This document shows positions 1-64,000 of a stretch of 64,000 nucleotides of DNA, piece by piece; position 1 is the first letter of the stretch, and each line of letters opens with the position of its first letter. The translations under genes and the position numbers were made by a program. The notes below the pieces were generated by a model, which saw nothing but the letters and a program-made list of their open reading frames with translations, was not told where the DNA came from and made no database searches. The DNA comes from Octopus vulgaris. Lineage: Eukaryota. The stretch spans positions 2,852,001 to 2,916,000 of the forward strand of contig OX597827.1 of assembly GCA_951406725.2 (NCBI GenBank), in the 5' to 3' direction.

Positions 1-520
1 TATGCTTCCATACACACACATACACATGCAAAGTTACACTAATACACACACACACACACACACTCATACATACATGCATACATCAATATATATATATATA
101 TATATATATGCATAAATACAGTACACTCACAAGCATAACACACATATACACTCTCTCTCTTTCTCTCTTATACATACACACACATCACACAAACAATCAT
201 AAAATCAAAATGAAAATCTAAAATATTTCAAATTATTTTGTCTGTCTTGTTTTTTCTATGGGTTTGTGGCATTGTTTTTCAGGTTTATTTTTCTCTTTGT
301 TTTAGTTTTGTTTCTGTTATTTTTCATTGCATTATGTATTTATTTATTGTGGTTTCTACTTTTGTTTTTGGTTTTGTTATTCTGTTATAATATTTGTTTA
401 ATGTGTTTTAATGTTATATGCAATATATGAGTGATGGTGTTTGTTTGAGCATGTGTGTGTGTGTGTGTGTCTGAATGCATATGTGCATGTGTATTCAAGA
501 GCATATTATGTAAATATATA

Positions 521-565
<45 letters not shown>

Positions 566-881
566 ACACACACACAAACAAACATACAAAAGTATATATG
601 TGTATATAAGTGTGTATTTATGTGCATGCAGATGTATGTGTGTATGTATAAATTTTATATACCTTCGGTGTGTATGTGTGTGTTTCTGTATAAAAATATG
701 TGTATGTATATATAAATTTGTCTTTTTTCCTGGTACTGTATGAATACATACTGTGGTTTTAGTCACGATTTGACTGCTATATCTAGTGTGGTGGTATATT
801 TTAGATACCCTTAATTATAATTTTAATAATGTGTGTGTATATATATATATATATATACATACTCGTGTATGTGTATATATC

Positions 882-1110
882 ATCATCATTTAAAGTCTAC
901 TTATCCATGCTTGAATGCATGCATGGGTCGAATGGAGTTTGAGGCAAATTTTCTACAGCCAGAAGCCCTTCCTGTCACCCACACTCACCTCTTTCCAAGC
1001 AAAATAATGCTTCCACATTCCCAAAACATGGTTCCACAGAATATTGGAAAATCTGGTATGACAGAGACAATCATTTACAACTATCATGTGATGTCAAAAC
1101 AAGGGGACAC
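882..1110 (-). mobile_element. Family C2 non-autonomous retroelement fragment ((GAT)n tail)
   Basis: Reverse complement carries the ...ttgcttggaaagaggtgag...gacaggaagggc...gtagaaa block and ends in (GAT)n, as in the copies at 8005 and 42050. Confidence 0.6.
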
Positions 1111-1523
1111 AAACACAAGCACAAGCACACATAGACTTGTGTGTGTGAGTCAGATTGAATGGCACTGCCCAGATGTCGAAATCATAGTGATATCTGCTTA
1201 GGCTGCTGATGATGGGAATGCACACATTCTATGCTCAATTGTGGATTGCTTATATCTTAGACTCGTTGTCCTGGGTTGTCCTTTATTCTTATAAAATGGA
1301 AAGAGTTTGTCAGGATCGCTTACTTTGGTATTGTTTGGTTTTCTTCATAGGTAACCTAATTAAGCTTGAACGAGGCTTAGATATTGATATCACATTTTGG
1401 GAAGTTCTGTGGCACACACACACACACACACATAGCTTTGGTTCGACCTGGGGCTAAAGCAGAAAACACCTGCCCAAGATGCCACACAGCAGGACTGAAC
1501 CTGGAACCATATATATGTATGTA

Positions 1524-2097
1524 TATAGCTGTGTAGTAAGAATGTTTCTTCATAAACACATGGATCTGGGTTCAGTCCTACTGCATGGCACCTTGGGCAA
1601 GTTTCTTCTATTATAGCCTCTGGCTGACCAAAGCTTTGTAAGTTTGTGAGTGGACTTGGTAGACGGAAACTCAAAGAAGCTTGTTGTATATATATAATAA
1701 ATTCAGGGTGAATAGTTGATAAGTGTAAGCACCTGTATATGCCAGCTAGTAGCAGAGGGGAGAGGATATATGTATCAAATGAAATAAAAAACAGAACACA
1801 AAGGATGTCGCATGTACCACGACATCCTTTGTGTTCTGTTTTTTATTTCATATGATACATATATATATATATATGTTTGTGTGTCTTTGTGTCTGTGTTT
1901 GTCCTCCATCATTACTTGGCAACCGCTGTTAGAGCATTTATGTCCCTGTAATTTAGTGGTTCAGCAAAAGAGACTGATGGATTAAGCAGTAGGTTTTAGT
2001 AAAAATAAATCCTGGGGTTGATTTGTTTGACTAAAACTCTGCAATGCAGTGCTCCAGAATAGATGTAGTTAAATGACTGAAACAAGTGAAAAACCAA
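1524..2097 (+). mobile_element. tRNA-derived SINE family A, full length, interrupted at about 1697-1863
   Basis: tRNA-like head (gctgtgtagtaag ... gggttcagtcc), CORE-like ccttgggcaagt, internal (TA)/(TG) microsatellite, and tail gactgaaacaagt; matches the copy at 29178. Confidence 0.85.
1767..1863. repeat. Near-perfect hairpin (44-bp stem, 1 mismatch, 9-nt loop)
   Basis: tatatgtatcaaatgaaataaaaaacagaacacaaaggatgtcg pairs with cgacatcctttgtgttctgttttttatttcatatgatacatata. Confidence 0.95.
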
Positions 2098-2455
2098 AAG
2101 CTACATGTATACATGGACACACATAAGTACATAAATATGTCCTGTGAGTCTTAAGCAAATGTCTTTTACTGTTGCTACAATAATGGTCAACCTAAGCATT
2201 TTAAGAGAAATCTTGTTGAAACAATCCTGCCTTCACGCAATATCATCCTAACTCTACCTTGCCTTGAGAGTTTTGTAAAGGTACAAAGGTGTGTGAGATA
2301 CTCATCCATTATGATATAATGGAATAAGTAGGGAGTTTTGTTGACTGATTAACTAGAACGGTAATCACTGAAAATAATGGTAGTCCATCAATGTTTCTGA
2401 TATATATATCTATATAAATAGTGTGTGTATTTATACATGTTTGTATATGCATATA

Positions 2456-2505
<50 letters not shown>

Positions 2506-2514
2506 TATATACGT

Positions 2515-2680
2515 ATGACAGGCTTCTTTCAGTTTCCATCTTCCAAATCCACTCACAAGGCTTTGGTCGGCCCAAGGCTATATCAGAAGATACTTGCCCA
2601 AGGTGCCACAAAGTGTGACTGAACCTGGAACCATGTGGTTGGGAAGTAAGCTTCTTACCACACAGCCATGCCTGTGCCTA
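2515..2680 (-). mobile_element. SINE family A, 5' half
   Basis: Reverse complement of the family A head and CORE-like region. Confidence 0.85.
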
Positions 2681-3254
2681 TATATATATATAAATGTGTG
2701 TCATCATCATAATATATATATATATATATATACATACACACACACACACACTTAAATATGTATACACATACACACACATATATACATATGTTTATACACA
2801 CGCACTTACTCTTACACACATAAATTGTGTGTACTTGTCTGTTTTATGATGTTCTCTCTCTCTCTCTCTCTCTCTCTCGCTCTGTTTAGCTTGTTTCATC
2901 TCGTTTTATGAAACTTTCAGAAATACTTCAACTACAATAAAAAATCTTGTCCAGCACATTAATACAGCAGCAACAACAACAACACTGTCAGTCATCAACA
3001 ACAACAACAACAATAACAACAAAGCTAAACAAGAACAGTAGCAGCAAATCCAGACCAGCTATTACAAAACTGGAAGAAAAAGATGAAATGAATAGGGGCC
3101 AGCAAATAATAAACAGCCCCAGCATTGAGACCATCATACACAACAACTGGGTTCATCTCCATTGTGCAGCACCTTGGGCACGTGTCTTCTACTAAATCCC
3201 TGGGCTGTGAATGGATTTAGTAGACAGAAACTGAAACAAGCCTATCTTACTCAT

Positions 3255-3800
3255 ACATGGTGGCTGCCCTATCATTATCGAGTATGGCCATTGCACGAAG
3301 CTTAATCAATGTTGATATCGTGCAATGCCTGTGCAAGAAGATTCTTTTTAAAGTGAGGAAAGGCTGTGCACTGAGTCAATCCCACTCACTAAGCAACAGC
3401 AGCCATAATCCGAATAGAAGAACAAGTCAACATCATTGGTAACCACTGAGCCGCAGGTTTTATGTCGGAGTTATCCCAGTTACCTGAGTTATCTGCTCCT
3501 AGAAGGATGCCCTAACAAAGGCAAGGAGTCCTTCACTCCCAATGGTTTAACCGTGTGATCGGCTATTCAGTCCGATTATTTCTATGTCCCCGTGCATGAT
3601 ACAGCCTTAAGACATTTATTGGACTCTCAAGACTTCCTCCGCTCTTTAACGGGTTTTGTTTTTCATCCCGCAGGGTGTCCAATAAACACCCTCCTCACCA
3701 AGCAAGCTTGGTGGGGTTGCCGGTTTAGTCGCCGATGACCTGACCATGCAACAGGTTGTGCTGGGTTACATGTTACCAGTAGCACTCGAAAGTGACCTAA
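3255..3800 (-). mobile_element. Probable 5' region or non-autonomous derivative of an RTE-type retroelement
   Basis: GC/CpG-richer island. The motif tctgctcctagaaggatgccctaacaaaggcaaggag resembles, from memory, antisense RTE 5' regions. No coding support. Confidence 0.35.
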
Positions 3801-4139
3801 CATACTCATACATACATATGTGTGTATGTGTATGTATGTGTGTGTGTGTAGTTGAATATCAAAATAGAAAAGGATCAATAATCTCGGCAAATGACTTCAT
3901 AAAGCTCTTTGTAGATGAAGATACACCAGGCTAACAAATATGTCCTCTAATAGATGTGAGAATCCGGGTCAGGTAATCCAAACTCAGCAAGATGTCCCCA
4001 GTCAGAGACATCTTGACCCTTTGTTGATTCTCTTCAATTTGCCAACCACTTTACAAAGTTAAATGGGTATATTTTATCAAGGCATAAGTAATAAAGAGGT
4101 CCCCTTATAACTTGTACGATTAGAAAGCCCCACTGCCAG

Positions 4140-4357
4140 ACTGGTTAGCACGCCGGGCAAAATGCTGAGTGGTATTTCGTCTGCCGTTATGTTCTGAGTT
4201 CAAATTCCATCGAGGTCAACTTTGGCTTTCATCTTTTCAGGTTTGATAAATTAAGTACCAGTTACGCACTGGGGTCGATATACTCAACTTAATCCGTGTG
4301 TCTGTCCTTGTTTGTCCTCTCTGTGTTTAGCTCCTTGTAGGCAATAAAGAAATAGGT
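4140..4357 (+). mobile_element. tRNA-derived SINE family B (tail type 1)
   Basis: B-box gagttcaaattcc, central block ctttcatcttttcagg..gataaattaagtaccag (Meta/MESC-domain-like, from memory), and tail gcaataaagaaatagg. Confidence 0.85.
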
Positions 4358-4404
4358 AGGTAGGTTCATTCTTTCTTTCTTTCTTCTTTTCTTTCTGCTG
4401 TCTA

Positions 4405-4950
4405 AGTGACCTAATTAGCAGTAGTGGAGGATGTTCTGAAAGTACAGTTGCTAGAAAAAAAGAATAGGACAGAAAAACTTCATAGAGCTACTGCCTCTAT
4501 TGGCGACAAGAAGTCCCTCTCTCAGAGTGAAAGACAAATTGTATGATGCTTGTGTATAAACGACAATGCTACATGGTAGTGAGATGTGGACCATGAATGC
4601 AGAAGACATGCGAAGGCAAGAGAGAAACTAAAACACTCTATTTGGTGAACAATGTCAGTGTCAATGTGAAATAAGGTGCTAATGCACCGAGAGAAATATT
4701 AGGCTTAAGAAGAATTAGATGTGGTGTGCAATAGGGAAGATACCACTGGTTTGGTCATATGATGCATTTAGATGTGAACAGCTGCATCAAGAAGTGCTGG
4801 TCACTTAGAGTGGATGAAACTTAGAGAGGAGGGTGACCCAGGAAGACATGAGAGAAAAGTAGTGAAGGCTGATCTCAAGATGCTGAGTGCCATGGGGACA
4901 ACAAGGACTTGAGACGACTGGCAATATGCTAAGCTAGAGAAGACCTATCT
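4405..4950 (+). pseudogene. RTE-clade LINE, degenerate post-RT C-terminal fragment
   Basis: Translates with stops and frameshifts to ELLPLLATRSPSLRVKDKLYDACV*TTMLHGSEMW ... WFGHMM ... PRKT ... VVKADLKML, typical of the RTE ORF 3' end. Confidence 0.8.
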
Positions 4951-5000
4951 GTCACAGAAAATATGAGGTCTGAGACAACCTCAGTTGCCTTGACACAAAA

Positions 5001-5120
5001 GCACCACGGTCTAGATTACACATAGATTTTGCAGGACCTCATAATGGTGACTAATTTTTTTATTAAGGTTAACGCATTATCTAAATGGCCAGAGGTCTTC
5101 ATTACGAGCCAAACAACACA
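5001..5120 (+). pseudogene. Gypsy-type LTR retrotransposon integrase fragment
   Basis: PRSRLHIDFAGP, then a frameshift, then IKVNALSKWPEVF; matches the PWSRLHIDFAGP...VDxxSKWPEV integrase motif. Confidence 0.8.
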
Positions 5121-5909
5121 TTAATACAAAAGCTACGTCACCTGGAAGAGTATCAAGTACATATGCCAAATCTTCCTGCCGGTACCTCGATATACTAATT
5201 AATTTTGCTGAAGATTTTTGCATTTCTGGGTTACATCAAGGGCCTAAAAACATATTGTCATATACTCCTTGATATCAATAAAAAGACACGTTGGTCATGC
5301 ATGGAACACTTTTGATCATATGTCTTCAATCTGGGTTCAACAAACAATAACAACAGTATAACTTAGTACACTTTACTTAAATGCTATTCTGCACCAAACC
5401 AATTAATCTTGAAAATGATGGGTTTTCTTGAAACCATTTGGAAATGTTGAAGAGATGCATTATTTTTACTTCTTTTTATTTTGATTTAACTTATTTTTTT
5501 AAAAATTTACTTTTAAATTCCATTTTACTCTAAACTTTATGCCATTTTATGTTTCTTTATTATACTCAATGTTTAGTTCTTAGCTTTGCAGCTTTCAAAA
5601 AGAAGATTCTGGATGAGAGCTTAGGCTAAGCACATCATCTTCATGATTATCTCTGACTTTCGTTCAGTTTGTATACACACATATACACACATGCACTTGT
5701 GTACACAGTGAATTCTAGGTTTAGTACTGAATTCTTGTAGACAAATAAAATCTTTCTATCCACAATCTATTCAGAATCCAGGAAATATTGAGACTATTCG
5801 CAAGTAATACACAACATTATAGACAATGGGAGGGCTTTTTTATGATCTAAGAAAGATAGCAGCCAAATCTCCATCATCGGGAGTGATTAATTGGTCAATA
5901 AGTTCCTAA

Positions 5910-5944
<35 letters not shown>

Positions 5945-5957
5945 TGTATTTATATAT

Positions 5958-6265
5958 AGCAGAAAATCATAGATTTTATATATAGCTCATATTTTATGTT
6001 CAAGAGCTGATTAAAATAATTACATATTTAGGTTACACAATTAACTTAAATTAAGTCAAATTAATTTAAACTGGTAATGATTTTCTGATCACCATAACAT
6101 TCCTAATGATCTTTGTATAAACAATGTTTGTAAAGTACATTTGACTTAATTTAATTTGAATTATGTATCACATTTTTGTAATTATACATTTGGTGGTGTT
6201 TTTCTTGATGAAACAGCTGTTGAATACTAAGTATGAACTGTATGTGAAATTTATACTTTTCTGCT
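5958..6265. repeat. Old degenerate foldback (long imperfect inverted repeat)
   Basis: Outer arms agcagaaaatcatagatttt...caagagctg and cagctgttg...ttatacttttctgct; inner arms aaattaagtcaaat and atttgacttaattt. Confidence 0.7.
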
Positions 6266-6307
6266 AAATACATTGCTCTTACAGATCCTTTTAGCTGATT
6301 ATTTATT

Positions 6308-6350
<43 letters not shown>

Positions 6351-6714
6351 ATGTGTGTGTGTGTGTGTGTGTGTGTGTATGAAAGTCGGTCCCACTTGGA
6401 TTTACTGTAATTTGGAATTTAATGATTTATTTATTGAGGTCTTAATTACTGTAGATTTTTTCTTTGATGTTTGTGCATCAATTATCTCTTTCTCTCACTC
6501 TCACTCTCTCCCTCTCTCTCTCTCTCTCTCTATGTATATATTTATTTAATTCAAAGAAGTTACAAATTGACTCAAGAGCAGAGAATTTCTTACAATAACA
6601 TTAAGCAAACTGGTTTGAAATTACGGCAAACACATTTATTTAAATGTAATTTCTCTAAACTGGAACCAGTTTGATAACTGCCAATGCACTAAACTAAGTT
6701 ACTTAGTAATCTGT

Positions 6715-7130
6715 GTCATCATCGTTTAATGTCTGCTTTCCATGCTGGCATGGGTGGGACAGTTTGACTGAGGGCTGGCAAGCCTGAAGGCTGCCCCAGG
6801 CTCCAATCTGATCTGGCAGAGTTGCTACAGCTGGATGCCCTTCCTAATACCAACCACTCCAAGAGTGTAGTGGGTGCTTTTTACGTGCCACTGGCATGAG
6901 GGCCAGTCAGGCAGCACTGGCAACAACCATGCTTGAATGGTGCTTCTTATGTACCACTGACACAGATGCCAATCAAGTGGTACTGTCATCAACCACGGCA
7001 ATGACTTCACTTGACTCAACAGGCCTTTGCAAGCACAGTTTATTGCCCAATGATTGAAGGGTACTCTTAAATGAGCCAGTTATGCTGCACTGACATAGGC
7101 CACAGTTATGGTCTCACTTGGCTTGCCAGC
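6715..7130 (-). mobile_element. Family C1 non-autonomous retroelement
   Basis: Reverse complement of the 56755-57131 copy (ggcacgtaaaaagcacccactacac, aggaagggcatccagctgtag, (GAT)n tail). Confidence 0.8.
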
Positions 7131-7329
7131 ACTGAATAAAAATATATATTTGTATTTATTCAAAATACAAAGAACAGAATAATGATGCAAAATAAACAAC
7201 AAGAGTTATATAATAGTCTATTCTTGACAGCTGTTTCATAGTGCACCGTACTTGCTTTAGCATTCTCCAACTCCAATGATTGATATATAAGGCTACAAAT
7301 AGCTTGCTTACAACTGGTGATACGGATTG

Positions 7330-7960
7330 TTTTCATTGCATTACAGGAATTTCATGAGAGCTAAATGTTGTCATATTCTTCCTTTTAAACATATAACCAG
7401 AGCAGTTGGTATCTTTCTCAACCATGCCTCACATGTAGTAACCCATGGCATTACTATTAGGGGTATTAAGAGGTCAGAAATTGGGGATGGTGATGTCATA
7501 GAAATTCTCCAACAACTGCTTCTGACTCTCTCAAGAGGTACGATATGCATCTGAATCTTGCTGCTACAGCAACTTTCTCCAGCCTGGGTTGACCACTATC
7601 TCCAGCAACCTCACATAACCCTCTGTATTGAGTCTAAAGCCCTGTTCATCAGCTGTTAGACGAATTCCAGTGTACAGATGCTGCAGTCAGAACACCAGTT
7701 GCATCCTTTCCTGTGATGACAGCTTCATAGTCTCCCTTGCAGCTGTCCATGTCATGTTTCACAACCCCTAAAGTGTGCACAGATCCCTGAGCAGTGTTCA
7801 TGATGTTGGCACTAAGATAGTCATCATAAATTATCATGATACAGGTAACTCTTTACTAATATTCAAGTAGCTCCCAGTCCTCTAGGTCAGCTAACTTTTT
7901 CTCAGCAACAACTTTAATCTTTATGCTCTCCAACGCCATTGACTATCAAGCTGTTTCTGA
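7330..7960 (-). pseudogene. Degenerate, internally deleted maT/DD37D-like transposase
   Basis: Minus strand gives VVKHDMDSCKGDYEAVITGK and QGFRLNTEGYVRLLE...QQDSDAYRTS*ESQKQLLENFYDITIPNF*PLNTP...GYYM*GMVEKDTN, collinear with the 17580-18630 transposase. Confidence 0.75.
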
Positions 7961-8004
7961 AAAAAAAGACATAAAAAAAATCATCAAATTTAGCCGGAAT
8001 AACG

Positions 8005-8255
8005 TGTATGTGTGAGTTTGTGTCTCCTTCTTTGATGTCACATGATAGTTTTAAATGATTATCACTACTGTACAAGCAGTGTCATTTATGTCCAGTATAC
8101 TGCAAAAGCATGTTTAGCCATGGGGAAATATTATCTTACTTGAAAAAAGGTGTGGGTTGATGACAGAAAGGGTGTCCATCTGTAGAAAATCTGCCTCAGT
8201 GAACTCAATCTGACCCGTGCAAGCATGGAAATGTAGATATTAAAATGATGGTGAT
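8005..8255 (+). mobile_element. Family C2 element
   Basis: catggggaaatattatcttacttg...gtagaaaatctgcctc...aagcatggaaa...aaaatgatggtgat. Confidence 0.7.
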
Positions 8256-8882
8256 ATATATGTATATGTATATATGTATGTATATATATGTACATATGTA
8301 CTATGTACATATATACATATATATGTATATATATGTATATATATATGTATATATATATATATATATATGTATATGTATGTATATGTATGTATATGTATGT
8401 ATATGTATATATATGTATATATATGTATATGTATATATATGTATATACGTATATATATGTATGTATATGTATATATATGTATATATATATGTATATATAT
8501 GAATATATGTATATATATGAATATATGTATATATATGTATATATATGAATATATGTAATATATATGTATATATATGAATATATGTATATATATATGTATA
8601 TATATATGTATATATATGTATATATATATGTATGTATGTATATATGTATATATATATATATATGTATATATATGTATATATATATATATATGTATATATA
8701 TGAATATATATATATATATGTATATATATGTGTATATATGTATATATATGTATATATATATGAATATATATATATATGTATATATATGAATATATATATA
8801 TATATGAATATATATATATATATGTATATCTATGTATATATATATTTATATATATGTATGTATGTATATATATATATGTATA
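8255..8882. repeat. Long (TA)n/(TATG)n compound microsatellite
   Basis: Seen directly. Confidence 0.95.
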
Positions 8883-9719
8883 GTGAGAGAGAGGGAGGGT
8901 GGGAGAGACAAATATGTAAGTATATATTTAGATTCTAGACACAAAACAAAAATTCTTAACTAAGCACAAAAGATGCTCACTCCACCCACCCACCCACAAT
9001 GATGTAGTAAAAAGAAAACATTAAAATCATATGTTAAGTTTGAAGAAAATGAAACAAAATCAAATATGCTAGGAAAAGCAGAGTTTAGTGACTAACTTCA
9101 CAATGTCCTGTGGTGCATTGTTGTGTTCTTTGAGTTTTGCCAAATATCTAAAATATAAAAAAATAATTAACGGTTATTGTGTTTATGTGATTGTCTTGTA
9201 TTTTGGTATTTAAGTGTAGATAGGTAATACGTAGTATTAAAAGTAAAACTAGTGAAACGTTAAATAATTATACTCTTGAAATTATCACAAGGAATGACAA
9301 GGTGATTCTATTGCCTAGCAATTTAAATTTGTGCATGCATCTCTTCAGGAATATCTATGGTTCCAAAATCTCCTGTGTTTATTTTTCAATTTTCAATACC
9401 CTAACCTCAACCATCTCTTTGTTATTCTCCCTTCACACCCTCATGAAAGGACTCAGCTCCTTCATCTTCCCCTGCCCGATCAACCGTTGACATCCTCCTT
9501 TATGCTCCCTATCTTCTACTTCTAGCATTTGCTCTGGCACTCCGCCACTGCCATTTTTATCTTCGTCCCAACTACTCCCAGCAACTCCCGATATAATGTT
9601 GCATAGCCATGTATCATCTACTCTTTAGGAAACATCTATACTGGTCCCTCTATCATACGTTAACCTTCCAACACTTATAATAAAGCCACCTCCTGCTCTC
9701 AGGGGGACGTTTTCTTTAA

Positions 9720-9940
9720 CCCTTTGGTATTCAGATTATTTTGTCAAGTGTAATGCTTATTTATTGATGTTGATTTAAATAACTCATGCCTTATCTTGTA
9801 GCTTTGAGATTTTGATGATGTTATTGTTTATTTTTAGCATGGCATTGTAGGATTAATGTAAGAGGCTGGATCCAGTCACTTTGAATGTAAAAGAGGTAGA
9901 ATATTTGGGGCCGGATATGGCCGGTTTAGATGCCAAAGGG
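9720..9940. mobile_element. piggyBac-type MITE
   Basis: TTAA|CCCTTTGG ... CCAAAGGG|TTAA: TTAA duplication at 9716-9719 and 9941-9944 with CCC/GGG termini. Confidence 0.85.
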
Positions 9941-10004
9941 TTAAAAGGAGATATTTCCTATTCTTTTTCTGCCATGCAAGTCAATTGGTGATCAATAGCA
10001 TGGA

Positions 10005-10328
10005 ACCAGTGCCAATGGCATTGAAAAAAAACCTGATGCACACTCTAAGGTGATTGGCATTAGGAAGGGCTTTCAGCCATAGAAATCATGCTGAAGTTGA
10101 CACTGAAGCTCATAGCACTAACGTCAATGGTATGGAAAAAAAAAAAAAAATATGGTACACACTGTGAAGTGACTGGTGTTAGAAGGGGCATCCAGCCATA
10201 GAAACCATGACAAAATTGACTCTGGAACTCAACATTGCTCTGCAGGTCGTTGAATTCTCTCAAATCATCCAACCCATGCCAGCATAGAAAATAGACATTA
10301 AATGATGATGATGATGATGGTGATGATC
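10005..10328 (+). mobile_element. Family C1-like element with a duplicated internal block
   Basis: Two successive ttaggaagggc..cagccatagaaa blocks, then a catgccagcat...(GAT)n tail. Confidence 0.65.
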
Positions 10329-10361
10329 CTTAAAAATGTAATGTGGCATAAGAGTATATGT

Positions 10362-10616
10362 TTACTCTTTTACTCTTTTACTTGTTTCAGTCATTTGACT
10401 GTGGCCATGCTGGAGCCTTTAGTCGAGCAAATCGACCCCAGGATTTATTCTTTGTAAGCCTAGTACATATTCTATCGGTCTCTTTCGCTGAACTGCAAGT
10501 TACGGGGATGTAAACACACCAGCATCAGTTGTCAAGCGATGTTGGCGGGGGGGGGGACAAACACAGACGCACAAACACACATGCACACACACACACACAC
10601 ACACGCACGCACGCAC

Positions 10617-10649
<33 letters not shown>

Positions 10650-10800
10650 TATATTCGACGGGCTTCTCTCAGTTTTTGTCTACCAAATCCACTCACGAAG
10701 CTATAGTAGAAGACACTTGCCCAAGATGCCACGCAGTGGGACTGAACCCAGAACCACGTGGTTGGTAAGCAAGCTACTTACCACACAGCCACTCCTATGC
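10362..10800 (-). mobile_element. SINE family A, full length
   Basis: Complete reverse complement of the family A consensus with a (GAGTAAAA)-type tail. Confidence 0.9.
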
Positions 10801-10802
10801 CC

Positions 10803-11225
10803 ATGGTGTGTAAGTTGTACCGTTGTATAGGAGGACAGTTGTGTAGGATGATCTGTGTAGGTTCTGTTATTTGTGTTGGATGGAAATTAATTAAAGTCTG
10901 TGTTGTTTTGATTCTGTTGCAGTGTTTGGTAGTAATTGAATGAAATGTGTGTTTGGGTTGTGTTGTAATGTTGGGTGTTAATGGCATAAAGCATGAGTGG
11001 GGAGGGTTGTGTTTTATTTTGGCCTTGGTAACCAGGGTTATCATTCTGGATCTGTGAGGTTTCTTCATTGGCCCTTAGGTGGCTATCCTCCCATTGGAAC
11101 ATCTTTTATTTGGTATATTATAGCTTCCCCATACACCTTTTCTTTTTTCCAGAATCTGTTCTATGGAAACCCTAGTATTTCTCTGACTGCATTTGTAATG
11201 TTCTTTGAATGTTTGCCCTTGTGGT
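10803..11225 (-). pseudogene. Possible decayed Penelope-like RT fragment
   Basis: Minus strand YGEAIIYQIKDVPMGG resembles the Penelope RT YxQxxGxPMG motif; the rest is degenerate. Confidence 0.3.
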
Positions 11226-12817
11226 AAATAAAAGAAAGAATTACAAAAATAAAATATAGTAAACTTATATAAAATAGAAGAAACACAAAATAAAAGATTA
11301 TTATTGTTATTATTTACTTCTTTATCCTCTCATTATTTGATTATGAGTATCAAAGTATTTCCTTTTCATGACACTCCTGTGACCTGTTCAATGAGTTCTG
11401 ATATATCTGTCCGAATGTTGTTGTTTGTAGTTGTCTTTCTTTTTCTTTTCTTTTCTTTTCTTTTTTTTTGTTTTATTTGGTTTGGTTTGGTTTGCTTTGT
11501 TTTTGGTTTCTTCTTCAAACAGACCCAGTTCGTCTTCTTATGCGCTGGTTGAGGTTTATCTATTTATTCATCTGTCGTTCAAATATATTTGTAGCGATGC
11601 CAGAAGATAGAGTAGCAAGTAAAAATAAAAGTAGTCATAATTCAGTAAGAGAATAAATAAATAGATAATTAGATGGATAAAAGCTAGCGTGTAGAAGAAA
11701 TGACTGTTTGAAACATCAACAGATGTGGCAAAGATCAGTGAACAGCTTCACAGGAGTGCCACAAAAGACTTTGAGACTCATAAGAGAATAATGAAAAAAT
11801 AAAGAACGGGATAATAACAATAATGAAAATAGCAATAATAATAATAATAATAATGATAATAATAATAACAATAATGATGATAATAGTAATAACGATGAGG
11901 ATGCTAATAATGATTTATTTTTAACAATGATAATGTTTTCTTTTATTTGCTGTCGGGGGTGTTGAATGTAGGGACCATTACAGAGACAGGTTGCATAAAA
12001 TGCTAGGGAATTTACACAGAAATCAATTGAGGTTAAAACAAAAGAAGAACTAAGAAAAGGAGAATAGGTGAATATTCATTCTTCTGATTACCTCCAACTA
12101 GATCAATTGAGAGAACCCCCAATAAATTTTGGTGAAATCTTTCTAATCACTTAGGATAAGTGCTTTTCCCCCAATTGTTATTCTCCAGCCTGTTGGCACA
12201 TGCTGAGAGTAGACTCATTCCCTCTTGCTAAGTTCATCACTGTCATCCTATTGTGTAACAAACTTACTAGAAGAGCACCTGTTTTTCTGCATTTACCTCC
12301 ATATCCAAATATAACTTGCAAGAAATTTGATGAGAGCTTGACTGGAAGTGAAGATGTCTTCCTTCAAGTTTTTCAGCTTTGCACATCACACAGCCTCTTT
12401 TATCACGTTCACCAGTCAGAGTACAATTGCCTATTTCTCTCTATTAAAGAGCAGTGTGGCAATGATAATAATAAAAGTAAAAATAATTTTGGTACAAGGC
12501 TAGTAAGTTCGATAGAGGGAGCTAATTGGTTACAATTAGTATCCAACAGTACCCAACTGGTGTTTATTTTATCAATCCCAAAAGGATGAAAGGCAAAGTT
12601 GACCTCAGCAGAATTTGAACTCAGAACATGAAGACAGTTGAAAATAATAATAATTTTTATCATAAGCCCAAGGCCTGAAATTCTGAGAGGAGAATGGACA
12701 AGTTGATTCCACTGACGCTCAAATACCCAAAGGTGCCTAAATTAGAATTATATTTATTATCATTATTTTATAAACGATATAAAAAATAAATAAATAAAAG
12801 CATTATTATTGTCATTA

Positions 12818-13270
12818 TTGAGTGAGAGAGAGCAGTGCATGCCTTCAAAATGAGACTGGGGTTCAAATACACGAAGCCCAATATCCCCATTATGACTACC
12901 CTTTCTGATAAGGGTACACCAGGCACATGCATCACAACCATATGTGCATAACATGGTGATCTTACATCAACATAAACAGTGCATGACCTTGTAGGTGGGG
13001 CTCAGTTAGGATTTTCATCAGGTCATGTGGCCCATTCTGCTCAAAAGGTCCCTGAATAAGGTTGTTGAGCAAAATACCCATGTTTCCTGAGGTAAATTAT
13101 TCAAACCCCAAAGAAGTCCTCTTGACATATGGCTATGATACTCCATCACTACTGCTCGTGATCAGAGATGCACATATTGTCAGACACTAAGGGACATGCT
13201 CAACTGGTTAAGGTCAAACAACTGACAAGCAAATCTGTTGTATTGAGCAGAATATATACTGTAGCCCATA
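12818..13270 (-). mobile_element. Dispersed repeat E, inverted copy of 29840-30360
   Basis: Reverse-complement match over about 420 bp (e.g. gctcgtgatcagagatgcacata, caactggttaaggtcaaacaactgacaagcaaat). Confidence 0.85.
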
Positions 13271-13286
13271 ATGAGCAGAATATTTG

Positions 13287-13527
13287 CAAGTGAGCTGACA
13301 GAATTATCAGCATGCAGGGCAAATTGCCTGGCCGCATTTCGTTCATCTTTATATTCTGAGTTCAAACTTTGCCAATGTCGACTTTGCCTTTCATCCTTTC
13401 AGAGTTGATAAATTAAGTACCACTCAAGTACGGGGGTCTATGTGATCAACTTACCCCCTCCCGACAAATTTCAGGCCTTGTGCCTATAGTAGAAAAGATT
13501 ATTACTACTACTACTACTACTACTACT

Positions 13528-13561
<34 letters not shown>

Positions 13562-14880
13562 GGTGGTGAACTGGCAGAGTTGTTAGCACATTGAACAAAA
13601 TGCTTCATAACATTTCTTTTGGCTTTCGGCTCCAAGTTCAAATTCCACTGAGGTCAATTTTGCCTTTCATCTTTTCAGGGTTGGATTTAGATTATTGACT
13701 TGCCTTCTCCAAACTTTTGTGACCTTGTGCCAATAACAGAAATAATTATTATTATCATTCCTCTAGAAGCATAAAAGGCAAAGTTCAAATCCCAACAAGT
13801 TGAATTTGTCCTCCATCCCCTTGATGTCAATAAATAAAGTATTAGCCAAGTTTTGGGGCTGATTTTACTGAGTAACTTCCTTTTCTCATATTGCTAGCCT
13901 TGTGCCTAAATTTTAAACTTCTGTTATCAACCTGGGAAGGATAAAAGACAAAGTTGACCTCAGAAGGATTTGAATACAGAATGAAGAGAACCAAAATAAA
14001 TATTGCAGGTCGTTTCTACCGATGGTCTTATGATTCAGCCAAACCAGAATTGCCGTTGTGGTATTTCATCTGTCTTTACGTTCTGAGTTCAAATGCTGCT
14101 AAGGTCAACTTTATCTTTCATCATTTCGAGGCTGATAAAATAGGTACCAGTTGAGCACAGGACTGGGGCCAATGCAATTGACTTCCCCCACTCCCCCAAA
14201 AGGTTGAAAGGATTATTATGACTATTGTTATTGTTGTGGAAGGATCCTCATCACCCCCACGTGACCAAAAGTGGACTGACACATTTCAATGAAATAAAGA
14301 AACTGTGTTAACTGGGGGCAGTTTACAGTCAGCAGCTGACAGCATTGATCGTTGGTATCGGATGACTGTGTTAGTTTAATATTGTACCGATGTTTGGTAT
14401 TGTATTGAGTACATTCTGCATGACCATATTAATTCTGCAAAAGGTTATTCTAGATAACCATATCCAAATATACATTCGGGTAATACAGTTCTACACCCAA
14501 TCTGCACAACAATGTCATCATAACATTACTGGTGATGAGATACTCAAACCCATGACATAACAGTTATTGGTTTCAAATTTTGGCACAAGGCTGGCAATTT
14601 CGTGGGGGAGAGAAAGAGGTAAGTCACTTATAACAACCCTGATGCTCAACTGGGACTTATTTTATGAACCCTGAAAGAATGGAAGACAAATTCAACTATA
14701 GTGGAATTTGAACTCACAACATAAAGATGGACAAAATACCGTTAAAAATTTGCCTGGCATGCTAACAATTCTGTCAGCTCACCACCTAATTATTATTAGG
14801 GTGATGAATGGTGGAATTGATGCTGTAGTGTACAAAATGCCTTGCAGTATTTAATTACAAGTCTGTATCTTTCTAACTTC
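13287..14880. mobile_element. Cluster of family B SINEs (tail type 2) in (ATT)n/(ACT)n tracts
   Basis: Copies near 13287-13500 (+), 13560-13745 (+), 13785-13920 (+), 13925-14040 (-), 14055-14215 (+) and 14568-14787 (-). Confidence 0.8.
14232..14511. mobile_element. Possible solo LTR
   Basis: Unique 280-bp island starting TGTTGTG and ending CACAACA (7-bp inverted termini); no TSD seen. Confidence 0.3.
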
Positions 14881-15295
14881 AAATCCTACCAATGTCTATG
14901 AAATATGTATCAACCAAAGAATACAATCAATATAATACAATCATATACAATCCCTTACAGATGTCATCTCATACGGATGTTACAAATCATTGCTATTATT
15001 GGGTTTCCTTCATAGCCTTAGGTGCTAGTGTTCCACTTGGGGACTTTCTCATATCTGTCTGACTTTCATCTTTCACTTCTTTCAGCCATTGGACTGCAGC
15101 CATGCTGGGCATCCCCTTGACGAGTTTAGTTGAAAAAATTGGCCCAAGTACTTACTTTTTTTTAAAGTCTGGTACTTATTCTATTGGTCTCTTTTGACAG
15201 ACTTTTAGATTATAGGAACATAACAAACCAACAACAGTTGTAAAGCAGTGGTAGAGGATAAATAGATCGACATATTATATATATATATATATGTA

Positions 15296-15480
15296 GGCCG
15301 GCCAGATTAGAGTAGTCTTGAGTGTAACCAGCCGAAAATGCTAAGACAATCTGGAACTCAATTGAGGATAAGAAGCTCTGAATGACCCATCCCTGTTTTT
15401 CCCTGTACCTTTTTGTATCGTTTAACCGTCCGGGTGTTTTGTTGTCGCATGTGACAATCTTGTTCCATTTTTTTTGTTTT

Positions 15481-15490
<10 letters not shown>
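15296..15490 (+). mobile_element. Penelope-like terminal fragment in (TA)n with a re-ordered hammerhead-like motif
   Basis: Flanked by (TA)n with a T-rich tail; contains GTC, GAAA and tTGAGGA with complementary arms (see findings). Confidence 0.5.
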
Positions 15491-15519
<29 letters not shown>

Positions 15520-15520
<1 letters not shown>

Positions 15521-15692
15521 ATGAGTGTATGGTAAGAAGTTTGTTTCCGAATCACATGGTTCTGGATTCAATCCTATTGTATGGCACCTTCAACAAGTAT
15601 CTTCTGTAGCCCCAGGCTGACCAAAACCTGAACAGACTTGGTAAATGGAAACTGAAAGAAGCCCATCATATGTATATATATACATACATATA

Positions 15693-15773
<81 letters not shown>

Positions 15774-16037
15774 CATATGTATATTTGTGTATATATATAT
15801 ATGTGTGTGTGTGCGCGTGTATGTGTGCCTTGATGTATGTGTTTGTCTCGACCACCACTTGGCAACAAGCGTTGGCTTGTTTATGACCCTGTAACTTAAC
15901 AGTTCAGCAAAACAGACTGATTGAATGAGTACCAGACTAATGGAAATAAGTACAAGGCTTCATCAGTTTGACTAAAACCCTTCAAGGCAGTGCTCCAGCA
16001 TTGCCATAGTGTAAAATGACTGAAGCAAGTGAAAGAT
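15520..16037 (+). mobile_element. SINE family A with an expanded internal microsatellite
   Basis: Head, CORE-like part, about 170 bp of (TA)/(TG), and family A tail. An oppositely oriented tail fragment lies at 15075-15270. Confidence 0.85.
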
Positions 16038-16071
16038 TACATATATATATATATATATGTACACACACATG

Positions 16072-17348
16072 AATTCAAATGCAGAGCAATCCTCAGCTGC
16101 ACAAAGACATAGAATTTAATTAAATTAAACAGATGGACACATTAGTATAATTTTGCTTAAAATCTCCAAGAAGTTAAGGAGATAGACAAAGAACACACAT
16201 GCTTTATCATGTTTTTTAGTGATTAAGCTATTTTCTTGCTTTTCTATGGTGTTCCGCCCAACCTGATTATTTTTTTTTTATTTTACAATAGCCTTTATTT
16301 ATTTATAAAATAAATCTAATATTTGTACCTCTATAAATTCATACTTAGCTTATATATAACAATACTGGTATATTCACTACTTAAAATAAACTGCTTAGAT
16401 TATAATTAAATTAATTCATAGTTAGCATGTTCTTTTACCGCAGTACTCCTATATTGAATACTAGTATGTACCAATTGATCAATATTCACTGATACCATCT
16501 GATAAGTTAGTATTTAAGTTTATATGTATAAATATTAAACTATTTCTAGATAATTTCTTTTCCTCCCTCTATTGTGGTAAAGTTTGGTATGTACTCAAAA
16601 ATATTCATAAGACATTTTATCCTTTTGTTATAATTCTTCTTCTTAATAATCCTCTGAATAACCCCAAACTTTAACTTTATACAATATAGCAGTATTGCTT
16701 AAAATATTTAACTATAGTACTACATGATAAGATTTCCCCTGTTTCATTATCAATGGTCTGCTAGTTGCCAACCCCCTTAATTGTCCACTAACATCTTGAT
16801 TTAAATTTTCCTTTACCAAATCTCATGGTATTGCTTCAAATAAATCTTGATTTTTATGACTATACCCACTATGATTTCTGTCAACTCCCTCAGCCATACC
16901 CCTAACAGACAAGGATTTGATAAAACTAGTCTATAAATTAAAACTGACCCCATATAACAGTGACAAGCAAATTCTGTAACAAGTCTTTCTTCCTGATACC
17001 TGAGGAGCTTTGAAGTGTAAAGAAAGGCAGCATGTTCTTTGCCTATCTCCTTAACTTCTCGGAGATTTTAGGCAAAATTATACTAATGGGTCCATCTGTT
17101 TTAATTTAATTAAATTCTATGTCTTTGTGCAGCTGAGGATTGCTCTGCATTTAAATTGCTGTAATGGTTGCATTGTTCAATTAAATGGAGTTGCATGAAA
17201 CGATCATACTGCATTACCTCTGGATATCCTTGTTGCTTATTTTGATTCTAATCACCTTATTTTGAAATTGTATGGATAATACAGTACTAAATTCTGGTGC
17301 CTCAACTTAAGTGCCATATTCATCTGATTCTAAATTTTTGCTGAACTC
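16072..17348 (+). mobile_element. Penelope-like element: inverted partial terminal repeat, decayed body and hammerhead-bearing terminal repeat
   Basis: 16072-16203 is the reverse complement of 17029-17157; hammerhead core at 17127-17214; microsatellite flanks; related copy at 57182-57460. Confidence 0.7.
17127..17214 (+). ncRNA. Minimal type I hammerhead ribozyme motif (mutated)
   Basis: Stem I gtgcag/ctgcat, CTGAGGA, stem II tgc/gca around a long loop, then GAAAC-gatc-ATA (GTA expected). Confidence 0.6.
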
Positions 17349-17448
17349 ATATATATATATATATATGATTGTGTATAGAACAATGTATTAAACAATGAAG
17401 TTCCAACATATATATACACACACATGCACACACACACACACACATATA

Positions 17449-18751
17449 CAGGGTGTGATGGGTGAATTGTCACCATTTTTTATTTTTAATTTCGTGCATG
17501 TACAATGTTTGTTTTTGATTTTGTCAGCAACACAGAATACTAGGGTCAGTTGGGTACCGTCTCTGAGAAAAACAGCACCATGATGTAATTCACTCCACCA
17601 GAAATTTGGAAACGACATGCTGTACTGCTTGGCATTCATACCGGAAGCTCCAATACAAACATCCAGAGTGTTTGGGTGTCAATCTGAGTACAGTGCGGAG
17701 GATTCAGAAAGAGTTGGATGAGTCTAATGGTGATTATGATGGTATTACAGCTCGAAAAGCTCACTCTGACCGTTCTGATAAGAAAAGAATTCTTGCATTT
17801 GTTGGTGAGATCCAGGCCATGATTGACAACGATCCCTCCAAGTCAATCAGGTCCATCACCAGGGACATGGGAGTGTCTGAGCTTCTTATTAGGCAGAAGA
17901 GGTGCATGAAGATATTCAGTATTCCTCATACAAGATGAGAAAGGGCCACTTTTTATCACAAGCCATCAAGGACAAGAGGAAAGACCAGACTACGAAGCTT
18001 TTGGACAAACTCAAGCATCTCCTTCAACCGAACATGCTTTGGTTTTTCTCAGACGAGAAAACTTTCTGCCAGGATCAGATGTTGAGCACACCGAACTACC
18101 GTTGGCTTGCCGTTTCCCCAAAACATGTACTGAGAATGATAAAAAGCAAACATCCAGTCAACATCATGGTGTTTGGAGTGAACACTAATGATGGTGACGT
18201 TATGCCTCTAATCATCTTCCTACACGGCTTCACACTCAGCACAGTGACTGACATCAAGTACCTGGAAGAGATGGTGCTGCTCTGGGTCAAGAGGCTAGCC
18301 ACTGGAAAACCCTATGTCTGGCAACAAGACTCTGCACCATGCCACACAAGAAGGAGAACCTAGTCATGGCTGTCAAACAATTTCTGTGACCACATCACCC
18401 CTAACATCTGGCCACCTAACTCCCCAGACTGCCACCCCCTTGATTATTATGTGTGGGGTGCAGTTGAGCGAGAGACCAACAAAACTCCTTGTAACACCAA
18501 AGATGAACTGAAGGCAAGGATTATGGCAGCATTCACCAACTTAAACAAGGAGAACATCCAGAAGAGTTGCAGGAAATTACAAAGTCGTCTGGAGGCCATG
18601 GTTGAAGCCAATGGTGATTTTATTGAATAAATTTACTCATAATTATTTCTGGATATTTTTATGTAATTTTGATAAATATATTTGTTGAAAGGAGATGTCA
18701 GTGTTATTTTTATTTTTGTGTAATTCATATGACAGTTTATTCTCTGCAACT

Positions 18752-18753
<2 letters not shown>
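17449..18753 (+). mobile_element. Tc1/mariner superfamily maT (DD37D) transposon, near full length
   Basis: TA|CAGGGTG left end, degenerate right TIR (tgacagtttattctctgcaacttg), and an internal transposase pseudogene. Confidence 0.9.
17580..18630 (+). pseudogene. DD37D transposase pseudogene (frameshifts, in-frame stops)
   Basis: HTH region (LGVNLSTVRRIQK), WFFSDEK, WQQDSAPCH and WPPNSPDCHPLDYYVWG, with 37 residues between the 2nd and 3rd Asp; stop at 18361; ends VEANGDFIE*. Confidence 0.92.
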
Positions 18754-18816
<63 letters not shown>

Positions 18817-19539
18817 ATGATAATAATATTAGGGAGTATTTTGTCTCTAATTCATATTTTATATATATACACATACATACATACATATATATATATATAG
18901 ATAGATAGATAGATAGATAGATACACATACACATATATATATTTGACTGGGGAAAAGATAGAGAGATACAGAGACAAAGTGAAAGAGCAAAAGGAATCAA
19001 TAACTTCACAAACTTTTTATTCCCATAATGCCAACCATTACCTTCATCACCAGCTTCGTTTCCTCTTCCTCCTCGCCACCACCACCACCACTGCCATCTC
19101 CATCATTGCCACTGCTGCCATCATCACCCAACCCTCGCCACCACAGCTCCCATACAAGTGCTGACATTTGGTTGCCACTGTTTGAAATTACACCATATTC
19201 CTTCTCCCACCATGTCAGTCGAGTGATTAAGTCCTTATAGATCACCATAACCACATCGTCTCTAATCAACGAAACCTCTGTAGGCTAACAGAACCTCATT
19301 GATTCCATTCCTTAAATCTCACAAACTAGATTATTGATTCTGTTCAATAATCAAATGTAAAAATCACTACAGTCCCCTGTAGACTTCTCTCATACCGCTT
19401 CCAGTCATCTCCTGAAACCTTTCTACCATTAACGGTCCTGCTGCTTGATTCCACTCCTTGTCACAACAAAGTTTACCTCCACCTCTATCCCCACGTCTCT
19501 CTCCCCCTCATACACACATACATTTTCTTTCTCTCCTCC

Positions 19540-19800
<261 letters not shown>

Positions 19801-20543
19801 GTATATATATATACCTATCCATCAAACTATATAGTTATTTCCCTGTCCATCTATCGTTCAATGTGTACAACTAATAATTGTATCTCCCTCACTCTGTATA
19901 TGTGTGTGTGTGTATATATACACATACATACAAATATATATACACACACGTATTTATGTGTGTATATATATATATATATCCATCCGTCTAGTCACTTGCA
20001 TTTCCATTTATATGTTTATTCATCTTAACTATCACTATATGCATCTTATGTACTAACCTATCTGTGTACCTGTCTATCTATTTCACACTTCCAATCTACC
20101 TACCTATATATCTATCTATCTATCCATCTACCAATCTACCTATCTCTCTACCTACCCAACTTTCAATCTCACTACCTTACTATCTCCTTATCCCCTATCT
20201 GTCTAACTGCCTATCTATATATCTACCTATCTAGCAATATATATATATGTATATGTATGTATCCCTCTAACCATCTCACCAGTTATCTAAACTATAAAAC
20301 GTCAAGTATTGGCTGATTCCCAGAGAGTAGCAGTAACGTCTTCTTTGTCTGTTGATCACGTTAAAGATTTTACTGACAAATTTCTCCCATTGACCGAGAA
20401 TATTTAACTCTTTAAAAAGATCTGACCTGCAGGCAAGCCAAAAGCTAACAAGCGTCTTCCTTCGCTTTTGACCAAAGCATTTAACCCTTTTAGAATAGAC
20501 AATCTATATAACTATTGACTGATTAGAGGACACACGCCAACTC

Positions 20544-20582
<39 letters not shown>

Positions 20583-20886
20583 GCACACTCGTACACATAC
20601 ACTCTCTCTCTTTCTCACACATACATACACATACTTATATACACACCAGTCAAACATACATATAAACATAATCTTTCTTACCTCATAACACATTGATTAT
20701 ATAGACATACAAATGTACATACACACATCTACAATCACACAAAAAGGCGTACATTATCTTAACACATTGAATAAATACATACATATACATGGATATATAA
20801 AAACACACACAAATATCCATATACAGACACACATATATGCATACCCAATTTTTTCCTCTCAGCTCATATATATACATACATATATA

Positions 20887-20920
<34 letters not shown>

Positions 20921-20984
20921 TGCACATAGACATTCACATATACATACCTATAATTGCACATACGCAATTTTCTCACTCAAACTT

Positions 20985-21870
20985 GACTAGACTAGACACC
21001 CTTCACATATATATGCATACACAGACAACCATGCACTTATATACACATAGACAGCCTTACATTTATACACACATATAGAGACAGCTTAAATATGCTTATG
21101 TAGACAGCCATACACCTACATACAATTATGTAGACGGCTGCATACTTTACACATATAAAGAAAGCCATACACTTACATACATATATGCAGACAGTTATAC
21201 ACTTACAAACACATAGATATAACCATGCGCTTATATACACATAAGCAGATAGCTACACACTTACATTCAGTTGTGTGTAGATAGTCACATATGCATATAT
21301 TGTCAGTCATACACTCACATACACTTATACAGACAACCATACACTAATATACACATAAGTAGACAGCTATACACTCACACATATACAGACATCCATATAC
21401 TTACATAGATACAGACAGCTACACTGTTACATACACTTATGTAGACAGCCATACACTTATATACACATATGCAGAAACCCATGCACTTATGTACGCATAT
21501 AAAGACAGCCATACACTTACATACATATACAGAGACAGCCATACACTTAATGCATGTATACAAGCAGTCATACAATTAAAATACATACATGTATAGATAT
21601 ACAGTTACAAACACATATGCAGATATTCACTTATGTGCACATATACAGACAGATATACACTTACTCATATACAGATACTCTTACTCATTACACTTACATA
21701 CATACACTTATACAAGCAGTCACACACTTAAAATACAGACATGCAGTTACATCCACATATATAGATATTCACATATGTACACATATACATACAGTCATAC
21801 ACTTAGACATTTACAGACAGTCTTATACTGACATACACTTACGAAAATAGCCTTGCACTGACATACACTT
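20985..21870. repeat. Degenerate minisatellite of about 30 bp
   Basis: Recurring unit of the form agacagccatacacttacatacacatat. Confidence 0.8.
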
Positions 21871-21904
21871 ATACAAATATGTATCTTTCTTTCTTTTTCT
21901 TTTT

Positions 21905-22256
21905 ATTTGTAACTTGACCCTAGGACTTATTCTTTGTAAGCCCAGTACTTATTCTATCGGTCTCTTTTTGCCGAACCGCTAAATGACGGGGACATAAACA
22001 CACCAGCATCGGTAGTCAAGCAATGCTAGGGGGACAAATACAGACACACAAACATATACACACACATACATATATACATATATACATATATACGAGAGGC
22101 TTCTTTCAGTTTCCGTCTACCAAATCCACTCACAAGGCTTTGGTTGGTCTGAGGCTATAGTAGAAGACACTTGCCCAAGGTGCGACGCAGTAGGACTGAA
22201 CCAGGAACCATGTGGTTGGTAAGCAAGCTACTTACCACACAGCCACTCCTGCACCT
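21905..22256 (-). mobile_element. SINE family A
   Basis: Reverse complement of the family A head, microsatellite and most of the tail. Confidence 0.9.
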
Positions 22257-22490
22257 ATGTATGCGCAATGCTACCTCTTAATGCAATTAATGTATACAGA
22301 CACAGGTACATAATTACCTCACAATACTCATTCACACCTATACAAATGCACACTTACATATATGCATGCACACAAACACGCACACATGCATGCACACATA
22401 TACACACACATTCATTTACTCTCTCTGCTGTTCATCATACACTATATACACATAGATAAGATACACATGCATATTATTTAAATATGTATG

Positions 22491-22522
<32 letters not shown>

Positions 22523-23364
22523 CTAATGCAAATAAATACATAAAGTCTCACACACACACACAAGCATATACATACATATTTGCATACACATACACAAACA
22601 CAGTAGGCTCTGAATATAAAGTGAGTCTACAAATACATATACACATACATAGAATCTCACACAAGTTTACCAAGTGTGGTTACCCACCTCCCACCACCAC
22701 TTCAAAGGAGTAGCCAAACACTTTCCTTTCTTTCTTTCTTTCCTTCTTTCTTTCCTTCTTTCTTTCCTTCTTTCTTTCTTTCTTTCCTTCTCTTCCAGAC
22801 TGTCTGAATACCTGGTTTTCTGTCTTCAATTCATACATATACATACATACAAACATACATGCATACATATATACATACAAATATACACACACACAAACGT
22901 ACATACATAAATACACATACAGTAATTCTCACAGTTCTAAACATGCACACACACACAAACACACACATATATATATATACACACACACTTTTAATTGTCA
23001 TGTATGCTTCACAATTACTTAACAGATATTCACATGCACAAGTACCTGCAACACACACAAGCACATGCATGTAGCCCACATGCACAAGCAAACATGCATA
23101 GCAAGACCTACATAATTACAGACACATTTTCGACACTCACCCCACTAACCACTGGGCTTTGACAATCACTTTTCTTTTCACATTCTTTCTTCCTTTCTCT
23201 CTTTTTCACCCTCTTTCTGTCTGTCTGTCTGTCTCTCTCTTTCTCTCTCTATGTCTCTCTCTCTCTCTCTCTCTTTCATACACACACAAATACTTACACA
23301 CATGAGATCACTCATTATACAATCCGATGTTCTCTCCTTTTCAAAAGAAAAATTCTATCATTTA

Positions 23365-23417
<53 letters not shown>

Positions 23418-23699
23418 CTCTTTCTCTTCTTATGCATCTATCCTGCTTTACATATACACACACAGATACTCATGCTCACACACACGTGCACACACACACA
23501 CACACACACATACAGACATGATGACACAATAACACTTGCTCAAATAATAAAATTATTTACTTCCCAATTCACCTTTCTCACAAAAGATAAGACATACCTA
23601 CATCTCTGTCTTCCTCTCTCTCTCTCTCCTTATTCCCCCATCCTTCTCTCTGTCTGTCTCTCTATTTGTCTAGCAATCTCTCTTTCTCTCACCAGCTAC

Positions 23700-23715
23700 C
23701 ACTATCTATCTAACT

Positions 23716-23765
<50 letters not shown>

Positions 23766-23773
23766 GTCTAACT

Positions 23774-23842
<69 letters not shown>

Positions 23843-23859
23843 AATCTATCAATCTATCA

Positions 23860-23944
<85 letters not shown>

Positions 23945-23945
23945 C

Positions 23946-23999
<54 letters not shown>

Positions 24000-24006
24000 C
24001 TCTCTC

Positions 24007-24065
<59 letters not shown>

Positions 24066-24108
24066 CTATCTATCTATCTATCTGTCTGTCTATCTATCTA
24101 TTTTTATT

Positions 24109-24163
<55 letters not shown>

Positions 24164-24170
24164 ATCTGTC
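23700..24170. repeat. (TATC)n compound microsatellite
   Basis: Seen directly. Confidence 0.95.
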
Positions 24171-24222
24171 AATCATTCAGTTTATCTCGATTTATCTATC
24201 TTTGTATCTGGTTTTCCCGCTC

Positions 24223-24258
<36 letters not shown>

Positions 24259-24511
24259 ACATGTATGCAAATAAACACAAAAAAATAAAACAATCCCTGT
24301 GTCACTCACTTTCTCATAAACATATGCATACACACAAAAACAAACACATACATATATACACAAACACAGATTTGTAAGAATATATATACATACACCAAGC
24401 TATATATGCACATATACACAGTTACATGCAATTACACATATATACACAAAACAGATTCATATATTATCATAAGCATGCAATCCCATACAACAAACATGCA
24501 CACACTAACAT

Positions 24512-24557
<46 letters not shown>

Positions 24558-24957
24558 AGCATACATGCATACCTGCATACATACAGGCAAATAATTGCAA
24601 TCACAATAGGTTATACATACACATACATACAAACACACTGATATACAAATATAAATGCATACATTCATATACTTACAATCACAAAGGTATGAATACATAC
24701 ACACAAACACTTTGATACACAAACATGCATGCATACTTACATATATACATACAAACATACATACATACAAATATTTGCAGTCACATCACAAACTAATGCA
24801 AACGTTGTCACATCCACACAACCACATTGATATACAAGCATACATGTATATCTGCATACATACAATTATTTGCACAAAAACATGTATACACTCAGTCCCC
24901 ACCGGACACACGGACACACACACACACTACATGACTAACACATACAGAGATGTATAT

Positions 24958-25108
24958 AATATCACCAACACACACACACAATATCACCAATAAACACATA
25001 AACACACACACACACACACACACACAATATCACCAATAAACACACACACACACACACACACACAATATCACCAATAAACAGACACACACACAATATCATC
25101 AATAAACG

Positions 25109-25142
<34 letters not shown>

Positions 25143-25161
25143 CACACACAATATCACCAAT

Positions 25162-25210
<49 letters not shown>
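24958..25210. repeat. Minisatellite aatatcaccaataaa+(CA)n, about 6 units
   Basis: Seen directly. Confidence 0.9.
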
Positions 25211-25215
<5 letters not shown>

Positions 25216-25345
25216 TCTTGGTCCTCATGGATTTCGGCAGAAGACCATCAGCTGACTGATTAAGTTTGCTCTTAGAAACCTGTTTAATGATGCAAACAGA
25301 AGCAATCTCCAGTTCTTTATTATCTCTTCTTAGTTGCACCCCTTT

Positions 25346-25361
25346 CCAATAGATGGCAGCA
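25346..25361 (+). promoter_or_regulatory. Candidate CTCF-type motif
   Basis: ccaatagatggcagca resembles the CCAsyAGrkGGCrs consensus and lies in a unique island between microsatellites. Confidence 0.35.
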
Positions 25362-25464
25362 CTATTTGAGCAATAATAATAATGGACACTTCCCTCTCCA
25401 ATACTGCAAATACAAAAACTGTTCTTTTATTTTATTTGTGTGTGTATGCATGTGTTTGTGTGTG

Positions 25465-25514
<50 letters not shown>

Positions 25515-25527
25515 TACATATATATAT

Positions 25528-25622
<95 letters not shown>

Positions 25623-25676
25623 ATATATATATATATATATACATACATACATATACACACACACACATATATATAT

Positions 25677-25737
<61 letters not shown>

Positions 25738-26099
25738 GAATGGATAGTCCGTGCTTTGTGAATGTGCACATGTGTGTGTACAGACACACACACACACACA
25801 TAAATTGAATGGACAGTTTATATGAGTGTGTGTGTGTCTAACATATATGTGTATGTGTGTATCAATGGTTGTGTGTGTGTGTATATAGACATGTGTGAGC
25901 ATATATACATGTGGTTTGTGAATGTGTTTTCTTTCTTCTCTATACACCACCATCAACTTTATTCTTATATATTTTACTTTTATATTATTTTAGTATTTGT
26001 TGTTTATATTTTTTTTATCGTTTTTCTCCTTTTACCTCACCTACTTATTTCTTCTTATAATTTCTTCTCCTCCTTCTTCCCTCCTCTTTTCCACACTCT

Positions 26100-26370
26100 T
26101 TTCCTCCATCTTCTTCTTCTTTCTTCTTCTTCTTCTTCTTCTTCTTCTTCTTCTCCTCAGTCTTTTTTTCTTTTCTTCTTTTTCTTCATTTTCTTTCTTC
26201 TCCTTCAGTCTTCTTTTTCTTCTTCTTCTTCCTCTTCTTCTTCTTCTTTTTTTCTTCTTCTTCTTCTTCTTCTTCTTCGTTTTCTTCTCCAGTCTTCTTC
26301 TTCTTCTTCTCTTCTTCTTCTTCTTTCCTTTCTTTCTTTCTTCTCCTCCAGTCTTCTTTCTTTCATTCAT
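26100..26370. repeat. (TTC)n polypyrimidine microsatellite
   Basis: Seen directly. Confidence 0.95.
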
Positions 26371-26650
26371 TCATTCATTCTTTACCCCTAATTCTTGCTT
26401 TCTTCAATTTAGCAGAGGTAATAGTGTAGATATTGTTGATAGTTTTGGTGATGGTCATGGTGATGTTATTTGAGATAACCTCTCTTTAAATAGTTGTTGT
26501 AGTTGTTGTTCTTCTTCACCTTCATCTCTTGCTTTCTTCAATCAAACACTTCTTTATCTTGTTGGTGTTTTTGTTGTTGATCTTTTTCTTCCTCTCTTTT
26601 TTCCTTTATTATCCTTTTTAACACCAACTCCTATCATTTAGGCCAGTATG

Positions 26651-26715
<65 letters not shown>

Positions 26716-26734
26716 ATCAACCAGCAGATAAATG

Positions 26735-27300
26735 TCATCACTGCAACCACCACCACCACAACCATTACCATCACCACAATGACTACCGTTGTGATATCAT
26801 CCCACCCTATACACATCCCACCACCAGTACAATCACTACCATTACTAATACCACCACTGCCACCACCCACACCTGCTACTGTCATAAATACCACAACCAT
26901 GACCACCACTACTATCACCAGTACCACCACAATAACCATCATCACTATCACCACAATTCACACTACTGTCTTTACTACCACTAGTACTACAGTCACCAAT
27001 ACCCCAACCACTTTCACCAATACCATCACCACAGCCATTACCTCCACTACCACCACAACCAACCTATTAATACCATTCCTGTCAACACATCCACCACCAC
27101 CACAGTAATACTGTCCACCCCAGCTCCCACTTTCATCACTACAACCTCTACAACTATTGACCCACATTCATCAATACCAATGCCACCACCACCACCACCA
27201 TCAATAGCTATTCCACTCTTTTATCCCACTGTCCATCTCTTTCCTGCTCACACACATACATCCATCTCCCGCTATGTCTGTCCACCACCACCTCCACCAT
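26735..27300. repeat. Degenerate (ACC)/(ACT) triplet low-complexity tract
   Basis: Seen directly; the source of the poly-Thr/poly-His pseudo-ORFs. Confidence 0.9.
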
Positions 27301-27823
27301 TACACTCCACCACAAATTTTCTGTTCTTCCTGGTAAAGTAAGATGCAACCGTAAATATTTATCCTTGTGGAACAATCAGTTGCTAGGTTTTCCCCCACTG
27401 TTAACTTTTTTAATACAGAGACAAACAGAATTGTTAGGTTTTTTTTCTCCTTATGGTTAACATCTTCAACACACAGAACAACCAACAGACAGACAGACAG
27501 AGTTGTTAAGTTTTCCCCTACAGTTAACATCTTCAGTATATGAGAGAGAGAGGGGGGAGAGAAGAAGAGAGAGACAGACAAACAGACAGAGTGAAAGAGA
27601 AGACATATTTGAGTCACACATTTTATTACTGATCAATGTGGTTGTTGTTGTTGTGATTGTGATTGTGGTGTCTGTTGTGTAAGTAGTCGTCATAGTTGTC
27701 GATCAGTCATGGTGTTCCTGTAATGGACAAGATGGTTCTATTGATGTTTTGCGGCTGTTAGCCCCCAGATCAATCTCGATCAAGCAGACTTATGACTCTT
27801 GCTATTCCATTTATGACCATGTA

Positions 27824-28075
27824 GGCGGTGTGTGGCTGAGTGGTTAGGGTGTTTAGACTCATGATTGCAAGAGTGTGAGTTTGATTCCTGCATTGGATGA
27901 TGTGTTGTGTTCTTGAACAAAACATTTTATTTCACATTGCTCCACTCCACTCAGTTGACAAAAATGACTAACCCTACAATAGACTAGCGTCCTATCCTGG
28001 TGAGAAATAGATATGACATGAAACCACGAAACTGGCCCTTATGACTTGACATGATGTGAGAAGGCAACTTAACTT
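27824..28075 (+). mobile_element. tRNA-derived SINE family D
   Basis: A-box tggctgagtgg, B-box gagtttgattcc, gtgttcttgaacaaaaca, and a V-domain-like ccctacaatagactagcgtcctatcc; second copy at 47915. Confidence 0.7.
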
Positions 28076-28697
28076 AAATTTATGACCATCCAGTCTTCAT
28101 ATTTCAAATCATGTATCTAACTAAAAACTGTATTATCCAATGTGTTCATGTCCTTTATAAAACAATAAATTCTCTTGGGTACGACTTCAAATTACATTTA
28201 GTAGTGAAGACCTGGTTTAGGAGTTCCAAGATTTTGGAAAATGTGGAACTGCCTTTTAGCCATTACTGTTCCAAAGCCTACTCTGACCTTATCAGGGTCC
28301 CAGCTATAAGAAGAAAAGGCAGTTCTGCTCTTCTAAATTCCATTGCCAAAGCATTGGTCAATTGGTCAAGCCAAAGCTAGAGTAGAAGACACTTGCACAC
28401 ATGAAATCAAACTATGAGTCGCATCATGACAAACTGAGCTTCATAACCTAAAGGCTATGCTTCTGAACACAATACTAATAATCATCATCCTTTCTACTAG
28501 AGGCACAAAGCCTGAAGTTTGGTGTAGGGGGATATCAACCCCAGTACATAACTGGTACTTATGGTATCAACACTGAAAGGGATGAAAGACAAAGTTGACC
28601 TCAACAGAATTTGAATTCAGAATGTAAAGACAGAAGAAATGCTGCTAAGCATTTTGCCCAGCATGCTGCCTTAATAATAATAATAATAATAATAATA

Positions 28698-28729
<32 letters not shown>

Positions 28730-28949
28730 GATATTCTTTTCTGCTATAGGCATAAAGACTGAAATTTTGTGGGAGGGGTGTCTAGTCAATTACATCAGTC
28801 CCAGTATTTGACTGGTGCTTAATCTATTGACCCCAAAAGAATGAAAGGCAAGGTTGACCTCGGCTGAATTTGAACTCAGAACATAAAGACAGATAAAATG
28901 CTGCTAAGAACTTTGCCTGACATGCTAACAATTCTGCCAGCATGATGCC

Positions 28950-28992
<43 letters not shown>

Positions 28993-29171
28993 TAACTAGG
29001 TCTTCACTACTAAATGTAATTTGAAGTCGTACCCAAGAGAATTTACTGTTTTAAAAAGGACATGAACACATTGGATAATACAGTTTTTAGTTAGATACAC
29101 TATTTGAAATATGAAGACTGGATGGTCATAAATTTAAGTTAAGTTGCCTTCTCACATCATGTCAAGTCATA
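28041..29171. repeat. Inverted duplication of about 177 bp (28041-28217 and 28994-29171)
   Basis: The arms are reverse complements with only a few mismatches. Confidence 0.95.
28490..28950 (-). mobile_element. Two family B SINEs separated by (AAT)n
   Basis: 28490-28670 and 28735-28950, both reverse-oriented tail-type-2 copies. Confidence 0.85.
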
Positions 29172-29177
29172 ACGGCC

Positions 29178-29585
29178 AGGAGTGGCTGTGTGGTAAGTAG
29201 CTTGCTAACCAGCCACATGGTTCTGGGTTCAGTCCCACCGCGTGGCATCTTGGGCAAGCGTCTTCTGCTATAGCCCCGGGCCAACCAATGCCTTGTGAAT
29301 GGATTTGGTAGACAGAAACTGAAAGAAGCCTGTCGTATATATGTATATATATATATGTGTATGTGTGTGTGTGTTTGTGTGTCTGTGTTTGTCCCCCTAG
29401 CATTGCTTGACAACCAATGCTGGTGTGTTTATGTCCCCATTACTTAGCGGTTCGGCAAAAGAGACAGATAGAATAAGTACTGGGCTTACAAAAGAATAAG
29501 TCCCGGGGTCGAGTTGTTTGATTAAAAGCGGTGCTCCAGCATGGCCACGGTCAGATGACTGAAACAAGTAAAAGAGTAAAAGAAT
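29178..29585 (+). mobile_element. SINE family A, full-length reference copy
   Basis: ggagtggctgtgtggtaagtagcttgct...gggttcagtccc...cttgggcaagcg...(TA)(TG)...gactgaaacaagtaaaagagtaaaaga. Confidence 0.92.
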
Positions 29586-29596
29586 AATAATAATAA

Positions 29597-29799
29597 TCCT
29601 TTCTTCTTTAGGCACAAGGCCTGCAATTTATTGGGCTGGGACAAAGCAATTATATCAATGCCAGTGGTCAACTGCTACTTATTTTATTGATATTGAATGG
29701 ATGAAATCAAAGTTAGCCTTGGTGGAATTTGAGCTAAGAAGGATGAAATGCTGCTAAGAATTTTGTCTGACACAGTAACAATTCTGACAGCTCACCACC

Positions 29800-29800
<1 letters not shown>
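29597..29800 (-). mobile_element. Family B SINE
   Basis: Reverse-oriented tail-type-2 copy between (AAT)n tracts. Confidence 0.75.
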
Positions 29801-29839
<39 letters not shown>

Positions 29840-29841
<2 letters not shown>

Positions 29842-30360
29842 GCCCTGATGCAGTACCAGTCAGTGGCTCTCATGGCTTTTGTTCTTACTGATTGGAAGTG
29901 TTATCATGTACATTGTTTTGTCTTGGTATAAAAGATGGGCTGCAGCAAATATTCTGCTCAATACCACATATTTGCTTGTCAGTTGTTTGACCTTAACCAG
30001 TTGAGCATTTCCCTTAGTGGCTGATGATATGTGCATCTCTGATCACGAGCAGAAGTAGTGGGTGAGCATCATAGCCATGTGTTGAGAGGAATTCTGTGGG
30101 GTTTGAATAATTCACCTCTGGAAACATGGGTGGTTCTTTCAACATCCTTAAACAATCCTTATTCAGGGACCTTTTGAGCGGGATGGGCTACGCGACCAGC
30201 AGAAAATTCTAACTGGGTCCCACCTGCAAGGTCATGCCCTGTTTATCTTGACATAAGGCCACCATGTTGTGCACATTTGGTTGCAGTACATGTGCCTTGT
30301 GTTCCCTTCTCGGACAGGTAGTCATGATGGGTATATTGGGCTTTGTATATGTGTACCCCA
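29840..30360 (+). mobile_element. Dispersed repeat E between two (AAT)n arrays
   Basis: Matches 12818-13270 in reverse; (AAT)n on both sides; no recognised protein. Confidence 0.85.
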
Positions 30361-30390
<30 letters not shown>

Positions 30391-30392
<2 letters not shown>

Positions 30393-30590
30393 GGAAATTG
30401 GAAGAGAGTGATCAGTAGAGCTGTTACAAAAAGTTTGCCTCATTGGCACAGCCAGAATCATTAGGAAAGTATTAGACAGTTGAAAAAAACAGAAAGCATG
30501 GTACCATAAGCTGCAGGTAGCAAGCCCACGACACGCGCAAGACTCCAGGACTTCCAACAAAAAAAAACAAAAAAAAAACGGAGTTAAAAG
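30391..30590 (+). pseudogene. R4/Dong-clade non-LTR retrotransposon 3' end
   Basis: VELLQKVCLIGTARIIRKVLDS* plus 3' UTR, flanked by (AAT)n. Confidence 0.8.
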
Positions 30591-30834
30591 AATAATAATA
30601 AAAATTTTATGTAAATTCCTCTCTGCATAAATGTCATCTTATTCATTCTGTGTTGTTATAAATTTTATAAAGAGATTTTTCTTTTTAACACCAGACATCA
30701 GTTTTAGTTTTTTTTTTTATATATTACATGACACTTCACCAATTTGCATCTTTGATACTAAAACTAGTTGTCCCTTGACATCTCTGGTTGAGTATTGTGT
30801 GCAGTTTGTATAAATTAAAGCAAGCGTAAAACAT

Positions 30835-31207
30835 AACAAGAGCACTCAGAAAGTGCAAACCTCTGCCAAGGCAACACCAAGGCAACTCTCAACAATTAAC
30901 CAGTGATGACTTTTAAAATGAGAATATCTTAAGTAAACTCGACTGCTCTCACAAACGAGAATACTAAAAATGAACCCGTCTACTCTCAAAAATTAAGTAA
31001 AAAAACAGGAAAAATAATCCAGAATCCTTGTCTGGTACCGGATCAATCCCAAAATATAATCAGTTCATGCCAGTCATGAGTCAAAATATCTCTGAAAGTT
31101 TCATACAAATCCATCCTGCAGGTTTTGAGATATCTTTTTCCACAGACAAACAAGCAAACAAACACAACTGAAAACAATACCTCCGCCTTTATTAAGGCAG
31201 AGGTAAT
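30835..31207 (-). mobile_element. Helentron/DINE-type non-autonomous element
   Basis: Hairpin tacctccgcctt-tatt-aaggcagaggta at one end; matching acctctgcc sub-terminal repeat, gcact/agtgc hairpin and aacaag at the other; internal (CAAA)n. Confidence 0.6.
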
Positions 31208-31339
31208 AATACTAATAATAATTATTATTATTATTGCGTGAAATGTTTTTCATTTTGACACAAGGCCAGTGGTTGTGCAGCATTTTCTTTGGTACTCTGA
31301 TTATTCTGCCAGTACATTGCTTTAATGATGATGATAATG

Positions 31340-32227
31340 ATTTCTACAAAAAGCACAAGGCCTGAAATTTTGGGGGATGAGACTAGTCAATTACATCACC
31401 ACCAGGGGAATTTAAACTGGTACCTATTGACCCCAGTGGAATTTAAACTCAAAATGTAGCGATGGATTTATACTGCTAAATATTTCACCCAGCATGCTAA
31501 CGATTCTGCCATCCCACTGCCTTAAATGCTAATAATAATAATAATAATAATGATAATAATAATAGTTGAAGATAGTGCCAATTATTATTGGGGCTTTGGG
31601 AACAGTATTAAAAGCTTTTGAGACCGATATAAAGGAAATGGGAATAGAGTGCCTGGTAGTGGTGTTGCTAAAAGTTTGCCATTTTGGCACAGCCAGAATC
31701 ATCAGGAAAGTATTAGACAGCTGAAGTGAAAAAATGGCATAGTACTGTAGGCTGCAAGTAGCAAGCCTGATACTGGCACAAGATTCCACGAATTCCAACA
31801 AAAACCCTCATTAAAATAACAACAACAATAATAATAATAATCCTTGCTACTATAGACACAAGGCCTGAAATTTGGTGGAGTGGGGTAGTTGATTACTCAG
31901 CTGGTACTTAATTTATTGACCCTGAAAGAATGAAAGGCAAAGTGGACCTAGGTGGAATTTGAAACCAATAATAATAATTTTCAAATGTTAGTAAAGTGTT
32001 GTCAGTAATTTCAAAGGATGGGATTTAGTTAATTACCTTCACCCCTCATACCCAACTGATGCTTATTTTATCAACCTCAGTACCTGACCGGTACTTACAT
32101 TATTGACCCTGAAAGGATGAAAAGTAAAGTTAAACTCAACAAAATATGAAATCAGAATGTAAAGAGCTGGAAGAAATGCTGCCAAGCATTTTGTTTGGTA
32201 TGATGACAGTTCTACTAGCATGCTGCC

Positions 32228-32265
<38 letters not shown>

Positions 32266-32475
32266 CCTTTCTACTATAGGCAAAAGGCTTGAAATTTTGG
32301 GGGAAGGGATGAGTCGATTACATTGACCCTAGTGTTTCCCTGGTACTTAATTTATTGACTCCGAAAGAATGAAAGGCAAAGTCGACCTTGGCAACATTTG
32401 AACTCAGAGCATGAAGACAGACGAAATGCCACTAAGCATTTCGCTTGGTGTGATAATGTTTCTGCCAGTTTGCTA
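31340..32475 (-). mobile_element. Run of family B SINEs in (AAT)n arrays
   Basis: Copies near 31340-31525, 31840-31965, 32050-32230 and 32265-32475, all on the minus strand. Confidence 0.8.
31566..31820 (+). pseudogene. R4/Dong-clade non-LTR retrotransposon 3' end
   Basis: LKIVPIIIGALGTVLK...VLLKVCHFGTARIIRKVLDS*; same 3' UTR as the 30391 copy; (AAT)n flanks. Confidence 0.85.
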
Positions 32476-33559
32476 ACTATAATAATAATAATAATAATAT
32501 TAATAATAATAAAATGACTATAATAATAATAATGAAATAAATAAGTTAAAAACAATAATAATATTAACAATACCAAACTGAAATTTTAAAAAACCATGTA
32601 CAGAAATTGATTTAGTTATAGTTTTTCTCTGTTATTCCCTACCTTTTTGACCTCACCAAATTATAGGAGGAAAAAAAAAACTCTACATCTGCAAACAATG
32701 GAAGATTAAAGGACAAACCTAACAAGCAGAGAAGCAAACAAGCAAGTAAAAATAATAATGAATAGACAAAAACAAATAGTTGCTAAAAACAAAGAAGAGG
32801 AACAACATGGATAAATAAATACAAAATGTAAAAACAAAAATTAAATGTCTAAAAAAAAATAATAATTTAAGCTTTCTTCTTTAAGGAGACATTCTTGCAG
32901 AAGTTTAGAATCAAATAATTAAAAATTAAAAGAACATATATATGTAATAAAAGAGGGAATGAACTATCAAAATAATTTTTGAAAACAATGGGAGAAAAAA
33001 AAAAAAAGTAACTAATTTAGAAAAATCTTGAAAAGGTAGAAAAGAATGAATTAATTAGCATCTTTTTTTGTTCTGTTTTACCTCTGAAAATATAATTTGT
33101 TTGTTTGGTTTCCTTTTTTTTTGCTGCTTCATGTGTGTGTATACATATATATACATATATACACACACATGCATGCACTTATACACACACACACACCACA
33201 TAAATATTCCTTATTAAATTCTTTTGGTTCCTTCAGATGGTTGGCACTTCCTTTCGTTCACATTGTCTTTTGCCATATTGAGACAGAAGATATCCACCCC
33301 TTTCCTCACTTACACAAATACAAAATTTTTTGATAAAAATGTTATAATCCTGAGAATAACATCAAATTAATATTTTCATATATTTGGTGAAATTGGTTTT
33401 ACAGGGAATGTCCAATAAGCCTGAAATATATCCAGACTTGTCTCCCATACTTGTTTAAAACAACATCAGTCATTAGACAAATGTTAGCTTTTCTTCACTA
33501 TCTGTGTATGTAGTCTTAGCATATTTTCAATGCTAACTGTATTATAGTATCCCTAATCT

Positions 33560-34895
33560 TATTGTCTTCAAATGTCATGCTTGCAGGTCATCAGTGTTCA
33601 TGGATCTTCAAGTCATCCTGTCCCACATACAGCATGCTATTGGGCAAGCCTTTATGGATCTAGCTGGTAAGACCATTCACTCTCTCTCTCTCTCTCTCTC
33701 TCTCAGCTGCTTCTTCATTTCAGTTTGCTGGTTGTCACCAAGTACTTGAGTGCTTTTAGTTTCATGTGATGTCCAATGGACAGAGCCTGTTGACTTTTTG
33801 CACTCTTGAAATATTTGCAGATAGTCTTTGCTTGTCAAGAGACTTTGAAGTTGGTCATTCTGTTTGCATAGGGCATCATCAGTATTCATCTAAGGAACCA
33901 GATCCCTGAATATATCAGGATATGTTCTATATTCCCCCAAGATCCCTCTTCCTCACTGTTCCTGATAGTCTCTTATTTGATAAAATATCTTTGCTCTCAT
34001 TATAAACAGCTTTGGCATGTTCAATCCTTGACATAATTTCTTCAATGAATAGTTTCCAAATATTTAAAATTACTGACTTGTTTCAAGGTAGTTTGCTGTA
34101 TTAACCTTTTTTGATACTAACCTGCATGAGGCAGCCCTTGATTGTACGATACAAACTTAACATTTTAAAGAGATTTAAATTTAGAAAAACCAACAAAACA
34201 AAAATCCTCCATCAAATTTTATGTCATGTTCCAAAAACTAGATTATAAATTAACTGAAACGAAGGCAGTGTATTTTAATAGAAACATAGCAATGAAAAGA
34301 TTGTTATATTGCAAGCTGGTAATATTTTCTTTGACATTAAGTTGGCAAGATGACAGAATTGTAAGCACACCAGGCAGAATGCCTAAGTGACATTTCATCT
34401 GTCTTTGCATTCTGAGTTCAAATTCCGCTGAGGTCCACTTTGCTTTCCGTCCTTTCAAGGTCGATAAAATAAATACCAGTTGATGTAATCCACTAATTTG
34501 CTTCCCCGAGCTTCCTGGCCTTGTACCAAAATTTGAAACCAATATTCTCTTTGAGATTGTCATTATCTCTTTCTTCTCTTGAGACCTGAACCCATCTTTC
34601 CACTCTCACCATTAATTCTATTAACAAATGTTTGTAGATCTTACTCTGTTGTTACTATGAAGACTGTCATCTACATAATGAATAATGTTAATGGTTTGTC
34701 TGTATACATGGTGGGTGGATGTTAATCAATCTCATAATTATTTCACTATGATCAATAATTTGCTGTGTTCAATAAAACCCATCCACCACAGCAAAAACTG
34801 ATGCCCCAAACCATTCTGTTTATGCTTATGATCCATTCTACACCATCAAGTATTCTCCATTTCCCATTCTGTTAACACCTGGTCCTCCATCACTC
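33560..34895 (-). pseudogene. Decayed RTE-type LINE interrupted by younger insertions
   Basis: Minus strand gives HYVDD...DLQTFVNRIN (near 34670), then EEIMSRIEHAKAV...ILSNKRLS and LFIGHHMK..LKYLVTTSKL in collinear order; a family B SINE sits inside at 34342-34545. Confidence 0.6.
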
Positions 34896-34899
34896 CTTT

Positions 34900-35105
34900 A
34901 TATTCTTTTATTCTTTTCAGTCATTTTACTGCGGCTATGCTGGAGCACCGCCTTTAGTCGAGTAAATCGACCTCAGGACTTTGAAAGCCTAGTAGTTATT
35001 CTATCAGTCTCTCTTGCCGAACTGCTAAGTGACGGGTACGTAAACACATCAGCATCGGTTGCCAAGCGATGTTGAGGGGACAAACACATACACAAACATA
35101 TACAT

Positions 35106-35140
<35 letters not shown>

Positions 35141-35292
35141 ACAAGCTTCTTTCAGTTTCAGTCTACCAAATCCACTCACAAGGCTTTGGTTGGCCCGAGG
35201 TTATAGTAGAAGACACTTGACCAAGGTTCCACGCAGTGGGATTGAACCCGGAACGATGTGGTTGGTAAGCAAGCTACTTACCACACAGCCAC
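34900..35292 (-). mobile_element. SINE family A
   Basis: Full reverse-complement copy. Confidence 0.9.
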
Positions 35293-36453
35293 GAACTACA
35301 TGACAACTGTAATTACTTGAGGGTAGCATTAGCACATTACTCCTTTCTCTTTCTTTGCACTACCATTTACCTACTCCCCACTATTTCCTTCTTGTATTCT
35401 GTCCATTTTCTGTCTTGAAAAATACTTAGTAATCTTACTAAAGCTGGTAACAGTATGAACAGTAAGGCAATTGGCATTAGGAAGGGTATCCAGCCATAGA
35501 AACCATGCCAAAGCTGACACTGGAGCTTGGCACAGCCCTGCAGTTTGCTGGATTCTGCTAAACCACCCAACTTATGCCAGCCTCGAAAACAAATGTTAAC
35601 GGATGATGATTTTCTGGTGATCACTAACTTAGCTGTTGTTTTCATGAAGATGGTGTCTCAGAGCAGCATAAAGCCAAACTGTAATGTTGATTACCTAAAA
35701 ACAATGCAGAATTAAAAGTAGTCTGCAAAACAGGAATTAAATTTTAAAATAAAAAAATGTTTGTTTTAAATTACAATGGAGTCAATTCTAATAGCTAAAT
35801 AAAAACGAAATCTTGAATAGATTAATTAATCAAAATTTTATATTATTTTTGAAATGTTTTCTTTTTTTTCATTTTTTTAAAAAATATTTGCAAAAGAATA
35901 ATTTAGTTGATGAAGATGGATGATACATTTTTATGAGTCAATAGAGTGGTTGTTTCTATTGAAGAAGAAGTGAATGAAAGAATGTCTCATATTGATGTGT
36001 ATTCTTGCTTCAGCCTTGTTCCAGCAGACCAGTTGCTGCATTTAAGTAGCCATGGTTGTTTTGTATGCTTACCATGTTTAAAAAAAAAAAAATTGCCTAT
36101 TCTTTCATTGGTTACGGTCGTTGGGCTGCAGTCATTCCAGAGGTCTGTCTTGAGGCAGTTTTAATCAACCATATCAACATCTGCACTTATTTTTAAGTCA
36201 AGTACTTATCTTACTTTATTTGCTGCAAGACATAAGCAAAACCAAATACACACACACATACAGATGTATGTGCAAAGGCATGGTTGTGTGGTTAAGAGGG
36301 TTGCCTACCAACCAAATGATTTCAGGTTCAGTCTACTGAATGACATCATGAGTACCATAAATATAAACTAAAAAAAACCTGTTGTTTTATATGTGTATGT
36401 GTGTGGTTGTGTCCCCTTGTCTTATAAGTGGCATTACTCCTTCCCAATATTCT

Positions 36454-36860
36454 TTTTTTTTTTCTCTACTCTAGGCACAAGGTCTGAAATTTTGGGGGAG
36501 GGGGCCAGTCGATTAGATCGATGCTGGTACACAACTGGTAATTAATTTATCCACCCCAGAATGATGAACAACAAAATCAACTTCGGCGGAATTTGAACTC
36601 AAATGTAAAGACAGATGAAATACCTATTTCTTTACTACCCACAAGGGGCTACACACAGAGGGGACAAACAAGGACAGACAAACAGATTAAGTCGATTATA
36701 TCGACCCCAGTGCGTAACTGGTACTTATTTAATCAACTCCGAAAGGATGAAAGGCAAAGTCGACCTCGGCGGAATTTGAACTCAGAACGTAGCGTCAGAC
36801 GAAATACCGCTCAGCATTTCACCTGATGTGCTAATGTTTCTGCCAGCTCACCACCTTATG
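36454..36860 (-). mobile_element. Dimeric family B SINE with a 15-bp TSD, nested in an A-head/C2 element (36278-37030)
   Basis: ccttcccaatattct at 36439-36453 and 36861-36875; two central blocks joined at gaaatacctatttct. Confidence 0.88.
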
Positions 36861-37199
36861 CCTTCCCAATATTCTGTGAGGTCAATGTCTGGTCATGGGG
36901 AAATATTACCTTGCTTGAAAACAGGTGATGGTTGGTGACAGGAAGAACATATGGATATAGAAAATCTGTTTCAATAAAAACTGTCCAACCTATGTAAACA
37001 AGGAAAAATGGATGTTGAACCTACCATGATATAAACATACATGCACACACACACACACACACACACACAGGGCTTTTATTTAGATTTCATCTACCAATTT
37101 CATAGACATTTAATAATGACGGAAAGTTTATAGTTTAAATATGAACATTGTAAAACAGGCAGTTTTGCATCACAGAGTTGTCTTGGCATTGAGTTAGAC

Positions 37200-37510
37200 C
37201 AGTGGTTCTCAAACTTTTTCAGGGTGCCAACCCCTTGACACTCAGGCCCCCTTTCTAGTGCCCTCACCCCAACTAACCATCACAACCATAGACCTCTTTC
37301 TGAAGCAAATTCAAAGCAACTGTATTTCACAAGTAAAACTTAACTGAATGAACCCATTAATTTGTTTGTTTTTACGTGAATCGCTACCCTGTTATTGCCC
37401 CACTTTTTACATGAATCACCACCTCATTATCACCCGACTTTTTTTTAATGCCCCTTTTGAATTTTCCACTGCCCCCAGTGGGGCAGTACTGCCCACTTTG
37501 GGAATCACTG
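37200..37510. mobile_element. hAT-type MITE
   Basis: TIRs CAGTGGTTCTCAAA and TTTGGGAATCACTG; 8-bp flanks agttagac and gattagac. Confidence 0.85.
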
Positions 37511-37594
37511 GATTAGACAGTTATCAAAAGAGTTAAATAGACATTTATAAAAGTCTGAAAAAGAAAGGTAGCATATTATGTGTTTACTACATCC

Positions 37595-38345
37595 TCTACT
37601 ATAGCCTTGGGCCGACCAAAGCCGTGTAAAGGGATTTGGTAGATGGAAACTGAAAAAAGCCTGTCGTAGATATGCATGTATACATATATATATATATATG
37701 TGGGTGTGTGTATATGTTTGTGTGTCGGTGTTTGTTCCCCCCAACATCACTTGACAACCGATGCTGGTGTGTTTACATCCCTGTAGCTTAGCGGTTCGGC
37801 AAAAGAGACCGATAAAATAATTACTAGGCTTACAAAGAATAAGTCCTGGGGTCGATTTGCTTGACTAAAAGGCGGTGCTCCAGCATGGCCACTGTCAAAT
37901 GACTGAAACAAGTAAAAGAGAGTGATAAAGTAAACCCTTTATTTATATTTTAGGTGCAAGTATGGCTGTTTGATTACAAAGCCTTCATTGCAGTTGTGTG
38001 TTTTCAGGTTCAGTCCCACTGCGCAGCACTCTGGGCAGGTGTCTTCTACTTAAAGTAGAAACCATCAAATACCATTTGAGAGAATTTGGTAGACAGAAAC
38101 TGAGAAGGAAACCATTGTGAATGAGTGTGTGTGTGTGGTGGACAGTATATGTCTACATGTCTGTGTTTGGTCCACTCCACAATTGACAGCCTGTGCTGGT
38201 TTGTTTACATCGCTGTAACTGAGTGGCTTGACAAAAAGTGACTGATGGAATGGGTACCAGACTTAAAAGGAAAAAGTCCTGGGGTTGGTTTGTTTGTCTA
38301 AATCCCTGCAAGGCTTTGCTCAGGTATGGTCGGAGCAAATAAGAG
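37595..38345 (+). mobile_element. Two tandem SINE A copies (one 5'-truncated and young, one degenerate)
   Basis: 37595-37922 and 37952-38345 match family A. Confidence 0.8.
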
Positions 38346-38805
38346 ACATGCATATTAATAGTCTTTCACATAAAAAACAGTGAGCCAACAAAAATACCTC
38401 TTATATATTTTGTTTTAGATTGTTTTATTTGTATGTTTTTGTCTTTTTGTTTAGTGTGGTGGGTCAGGGCTGTAACTCTCAGATCAGTGAGAATGATGCT
38501 ATTAACATTTTGCTAGGAAAAAAACATTATTGTAAATGGACAAATGCACAAACACACACACAAACTTGGATATATATACACATATATATATATATATATA
38601 TACACATACATGCATACACATACATATATATGCACACACACATATGCACACACACACACATATATACACAGCAATTACTGCAAAGAATTTGTCTGATGCG
38701 CTAATGTTTCATACAATTGATTGCCTTATACACAACAATACTGAAAATGCACTGTAGTTAGAGCTGCTTTGATGGCTCAGCCATTAAGGGTTAAGTACAT
38801 CAACA

Positions 38806-38838
<33 letters not shown>

Positions 38839-39304
38839 CATATGCCAGCATACAACAGACCTGTAATGTGATACAAACAGACACTTTAACCATTTAGTCA
38901 GCAGGTCAACATCATAATTGCCACACCAGTTGAGAATCATTTATGAATGAACGAAAAGGGGTTAAAAACGTATAAATGAATAAAGAATATGATAAGTGAA
39001 TAAATAAATAAATAAATGAATAAATAATTAAATAAATAGAGTAATGAAAGATAAATATAAAACAAAACTAGAGAAATGATTTATGAATGAATAAAAAAAA
39101 AACATTAAAAAATGGCACAAGAACACTGCTAAGCACATGAGATGAATTTTGATTAATTGTCATCTTGGCATTTTTTCTCTCTCTCTCCTTTCTGTCCTCT
39201 TCATATTAGAGACATTACTATTTTGGTCACATCCTGCATTTATTCACATATGCCAATAATACATACAACCACATAAACACATACACAGGTGTTCATACAT
39301 ATTC

Positions 39305-39344
<40 letters not shown>

Positions 39345-39422
39345 GAACTCACACACATGCACATATACAGAGGAATTTACAGATATATACAAGAATTCTG
39401 TTTATGCATGTATAACATGTGA

Positions 39423-39463
<41 letters not shown>

Positions 39464-39639
39464 TGTGTGTGCATGTTTGTGAAAATTGATGTTTTTTAAA
39501 ATTCATAAATTGTCCAGCATTTTAACAGACTTTCTTTGAGTAAACAGCAATTGGGAACAAACCAGCTTTTGTGAAAAATTAATATATTTGCGTGTGTGTG
39601 TGTGTATACATATATATATATATGTGTGTGTGTGTACTA

Positions 39640-40066
39640 TTTTTATTCTTTTTCCTTTCACTTGTTCCAGTCATTTGACTGTGGCCATACTGTAGCACTG
39701 CCTTTAAGGGGGTTAGTCAAAGAAATCAACCCCAGGATTTATTCTTTGTAAGACTAGCACTTATTCTATAAGTCTCTTTTGCCAAACCACTAAGTTACGG
39801 GTACATAGACATACCAGTATCACTTGTCAAGTGATGGTGGAGGACAAACACAAATACACACACAAATATATACATATATATATATATACACACACATATA
39901 TATATATATATATATATGACAGGCTTCTTCCTGTTTCTGTCTACCAAATCCACTCACAAGGCTTTGGTCAGCCTGAGGCTACAGTAGAAGACACTTACCC
40001 AAGTTTCCACATAGTGGGACTGAACTTGGAACCATGTAGCTGGAAAGCAAGCTTCTTACCACACAG
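39640..40066 (-). mobile_element. SINE family A
   Basis: Full reverse copy; a divergent + head follows at 40372-40520. Confidence 0.85.
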
Positions 40067-40523
40067 TGATTCAATTTAAAACCAATTGCAGTGATTTGGT
40101 GGAGATTCAGCTATTATTTCTAGAATGTCAAGCAATGACATATAGGTTCTCTCATTGGTTTTAGATACCACAATGGTTCATAATATAAGCAAGACTTGAC
40201 ATCTGATTGCATATTGAGAGGGACATAGATTTTGTTTCATTTCTTGACATTTTCCTTTGTAGTGAGGGCATGAATTACCTTTTAATATACATAAGGAGTA
40301 AGATATATATATTAAATGCAACTATCTTGAGTTCTTCTTTTGTTTACACCTATTATATATATGTGTGTGTACAGGAATGGTTGTGTGGTAAAGAAAAGCT
40401 TGGGTTCATTCCCACAGTCCAACTGCACAGCAACTTGGGCAAGTGTCTTTTACTGTAGCTCCAGGCTGACCAAAACCTTATGAATGGATTTGAAAGACAG
40501 ACTAAGAGAAGCCTATTATGTAT

Positions 40524-40571
<48 letters not shown>

Positions 40572-40646
40572 GTGCATGCCTTCACACACACACACAGTTA
40601 CTGTTACCAAGGAGAATCAGAATCATGTTTCTTTCACATGCTCCTT

Positions 40647-40683
<37 letters not shown>

Positions 40684-41460
40684 GTTTGTATGTATATATG
40701 AATGTGAATGTATGTCTTTATACAAGAGCATGTACATGCAATTAACGACACTACTATGTTTGAGCATTAATGTATAATAAATTACAAACACAAACAAACA
40801 CATAATTCTTTTTTTTTAATATTTTTAATTTCTCTCATTAACAGCAACGTTTCTTGCCTGCAAAGCCTGTGTGAATAAATGACTAAAGACCAATGCAATA
40901 TAAAGAACCAAAATGTAATTCAATTCCATTGTGTAAGTTTGCGAGGCCCCATAAGCTAATGAATAAATATCAATGAAGCAGTGTAATATTCTAGACTAAA
41001 TTCATTTGTAAACATTAAATCTGCCAACTTAGTAAATATAATAATTGTGTTGGACATAACAATACGACTCTGTCCTTCGGGATAAATGTGCACCTGCAAC
41101 AGCGGTAGCAACAGTAATAGCAGCAGATGCAACTTGAAAACCTGTACAAGATGATGTAAAAGAATGTAAAGAGGAAAGCTGCATATTGGCTTTAAATATT
41201 TCTGATGGAAGGAAGACACAACTGGAATAATTTCCAAAAGTTGATGAGAAAATAAAAACAAACATTTATAGATGTAATATGCATGCACCAACTCACAAAT
41301 GCCTTATTACATGTATATATGTGTTATAAGCATGTATTCTCCATACACACATATGCACACACACACATGCACATACTTATGAACATATGTGTGTGCATGT
41401 ATATGTATGTATATATATATATATGTATGTATGTATATATAAATATATATATATATATAT

Positions 41461-41503
<43 letters not shown>

Positions 41504-41609
41504 CATATATATACATAAATATATGAGGAAAAGTTTCAGTTATCATATATATATAATACATACATATATGTACATACCGACATATATATGTATATATACA
41601 TGCATATAT

Positions 41610-41890
41610 GGGTACAGGACATAAAAAAAACGTAGACAAAATGAGAAATGAGAACATAAAAAACAAAAACAGAAAATGAACTTTTTACGGACAACGAAAG
41701 AAACAGAGAAATGATACAGGCAACATAAAGAACATTCCCTTCATCAGTTGTCCCCTGTTTTATCTACTCCGTATTTCGAAGGTAAGGACAAGACACAACT
41801 TTGTTAAAATAGTCCTTCCTGCAAAGCAAATTAAATAAAATTTGGGATTTTTTGCGGAGGGTTAAAGTGGTAACAAAAACAGGACAGTAC
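41610..41890 (-). mobile_element. Penelope-like terminal fragment with a re-ordered hammerhead-like motif
   Basis: TA-rich flanks; minus strand has GTC, GAAA and CTGATGA with complementary arms and a T-rich tail like the 15296 insert. Confidence 0.55.
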
Positions 41891-41999
41891 ATATAAGCAT
41901 GTATTTATATATTATTTATATTATTATATGATCGAAAACCATGCATCCATTTCCAAGTATATATATGCATGTGCACACTTACCAAATTCACTTACAAGA

Positions 42000-42275
42000 T
42001 CAACCAAAGTCTCGTTAGTGGATTTGGTGGACAGAAACCGAAAAATGTTTGTGTGTGTGTTTACTTGTCTTGACTTTACATGATTGTTGTAAATAAATGT
42101 TATATCTTTCAAGTATTCAGTGCAAACTTGTGTGGCCATAGGGAAATATTTCCTTGCTTGGAAACAGGTAAAGATTGATGACAGGAAAGATATCAGGCTA
42201 TAGAAAATCTGCATCAATAGACTCTATCTGACCTATGCAAGCATTGAAAAGTGGATGTTATAATGCATGATGTTT
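42000..42275 (+). mobile_element. A-head/C2-tail element
   Basis: gtggatttggtggacagaaac (family A) followed by the C2 block and tail. Confidence 0.65.
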
Positions 42276-44294
42276 CTACTGCTAATGTATGTGTATGTGT
42301 GTGCATGAAGGTGGATGACAATATGGAATGGATACTTGAAAAAAGGGGCCTGAAATATGTTGGACTTAGGGAATCATACAAAGCATGGAGATAGTACCAT
42401 AACTGCCTCCACTAGAGGTGTGATTTCATAAATTTCATATCTAATTACAATCTCAGCCCAACTTAGCTGACATAGGACTTAGAAAGAATAGCTGTTTAAA
42501 CTGGTGAAGGAAACAAAGACTGCTTCATAAAGGATATTGCAAAATGATGTGAGAGGCAAAAAATCCAAATCTGAGAGCAAATCTTCAGCTATTAGTAAAA
42601 AAAAAAGAAATAGTTAGATGATACTGCAGGAATAATAGAGGGGAAGTAGTATACTAAAGTATGAGTCAAAAGAACTAAAACACTCCAGTATAGAATCAAT
42701 GCTTTTCTTCACTTGGTGGTGGGGACTGTCAGGAGGTACTAAAATCATTGTGATATTCAACTGAATGCTGATGAAGGGATGTTCTCACAATACAAGTCGT
42801 ATGTAAGCCACTAAATAACAGGGAAGCTTGGTGGATGCTTTGGGAAAAAAATGAGATTTTTAGAAACACCATCATATGAAAATGGATTGTGATGCTAAGC
42901 AGTAGCATGCATCAATAATGTCTCAACACTCAACGTTTTTCTAATACCATCAAAAGAAAAATAGGGTTGTCCAAAGCCAAGGATATCAAAGCACAGGCAT
43001 TGTAAGGATATTCGTGCAGTTCAATAGAATATCTTAAAAATAATGATCAATATTTAGAAAAGTAAACATGTTCATCTTGATTGTTTGTGAATTGTGTTAA
43101 GATTTGGGAAGACTGTGACCAACCCAACGAAGAAATATGCAAGCTAGTTTCAGACAAAGAAAGTTCAGTTACTAAAAATTAATATTGACAAAACTCTTAA
43201 GGTAACCTCAGCCAAAGTCAATGGAATCTTCCAGTCCCTACTGAATGAAAAGACAGAAGATATCCCATGTTTATCAATATCAGAGAATGCATGTAAGAAA
43301 ACACCAAGAAAGTAAAATTCTCACAAATCCTATATCTAAAACACCCTTTTAAGTTCACATAAATCTTACTTCATCAAATCAGACAGGGTATTTTACAGAC
43401 CCTTATGAAGATTTCTGTCTACATCCAGTGAGCAACGAGTTGCTTCCACCTGAGTCTAACATTAAGTTCGACTTTTCAGATCTTAAGGGAAAAGCAGCTG
43501 GGATGTTTCTAAAGAAAAAAGAAAAATTCTCGAGCAATGATGATGTCTCATACAAAATATATAATCACTGTTCTGGTGTTTACAGTGTGTTGGTAGGCCT
43601 AGTATTGTGGACGTGGGTGGGAGTACAATGAAAAACTATTGCCTGACTGTGAACCAGTATTATACCCTCTCCTTCTAAAGAGAGGGCACAATCAATCATT
43701 TCCATTCTGATAGTTGAATGAAAAGTGTTTTATAGATTGCCATTAAAAAAAAATGTCACTGTTTCTAGTACTGAATGAGCTCATAGATATCTCAGTTCAG
43801 AAAGCCTTGATCTTCAAATTCTTATGATGCCTTAAATAAGCTCTGATGATCTGAAGCTTTTGTTGGGCTAAGAAGAGAAGAAAGAACCTTCAGCTCGTCT
43901 GTCTTGACCTGGCGAATACACATCAACCGTTTCCCAATGTGTTGCTACACAAACATTTATTGTTTTATTTTTAAACATTCTAAGATGTGTAGGGAAACTT
44001 CCAAAGCAGTACTTTGGGTCTGATAGGTTTGACTTGTATGCCAGGAAATGGTGTGTGTGTGTGTGTAATTTGATTGTAATCCAGAATATAGTATATATTC
44101 TGGATTACAATCAAATTTTTCAGACCCAAATTTCTGGTCCCCAAAAGTTAAGTTGGCTGATATACATTGAGACAATTTTGAAGGACCAAACATTTCATGT
44201 GAAATACAGCAGGATTTGGAAAGATAGCGATGATGACATACTTCACTGATTTCTATGCTTGAAAATGTATATATATATATATATATACACACAC

Positions 44295-44650
44295 AGGAGT
44301 GGCTGTGTGGTAAGTAGCTTGCTTACCAACCACATGATTCCGGGTTCAGTCTCGGGCCGACCAAAGCCTTGTGAGTGGATTTGGTAGACGGAAACTGGAA
44401 GAAACCTGTCGTATATATGTATATATATGCATGTGTGTGTTTGTGTGTCTGTGTTTGTCCCCCTAGAATTGCTTGACAACCGATGCTGGTGTGTTTACGT
44501 CGCCGTCACTTAGCAGTTCGGCAAAAGAGACCGATAGAATAAGTACTGGGCTTACAAAAAGAATAAGTCCTGGGGTCGGTTTGCTCGACTAAAAGCGGTA
44601 CTCCAGCATGGCCACAGTCAAATGACTGAAACAAGTAAAAGAGAGAGTAA
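44295..44650 (+). mobile_element. SINE family A with an internal deletion of the CORE-like segment
   Basis: gggttcagtc is joined directly to tcgggccgacc; otherwise close to the 29178 copy. Confidence 0.9.
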
Positions 44651-46072
44651 ATACATACATTGTTCAATAAGTCCTTCCATTTTTATGAATGTAGTGCTTG
44701 ATTTATGAGAGATTTGGCTATAATTTCTTGCAAGTCAAGTGACTAAGAATGGCTCCACTGTTGAATCATGTCAGGGTGGTTGACCAATTATATGAAGATT
44801 TTAGCATGATGCAAGAATTACATTTTATGGTTTATAAAAGAATCCATAACAGAACCACAGGAACTTGGCATTATTTCTGTGCATTACACTAAAAATGTTT
44901 GACATGCAGCTTGAATACCATTCTTAGGTTCATTGTTTCTGTTGAACAACAATTCATAGAATTTGTTGCTTTTAGGAAATATTTATTGATTAGAATGAGG
45001 AATTCACTTGCTATAATGTAAGCCTTGGCTTTTTTTTTTTATCAATGTTGAATAATGAACCATATCGCAACCATGCAATAACAGCACACACAATGTTTAG
45101 CTGCTTACTTTGTATATATACTTTGTATATATTTCCCAATTCCTCTACAATTCAATCTGTTATTAATTGTTGTTAAAGGCTTAAGTGATAAGTAACTGCA
45201 TCAGTCTTACACAGGCACATGTATTTTGATTTGAAGCAAAGGCCAGTGCTTTTAACAGCTGAAGCATTTACTGGAAACATGCCATGTTTATTGGTTATGT
45301 CTTTTTTTAATAGTAAATTATGCCAGAGGAGCTTTATAGCTGGATTTCAGTTAAGCTAGTAAATGTATACATGTTTGTATTGCTTGCTTACTAATGTCTC
45401 ATGAGGGAATTTGGTAGATGGAAAATGTGGGGAAGTCCATGGTGTGTACGTATGCATGCTGGTGCCATGTAAAAAGCACATGAAATGCAGTCAGTACACT
45501 TTGTAAACGGTTTGGCATTAGGAAGGACATCCATTTGTAGAAACCATGTCAAAACAGACAATGGAACCTGATGTGGTTCCTGGCTTGTACCAGGCTTTAA
45601 AATAAGTACTGGAGTTGATTTGTTTTGAGTAAACTCTTCAAGGCTGCACTCCAGTATGGCCACAGTCCAAAGATTGAAGCAAGTAAGAGATAAAAGATAG
45701 CAAGAGAAAGCATAAAGACAGCATAAATTGAGTTTATCTTCAATTTAATTGTTTTACAGTAATTTGCATAAAGTTGCTGTATTAGAAATCATATTAAATT
45801 TTATTAATTTCGACTCATATTGTTCATTACTGACTAATTTTGATTTGTATTGTCTGAGTTGAAATTTGAATATGGAAGAGAGATAATTGCAGGTATAGCT
45901 GTGTGATAAGAAGTTCTCTTCCCAACAATAACATGGTTTCAGGTTCAGTCCCACTGCAAAGCATCTTCTACTGTAGCTCCAGGTTGACCAAAGCTATGTA
46001 GTAGACTTGGTAGATGGAAACTGAAAGAAGCCTCTTATATATGTGCATGTGTTGCCTTGACTTCATGTGACA

Positions 46073-46627
46073 TTAGCATCCCGGGCAAAATGCTTAGCGG
46101 TATTTTGTCTGTCTTTACGTTCTGAGTTCAAATTCCACCGAGGTCGACTTTGCCTTTCATCCTTTCGGGGTCGATAAATTAAGTACCAGTTACGCACTGG
46201 GGTCGATGTAATCATCTTAATTCCTTTGTCTGTCCTTGTTTGTCCCTTGTGGGTAATAAAGAAATAGGTATTTCATCTGCCGTTACATTCTGAGTTCAAA
46301 TTCCACCGAGGTCGACTTTGCCTTTCATCCTTTCGGGGGTCAATAAATTCAGTACCAGTTATGCACTGGGATCGATGTAATCGTCTTAATCCCTTTGTCT
46401 GTCTTTGTTTATCCCTTCTGTGTTTAGCCCCTTGTGGGTAGTAAAGAAATAGGTATTGTGTCTGCTGTTACATTCAAATTCTGCCGAGGTCAACTTTGCT
46501 TTTCATCTTTTTGGAGTTGATTAAATAAGTACCAGTTATGCACTGGGGTCAATGTAATTGACTTTATCCCTTTGTCTGTCCCTGTTTGTCCCCTCTATGT
46601 TTATCTCCCTGTGGGCAATAAAGAAAT
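46073..46627 (+). mobile_element. Head-to-tail trimer of family B SINE
   Basis: Three units of about 185 bp joined at aagaaataggtatt. Confidence 0.9.
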
Positions 46628-46677
46628 GAATATAAATAGGTGTCACCTTTATGGAAGTAGTGTCCTTCACTTCCAAT

Positions 46678-46975
46678 CATCATCATCATCATCATCGTTT
46701 TAACGTCCGCTTTCCATACTAGCATGGGTTGGACGGTTCAACTGGGGTCTGGGAAGCCAGGAGGCTGCACCAGGCCCAGTCTGATCTGGCAGAGTTTCTA
46801 CAGCTTGATACCCTTCCTAACACCAATCACTCCGTGAGTGTAGTTGGTGCTTTTTACGTGCCACCGGCACGGAGGCCAGTCGGGGCAGCACTGGCAATGG
46901 CCACGTTCGGATGGTTCTCTTACGTGCCTCTGGCACTGGTATCACAACTACAGTTTCCATTGATTTTGATTGATC
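46678..46975 (-). mobile_element. Family C1 element nested in an A-head/C2 element (45890-47120)
   Basis: (CAT)n then the reverse C1 body; the host C2 sequence resumes near 46976. Confidence 0.85.
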
Positions 46976-47368
46976 TTCATGAAAAAGTGTTTGATCATGG
47001 AGAAATATTACCTTGCTTGACAACAAGTATAGGTTGCTGGTAGGGAAAGGCAGTAGAAAATCTACCTCAACAAATTCCATCTGACACATGTGAACATGGA
47101 GAAATGGACATTAGTTTGATGCTGAGGAAGGAATGTTCACTGTTTGGACTTATTTATTCTTACTGATGATACTATTTATACTGATTTATTCTTACTGATG
47201 ATACTAAAATCTCTGATTCCCCACCATCCCAATATAAAAAGACATGATGGTTGCAGTTGTAATGTTCATTCATACCAATAACTTAATTCTGATTTCTCCC
47301 TAACCTGACAATTGAAATCTGAATATTTTAGCATATGCATAAGGAACAAACTGGATTGGAACTGTTTT

Positions 47369-47756
47369 ATTTACATTATTTACATTTGATGGATATTTGT
47401 CCTCATCTTCTTTGTTGTTAACACAATGTTTCAGTTGATACACCTTGCAGCCTTCATCAAGTGTCTTGGGGAAATTTTGAATCTGGGTTCTCATTCCTAA
47501 GTTATTTTTCGATGTTATTATTATTACTACTATTCAGGTCACTGCTTGGAATCAAACTCGGAATCTTGGAGTTAGTAGCCAGTGCTCTTAACCACTATGC
47601 CATATGCCCGTGGGCATATGACGTAGTGGTTAAGACACCTGATGAAGGCTGGAGGGTATATCAGCCGAAACATTGCATTAACAACAAACAAGATGAGGAC
47701 AAATATCCCTCAAATGTAAATAATGTAAATAATTCCTCATCTCTTAAATATAGAAC
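47369..47756. mobile_element. Foldback element: tRNA-like head plus hammerhead, bounded by a 12-bp direct repeat
   Basis: tggaactgtttt at 47357-47368 and 47757-47768; inverted arms; tRNA-like head on the minus strand at 47609-47533. Confidence 0.8.
47635..47678 (+). ncRNA. Minimal hammerhead ribozyme motif (cleavage region mutated)
   Basis: acac-CTGATGA-a-ggctg...cagcc-GAAAC-att; the inverted copy at 47421-47464 retains the acac/gtgt stem I. Confidence 0.6.
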
Positions 47757-47914
47757 TGGAACTGTTTTGTTTTGGTTTCGCAAAATTCCTATTCTTGACT
47801 GTTTTTCCATTCGCCATCTTCTGATGCATCTAGACACGTCATCAGCAATGTTTCTTGCAGTCATTTCACTCCAGGCCTTTCAGTATCTAGCAACCTTACC
47901 CAAATGATGCATAA

Positions 47915-48150
47915 TGAGGCTGAGTGGTTAGGGGTGTTGGGGTCATGATCGTAAGATTGTGCTTTCAATTCCTGGACCATGCAACATAGTGTTCTTGAAC
48001 AAATCCCTTAATAACACATTGCTCCAGTCCACTCTGGTGGCAAAAATGAGTCATCCTGTGGCACTCAAGCATCCCTTCCACTGAGGGAATATATGCACTA
48101 CTGAAACTGGGAAACCCGTTCTATAAGTCTATATGGCTTATGAAGGATCG
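47915..48150 (+). mobile_element. SINE family D (degenerate)
   Basis: Aligns by eye to 27824-28075. Confidence 0.65.
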
Positions 48151-48183
48151 TTTGATCAGGCCCTAGCTTATAGCCAGTTAATA

Positions 48184-48480
48184 CTACCTTTGGTAGCAAT
48201 GCTCTTTCCAACACCTTCTAAACCACAACCACATTGAAGCAACTTCTAATGCTTCTACAGCCAATTTGATGATCTTCCACCTACTGGCTCCTCTGATAGC
48301 AAGCTTGTTGCAAGCGCTGTTGAGGGTCTGATCAGCAAATCCTTTGCATCCCTCCTCGATGATATTACATTTTGCTTGCCAACCATTGCTTTGGTATAGC
48401 TCCACCAGAATATTATATTTCCTCTCCTTATTCTCATTTGCCTCTTTGATGTGGTCTTTGCAAGGAGCTCAGTCAAAAAC
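48184..48480 (-). pseudogene. HERO/NeSL-like non-LTR retrotransposon, restriction-like endonuclease C-terminus
   Basis: PCKDHIKEANENKERKYNILVELYQSNGWQAKCNIIEEGCKGF...EVASMWLWFRR matches the PWE..AHERK..KY..GW...VEVGCRGF...ASxWLW pattern. Confidence 0.75.
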
Positions 48481-49539
48481 TCCTTTCTGTTTTGTGTACT
48501 CACTGAACACAGCTGTATATTAATACAGCATCTCATTCAATGTTATGGTGATCTAACCCAGTTTGATATTTTATATCTTCTCAATATCTGACTTTATAAG
48601 AACTGTTGTCTCAATCTTTTATTTTATATTTTTGCTACAATAAATTTTGGTTGTTAGGGATCTAGCTTTGATTCATAGTCCAGAAATTTCTTTTTTTAAT
48701 CACTTTTATTAAAATGATGCTCTTTTAGCAGTTTTCAATAGGATTATGCCAGGGATTGAAACATATTTTGCTCTATGGAAAGATCATTGTATCAACATAG
48801 TCATTAAGGCATCAAACAAAATACTTTGCAATATTTATTTTGTTTCTTTACATACTGGAATCAAATTCAAATCTTGCCAGGGTGAACTTTGCCTTTCATT
48901 CTTTTGGTGGTTGTTAAAACAAAGTACCAGTCTAGAATGCAGGGGTCAATGTAATTAACACCCACCAATATTTCTGGCCTCATACCTAAATTGGAAGCAA
49001 TTATAATGGAATATAATTTTCACTAGCAATACTGTCTATTACGAAGTGTCAATAAGTTCCGTTGCAACATACAACTTGGTCAAATTAACAGTTCCACTGC
49101 AAGGGAATTGGTAATTGCATCTGTAACTTGTAAGTTGCAGAAATACAAAAGCAAAAAGGAAAAATTTTCCTGACAGTCATCATCATTTAATGTCTATTTC
49201 ATTGAAGACACTTGCCCAAGACGCTAGGCAGTAAGACTGAACCTGAAACCACATGGCTGCAAAGTGAGCTTCTTATCCACGCCTATGCCTATAATATTGG
49301 TTTCAACTTTTGACACAAGGCCAGCAGTTTGTGAGGAACTGGAAGTCAATTACATTGACTCCAGTGTTCAATGGGTACTTTTTTTTATCGATCCTGAAAG
49401 GATGGAAGGCAAAGTCAGCCTCGGTACAATTTGAGAAAAGCAGAACCAAAAGCAGGACGAAATGCTGCTAAGCAGTTTTGCCAGTACAGTAACGATTTTG
49501 TCTGCTTGCTTATGCTTATAATACTAACAGCAGTTTAGA

Positions 49540-49745
49540 AAATGCTCAGAGAGCTATTGCTTCTGCTAGTAACATAAGGATACTCTCTCCTAGGGTAACG
49601 TAGATTATATAATACTTGTGTGCAAAGTCTGATGTTGCTTTGTAGAGAAACATGGACATGAATGTGGAAGATGTTTAGAAGGTTGGAAGGAAATGAAACC
49701 CATTTGGATGTGTAATATTAGTGTGCATGAATGGGGCATGAGTTG
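49540..49745 (+). pseudogene. RTE-clade fragment
   Basis: RELLLLLVT*GYSL...RLYNTCVQSLMLLCRETW; same region as 4405-4950. Confidence 0.65.
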
Positions 49746-49929
49746 TTTTGGCTCAGCATATATGGCATCAATGATTTGATGATGACTTATTTGACATTGG
49801 ACATTTTAATGTTTCTCTCATTCTCCCCCATTCTCTTTCTCTCTCTCTCTTTTCTGTTTATGTGTGTGAGGATATTTCACTTAATGCATATGAGGAAATG
49901 CAAAGTATTTATGTCAAGTAATAAATAAT

Positions 49930-49959
<30 letters not shown>

Positions 49960-49962
<3 letters not shown>

Positions 49963-50350
49963 TTTATCTTTTACTTGTTTCAGTCATTTGATGGCAGCCA
50001 TGCTGGAGCACTACCTTGAAGGGCTTCAGCCAAACAATTTGATATGCCAGGACTATTTTTTTCTTAAACCGGGTACTTCCTCTATTGGTCTCTTTATACT
50101 GAACTGCTAAGTTATGGGGATGTAAAAACACAAACTCCGGTTGTCAAGCAGTGGTGGTGGAAAAAGTCTATAAACACACAAGCACACACACACACAACAG
50201 GCTTCTTTCAGTTTCCATCTACCAAGTCCACTTACAAATCTTTGGTTAGTCTGAAGCTATAGTAGAAAACACTTGCCCAAGGTGCCATACAATGGGATTG
50301 AACCCAGAACCATGTGGTTAGGAAGCAAGCTTCTTACCACACAGCTACAC
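49960..50350 (-). mobile_element. SINE family A
   Basis: Full reverse copy; a divergent + head lies at 50701-50850. Confidence 0.85.
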
Positions 50351-50866
50351 CTTATTTGTATATATTTTTGCATGCACATGTGTGTGTGTGTGTGTTTGTG
50401 TGACTGCTTCTAGTTCCAAAAAGCACTGTTGCCAAGAGATACTGTACATTCAGCCAGCCATGCCAAATCATGAGTCTCTAGACAGCTGCACCTAATTGTC
50501 TCATTCCAGCCTGAAAGATTGAACACAAACGTGCTCCAAGAAAAACTGGAAATCAGTGGAATTGATGAAATACATATATTGCATAGAGGGGAAAAAACTA
50601 CCTTGCTTGGCAACAGGTGAGGGTTGGTGTCAGGAAGGGCATCCGGCTGTAGAAAGCTTGCCACATAATTAGTGTTGTGCATATGTACATACATATTTGT
50701 AGGCGCAGGCATGGCTGTGTGGTTAGGAAGCTTGCTTCCCAGCTACATGATTTCAGGTTCAGTCCCACCACGTGGCGCTTTGAGCAAGTGTCTTCTGCTA
50801 TAACCCCAGGCTGACCGAAGCTTTGTGATTGAATTTGGAAGGTGGAAGTTACTGCTGTGTGTGTAT

Positions 50867-50899
<33 letters not shown>

Positions 50900-51065
50900 A
50901 TATACAGGGGCCTAACCAACCCTTATCAGCTTGTGCCAGCTGCTGTTGAGATATCAAGTGGTCTTGAAACCTCTACTACCAAATTCCTGCCAGGTGGAGA
51001 GGTTGCTGCAGAAGATGTCACTAACCATTCTCCATAGCAATGCCATCATGGTCATTTCTGCAGAC
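50900..51065 (+). pseudogene. Possible CRE-like non-LTR endonuclease C-terminal fragment
   Basis: YRGLTNPYQLVPAAVEISSGLETSTTKFL resembles KYxxL...YxFVPxAVETxG..G..T..FL. Confidence 0.4.
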
Positions 51066-51157
51066 TACGGCTGAGCACGCTATTTGTTGTGGGGTATGTG
51101 GCCCACCACTCCCTCCATCTTCTGCTGCTTTTCTCCCTTTTTTTCTTTTCTTTTCCT

Positions 51158-51390
51158 GTTGGTATGGACGTGTGTTGTATACAGAAGATGACTTTTGGGG
51201 AAAGAAGTGCCAAACATACAAACAAAATAGAAGGAACTGACAAACAAAGAAGACGAAAGAAGAAAATATAGGGAAAATGTGATGAAAGCTCATCTCAAGA
51301 GGCTGAAGATCACTAAGGATACGATAACGGACCGTAACAAGTGATAAGAAACTGTACCGGAGAAGACTCATGCTGCAACACGGGAAAATA
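51158..51390 (+). pseudogene. RTE-clade extreme 3' fragment
   Basis: WYGRVL...KKCQT / IEGT / VMKAHLKRLKITKDTITDRNK. Confidence 0.65.
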
Positions 51391-51808
51391 TGGAAAAGCA
51401 GACACAAAATAATAATGATTATGATGATGATATTTCATACATATTCTTTCACACTTTGCATATATTTTCATCTCTTCTTCTTAACTATGAGCCTCATCCC
51501 ATAATGTCTCACAACAGAATCACAACTACTACTGCTTCTGCTGCTACAACTACCACAACCACTACCACAATTACCACTTCCACCACCAACAAAGCTAAAT
51601 TTCAAGGATCTTTGTAAATATTTAACAATTTTTCTTCCCTTTAATTGTGCCATCTCCACTACCTCACTGCAATATATATATAAATATATAAATATATATG
51701 TGTGTATATATATATATATATATTTAATGTAGGGTAAAATTTTTTTTGAAAAAAAATTTTATCAATGGCCAGCATATTAAAAAATACCTTTTAAGGGTAA
51801 AATTATAA

Positions 51809-51908
51809 ACAACTTATAAATAAGGGCAAACGAAAAAATTTCTAACGCCAAATATGTCAGCATATTTGGCATTAGAAATTTTTTCGTTTGCCCTTATTTA
51901 TAAGTTGT
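51809..51908. repeat. Near-perfect hairpin (48-bp stem, 1 mismatch, 4-nt loop) in (TA)n
   Basis: acaacttataaataagggcaaacgaaaaaatttctaacgccaaatatg, loop tcag, then its reverse complement. Confidence 0.95.
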
Positions 51909-51909
51909 G

Positions 51910-51942
<33 letters not shown>

Positions 51943-52674
51943 ATATGTATGTATATATGTATGTATATATAAATTCTCTTCCATGGCTGGTCTGTCTCAC
52001 GCCCCCTCTCTTTTTCTCTATCTCTCCTTGCTCTTATTTTCCCTCCTTTCTCTCCTAATTTTCAATTTCCCCAACTTGACTCCCACTTAGATATTTCCTT
52101 CCACGCCACCTACCTCTTAACCAAACATCCATAGTTCTATCACTTTTAGCTATTTTATTTTCAACCCTTTTTTTTTGTTTTTTTTTTTTGTTTTGGTTCC
52201 CATGTTTCAACCCTCAGCCCTATCCCCAACCCAATCTACTTTCACAATTACTACAAATCTCATGTACCAACCAAGTACCCTGTCCTCCCCTCCGCCACCC
52301 ACTCATTATCCCTTATATCTCTGATGGAGGAGTTGCATGTGTGTGATGGGGGGGATGGTGCTTTTTCTCTTGTAACAACAAAAGAAATACCCACAATTTC
52401 TTTTTTTCTTCTTTTTTCTTATGTGTGTGTGTGTGAATAACAGAACCACAACTAGAAGTTTACAACAAAAGCAGAACTGCAAAACTAATAACAGAAACAT
52501 AGCCACAACAACATTAGCAAAAATTAAAACCTTCAGCAAGAACATCAACCAAAATAATTTTTACAAAAAAGTAATTATATAAATACAACCAAATCATGAA
52601 GGGAAAAGAAACGAGGCAGAGAATAAAGCATTATTTTGAAACTGCTAACTTGATTAAAGCTAAGGCTGGTGATA

Positions 52675-53995
52675 GTTGGGGTGGTAGTGTAGTGTCAGTG
52701 GTAGTGTGGTGGTAATGTTGTTGTTGTGGTGGTGGTGGTAGTCTGGCTCTAGGGAGTGTGGTGTTAGTGTTGGAGTAGTGTTGCAGTAGTGGTAGTGTTG
52801 TGGTAGTAGTGGTCATAGTCTGATGATGGTAGTGGTATGACAATGGTAGTGGTGATGGTGGTAGTGTATAATGGTGGTGGCATGACAGTGGTTGTGGTGT
52901 GGTGGTAGTGTAGATGGTGGTAGTGGTAGTATATAATGGTGGTAGTATGATAGTTGTGGTTGTGATAGGGTTGTGGTGATGGTGGTGGTGTTGTTATTGA
53001 TGGTAGTCATGGTAATAGTGACAGGGGTTGTAGTATAGGCAGTAGTTCCGCGATAGCAGTGTTGTTATTGTTGGTGGTGGTGGTGGTGGTATAAGTGGTG
53101 GTGGCAATGGTAGAGTTGGTGGTATAGGTGGAGATGTTGATGGTGATGATGATGGTGGTGTGGGAAGGGGTGGGGGTTGATAGCAGTGGTTGTGGTGGTG
53201 GAGGTGATAATCTTAGTACTAGCAGTTATTTTACCACCTCCACCACCCCTGCCCTTCTACTACCATATCAACAGCTTTCTGACCACCACCAGAACAACCA
53301 CCACTTCAAACTTCTAATCCTACTCTTGACCCCCTACCACCAACAGCCACCCTAACCTACATCTACTGTGATAGTCACTGCCTATTGCAAATATTACTAC
53401 CACTAACAGCCACCACCTCTACTACAATTTCGACTACTAACCAGCACCACAACTCCTATCAACACTAACTACTACCACCACCTTTACTACTACTATTAGC
53501 AACCACTTCCAGCACTACTCCTACTCACCTCCACTTCTATTAGTAGCTACCACCACTACAACTACTACTACTACAAACCATCACTACTACTACTACTACA
53601 ATTCTATGAGCCACCACCACTACTATTTACTATACTACTATCCACCAACACCACCACTAAGACTACTACTACCACCACTACAACTACTACTATTAGAAAC
53701 AAACCACCACTACTATTTACTATACTACTATCCACCAGCACCACCACTAAAACTATTACTACCACCACTAAGACTATTACTACCACAACTACTACTACTA
53801 CAACAAACCATCACTACTACTACTACAATTCTATGAGCCACCACCACAACTATTTACTATACTACTACCACCACCACCACCAACAACAATTACTATTACT
53901 ACTATTCCAACTCTAATCAACACCAATATTATTATCAATACAACTACAACCTTCTCCAAAACAACACCATCACCACCAGCAGCAACAACAACAAT
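52675..53995. repeat. (GGT/AGT)-rich tract followed by an (ACC/ACT)-rich tract with internal tandem duplications
   Basis: Composition flips near 53220; the block accaccactactatttactatactacta recurs three times between 53575 and 53880. Confidence 0.85.
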
Positions 53996-54432
53996 ATGTC
54001 TTGAACAAGAACAACAAAAATGATTGCTTTTCTTTCTTTCATTTTGGTCCCACTGTCCCCTTATCCCAACCAACCAACTCCTACTTCATTCTATATTCTG
54101 TCCAATCCATTTTACTCATCCACAAGATCTTGAAACTAAGAATGCTCTCCATTCAAAGGAATAGGTTTGTTTTGTTTAGGTTTTTTTTGTCGTTTTTTTT
54201 TGTTTTATTACGTATGGTTTTTATTGTTTTGGTTTGTTTTATGCTTTTATATTTATTTGATTTGGTGGTGGGGGGGGATTTTTGTTGCTTCTTCAATGGC
54301 AATTTAGTACTCTCTCAGTAGTGGTTGACAAAACATTCTGATTGGATGACTTTCAACACCAACAGAAGCTTCTCCATCTATTCTATATCAGAATGGTATT
54401 TTCTTAAGCCTTGCTCTCTTTTTTTTTTAAAT

Positions 54433-54483
<51 letters not shown>

Positions 54484-54876
54484 CATTATTCTTATTATTG
54501 TTATGGCTTTTTGTTTGGTTTGGTTTGTGATTCTCCAGCTGACTGAGCATGGAGGAATCCTATTCAAAGTCATGAATTGATCTTGTTCTTTCTGAACCTT
54601 TATTCCATCTTTCAAAGAATCCAAATCCAGGAAAAAACAAAAAAAAACAAACAAATAAATAATTAAATAAATAAATAAAAATAAAACAAAAATAAAAATA
54701 AATTAGCAAATTAGAGAAGGGAAGAAAGGAGAAATAAATTTTTACACATTTAGCCGACATACTTTGTTTGGGCCAAGTTGAACATGAGTATAACAGTATA
54801 ATTGGCTGAGATAGAAAGAGAATGTGGGTAGATACCATGAGTTCACTATGGTTGTATATGTGTGTATATATGAATG

Positions 54877-54909
<33 letters not shown>

Positions 54910-56754
54910 TACATGTGTGTGTGTGTTATGTGCTTGTTTGTTGGAACAAGGAATCTAAATCACAAGAATGGAAACAGATTTATAAAGCTGTACATTAAAT
55001 CAACAATAAAGATATATACACATACATATATATTTATACACATACATAAATATTTATCTATTTACCCATTAATGTATCTCCCTATATACCCACTCATACA
55101 CACACACACACTCACATTTATATCATCATCATCATCATCATTGATTGAATGTTCACTTTTCTATTCTCGCATGAGTCAGATGAAATTCCATTACTTCTGT
55201 GGCTCAGTGCTCTTTCTGATGCCAACCCTCGTTGGTTTCCAAGTGAGTTAAAATATCCCAAAATCTTACATAGATAAACAGCACACACACGCACACACAC
55301 ACACACATGTTCATTGAGTGCACAGGACTTAAAGTTTCCTTTGATTTTATTCCAGCCAGCTGATGCGATAGCAATGAGAATAATCAGCTGAAGTACTCGG
55401 GCAGTTGCTTAAACAATTCCAAAACTTATCACCATGCTTTTCCAGAATCCAATGATCTGTTTTATTTTTGCTACTTTCGATGACTGGAATAAGGATTTGA
55501 ACTCAGTATGTCCATATCCAAAACAGATCTTTAATCTTTTACTTATTTCAGTCATTTTACTGCAGCCATGCTTGGGCACAGCCTTGAAGAGTTTAATCCA
55601 GTACCAAACAAATTTACTCCAGTACTTTTTCATTTTTAAAGCCTGGGGCTTATTGTATCAGTCTCTCTTGCCGAACTGCTACGTTATGGATATGTAAACA
55701 AACACACACTGATTGTCAAGCTGTGGTAGATACATATGCATGTGCACACATATATACATACAAACATGCACACACATATCTTTTATCTTTTACTTCTTGG
55801 AAACAATACGTTGCTCTGAAGTTGAGAGCAATGCCCATGTGTTAGAAAGATCATATGATCTCCTCCATCTTTGCCAATGGGAGTGCTACATGTCTCTCCT
55901 TTTTTGCAACACATGTATATATACATACACACACTCACATGGAGAATGAGTTTCTTTCAGTTTTGTTCTACCAAATCTACTCACAAAGCCTTGATTGGAC
56001 CAAGGCTGTTACAGAATACACTTGCCCAAAGTGTCATGAGATGGGACTGCTGACCAAAGCCTCGTGAGTAGATTTGGTAGATGGAAACTGTAAGAAGACC
56101 TTTATATGTATGTATGCTAATATATATATAAACAGGATCTCCTGAAATTATGGCAACTGAAGTTTCGCTGTGAAGCAAGCTTCTTCACAACTCCAGCCGC
56201 CACAATTCATCTTATTCAGCATGCTAACATTCAGCATACTAATCTACCATACTGGACTAGCACTTTATTTACCAAGCCCTAAAGGATGAAAGTCACAAGG
56301 GAGTAGATGAAAGTACATCATTGATAAGGCTGCAGGCTTTGACCAAAGTACTATGACAAACCAATTGATTGGTTGATCAATCAATGGATCACATCTTAAG
56401 TTAACAATTAAATTGATAATAAGAAATGAGATCTGACTGGTGCAAATCTTTTAATTCTGTGCATCTGTTTCAAGACACACTTTTCTATTTAAACAGATGT
56501 TTGCTTCCCAATCACATGGTCTAAGGTTCAGTCCCACTGTATGACAACTTAGATAGGTGTTTTCTAATTTTTGATATAGCCTCAGGCTGACGAAAGCAAT
56601 TTGGGTGGATTTAAGTTGACAGAAACCAAAAGAAGCCTATTGTGTGCATGTGTGAAGGTATACTATATAGTATTTATGTGTGTGTGTGTGTGGTTGCCCA
56701 TGCTAGCATGGAAAACGGACGCTAAACGATGATGATGATGATGATATATATATA

Positions 56755-57131
56755 AATCGAAAAGTGAAATCGAAATCGCTCAAAAACCAATGGAAATTGT
56801 AGTTGTAATACCAGTGCTGGTGGCATGTAAAAGAACCATCCGAATGTGGCCGTTGCCAGCACCGCCCTGACTGGCCTCCATGCCGGTGGCACGTAAAAAG
56901 CATCAACCGATCGTGGCCATTGCCAGCCTCGCCTGGCACCTGTGCTGGTGGCACGTAAAAAGCACCCACTACACTCACGGAGTGGTTGGCGTTAGGAAGG
57001 GCATCCAGCTGTAGAAACACTGCCAGATCAGACTGGAGCTTGGCGCAGCCTTCTGGCTTCCCAGACCCCAGTCGAACCATCCAACCCATGCTAACATGGA
57101 AAGCGGACGTTAAACGATGATGATGATGATG
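56755..57131 (+). mobile_element. Family C1 element, full-length reference copy
   Basis: 5' end caatggaaattgtagttgt, internal repeats of about 63 bp, ttggcgttaggaagggcatccagctgtagaaac, and a ggacgttaaac(GAT)n tail; an extra tail fragment lies at 56698-56744. Confidence 0.88.
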
Positions 57132-57181
57132 TAATATAGGTGTATAAAGGTTGAATTTGGATTCATCCTTCAATATATATA

Positions 57182-57460
57182 AGTTCAGCAAAATTTAGAT
57201 TCAGATGAATATGGTACTTAAGTTAAAGGCACCAGAATTTTGTATGGTATTATCCATATAAATCAAATGGGGGGATTATAATGTTGGCAAATGAAATAAG
57301 TATAAGAATGTGCATTGTCCATTTAATTGGAAAATTCCATATGTGGCTGAAGATTGCTTGACATTTTAAAACTGATGTAATACTTAGTGTTTAATAAAAT
57401 GAAGTAGCATGAAACAATTGTACTACTCTACCTTGGATATCCTTGTTGCTTATTTTGATA
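57182..57460 (+). mobile_element. Penelope-like terminal fragment, same family as 16072-17348
   Basis: 57182-57267 is the reverse complement of 17261-17347, while 57340-57460 is a direct homolog of 17125-17246. Confidence 0.75.
57343..57426 (+). ncRNA. Minimal type I hammerhead ribozyme motif
   Basis: gtgg-CTGAAGA-t-tgct...agca-t-GAAAC-aatt-GTA-ctac; core nucleotides intact. Confidence 0.65.
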
Positions 57461-57821
57461 TATATATATATATATATATTGAACTCACGTTCAATGTATA
57501 TGCCTACTTGTTTGCTGGTAGGCAGCAATTTACCATGGTGGAGATGACTACCACAAAACGCCAGGAGTTAAAACACCTGAAAGTCATAGACAGACAATAT
57601 AACATGCCCCAAATCCTATTTAAGGGCAATGGACATCAATGTTTTACCATTTTTGTGGCTTATCAACATCATGTATTTGAACTGAATCGGAGGCAAACTG
57701 AATCACCAGTAGTCAAATGGTTGTGGTAGGGGACAAACACAGACACAAAGACTCGTACACAGAGATATAAGCACATACATTCATGCATACATACATACAT
57801 ACATACATATATTTATATAAA

Positions 57822-58059
57822 AGGTGCGGTGAATATATATTGTCGTCTAAATTACACGAAAATGAACATAACTCTGACACCTCATTTTAACAGATATATT
57901 TACCAAAATTACATAAAAATACCTTGAAATACTAAAGAGTAAATTCAATCAATAAAATCACCATTGGTCTCCAGATGACTTTGGAATCTCCTCCAACTCT
58001 TCTGGCTGGTCTCCTTGTTTAAGTTGGTGAATGCTGCCATAATCCTTGCATTCAGTTCA

Positions 58060-58062
<3 letters not shown>
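57822..58062 (-). mobile_element. 3' end of the DD37D transposon family
   Basis: DELNARIMAAFTNLNKETSQKS...NGDFID* plus the right terminus, homologous to 18502-18753. Confidence 0.9.
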
Positions 58063-58106
<44 letters not shown>

Positions 58107-58151
58107 GTGTGTAAATATATATATAGTATATAAATGTACATATCTCTCTCT

Positions 58152-58192
<41 letters not shown>

Positions 58193-58254
58193 CACACACA
58201 CACATACATACACATACTAGATGTACGCACCAGCTGATGCACAGTGGAAAGGAA

Positions 58255-58820
58255 AAAATACTATTTTGAACTTCATGTAATAAAATTCTTGAATAATACA
58301 GTTTCCTTGCCTTTGGTGTGACAACATAAACACGACCAAGTGGTTCTTCTTTGACAACCTTCAAATGGCCTTAACTTTTTGCCTTTGCTTTCTTCTTTGC
58401 CATTCTTTGTTACTACTGTTCCAAATAAAATACATGGGTTCCTCAGCATAAAGTGGTGTTTTGGGAAAGTCGTCGTTGATATAAAATGAAATGAATTCTG
58501 TCCAATGTTGTTCTCATATATTGTTCATTGACAGCCATATGTATCCCCATTATTTCAGAGAGCAATATTCTTAGTTCATATGGTAGATGAACTTACAGTT
58601 TCTCTATTGCAAGTGCTCTTTCATGAATCGAAAATCCTAAAATGGATGCAACTGCTTTGGATGGTCCAATACACCTACCCATTAGATATTGACTAATTTC
58701 ATTATCATTGTTTATATGAACAGCAATTTGGTCTTTTCATTTCAGCATGTACTTGGTGATGTACTTAATTGACCTCACTGAGGTAACGATTTCAAGGTAC
58801 AACCCATTTGTTGTTTATTT
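58255..58820 (-). pseudogene. Helitron Rep/helicase fragment
   Basis: NNKWVVP, SVRSIKYITKYMLK, NEISQYLMGRCIGPSKAV..ILGFSIHER...VHLP and LGRVYVVTP...LYYSRILLHEV. Confidence 0.88.
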
Positions 58821-59705
58821 TGCCATTCTTATGAGATTCAGTTCCTCCCACCCCCATTGCAACTGATTTTCGTCTATAAAGAGATTGTCTCTCTGTTTTT
58901 CTGCCTTTTGATTAAGATGATAAAGATCAATATTTAAATAAAATAGTAATTTTCCCCTTTAAAAAAAAAAAGAAATCAAGTACCCATGATTCAAAAATAT
59001 CTCAAAAATATAGGGAGAATTTCTTTCAAGTCCACAGCACTCCCAAAGTTGTATAAATGATTAAGGGGAGAAAAAAAAGGAAAAAGGAGGGATGGATGAC
59101 AAGGCTTTGAAGTGTCGGCATTTTCAACTTTATTTGTTTTTTCTCAAAGGGAGGAATGACTTTATTATTTATAATCTTTATCATCCTAATCAAATGGCAG
59201 AAAAACAAACTTTGAATTTTAGTATTATATATGTGTGTGTGTGTGTTTGTGTGTGTTTGTGTGTGTGTGTGTGTGTGTACATCTCATCTCTTATATGCTT
59301 AGATGGGTAAGGCACATCTTGTTAATGTGCTGTTCTGTAATCAGAAGCTCTTCTTGATGCTCTTCCCTTTCTTATTTTCAAGGTATTTAATTCTCATCTT
59401 TGCCTGCCGATCCTCTGAACTGCAGGACAATATGTGGAACGTTGTTACCTCTGCCCCAGTTGCACCAATGCTAAGTCACAGAGAAAAAAACAAGTACACA
59501 CAAACATACTTATATATATATACACGCAAGACATTGCTATGAGATTAGGAAGTTTGATTCCCAACCACATGATTGAACCTGTGGGTTCAATCCCAGTGTG
59601 TTGTCTTAGGCGTCTCCTGCTATAGTTCTGAGTCAACTAAAGTGGATTTAGTAGATGGAAATTGAATAAAGCCTATTGTGTGTGTGTATGTACATTATGT
59701 ACATA

Positions 59706-59736
<31 letters not shown>

Positions 59737-59739
59737 TAT

Positions 59740-59930
59740 GTTAGCACACAGGGTAAAATGCTTGGTGGCATTTCAGCTGTCTTTATGCTCTGAGTTCAAA
59801 TTCCACTGAGGTCAACTTCCCCTTTCATTCTTTGAGTTGATGAATTAAGTACCAGTCAAATACTGGGGTGGATGTGATTGACTATCCTGCTCCACCAAAA
59901 TTTCAGACCATGTGCCTATAGTAGAGAGGA
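59740..59930 (+). mobile_element. Family B SINE
   Basis: Head, central block and tail type 2. Confidence 0.8.
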
Positions 59931-59932
59931 TA

Positions 59933-60014
59933 TCTTTATTATATAAAATCCGTTCTGTCTGTGTGTATGTCTTCTAGGATCTCGGACATCTTCCATCTGA
60001 TTGCACTCAAATTC
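59933..60014 (+). mobile_element. 5' end of a non-autonomous Helitron
   Basis: A|TCtttattatataaaatccgttctgtctg..., matching the element starting at 62636. Confidence 0.7.
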
Positions 60015-60146
60015 ACTCACAAGGCTTTGGTCGGACCGAGGCTATAGTAGAAGATACTTGTCCAAGGTGCCATGCAGTGGCACTGAATCCAGAACCATGT
60101 GGCAGGGAAGCAAGCTACTTGCCACACAGCCATACCTGTGCCTATG

Positions 60147-61575
60147 TTAGGTTGTGATGTATCAATCTCTATAGTAACCTGCTCAATGAGAATTTCATTG
60201 GATGCTTGTTCATTTCTTATAACCTTTAGTAGTTTACTGATTGTGGGATGAGTTATGTAAAGTCTTTTTTCAAAATCCTGAAACCATCCCCTCTCTCTCT
60301 CTCTTTTGGAGAGGCACAAGCACCTACACGCACATGTACACACACGGCAGTAACTTCCGCCTGCCGAATTCAATCACAAAGCTTTGGTCGGCTCGGGGCT
60401 ATAGCAGAAGACACCTACCCAAAGTGCCACACAGTGGGACTGAACCCGAAACCATGTAGCTAGGAAGCAAGCTCCCTAACCACACAGCCATGCCCGCGCC
60501 CTTTGAGAGAATTGTTTGCTCTCAGCAAATTATCATGAACTTGAGTGTGGACAGACCACAAATCAACATCAAAAATTGGTTTCCTTCAATGCCCTCTCTG
60601 GACTATTCCTAACTGCGTACTTTCAAAGTAAACAAGATAATCACTTAATAACTAATCAGTTTCATCTAAGGAATTCACCAATTCATAAAATAATTGATGC
60701 CCATCTGTGGGTGGGACAAAGGCAAATGTTTGTAATTGCTCGATGAAAAGGGCATTACTTGTTTCAACATACCAGTGTTGCAGTCCACACGACGGGATAT
60801 TGCACCATAAACATTGCCCAGAATGAAAGAAACAACCCAGTATTGATATATTAGGAAAGTTCTTCTTAAAGCTGTTTATTGTTGCTTATTTGAAGTCGAT
60901 TGTTATTGAATCCAGATCCTGAACACTTTTGCTTTTCAAAAACATAAAAAATTTCATTATAGATTTCCTCTTTGTTACTTGTAATACAATACACCAATGG
61001 CAAGGTTTTGTTCCCTGAAACAGTAACATGTATAGTATACAGCTGTTTGCTTAGGGGAACAGAGTCAAATGTGCCATTACCTAACTATGTTTGTTTGCCA
61101 GATAGTAATTTCAAATTTTTTACTGTTGTTAAAATAGAAACAGCAATGGTTTCACATAGCTGAAAATTTTCTCCATGTGTTGTCATATCCAAGTCTTCGC
61201 TATCATCAATCTTTCTTGCTCACTTTACCATTCTCCCGAACATTTCTCTTCTAAGCAGAGAACCAGCAATGTTGAGAGGCAACTCCTCCATGACATTATT
61301 AATTATAGCCCCAACATCACCTCTTCTGTCTGTTTGGCTGTAGTCCTCATTTTAGCCAAAGCTTTTAGAACATTAATATGAACACCATCTGGAGGATGTG
61401 ATTCATTTAAAACATTTCCATCTTCAGTACCACTTTTAGTTCTAATTCTAGCATTGCACACTTTTCGTTTTTCACATCTCCAGTAAGTGGTTTCCGTAAC
61501 TTTTTTATCGACAATGTATGTATATCCATTAAGAAGGAGCTTTCTACCATAACCTGCTGTTTTAGTGAATTCCAT
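60147..61575 (-). pseudogene. Mutator-like (MULE) transposase with N-terminal FLYWCH zinc finger, disrupted
   Basis: KLLLNGYTY...YWRCEKRKVCNARI...H; GNGTFDSVP..QLYTIH...LPLVYC; GCFFHSGQCLW; RANNSL, then GW...HPTISKLL..IRNEQ; split by a SINE A fragment at about 60292-60500. Confidence 0.88.
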
Positions 61576-61634
61576 GGTCAAACTGTGGGGATAAAATGAT
61601 TTACTTTTAAAAAAAAGTATGTAATTAAATATTG

Positions 61635-61782
61635 AACTATTTTTAATCTCATTAAATCTTAAGTTCCAAATTGATGAATCGGTCACTATAATATGTGGGT
61701 AGGAATTTTTTGTTTATCCTTTTTATCTATTAGAGAAGATGTTTTTGAGATTAACTATTTTTAATCTCATTAAATCTTAAGT
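61635..61782. repeat. 30-bp direct repeat upstream of the MULE ORF
   Basis: aactatttttaatctcattaaatcttaagt at 61635 and 61753. Confidence 0.9.
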
Positions 61783-62242
61783 GATAAATTGGTGAATTGG
61801 TCATTAAACTATGTTGGTAAGAATGTTTTTTTTTTATTATTGCATCCATTTGGCTTCTTGTCTTTCAGCAAAAGTGCATTTAGCATCCTGTCCATGCATG
61901 ATAGACATGCAAACACATACTCATACACGCACACATACATACTCTACACATACATGCACATACACAAGCACACACACATATATATACACATGTATATGTA
62001 TCTGAGTTTGTATTTGTTTATCTTCTAATATTGTGTGATTGTTGTAAATGAATATCATTCATTTCTAGTATTCTGGCAATGGGGAAATATTGGTTTCAAA
62101 TTTTGGCATAACATTAGCAATTTCAGAGGAGGAGTAAGTGGGATCATATCAAACCCTGTGCTCAACTGGTACTTACTTTATTGACTTCAAAAAACGAAAA
62201 GGAAAGTCAACCTCAGCAGAATTTGAGCTCAAAACAATAATA

Positions 62243-62610
62243 TCATCATCATCATCATTTAGCATCCGTTTTCCATGCTAGCATGGGTTGGACGGTTCGA
62301 CCGGGGTCTGGTAAACCATGGAGGCTGCACCAAGCTCTAGTCTGATTTGGCAGTGTTTCTACAGCTGGATGCCCTTCCTAATGCCAACCACTCCATGAGT
62401 GTAGTGGGTGTTTTTTACGTGCCACCGGCACAGGGGCCAGATCGGGCTGGCAAACAGCCACGATCGGTTGGTGCTTTTACGTGTCACCGACACGGACTCC
62501 AGTCAGGTGGTGCTGGCATCTGCCACGTTCGGAGTCACTGGCACAGGTGTCTTAACTACAATTTCCATTTGATTTTTATCTGGCATCAGCCACGTTCGGA
62601 TGGTGCTTAT
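62243..62610 (-). mobile_element. Family C1 element
   Basis: Reverse complement of 56755-57131. Confidence 0.85.
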
Positions 62611-62635
62611 ACAATAATCATGATAATAATGATAA

Positions 62636-63016
62636 TCTATTATATAAAATCCGTTCTGTCTGTCTGTGAGTGTGTCTTCTAGGATCTCAGACATCCCCAT
62701 CTGATTGCGCTCAAATTTGATATGTAGATACTGACGGTATCAGAACGTGTATAAGTCTTGAAAAAATTACAAAAATCGATTGCAGGTGAGAATGCGATCG
62801 ATGAAGCCATGGGAACGTGCATTTGTAAAATCGTTTTTCTTGGAATAGAAAAAAGTCAATCTTTATTTCTTCTTTTGCTGGTGTCTCAAATTTATATTAA
62901 ATCAGTGTTTCTCAAAGGGGAGGTCTATGGGACGATTGGACAAGTTGTTTTGAGAAAATTTGGTTTAAAAGTTTGACAACTCAGTACCTTCCATTGGACG
63001 GGGGGCGTTTTGCTCG
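62636..63016 (+). mobile_element. Non-autonomous Helitron
   Basis: A|TCTATTATATAAAA start; GC-rich sub-terminal patch and ...gcgttttgCTCG|T end (variant of CTAG). Confidence 0.65.
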
Positions 63017-63789
63017 TAATATATATATGACCAGCTTCTTTCAGTCTCTCTCTACCAAATTCATTCACAATTCTTTGGTCAGCCCAAGGCTATAGTAGAA
63101 TACACTTGCCCAACGTGTCACAAGTGGGACTGAACCCAGAACTATGTGGTTAGGAAGCAAGCATCTTACCCCACAGCCAGACGAAATGTCACTAACCATT
63201 TTGCCCAGCTGAGTACCAGTTCTGCAAGTTCGCTAACTTATAGCCATAAGAAAATATTACCTTGCTAGGAAAACAGGTGAAGGCTGGGCAACAGGAAGGA
63301 CATCTGACCACAAAAAAATCTGCCATAAGCAATTCCATCTGACCCATGCGAGCATGGAAAAGTCGATGTTAAAACAATGATGACAATGACACACACACTC
63401 ACTCACTCACTCTCTCCCTCTTTCTCTCCGTCTCTCCCCATCTCTCTTCCTCTCTCTCTCTCCGTCTCCCATCTCTCTTCCTCTCTCTCTTCCCCCCCTC
63501 TCTCTCTCTGCCTCCATACAATTTCTCCCTATCAATTTTATTTAGAAGGCATTGGTCAACCCAAGTCTTTAGTTGAAGAACATTTGCCCAAAGTGCCACA
63601 AAGTGAGATCAAACCTGAAAATACATAATTACAAAGTGAACTTCTTAACCGCATAGCAATGTGTGTGTGTGTGTTTGTGTATACATCTAAGCGTTTTTGT
63701 GTGTATGCTTGTGTGGGCATGTGTAAGTATGTGTATCTGAGTGGATGTCATTTAAATTTATTGGTTTCTTTTATGTCCCTACTTTAACT

Positions 63790-63925
63790 ATAATATTTCT
63801 TCTATTCCAATGCACCAGATCTACTTTGTTTGTATATCTCTGTAGCTTTTATTTGATCATAGATATGTCCAAACCAACATAATGCATGTTTGATCTTCCA
63901 TACTTGAGACATGGTAGAAGTATCT
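63790..63925 (-). pseudogene. RTE-type fragment
   Basis: VWKIKHALCWFGHI resembles the RTE xxRRLxWFGHI motif. Confidence 0.4.
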
Positions 63926-64000
63926 TTCTTTTTCTCTTTCCCTTTCTGTATGTGTGTGCGTATGTGTATGTGTGTGTGTACATACACACACACACGTATT

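Follow-up and report, generated by a model that had tools for sequence, protein, structure and literature searches.

Natural hammerhead ribozymes have been dissected into three blocks, S, G and C, and the non-circular block orders SGC and CSG both occur in nature and cleave in vitro, with rates of 0.004-0.19 per min (Table 1 of Eckert et al. 2023, PMC10085705). In the part of that paper available to us, type SGC (HRIMA-1 and its variants) comes from metatranscriptomes rather than from the genomes of known organisms, type CSG is represented by two metagenomic examples, and block C, which consists of the 3' strand of stem I, the CUGAnGA motif and the 5' strand of stem II, is assumed to be uninterruptible. 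According to the accessible text of PMC3705267, one extra nucleotide at A9/G10.1 is tolerated in the natural and active plus hammerhead of CChMVd; C or G at this place is harmful. The Naiad retroelements were reported to lack a canonical hammerhead: In the available portion of Craig et al. (2021, PMC8557442), 10 consensi labelled 'HHR_core' and 8 labelled 'HHR_half_core' fit no descriptor. Moreover, the non-LTR retrozymes have been proposed to be non-autonomous derivatives of Penelope elements (bioRxiv 10.64898/2026.07.22.740005, available sections). A hammerhead that is opened at A9/G10.1, here called the open form, was not found in the literature searched, which was mainly open-access, and it is absent from the accessible portions of PMC3088659, PMC13725137, PMC10162972 and bioRxiv 10.64898/2026.07.22.740005.

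Our work on a 64,000-nucleotide stretch of Octopus vulgaris DNA (the window) supports the idea that such a form exists. Judging from sequence comparison, the locus at 15296-15487 is a decayed copy of a conserved six-helix fold that sits at Naiad-type 3' ends, and we consider it probable that the intact fold is a self-cleaving hammerhead, with a core that is opened between A9 and G10.1 and predicted to be shut by two helices.

Copies of the motif in the window

The sequence at 15296..15487 (plus strand), which lies between TA runs, is identified by repeat matches as a 5'-truncated copy of repeat family A, retaining the 3' end of what is a Penelope-like, non-coding unit. A TA run at about 15272-15295 replaces everything upstream, and copy 1, as we call it, starts at the first base of stem II. 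From there, the plus strand carries the 5' strand of stem II (15296..15301), with 15296 corresponding to G10.1 and separated from the CUGAnGA block; the 5' strand of helix P (15302..15308), a brace between stems I and II like the interaction helix of types SGC and CSG; the 5' strand of stem III with the GUC that ends at 15317 (15311..15317), so that the cut is predicted between 15317 and 15318; the 5' strand of stem I (15318..15323); a segment with the 3' strand of stem II, the GAAA (15334-15337) and the 3' strand of stem III (15328..15342); the 3' strand of helix P (15348..15354); and the 3' strand of stem I followed by the CUGAnGA block (15356..15368). The 3' strand of a further helix, Y, follows at 15370..15376 (plus strand) and is orphaned, its partner and a hairpin, X, having gone with the 5' truncation. 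When the positions were rechecked, the hammerhead segments lay exactly where the initial annotation had placed them.

Stem I (15318-15323/15356-15361) and helix P (15302-15308/15348-15354) pair completely, with 6/6 and 7/7 pairs, and five of six pairs form in stem II (15296-15301/15328-15333; C.A at 15299/15330) as well as in stem III (15311-15316/15337-15342; G.A at 15315/15338). Both core mutations that had been claimed for this copy are real: The core at 15362-15368 has a U in place of C3 (15362), and position 15338 deviates from family A, which breaks pair 15.2-16.2. As a result, copy 1 lacks the complete hammerhead core of CUGAnGA, GAAA and NUH with A15.1-U16.1. The competing 5-bp hairpin that had been noted is also present (15315-15319/15343-15347), and the one two-sided change in stem I reflects CpG decay. 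Copy 1 fails the strict motif descriptor, and its fold is no better than those of shuffled sequences (z = +0.79). Copy 1, which has lost hairpin X and half of helix Y, is probably a decayed fragment that is likely inactive as a ribozyme. The truncation is also the reason why X and Y were invisible in the initial annotation.

A complete six-helix motif is present on the minus strand at 41737..41861, within a repeat match (41609-41889) that belongs to family B. In this copy, the 5' strand of Y is found at 41861-41858, X starts at 41857, G10.1 is at 41818, the predicted cut follows 41792, the core occupies 41747-41741 and the 3' strand of Y 41740-41737. The site 41741-41818 passes the strict descriptor. 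Thus, the layout that had been reported there as a repetition of copy 1 does exist, but on the minus strand and in a different repeat family. A third copy with the same layout, at 1153..1215 on the plus strand, is decayed and 5'-truncated and belongs to family C, the 3' end of a Naiad.

An Rfam search of the window yielded no hammerhead among the 150 of 281 matches listed. The window also contains a U6atac minor spliceosomal RNA gene or a copy of it (55801-55912, minus strand; 69 bits as compared to a gathering score of 33) and, between 18000 and 28000, a strong excess of C over G that is due to long microsatellite tracts. The frames at 17567-18360 (plus strand) and 61306-61713 (minus strand) presumably represent degraded sequences similar to a Tc1/mariner transposase and to a FLYWCH-type transposon protein, respectively.

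Layout and conservation of the six-helix fold

Comparison of the copies gives the strand order Y5'-X5'-X3'-II5'-P5'-III5'/NUH-I5'-II3'-GAAA-III3'-P3'-I3'-CUGAnGA-Y3'. The initial annotation had recognized that the partner strand of stem II lies 5' rather than after CUGAnGA and that there is an extra helix P, and both features are supported by the family copies and by the exchange of letters across unrelated elements. Two helices come in addition, and they pair across the A9/G10.1 gap: Between the end of hairpin X and G10.1 there are 0-1 nt, and helix Y arises from pairing of the strand immediately 5' of X with bases 0-2 nt past A9. The core of the open form is open between A9 and G10.1 because the 5' strand of stem II lies upstream and does not follow CUGAnGA. 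A single fourth helix between the flanks, which was considered before, fits family A alone and gave way to the combination of X and Y; joining of A9 to G10.1 by back-splicing was discarded, as there are no splice signals at the gap.

As had been proposed, genomic copies were collected, and the intact relatives restore the hammerhead core. Among selected copies, the core together with stems I to III as well as helix P is kept in 7/30 copies of family A, 7/30 of family B and 11/30 of family C. Natural copies that are intact and have both X and Y include L260:3773-3885 (predicted cut after 3829), L294:2658-2780 (after 2720), L034:1519-1654 (after 1593) and L258:2037-2147. The suggested descriptor search, which required neither X nor Y, found two sites in 464 kb (the window plus unselected stretches of the genome) and none in each of 20 shuffles. 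Since the descriptor hits exceed those in shuffled sequence, it is the family rather than copy 1 alone that takes the layout out of the range of chance. The recommended covariation analysis was carried out on family A: In a set of plus-strand copies made up of the window and 11 of 29 loci (without L004, L026, L029 and L030), 89.7% of the cells are paired and nine pairs show two-sided changes as compared to 2.2 after shuffling, but these values are inflated by the non-homologous flank of the window copy and by CpG decay, and we therefore do not use them as support.

The other comparison is that between families. Twelve representatives with a median identity of 0.49 differ in the letters of all six helices, and a 5' strand pairs with the 3' strand of another family in only 35-63% (pairing within the own family being 100% by construction). 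In spite of this divergence to about 50% identity, the catalytic positions are kept, i.e. CUGAnGA, GAAA, the U-H of the cleavage site with H never being G, and G10.1-C11.1, which is a G-C pair in 12/12 representatives. The complete core of CUGAnGA, GAAA and NUH with A15.1-U16.1 is found in the intact copies and in the 12 representatives, flanked by stems I, II and III that are backed by letter exchange. Stem II is formed via the upstream strand: This strand provides 4-6 bp, and the bases following A9 would give just 0-3 bp in 12/12. For X and Y, at most 9 of 200 shuffles reach the observed score in 11 of 14 representatives. The signal is weak in L265 (20/200), and no X or Y was found in L318; the family A representative L020 turned out to be mis-registered (104/200) and was afterwards replaced by L028 (0/200). 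Y, X and P are part of the lowest-energy folds of four metagenome copies, which have z-scores between -3.0 and -3.9; the family B copy L034 has a z-score of -0.75 and a different best fold. Taken together, a conserved six-helix RNA structure is well supported by these comparisons.

Repeat families and Naiad retroelements

A search of the 2.8-Gb genome gave 1912 candidates for family A (query 15296-15487) and 5547 for family B (query 41625-41900), and the 40 candidates scored for each have identities of 81-85% and 87-90%, respectively. The units of both families are non-coding, measure about 760-810 nt and finish in TA runs; their 5' end is truncated at variable points, and they occur mostly as monomers and partial tandems: A preceding unit terminates with its 3' end directly upstream in 18 of 30 mid-unit loci. 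Penelope-like elements are built in this way. In 30 loci, family A is not joined to any ORF, and none lies near the A or B units; family A is thus devoid of the Naiad ORF with its N-terminal GIY-YIG, CxC, DKA and RT. It is likely that A and B move as non-autonomous passengers with the help of a Penelope-like enzyme, for which a Naiad is the best candidate; since no ORF accompanies the units, we can only infer the mobilizing enzyme. Near the start of the units (L013, L019 and L035), a splice-donor-like word and a pyrimidine tract are present together with a shared word that resembles an E-box, which suggests an intron and an internal promoter. In a diverged B subfamily (L147:5773-5909 and L077), stems I and P are spelled with other letters and the junction is intact.

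Two candidate partners of A and B were rejected. The 3' flanks of young Penelope-like families with a C-terminal endonuclease are unlike A and B and lack such a core (30 + 30 loci), and the Naiad RT remnants are followed only by family C (14 of 30 loci with C) and not by A or B. The young families with a C-terminal GIY-YIG include L167:744-3086 with a frame of 781 aa and L182-L210 with frames of up to about 1000 aa; in the 3' flank examined, neither contains a CUGAnGA core. One of these families (L184, L198) has a GC-rich block in a long CA-rich tail about 550 nt past the ORF.

The connection to the Naiads comes from family C. In the available part of the PMC8557442 supplement, the tail of Naiad_Obim can be parsed by eye into the same strand order with different letters, and a 16-nt word from this tail has 603 exact matches in the genome as compared to none for a control. 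These matches define family C, which by eye is near-identical to the published octopus Naiad consensi as far as these were available. The first descriptor is passed by 12 of 30 family C loci, and in 17 of 30 the motif lies 0.4-1.5 kb behind the end of an RT on the same strand. The best relatives of this RT, P0002 and P0003, have an N-terminal GIY-YIG, and by these sequence relationships family C forms the tail end of an element with a Naiad-type RT. A ribozyme assigned to these Naiad tails was not found in the literature searched, again mainly open-access.

Both the open form and type CSG recur among the published Naiads. Among the 54 consensi in the accessible PMC8557442 supplement, the open form was recognized by eye in ten (ctenophore, hydrozoan, three coral, two cubozoan placed by file order, one arthropod and two octopus consensi) and type CSG in six nematode consensi; the remainder, including several from arthropods, bivalves and squid, was not parsed or not viewed. 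Several arthropod consensi in the portion seen share a run of C followed by CUGAnGA, with partners that were not parsed, and these are possibly another variant. For a wider view, 80 metagenome Naiad loci were fetched with an alignment of 39 Naiad proteins. The strict descriptor found nine open forms and one CSG on the sense strand, none on the antisense strand and 0-1 in each of ten shuffles. L289, one of the nine, is a chance hit inside an ORF and was dropped, as were L297, L277, L320 and L081; a relaxed descriptor added L265 and L313 (open form) as well as L242 and L243 (CSG). The final tally for the 80 loci is ten open forms, on the sense strand and with unrelated stem letters, and three CSG hammerheads. 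The other 67 loci show neither form; in 61 of the 80 there is no CUGAnGA in the 3' flank searched, in part as the contigs are short and in part as one clade has no such core. No hammerhead of type I or III was found in the 80 loci, the 40 loci tried gave no match to Rfam families, and no relatives of Naiads were found in viral contigs. In a quick RT tree with weak deep support, the three CSG loci cluster (0.954), the open form is spread over two deep clades and both forms are missing from one large clade. The CSG hammerheads (L241:3781-3870, and the 3' flanks of L242 and L243) are thus seen in one Naiad clade and in the nematode consensi of the supplement as available, and in some of them A9 and G10.1 are separated by a single additional base.

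Proposed mechanism and relation to known ribozymes

How could a hammerhead work if its core is interrupted? In the predicted fold, Y, X, P and III would form a nested frame that is crossed by stems I and II as two pseudoknots. The strand that runs continuously from Y5' into X5' would splint the tail after A9 to the strand that enters G10.1, which is itself supplied by the upstream strand, and the splint may thus create a four-way junction at the core, atop the A9.G12 pair. The role of a cut after NUH would be the processing of tandem or read-through transcripts, as has been hypothesized for other Penelope hammerheads in the accessible text of PMC8557442. The two cleavage products would remain paired via Y, II, P and III, and cutting may therefore be slow or reversible. 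In the genome, 118 of 151 copies read through the predicted cut site, and five start at it as compared to 1.6 expected (p = 0.024, a post hoc comparison), figures that are compatible with cutting as well as with its absence. It is tempting to speculate that the split-core hammerhead with its splinted junction is the ribozyme hidden in much of the Naiad clade, ranging from comb jellies through corals to cephalopods, that type CSG represents its sister form, and that the split-core form is a reversible switch, cutting and rejoining the RNA so as to shape the template or to yield circular monomers. The clamping of the products by four helices is the reason for the reversible reading, and we favor this wider proposal slightly over its negation.

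An active ribozyme is not the only conceivable explanation for a conserved fold. The fold might be real but serve mainly as a hammerhead-derived binding signal for the reverse transcriptase of the element, with little or no cutting. Retention of the fold in A and B, which are non-coding, is what one would expect of a recognition signal, and an opened core may slow catalysis; the frequent read-through of the site points in the same direction, but it is expected either way, because copying requires a template whose last ribozyme has not cut. A mere binding signal hardly requires that every catalytic position be kept in elements of such low identity, and we regard this explanation as unlikely, even if it is the most serious of the rivals. 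Cutting might also take place only when two copies, be it in tandem units or in two RNAs, swap strands. Dimeric minimal hammerheads of Penelope elements cleave by such a strand exchange between copies, and both the partial tandems in 18 of 30 loci and the near-palindromic stem II arms of family A would suit it. Yet all six helices close inside one unit, stem II has 4-6 bp and is neither absent nor limited to the 1-2 bp at which dimers become necessary, and swapping strands would not join A9 to G10.1, which makes an obligate dimer quite improbable. Of the 'pseudoknotted or dimeric' topology put forward initially, only the pseudoknots are needed. Finally, that the pairing is fortuitous within a repeat, or reflects DNA hairpins without a role as RNA, could be suspected from the unremarkable fold of copy 1 on its own and from those two-sided changes in family A that are CpG decay; this is largely excluded, because the fold recurs strand-specifically and in other letters at Naiad loci that are unrelated, with almost no hits in shuffled sequence.

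If the self-cleaving hammerhead with an opened core is the correct reading, it would contradict the assumption, made in the available part of PMC10085705, that the CUGAnGA block and stem II are inseparable, and its wiring would fall outside the six types of that work. Non-circularly permuted hammerheads, in the open form and as CSG, would then be present in animal genomes at thousands of copies, the statement in the accessible text of PMC8557442 that Naiads spread without hammerheads would be overturned, and the role of ribozymes in Penelope retrotransposition would become testable in the Naiad clade. Moreover, a core closed by separate helices would represent a natural design for switchable ribozymes.

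Like the Naiads in the available PMC8557442 text, families A and B have the motif in a 3' position, TA-repeat targets, partial tandems and 5' truncation, but unlike Naiads they are non-coding. In this respect they resemble the non-LTR retrozymes, which, in the sections of bioRxiv 10.64898/2026.07.22.740005 at hand, form non-coding tandem units with one hammerhead each; the retrozyme units carry type I hammerheads, whereas the A and B units do not.

As for the ribozymes, the pseudoknot (pistol-like) hammerhead (Zhan et al. 2024, PMC11300833, available part) is another natural form with extra helices and a pseudoknot, but there A9 and G10.1 are contiguous and the pseudoknot is formed by the stem II loop with an upstream stem-loop, which is not the case here. 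The open form has neither the circular block order nor the three-way junction without pseudoknot of types I, II and III, in agreement with the initial view that it fits none of them; as a topology it is less new than was claimed, since its block order has been published as type SGC (PMC10085705, accessible portion, as in what follows). With this type it shares the order site-GAAA-CUGAnGA, the two pseudoknots, an interaction or brace helix on the other sides of stems I and II, and a short linker between stems I and II (1-5 nt in 10 of 12 representatives, typically 3 in type SGC). In contrast to type SGC, the 5' strand of stem II lies upstream and not after CUGAnGA, and the extra helices X and Y enter the core. 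With type CSG, it has the circle of strands and helix P in common; CSG itself, i.e. the order C-S-G with a contiguous core, is present in the Naiad loci L241-L243 and not in families A, B and C. Type CSG is opened after stem III and has no X or Y, and in this the open form differs. From these sequences and the published types we infer that SGC, CSG and the open form are three openings of one circle of strands, the open form being the one opened inside the core, and it is this opening at A9/G10.1 that, set against the published types as available, is the new element of the layout.

Follow-up and report, generated by a model that had tools for sequence, protein, structure and literature searches.

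A hammerhead-type motif with an opened core in the octopus window

The window analysed here is a whole stretch of 64,000 nucleotides of Octopus vulgaris DNA (contig OX597827.1), and its minus strand carries, from 41861 to 41737, a worn copy of a hammerhead-type RNA motif that is likely self-cleaving. According to Eckert 2023 (PMC10085705), hammerheads can be described as three blocks: C (CUGAnGA with its stem I and stem II strands), G and S. In these terms the locus is organised as listed below, the blocks having been located from the letters and both arms of helix P with a descriptor.

41585 to 41889, minus strand: 5'-truncated copy of the non-coding repeat family A1, with a TA-rich end (89% identity to another copy)
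41887 to 41959, plus strand: short inverted piece of family A1 that forms the 5' end of the insert and resembles inversions of Penelope-like elements (PLEs)
41858 to 41861, minus strand: 5' arm of helix X (ccct), pairing with the four bases immediately after A9
41819 to 41857, minus strand: hairpin Y, 7 bp with a 25-nt loop, adjoining helix X and stem II
41814 to 41818, minus strand: 5' strand of stem II (GAAGG), G10.1 first, displaced to the 5' end
41805 to 41812, minus strand: 5' arm of helix P, which equals the stem I-II interaction helix of types SGC and CSG (Eckert 2023, Fig. 1C legend, PMC10085705)
41785 to 41798, minus strand: block S, with a stem III strand, U16.1 (41793), C17 (41792) and a stem I strand
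41769 to 41782, minus strand: block G, with the 3' strand of stem II, GAAA (41777-41774) and a stem III strand
41755 to 41762, minus strand: 3' arm of helix P
41741 to 41754, minus strand: stem I strand and CUGAUGA (41747-41741), that is, block C without its stem II strand
41737 to 41740, minus strand: 3' arm of helix X (aggg), pairing with 41861-41858
15296 to 15471, plus strand: copy 1, of family B1, with the same layout and starting at stem II

The segments that a sequence-only reading had claimed for the minus strand are all in place: GAAGG at 41818-41814, the two arms of P at 41812-41805 and 41762-41755, UC at 41793-41792, the first stem I strand from 41791, CCTTC at 41782-41778, GAAA at 41777-41774, the second stem I strand at 41754-41748 and CTGATGA at 41747-41741. 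The extent that it had given (41741-41818) covers these segments but is too short, since the motif reaches 5' to 41861 through helices X and Y. It had also offered the aggg after CTGATGA as an alternative partner of cctt; no such competition is needed, as aggg pairs with ccct at 41861-41858.

The hammerhead core of the window copy is complete, with 13/13 positions present and all the letters of CUGAnGA, GAAA and UH found, in the order cut site, GAAA, CUGAnGA. The blocks follow each other 5' to 3' as S-G-C, and the chain is opened between A9 and G10.1, stem II's 5' strand being displaced to the 5' end together with the I-II helix, which gives the overall order IIa-P-S-G-P'-Ib-CUGAnGA. By analogy with the ribozymes of Eckert 2023, cleavage is predicted between 41792 and 41791 of the minus strand. 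Mismatches or G-U changes of the CpG type are present in Y (a single A-C mismatch from CpG decay), P, III and I, and every core letter is intact; that this particular copy is itself still an active ribozyme appears possible, at somewhat below even odds.

Elsewhere in the window, a U6atac snRNA copy, either a gene or a pseudogene, lies at 55801-55912 of the minus strand (Rfam 69.2 bits, above the cut-off), and a strong negative GC skew, from -0.29 to -0.57, extends over 10 kb at 18001-28000.

Two carrier families share the layout

The sequence-only reading had reported a second copy of equivalent layout at 15296-15368, which indeed fits the descriptor with the same order of parts. Its statement that the cores are kept in both copies is correct for the window copy but not for copy 1, in which C3 is changed to U. 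Copy 1 is truncated ahead of X and Y, neither of which is present, and is likely inactive. Its family, B1, has no homology to family A1 outside low-complexity sequence, and both are abundant in the 2.8-Gb genome, with 6120 (A1) and 1912 (B1) first-look candidates, 40 of which were scored per family.

Copies of the carrier repeats are 5'-truncated, end in TA repeats, measure roughly 600-800 nt per unit and occur in partial tandems; no open reading frame (ORF) was found among the long A1 copies listed. The earlier placement of both copies in TA-flanked Penelope-like inserts is supported by the TA-repeat ends, the partial tandems and the inverted 5' pieces. In 5/30 A1 copies (L285, L303-L306), an inverted copy of the element's own 3' part stands at the head, with the junction inside the motif.

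The layout is enriched over control sequences

The descriptor was built from the two window copies, requires helices I, II, III and P, and was run on 72 stretches of 10 kb (720 kb) that were not selected for the motif, four of which flank the window. At scores of 36, 40, 44 and 48, it gave 10, 8, 6 and 5 matches in the real sequence, compared with 2, 0, 0 and 0 in the reversed sequence and 0/0/0/0, 0/0/0/0 and 3/1/0/0 in three dinucleotide shuffles. This search against shuffled controls, which the sequence-only reading had proposed, came out in its favour at scores of at least 40 (eight real matches versus none in the reversed sequence and none, none and one in the shuffles), where one match (L153) looks spurious and two are tandem copies within one locus. 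The stem II strand was at the 5' end in 51/51 matches of a first descriptor run and in 10/10 of those in the 720 kb. The presence of I, II, III and P in these matches is partly circular, because the descriptor demanded them.

Helices are maintained across eleven sequence groups

Pairing was followed in 11 sequence groups of this genome comprising 140 copies, three of the groups having a single copy, and the layout is kept in all of them despite differing arm sequences. The six helices pair in 0.78-1.00 of cells (0.86-1.00 for helix P) versus slid means of 0.17-0.72. When the arms of 10 lineages were compared, pairing covered 0.93-1.00 of the first four positions with own arms, against 0.41-0.58 after swapping, and G10.1-C11.1 was G-C in every lineage (10/10). 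Stems I, II and III lie in register with the core, 12 fixed letters of which are kept in the majority of 8/8 multi-copy groups. Among the A-type copies, 22 could be aligned; pairing there reaches 96.4% of 521 cells, compared with 38-52% in slid controls. Double-sided changes occur in 13 of 24 pairs, of which stems I, II and III account for 12 and Y for one, whereas X shows none; helix P, where the alignment is shifted by one, is left out of this count. Loss of the pairings between copies had been named as grounds for abandoning the sequence-only reading, and they held in 11 groups with different arms. Helix conservation and descriptor enrichment both support the re-ordered hammerhead-like fold that it had put forward.

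Helices X and Y, absent from that first description, close the break between A9 and G10.1: in the alignments, hairpin Y ends directly before stem II, and helix X joins the bases before Y to those after A9. Both lie outside the descriptor, and together they beat 196-200 of 200 flank shuffles in 8/8 lineages in a search that permitted gaps of only 0-1 nt. In a nested model, X has a pair probability of 0.92 in the family majority, and nested folding favours it in five of seven majorities (0.89-0.99), not in B1 or C. Exchanging the 3' arm of X among A1, B1, B3 and C gave scores of 21-27 versus 24-28 for the real pairs. X is thus the weakest helix, short and purine-rich, and the clear evidence for it is group D, in which its arms are reversed, with the G run first and the C run after A9. 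The motif of group D (L262-L270), with these reversed X arms, is a compact version of 100 nt with a 4-nt Y loop.

A probable link between the carriers and Naiad elements

Naiads have been reported to lack canonical hammerheads; in the available parts of Craig 2021 (PMC8557442), eight half cores are flagged (HHR_half_core), two of them in cephalopod families, and no structure is given for them. In the same source, Naiads are PLEs with an N-terminal endonuclease (EN), CxC and reverse transcriptase (RT). They insert at TA repeats, form partial tandems and carry inverted 5' pieces, three features that are shared by the window family. Unlike Naiads, family A1 showed no ORF with GIY-YIG, CxC and RT in its long copies. 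Family C has them at one locus (L282), where an N-terminal GIY-YIG, CxC, a DK motif, RT and thumb are followed by the motif on the same strand.

The motif lies behind a Naiad RT tail at 15/30 loci. Behind more distant RT tails, it follows at six of 20 loci by BLAST and at one more by core pattern. A 20-letter piece of an octopus Naiad end had 714 matches in the genome, versus 0 for the reversed pattern. We also read by eye 24 published Naiad consensus 3' ends (PMC8557442 File S5), the name of each being deduced from the order of the file. The split layout is visible in 6/24, from two octopus, a squid (with a poor stem II), a coral, a box jellyfish and a hydrozoan (partial) Naiad, and an unsplit CSG motif with the I-II helix appears in 4/24, three from nematodes and one from a spider. 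No motif was visible in the other 14 within the part of each end examined. After the stop codon, the ends of two bivalve and one hemichordate consensi have another conserved G+C-rich stretch with no hammerhead core, which is possibly another structured RNA.

The carriers thus point to the Naiad clade. Since family A1 has no ORF, and no ORF-bearing partner of it was found, its own Naiad link is inferred: A1 is likely moved by a Naiad protein, judging from the common motif layout and insertion habit. A scan of metagenomes with a Naiad RT piece returned no match, and Pfam gave a weak RVT_1 match (E 0.016) for one of three Naiad pieces.

PLEs with a C-terminal EN were considered as carriers and rejected: in neither the 30 GIY-YIG loci nor the 20 longer stretches did the descriptor match the strand of the ORF downstream of it, and the matches at L077/L102, L093 and L101 sit on the strand opposite to the ORF. 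One C-terminal-EN family (L067, L091, L092; G000:C16) has a 781-aa open frame in 16/148 GIY-YIG matches and is therefore probably young; it also has an upstream ORF of about 330 aa, and simple patterns gave no obvious hammerhead near its end.

A decayed, probably self-cleaving ribozyme as the preferred explanation

We propose, with a probability of about 0.78, that the motif is a decayed copy of a likely self-cleaving hammerhead ribozyme of non-circular order, opened at A9/G10.1. It sits close to the 3' end of its carrier, a short non-coding Penelope-like repeat probably mobilised by Naiad proteins. Helices X and Y would stack on each other and hold A9 beside G10.1, so that a normal core would form from four strands, and helix P would tie stem I to stem II, as it does in SGC. 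Cutting of the RNA after C17 would trim tandem or read-through transcripts, and the Naiad RT would copy uncut RNA as well as 3' products into TA repeats. Some reverse-transcribed 3' products would then give copies beginning at or just after the cut. A tandem duplication of an unsplit type-CSG ribozyme, with subsequent loss, may have given rise to the split layout.

The 5' ends of 80 copies (30 A1, 30 B1 and 20 C), taken from the first places listed and chosen by a pattern near the 3' side only, bear on this model. Nine of them start at 0 to +5 from the predicted cut, where about 2 are expected (Poisson p 0.0003; this bin was fixed after seeing the A1 data), and the start coincides with the predicted cut in one copy each of A1 and B1. 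One copy starts at -6 to -1, where about 2 are also expected, and this single start is ambiguous because the TA repeat mimics the UA before the cut. Altogether, pooled 5' ends are 2.5 times denser downstream than upstream of the predicted cut (p 0.003). Family A1 drives this excess, with 15 ends per 865 at-risk positions downstream versus 2/1393 upstream; B1 is weaker (5/960 versus 5/1987), and C goes in the opposite direction (2/460 versus 10/1070), several of its upstream ends looking by eye like subfamily divergence. Raw RNA reads of a related organism on two A1 copies were about 4- to 5-fold deeper 3' of the cut, the contig controls being too uneven; 80-87% of these reads continue into unlike sequence, many from inverted junctions, and no pile of starts was seen at the cut.

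These ends could also be explained if the fold is real and catalysis was lost, the motif being a hammerhead descendant that the Naiad RT uses today as a signal for binding or packaging, with stalls of this enzyme at the helices near the cut. We regard this as unlikely. Stalling would fit the many A1 ends at +9 to +35, which overlie the 3' arms of II, III, P and I, and in the available parts of PMC11167929 the hammerhead of the Poseidon PLE was dispensable for insertion in vitro and needed protein for cleavage. However, the ends at 0 to +5 fall on a 5' arm with just that one end at -6 to -1, and the majorities of the multi-copy groups retain the 12 fixed core letters, which would be superfluous if the motif were bound and nothing more.

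Far less probable is an ordinary SGC, CSG or GCS hammerhead whose block C becomes whole again through back-splicing, circularisation or the pairing of tandem units, or which uses the bases after CUGAnGA as stem II. The window copy does have a pyrimidine tract and CAG immediately before stem II, and units are present in partial tandems. Nevertheless, this CAG results from CpG decay, with CGG in 13/32 A1, 9/11 A2, 12/12 A3 and 9/12 E copies, and GT is absent from the commonest dinucleotides after A9; on these two observations, splice or back-splice rejoining was rejected. Tandem units repeat the same flanks, so that A9 is not joined to G10.1 and block C is not rejoined. Set to true SGC, in which stem II comes after CUGAnGA, the descriptor had 0 matches in 720 kb, and aggg as stem II was rejected on this result.

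Chance pairing within an AT-rich repeat, to which nested-fold z-scores of -2.25 (window copy) and +0.65 (copy 1) and the lack of an Rfam hammerhead among 150 of 174 window matches listed and in six family loci could be credited, is highly improbable, because neither Rfam models nor nested folding can represent the crossing order, so that no such Rfam match is expected, and because the descriptor, slid-arm and swapped-arm controls, the A-type double changes and the X/Y flank shuffles all stand against it.

Beyond the decayed ribozyme itself, we lean towards a wider proposal: a natural hammerhead with a core entered by a four-way junction at A9/G10.1, a layout beyond the six printed permutations, would serve cephalopod and cnidarian Naiads as their working ribozyme, the unsplit CSG form would do so in nematodes and spiders, and cleavage would set the 5' end of many insertions in vivo. 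If true, this adds to the hammerheads a layout left out of the published permutation scheme by that scheme's own assumption, moves non-circular permutations from environmental sequence into animal genomes, with a rough copy number here of tens of thousands (20 places in 720 kb, scaled to 2.8 Gb), and explains why Naiads seemed to be without hammerheads. The role of PLE hammerheads in the transposition cycle would become testable, and the series from CSG to the split layout would offer a natural route for the origin of permuted ribozymes.

Relation to known hammerheads

Types I, II and III have the cyclic order C-G-S around a three-way junction, which the window motif does not have. A viroid hammerhead reportedly tolerates one additional base at A9/G10.1. 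Insertions into the core are described at other places, and none at A9/G10.1, in the available text of Perreault 2011 (PMC3088659). Type I hammerheads of PLE pLTRs and of non-LTR retrozymes likewise lie near the 3' end of PLEs or of their non-coding derivatives (bioRxiv 10.64898/2026.07.22.740005; PMC11167929), but, in the accessible parts of these sources, they are circular permutations with a three-way junction, unlike the window motif.

The closest relatives are in Eckert 2023 (PMC10085705), where, as far as the available text goes, SGC hammerheads come from metatranscriptomes, and the genomes of known organisms gave nothing beyond one GCS candidate; its supplement contains neither Octopus nor Naiad, Mollusc or Metazoa as a word. 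The SGC block order cleaves in vitro at the analogous site. With type SGC (HRIMA-1 and variants), the window motif shares the S-G-C order, the core letters, a short linker leading from stem I into stem II, and a helix between the strand before Ib and the strand after IIa that joins the free sides of stems I and II. Unlike in type SGC, its block C is interrupted at A9/G10.1, its 5' end carries IIa along with the I-II helix, and X and Y are added. Type CSG, represented there by two metagenomic sequences, has the same cyclic order, and the window layout corresponds to CSG circularly permuted at A9/G10.1; its block C is whole, unlike that of the window motif. That paper assumes that blocks (CUGAnGA with its stems) are uninterruptible, on which assumption the opened core may be slow or dead.

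The sequence-only reading had found the topology unfamiliar among described hammerheads. This is true of the opening of the CUGAnGA-stem II block with two closing helices, a split layout of which we found no published description in the literature consulted (text rather than figures, mostly outside subscription papers), but not of the block order, which is that of type SGC (PMC10085705). The window motif therefore lies outside types I-III and departs from type SGC in one defining feature, the uninterrupted block C; the S-G-C order is already in print, and the new part is the opened CUGAnGA-stem II block closed by two extra helices.
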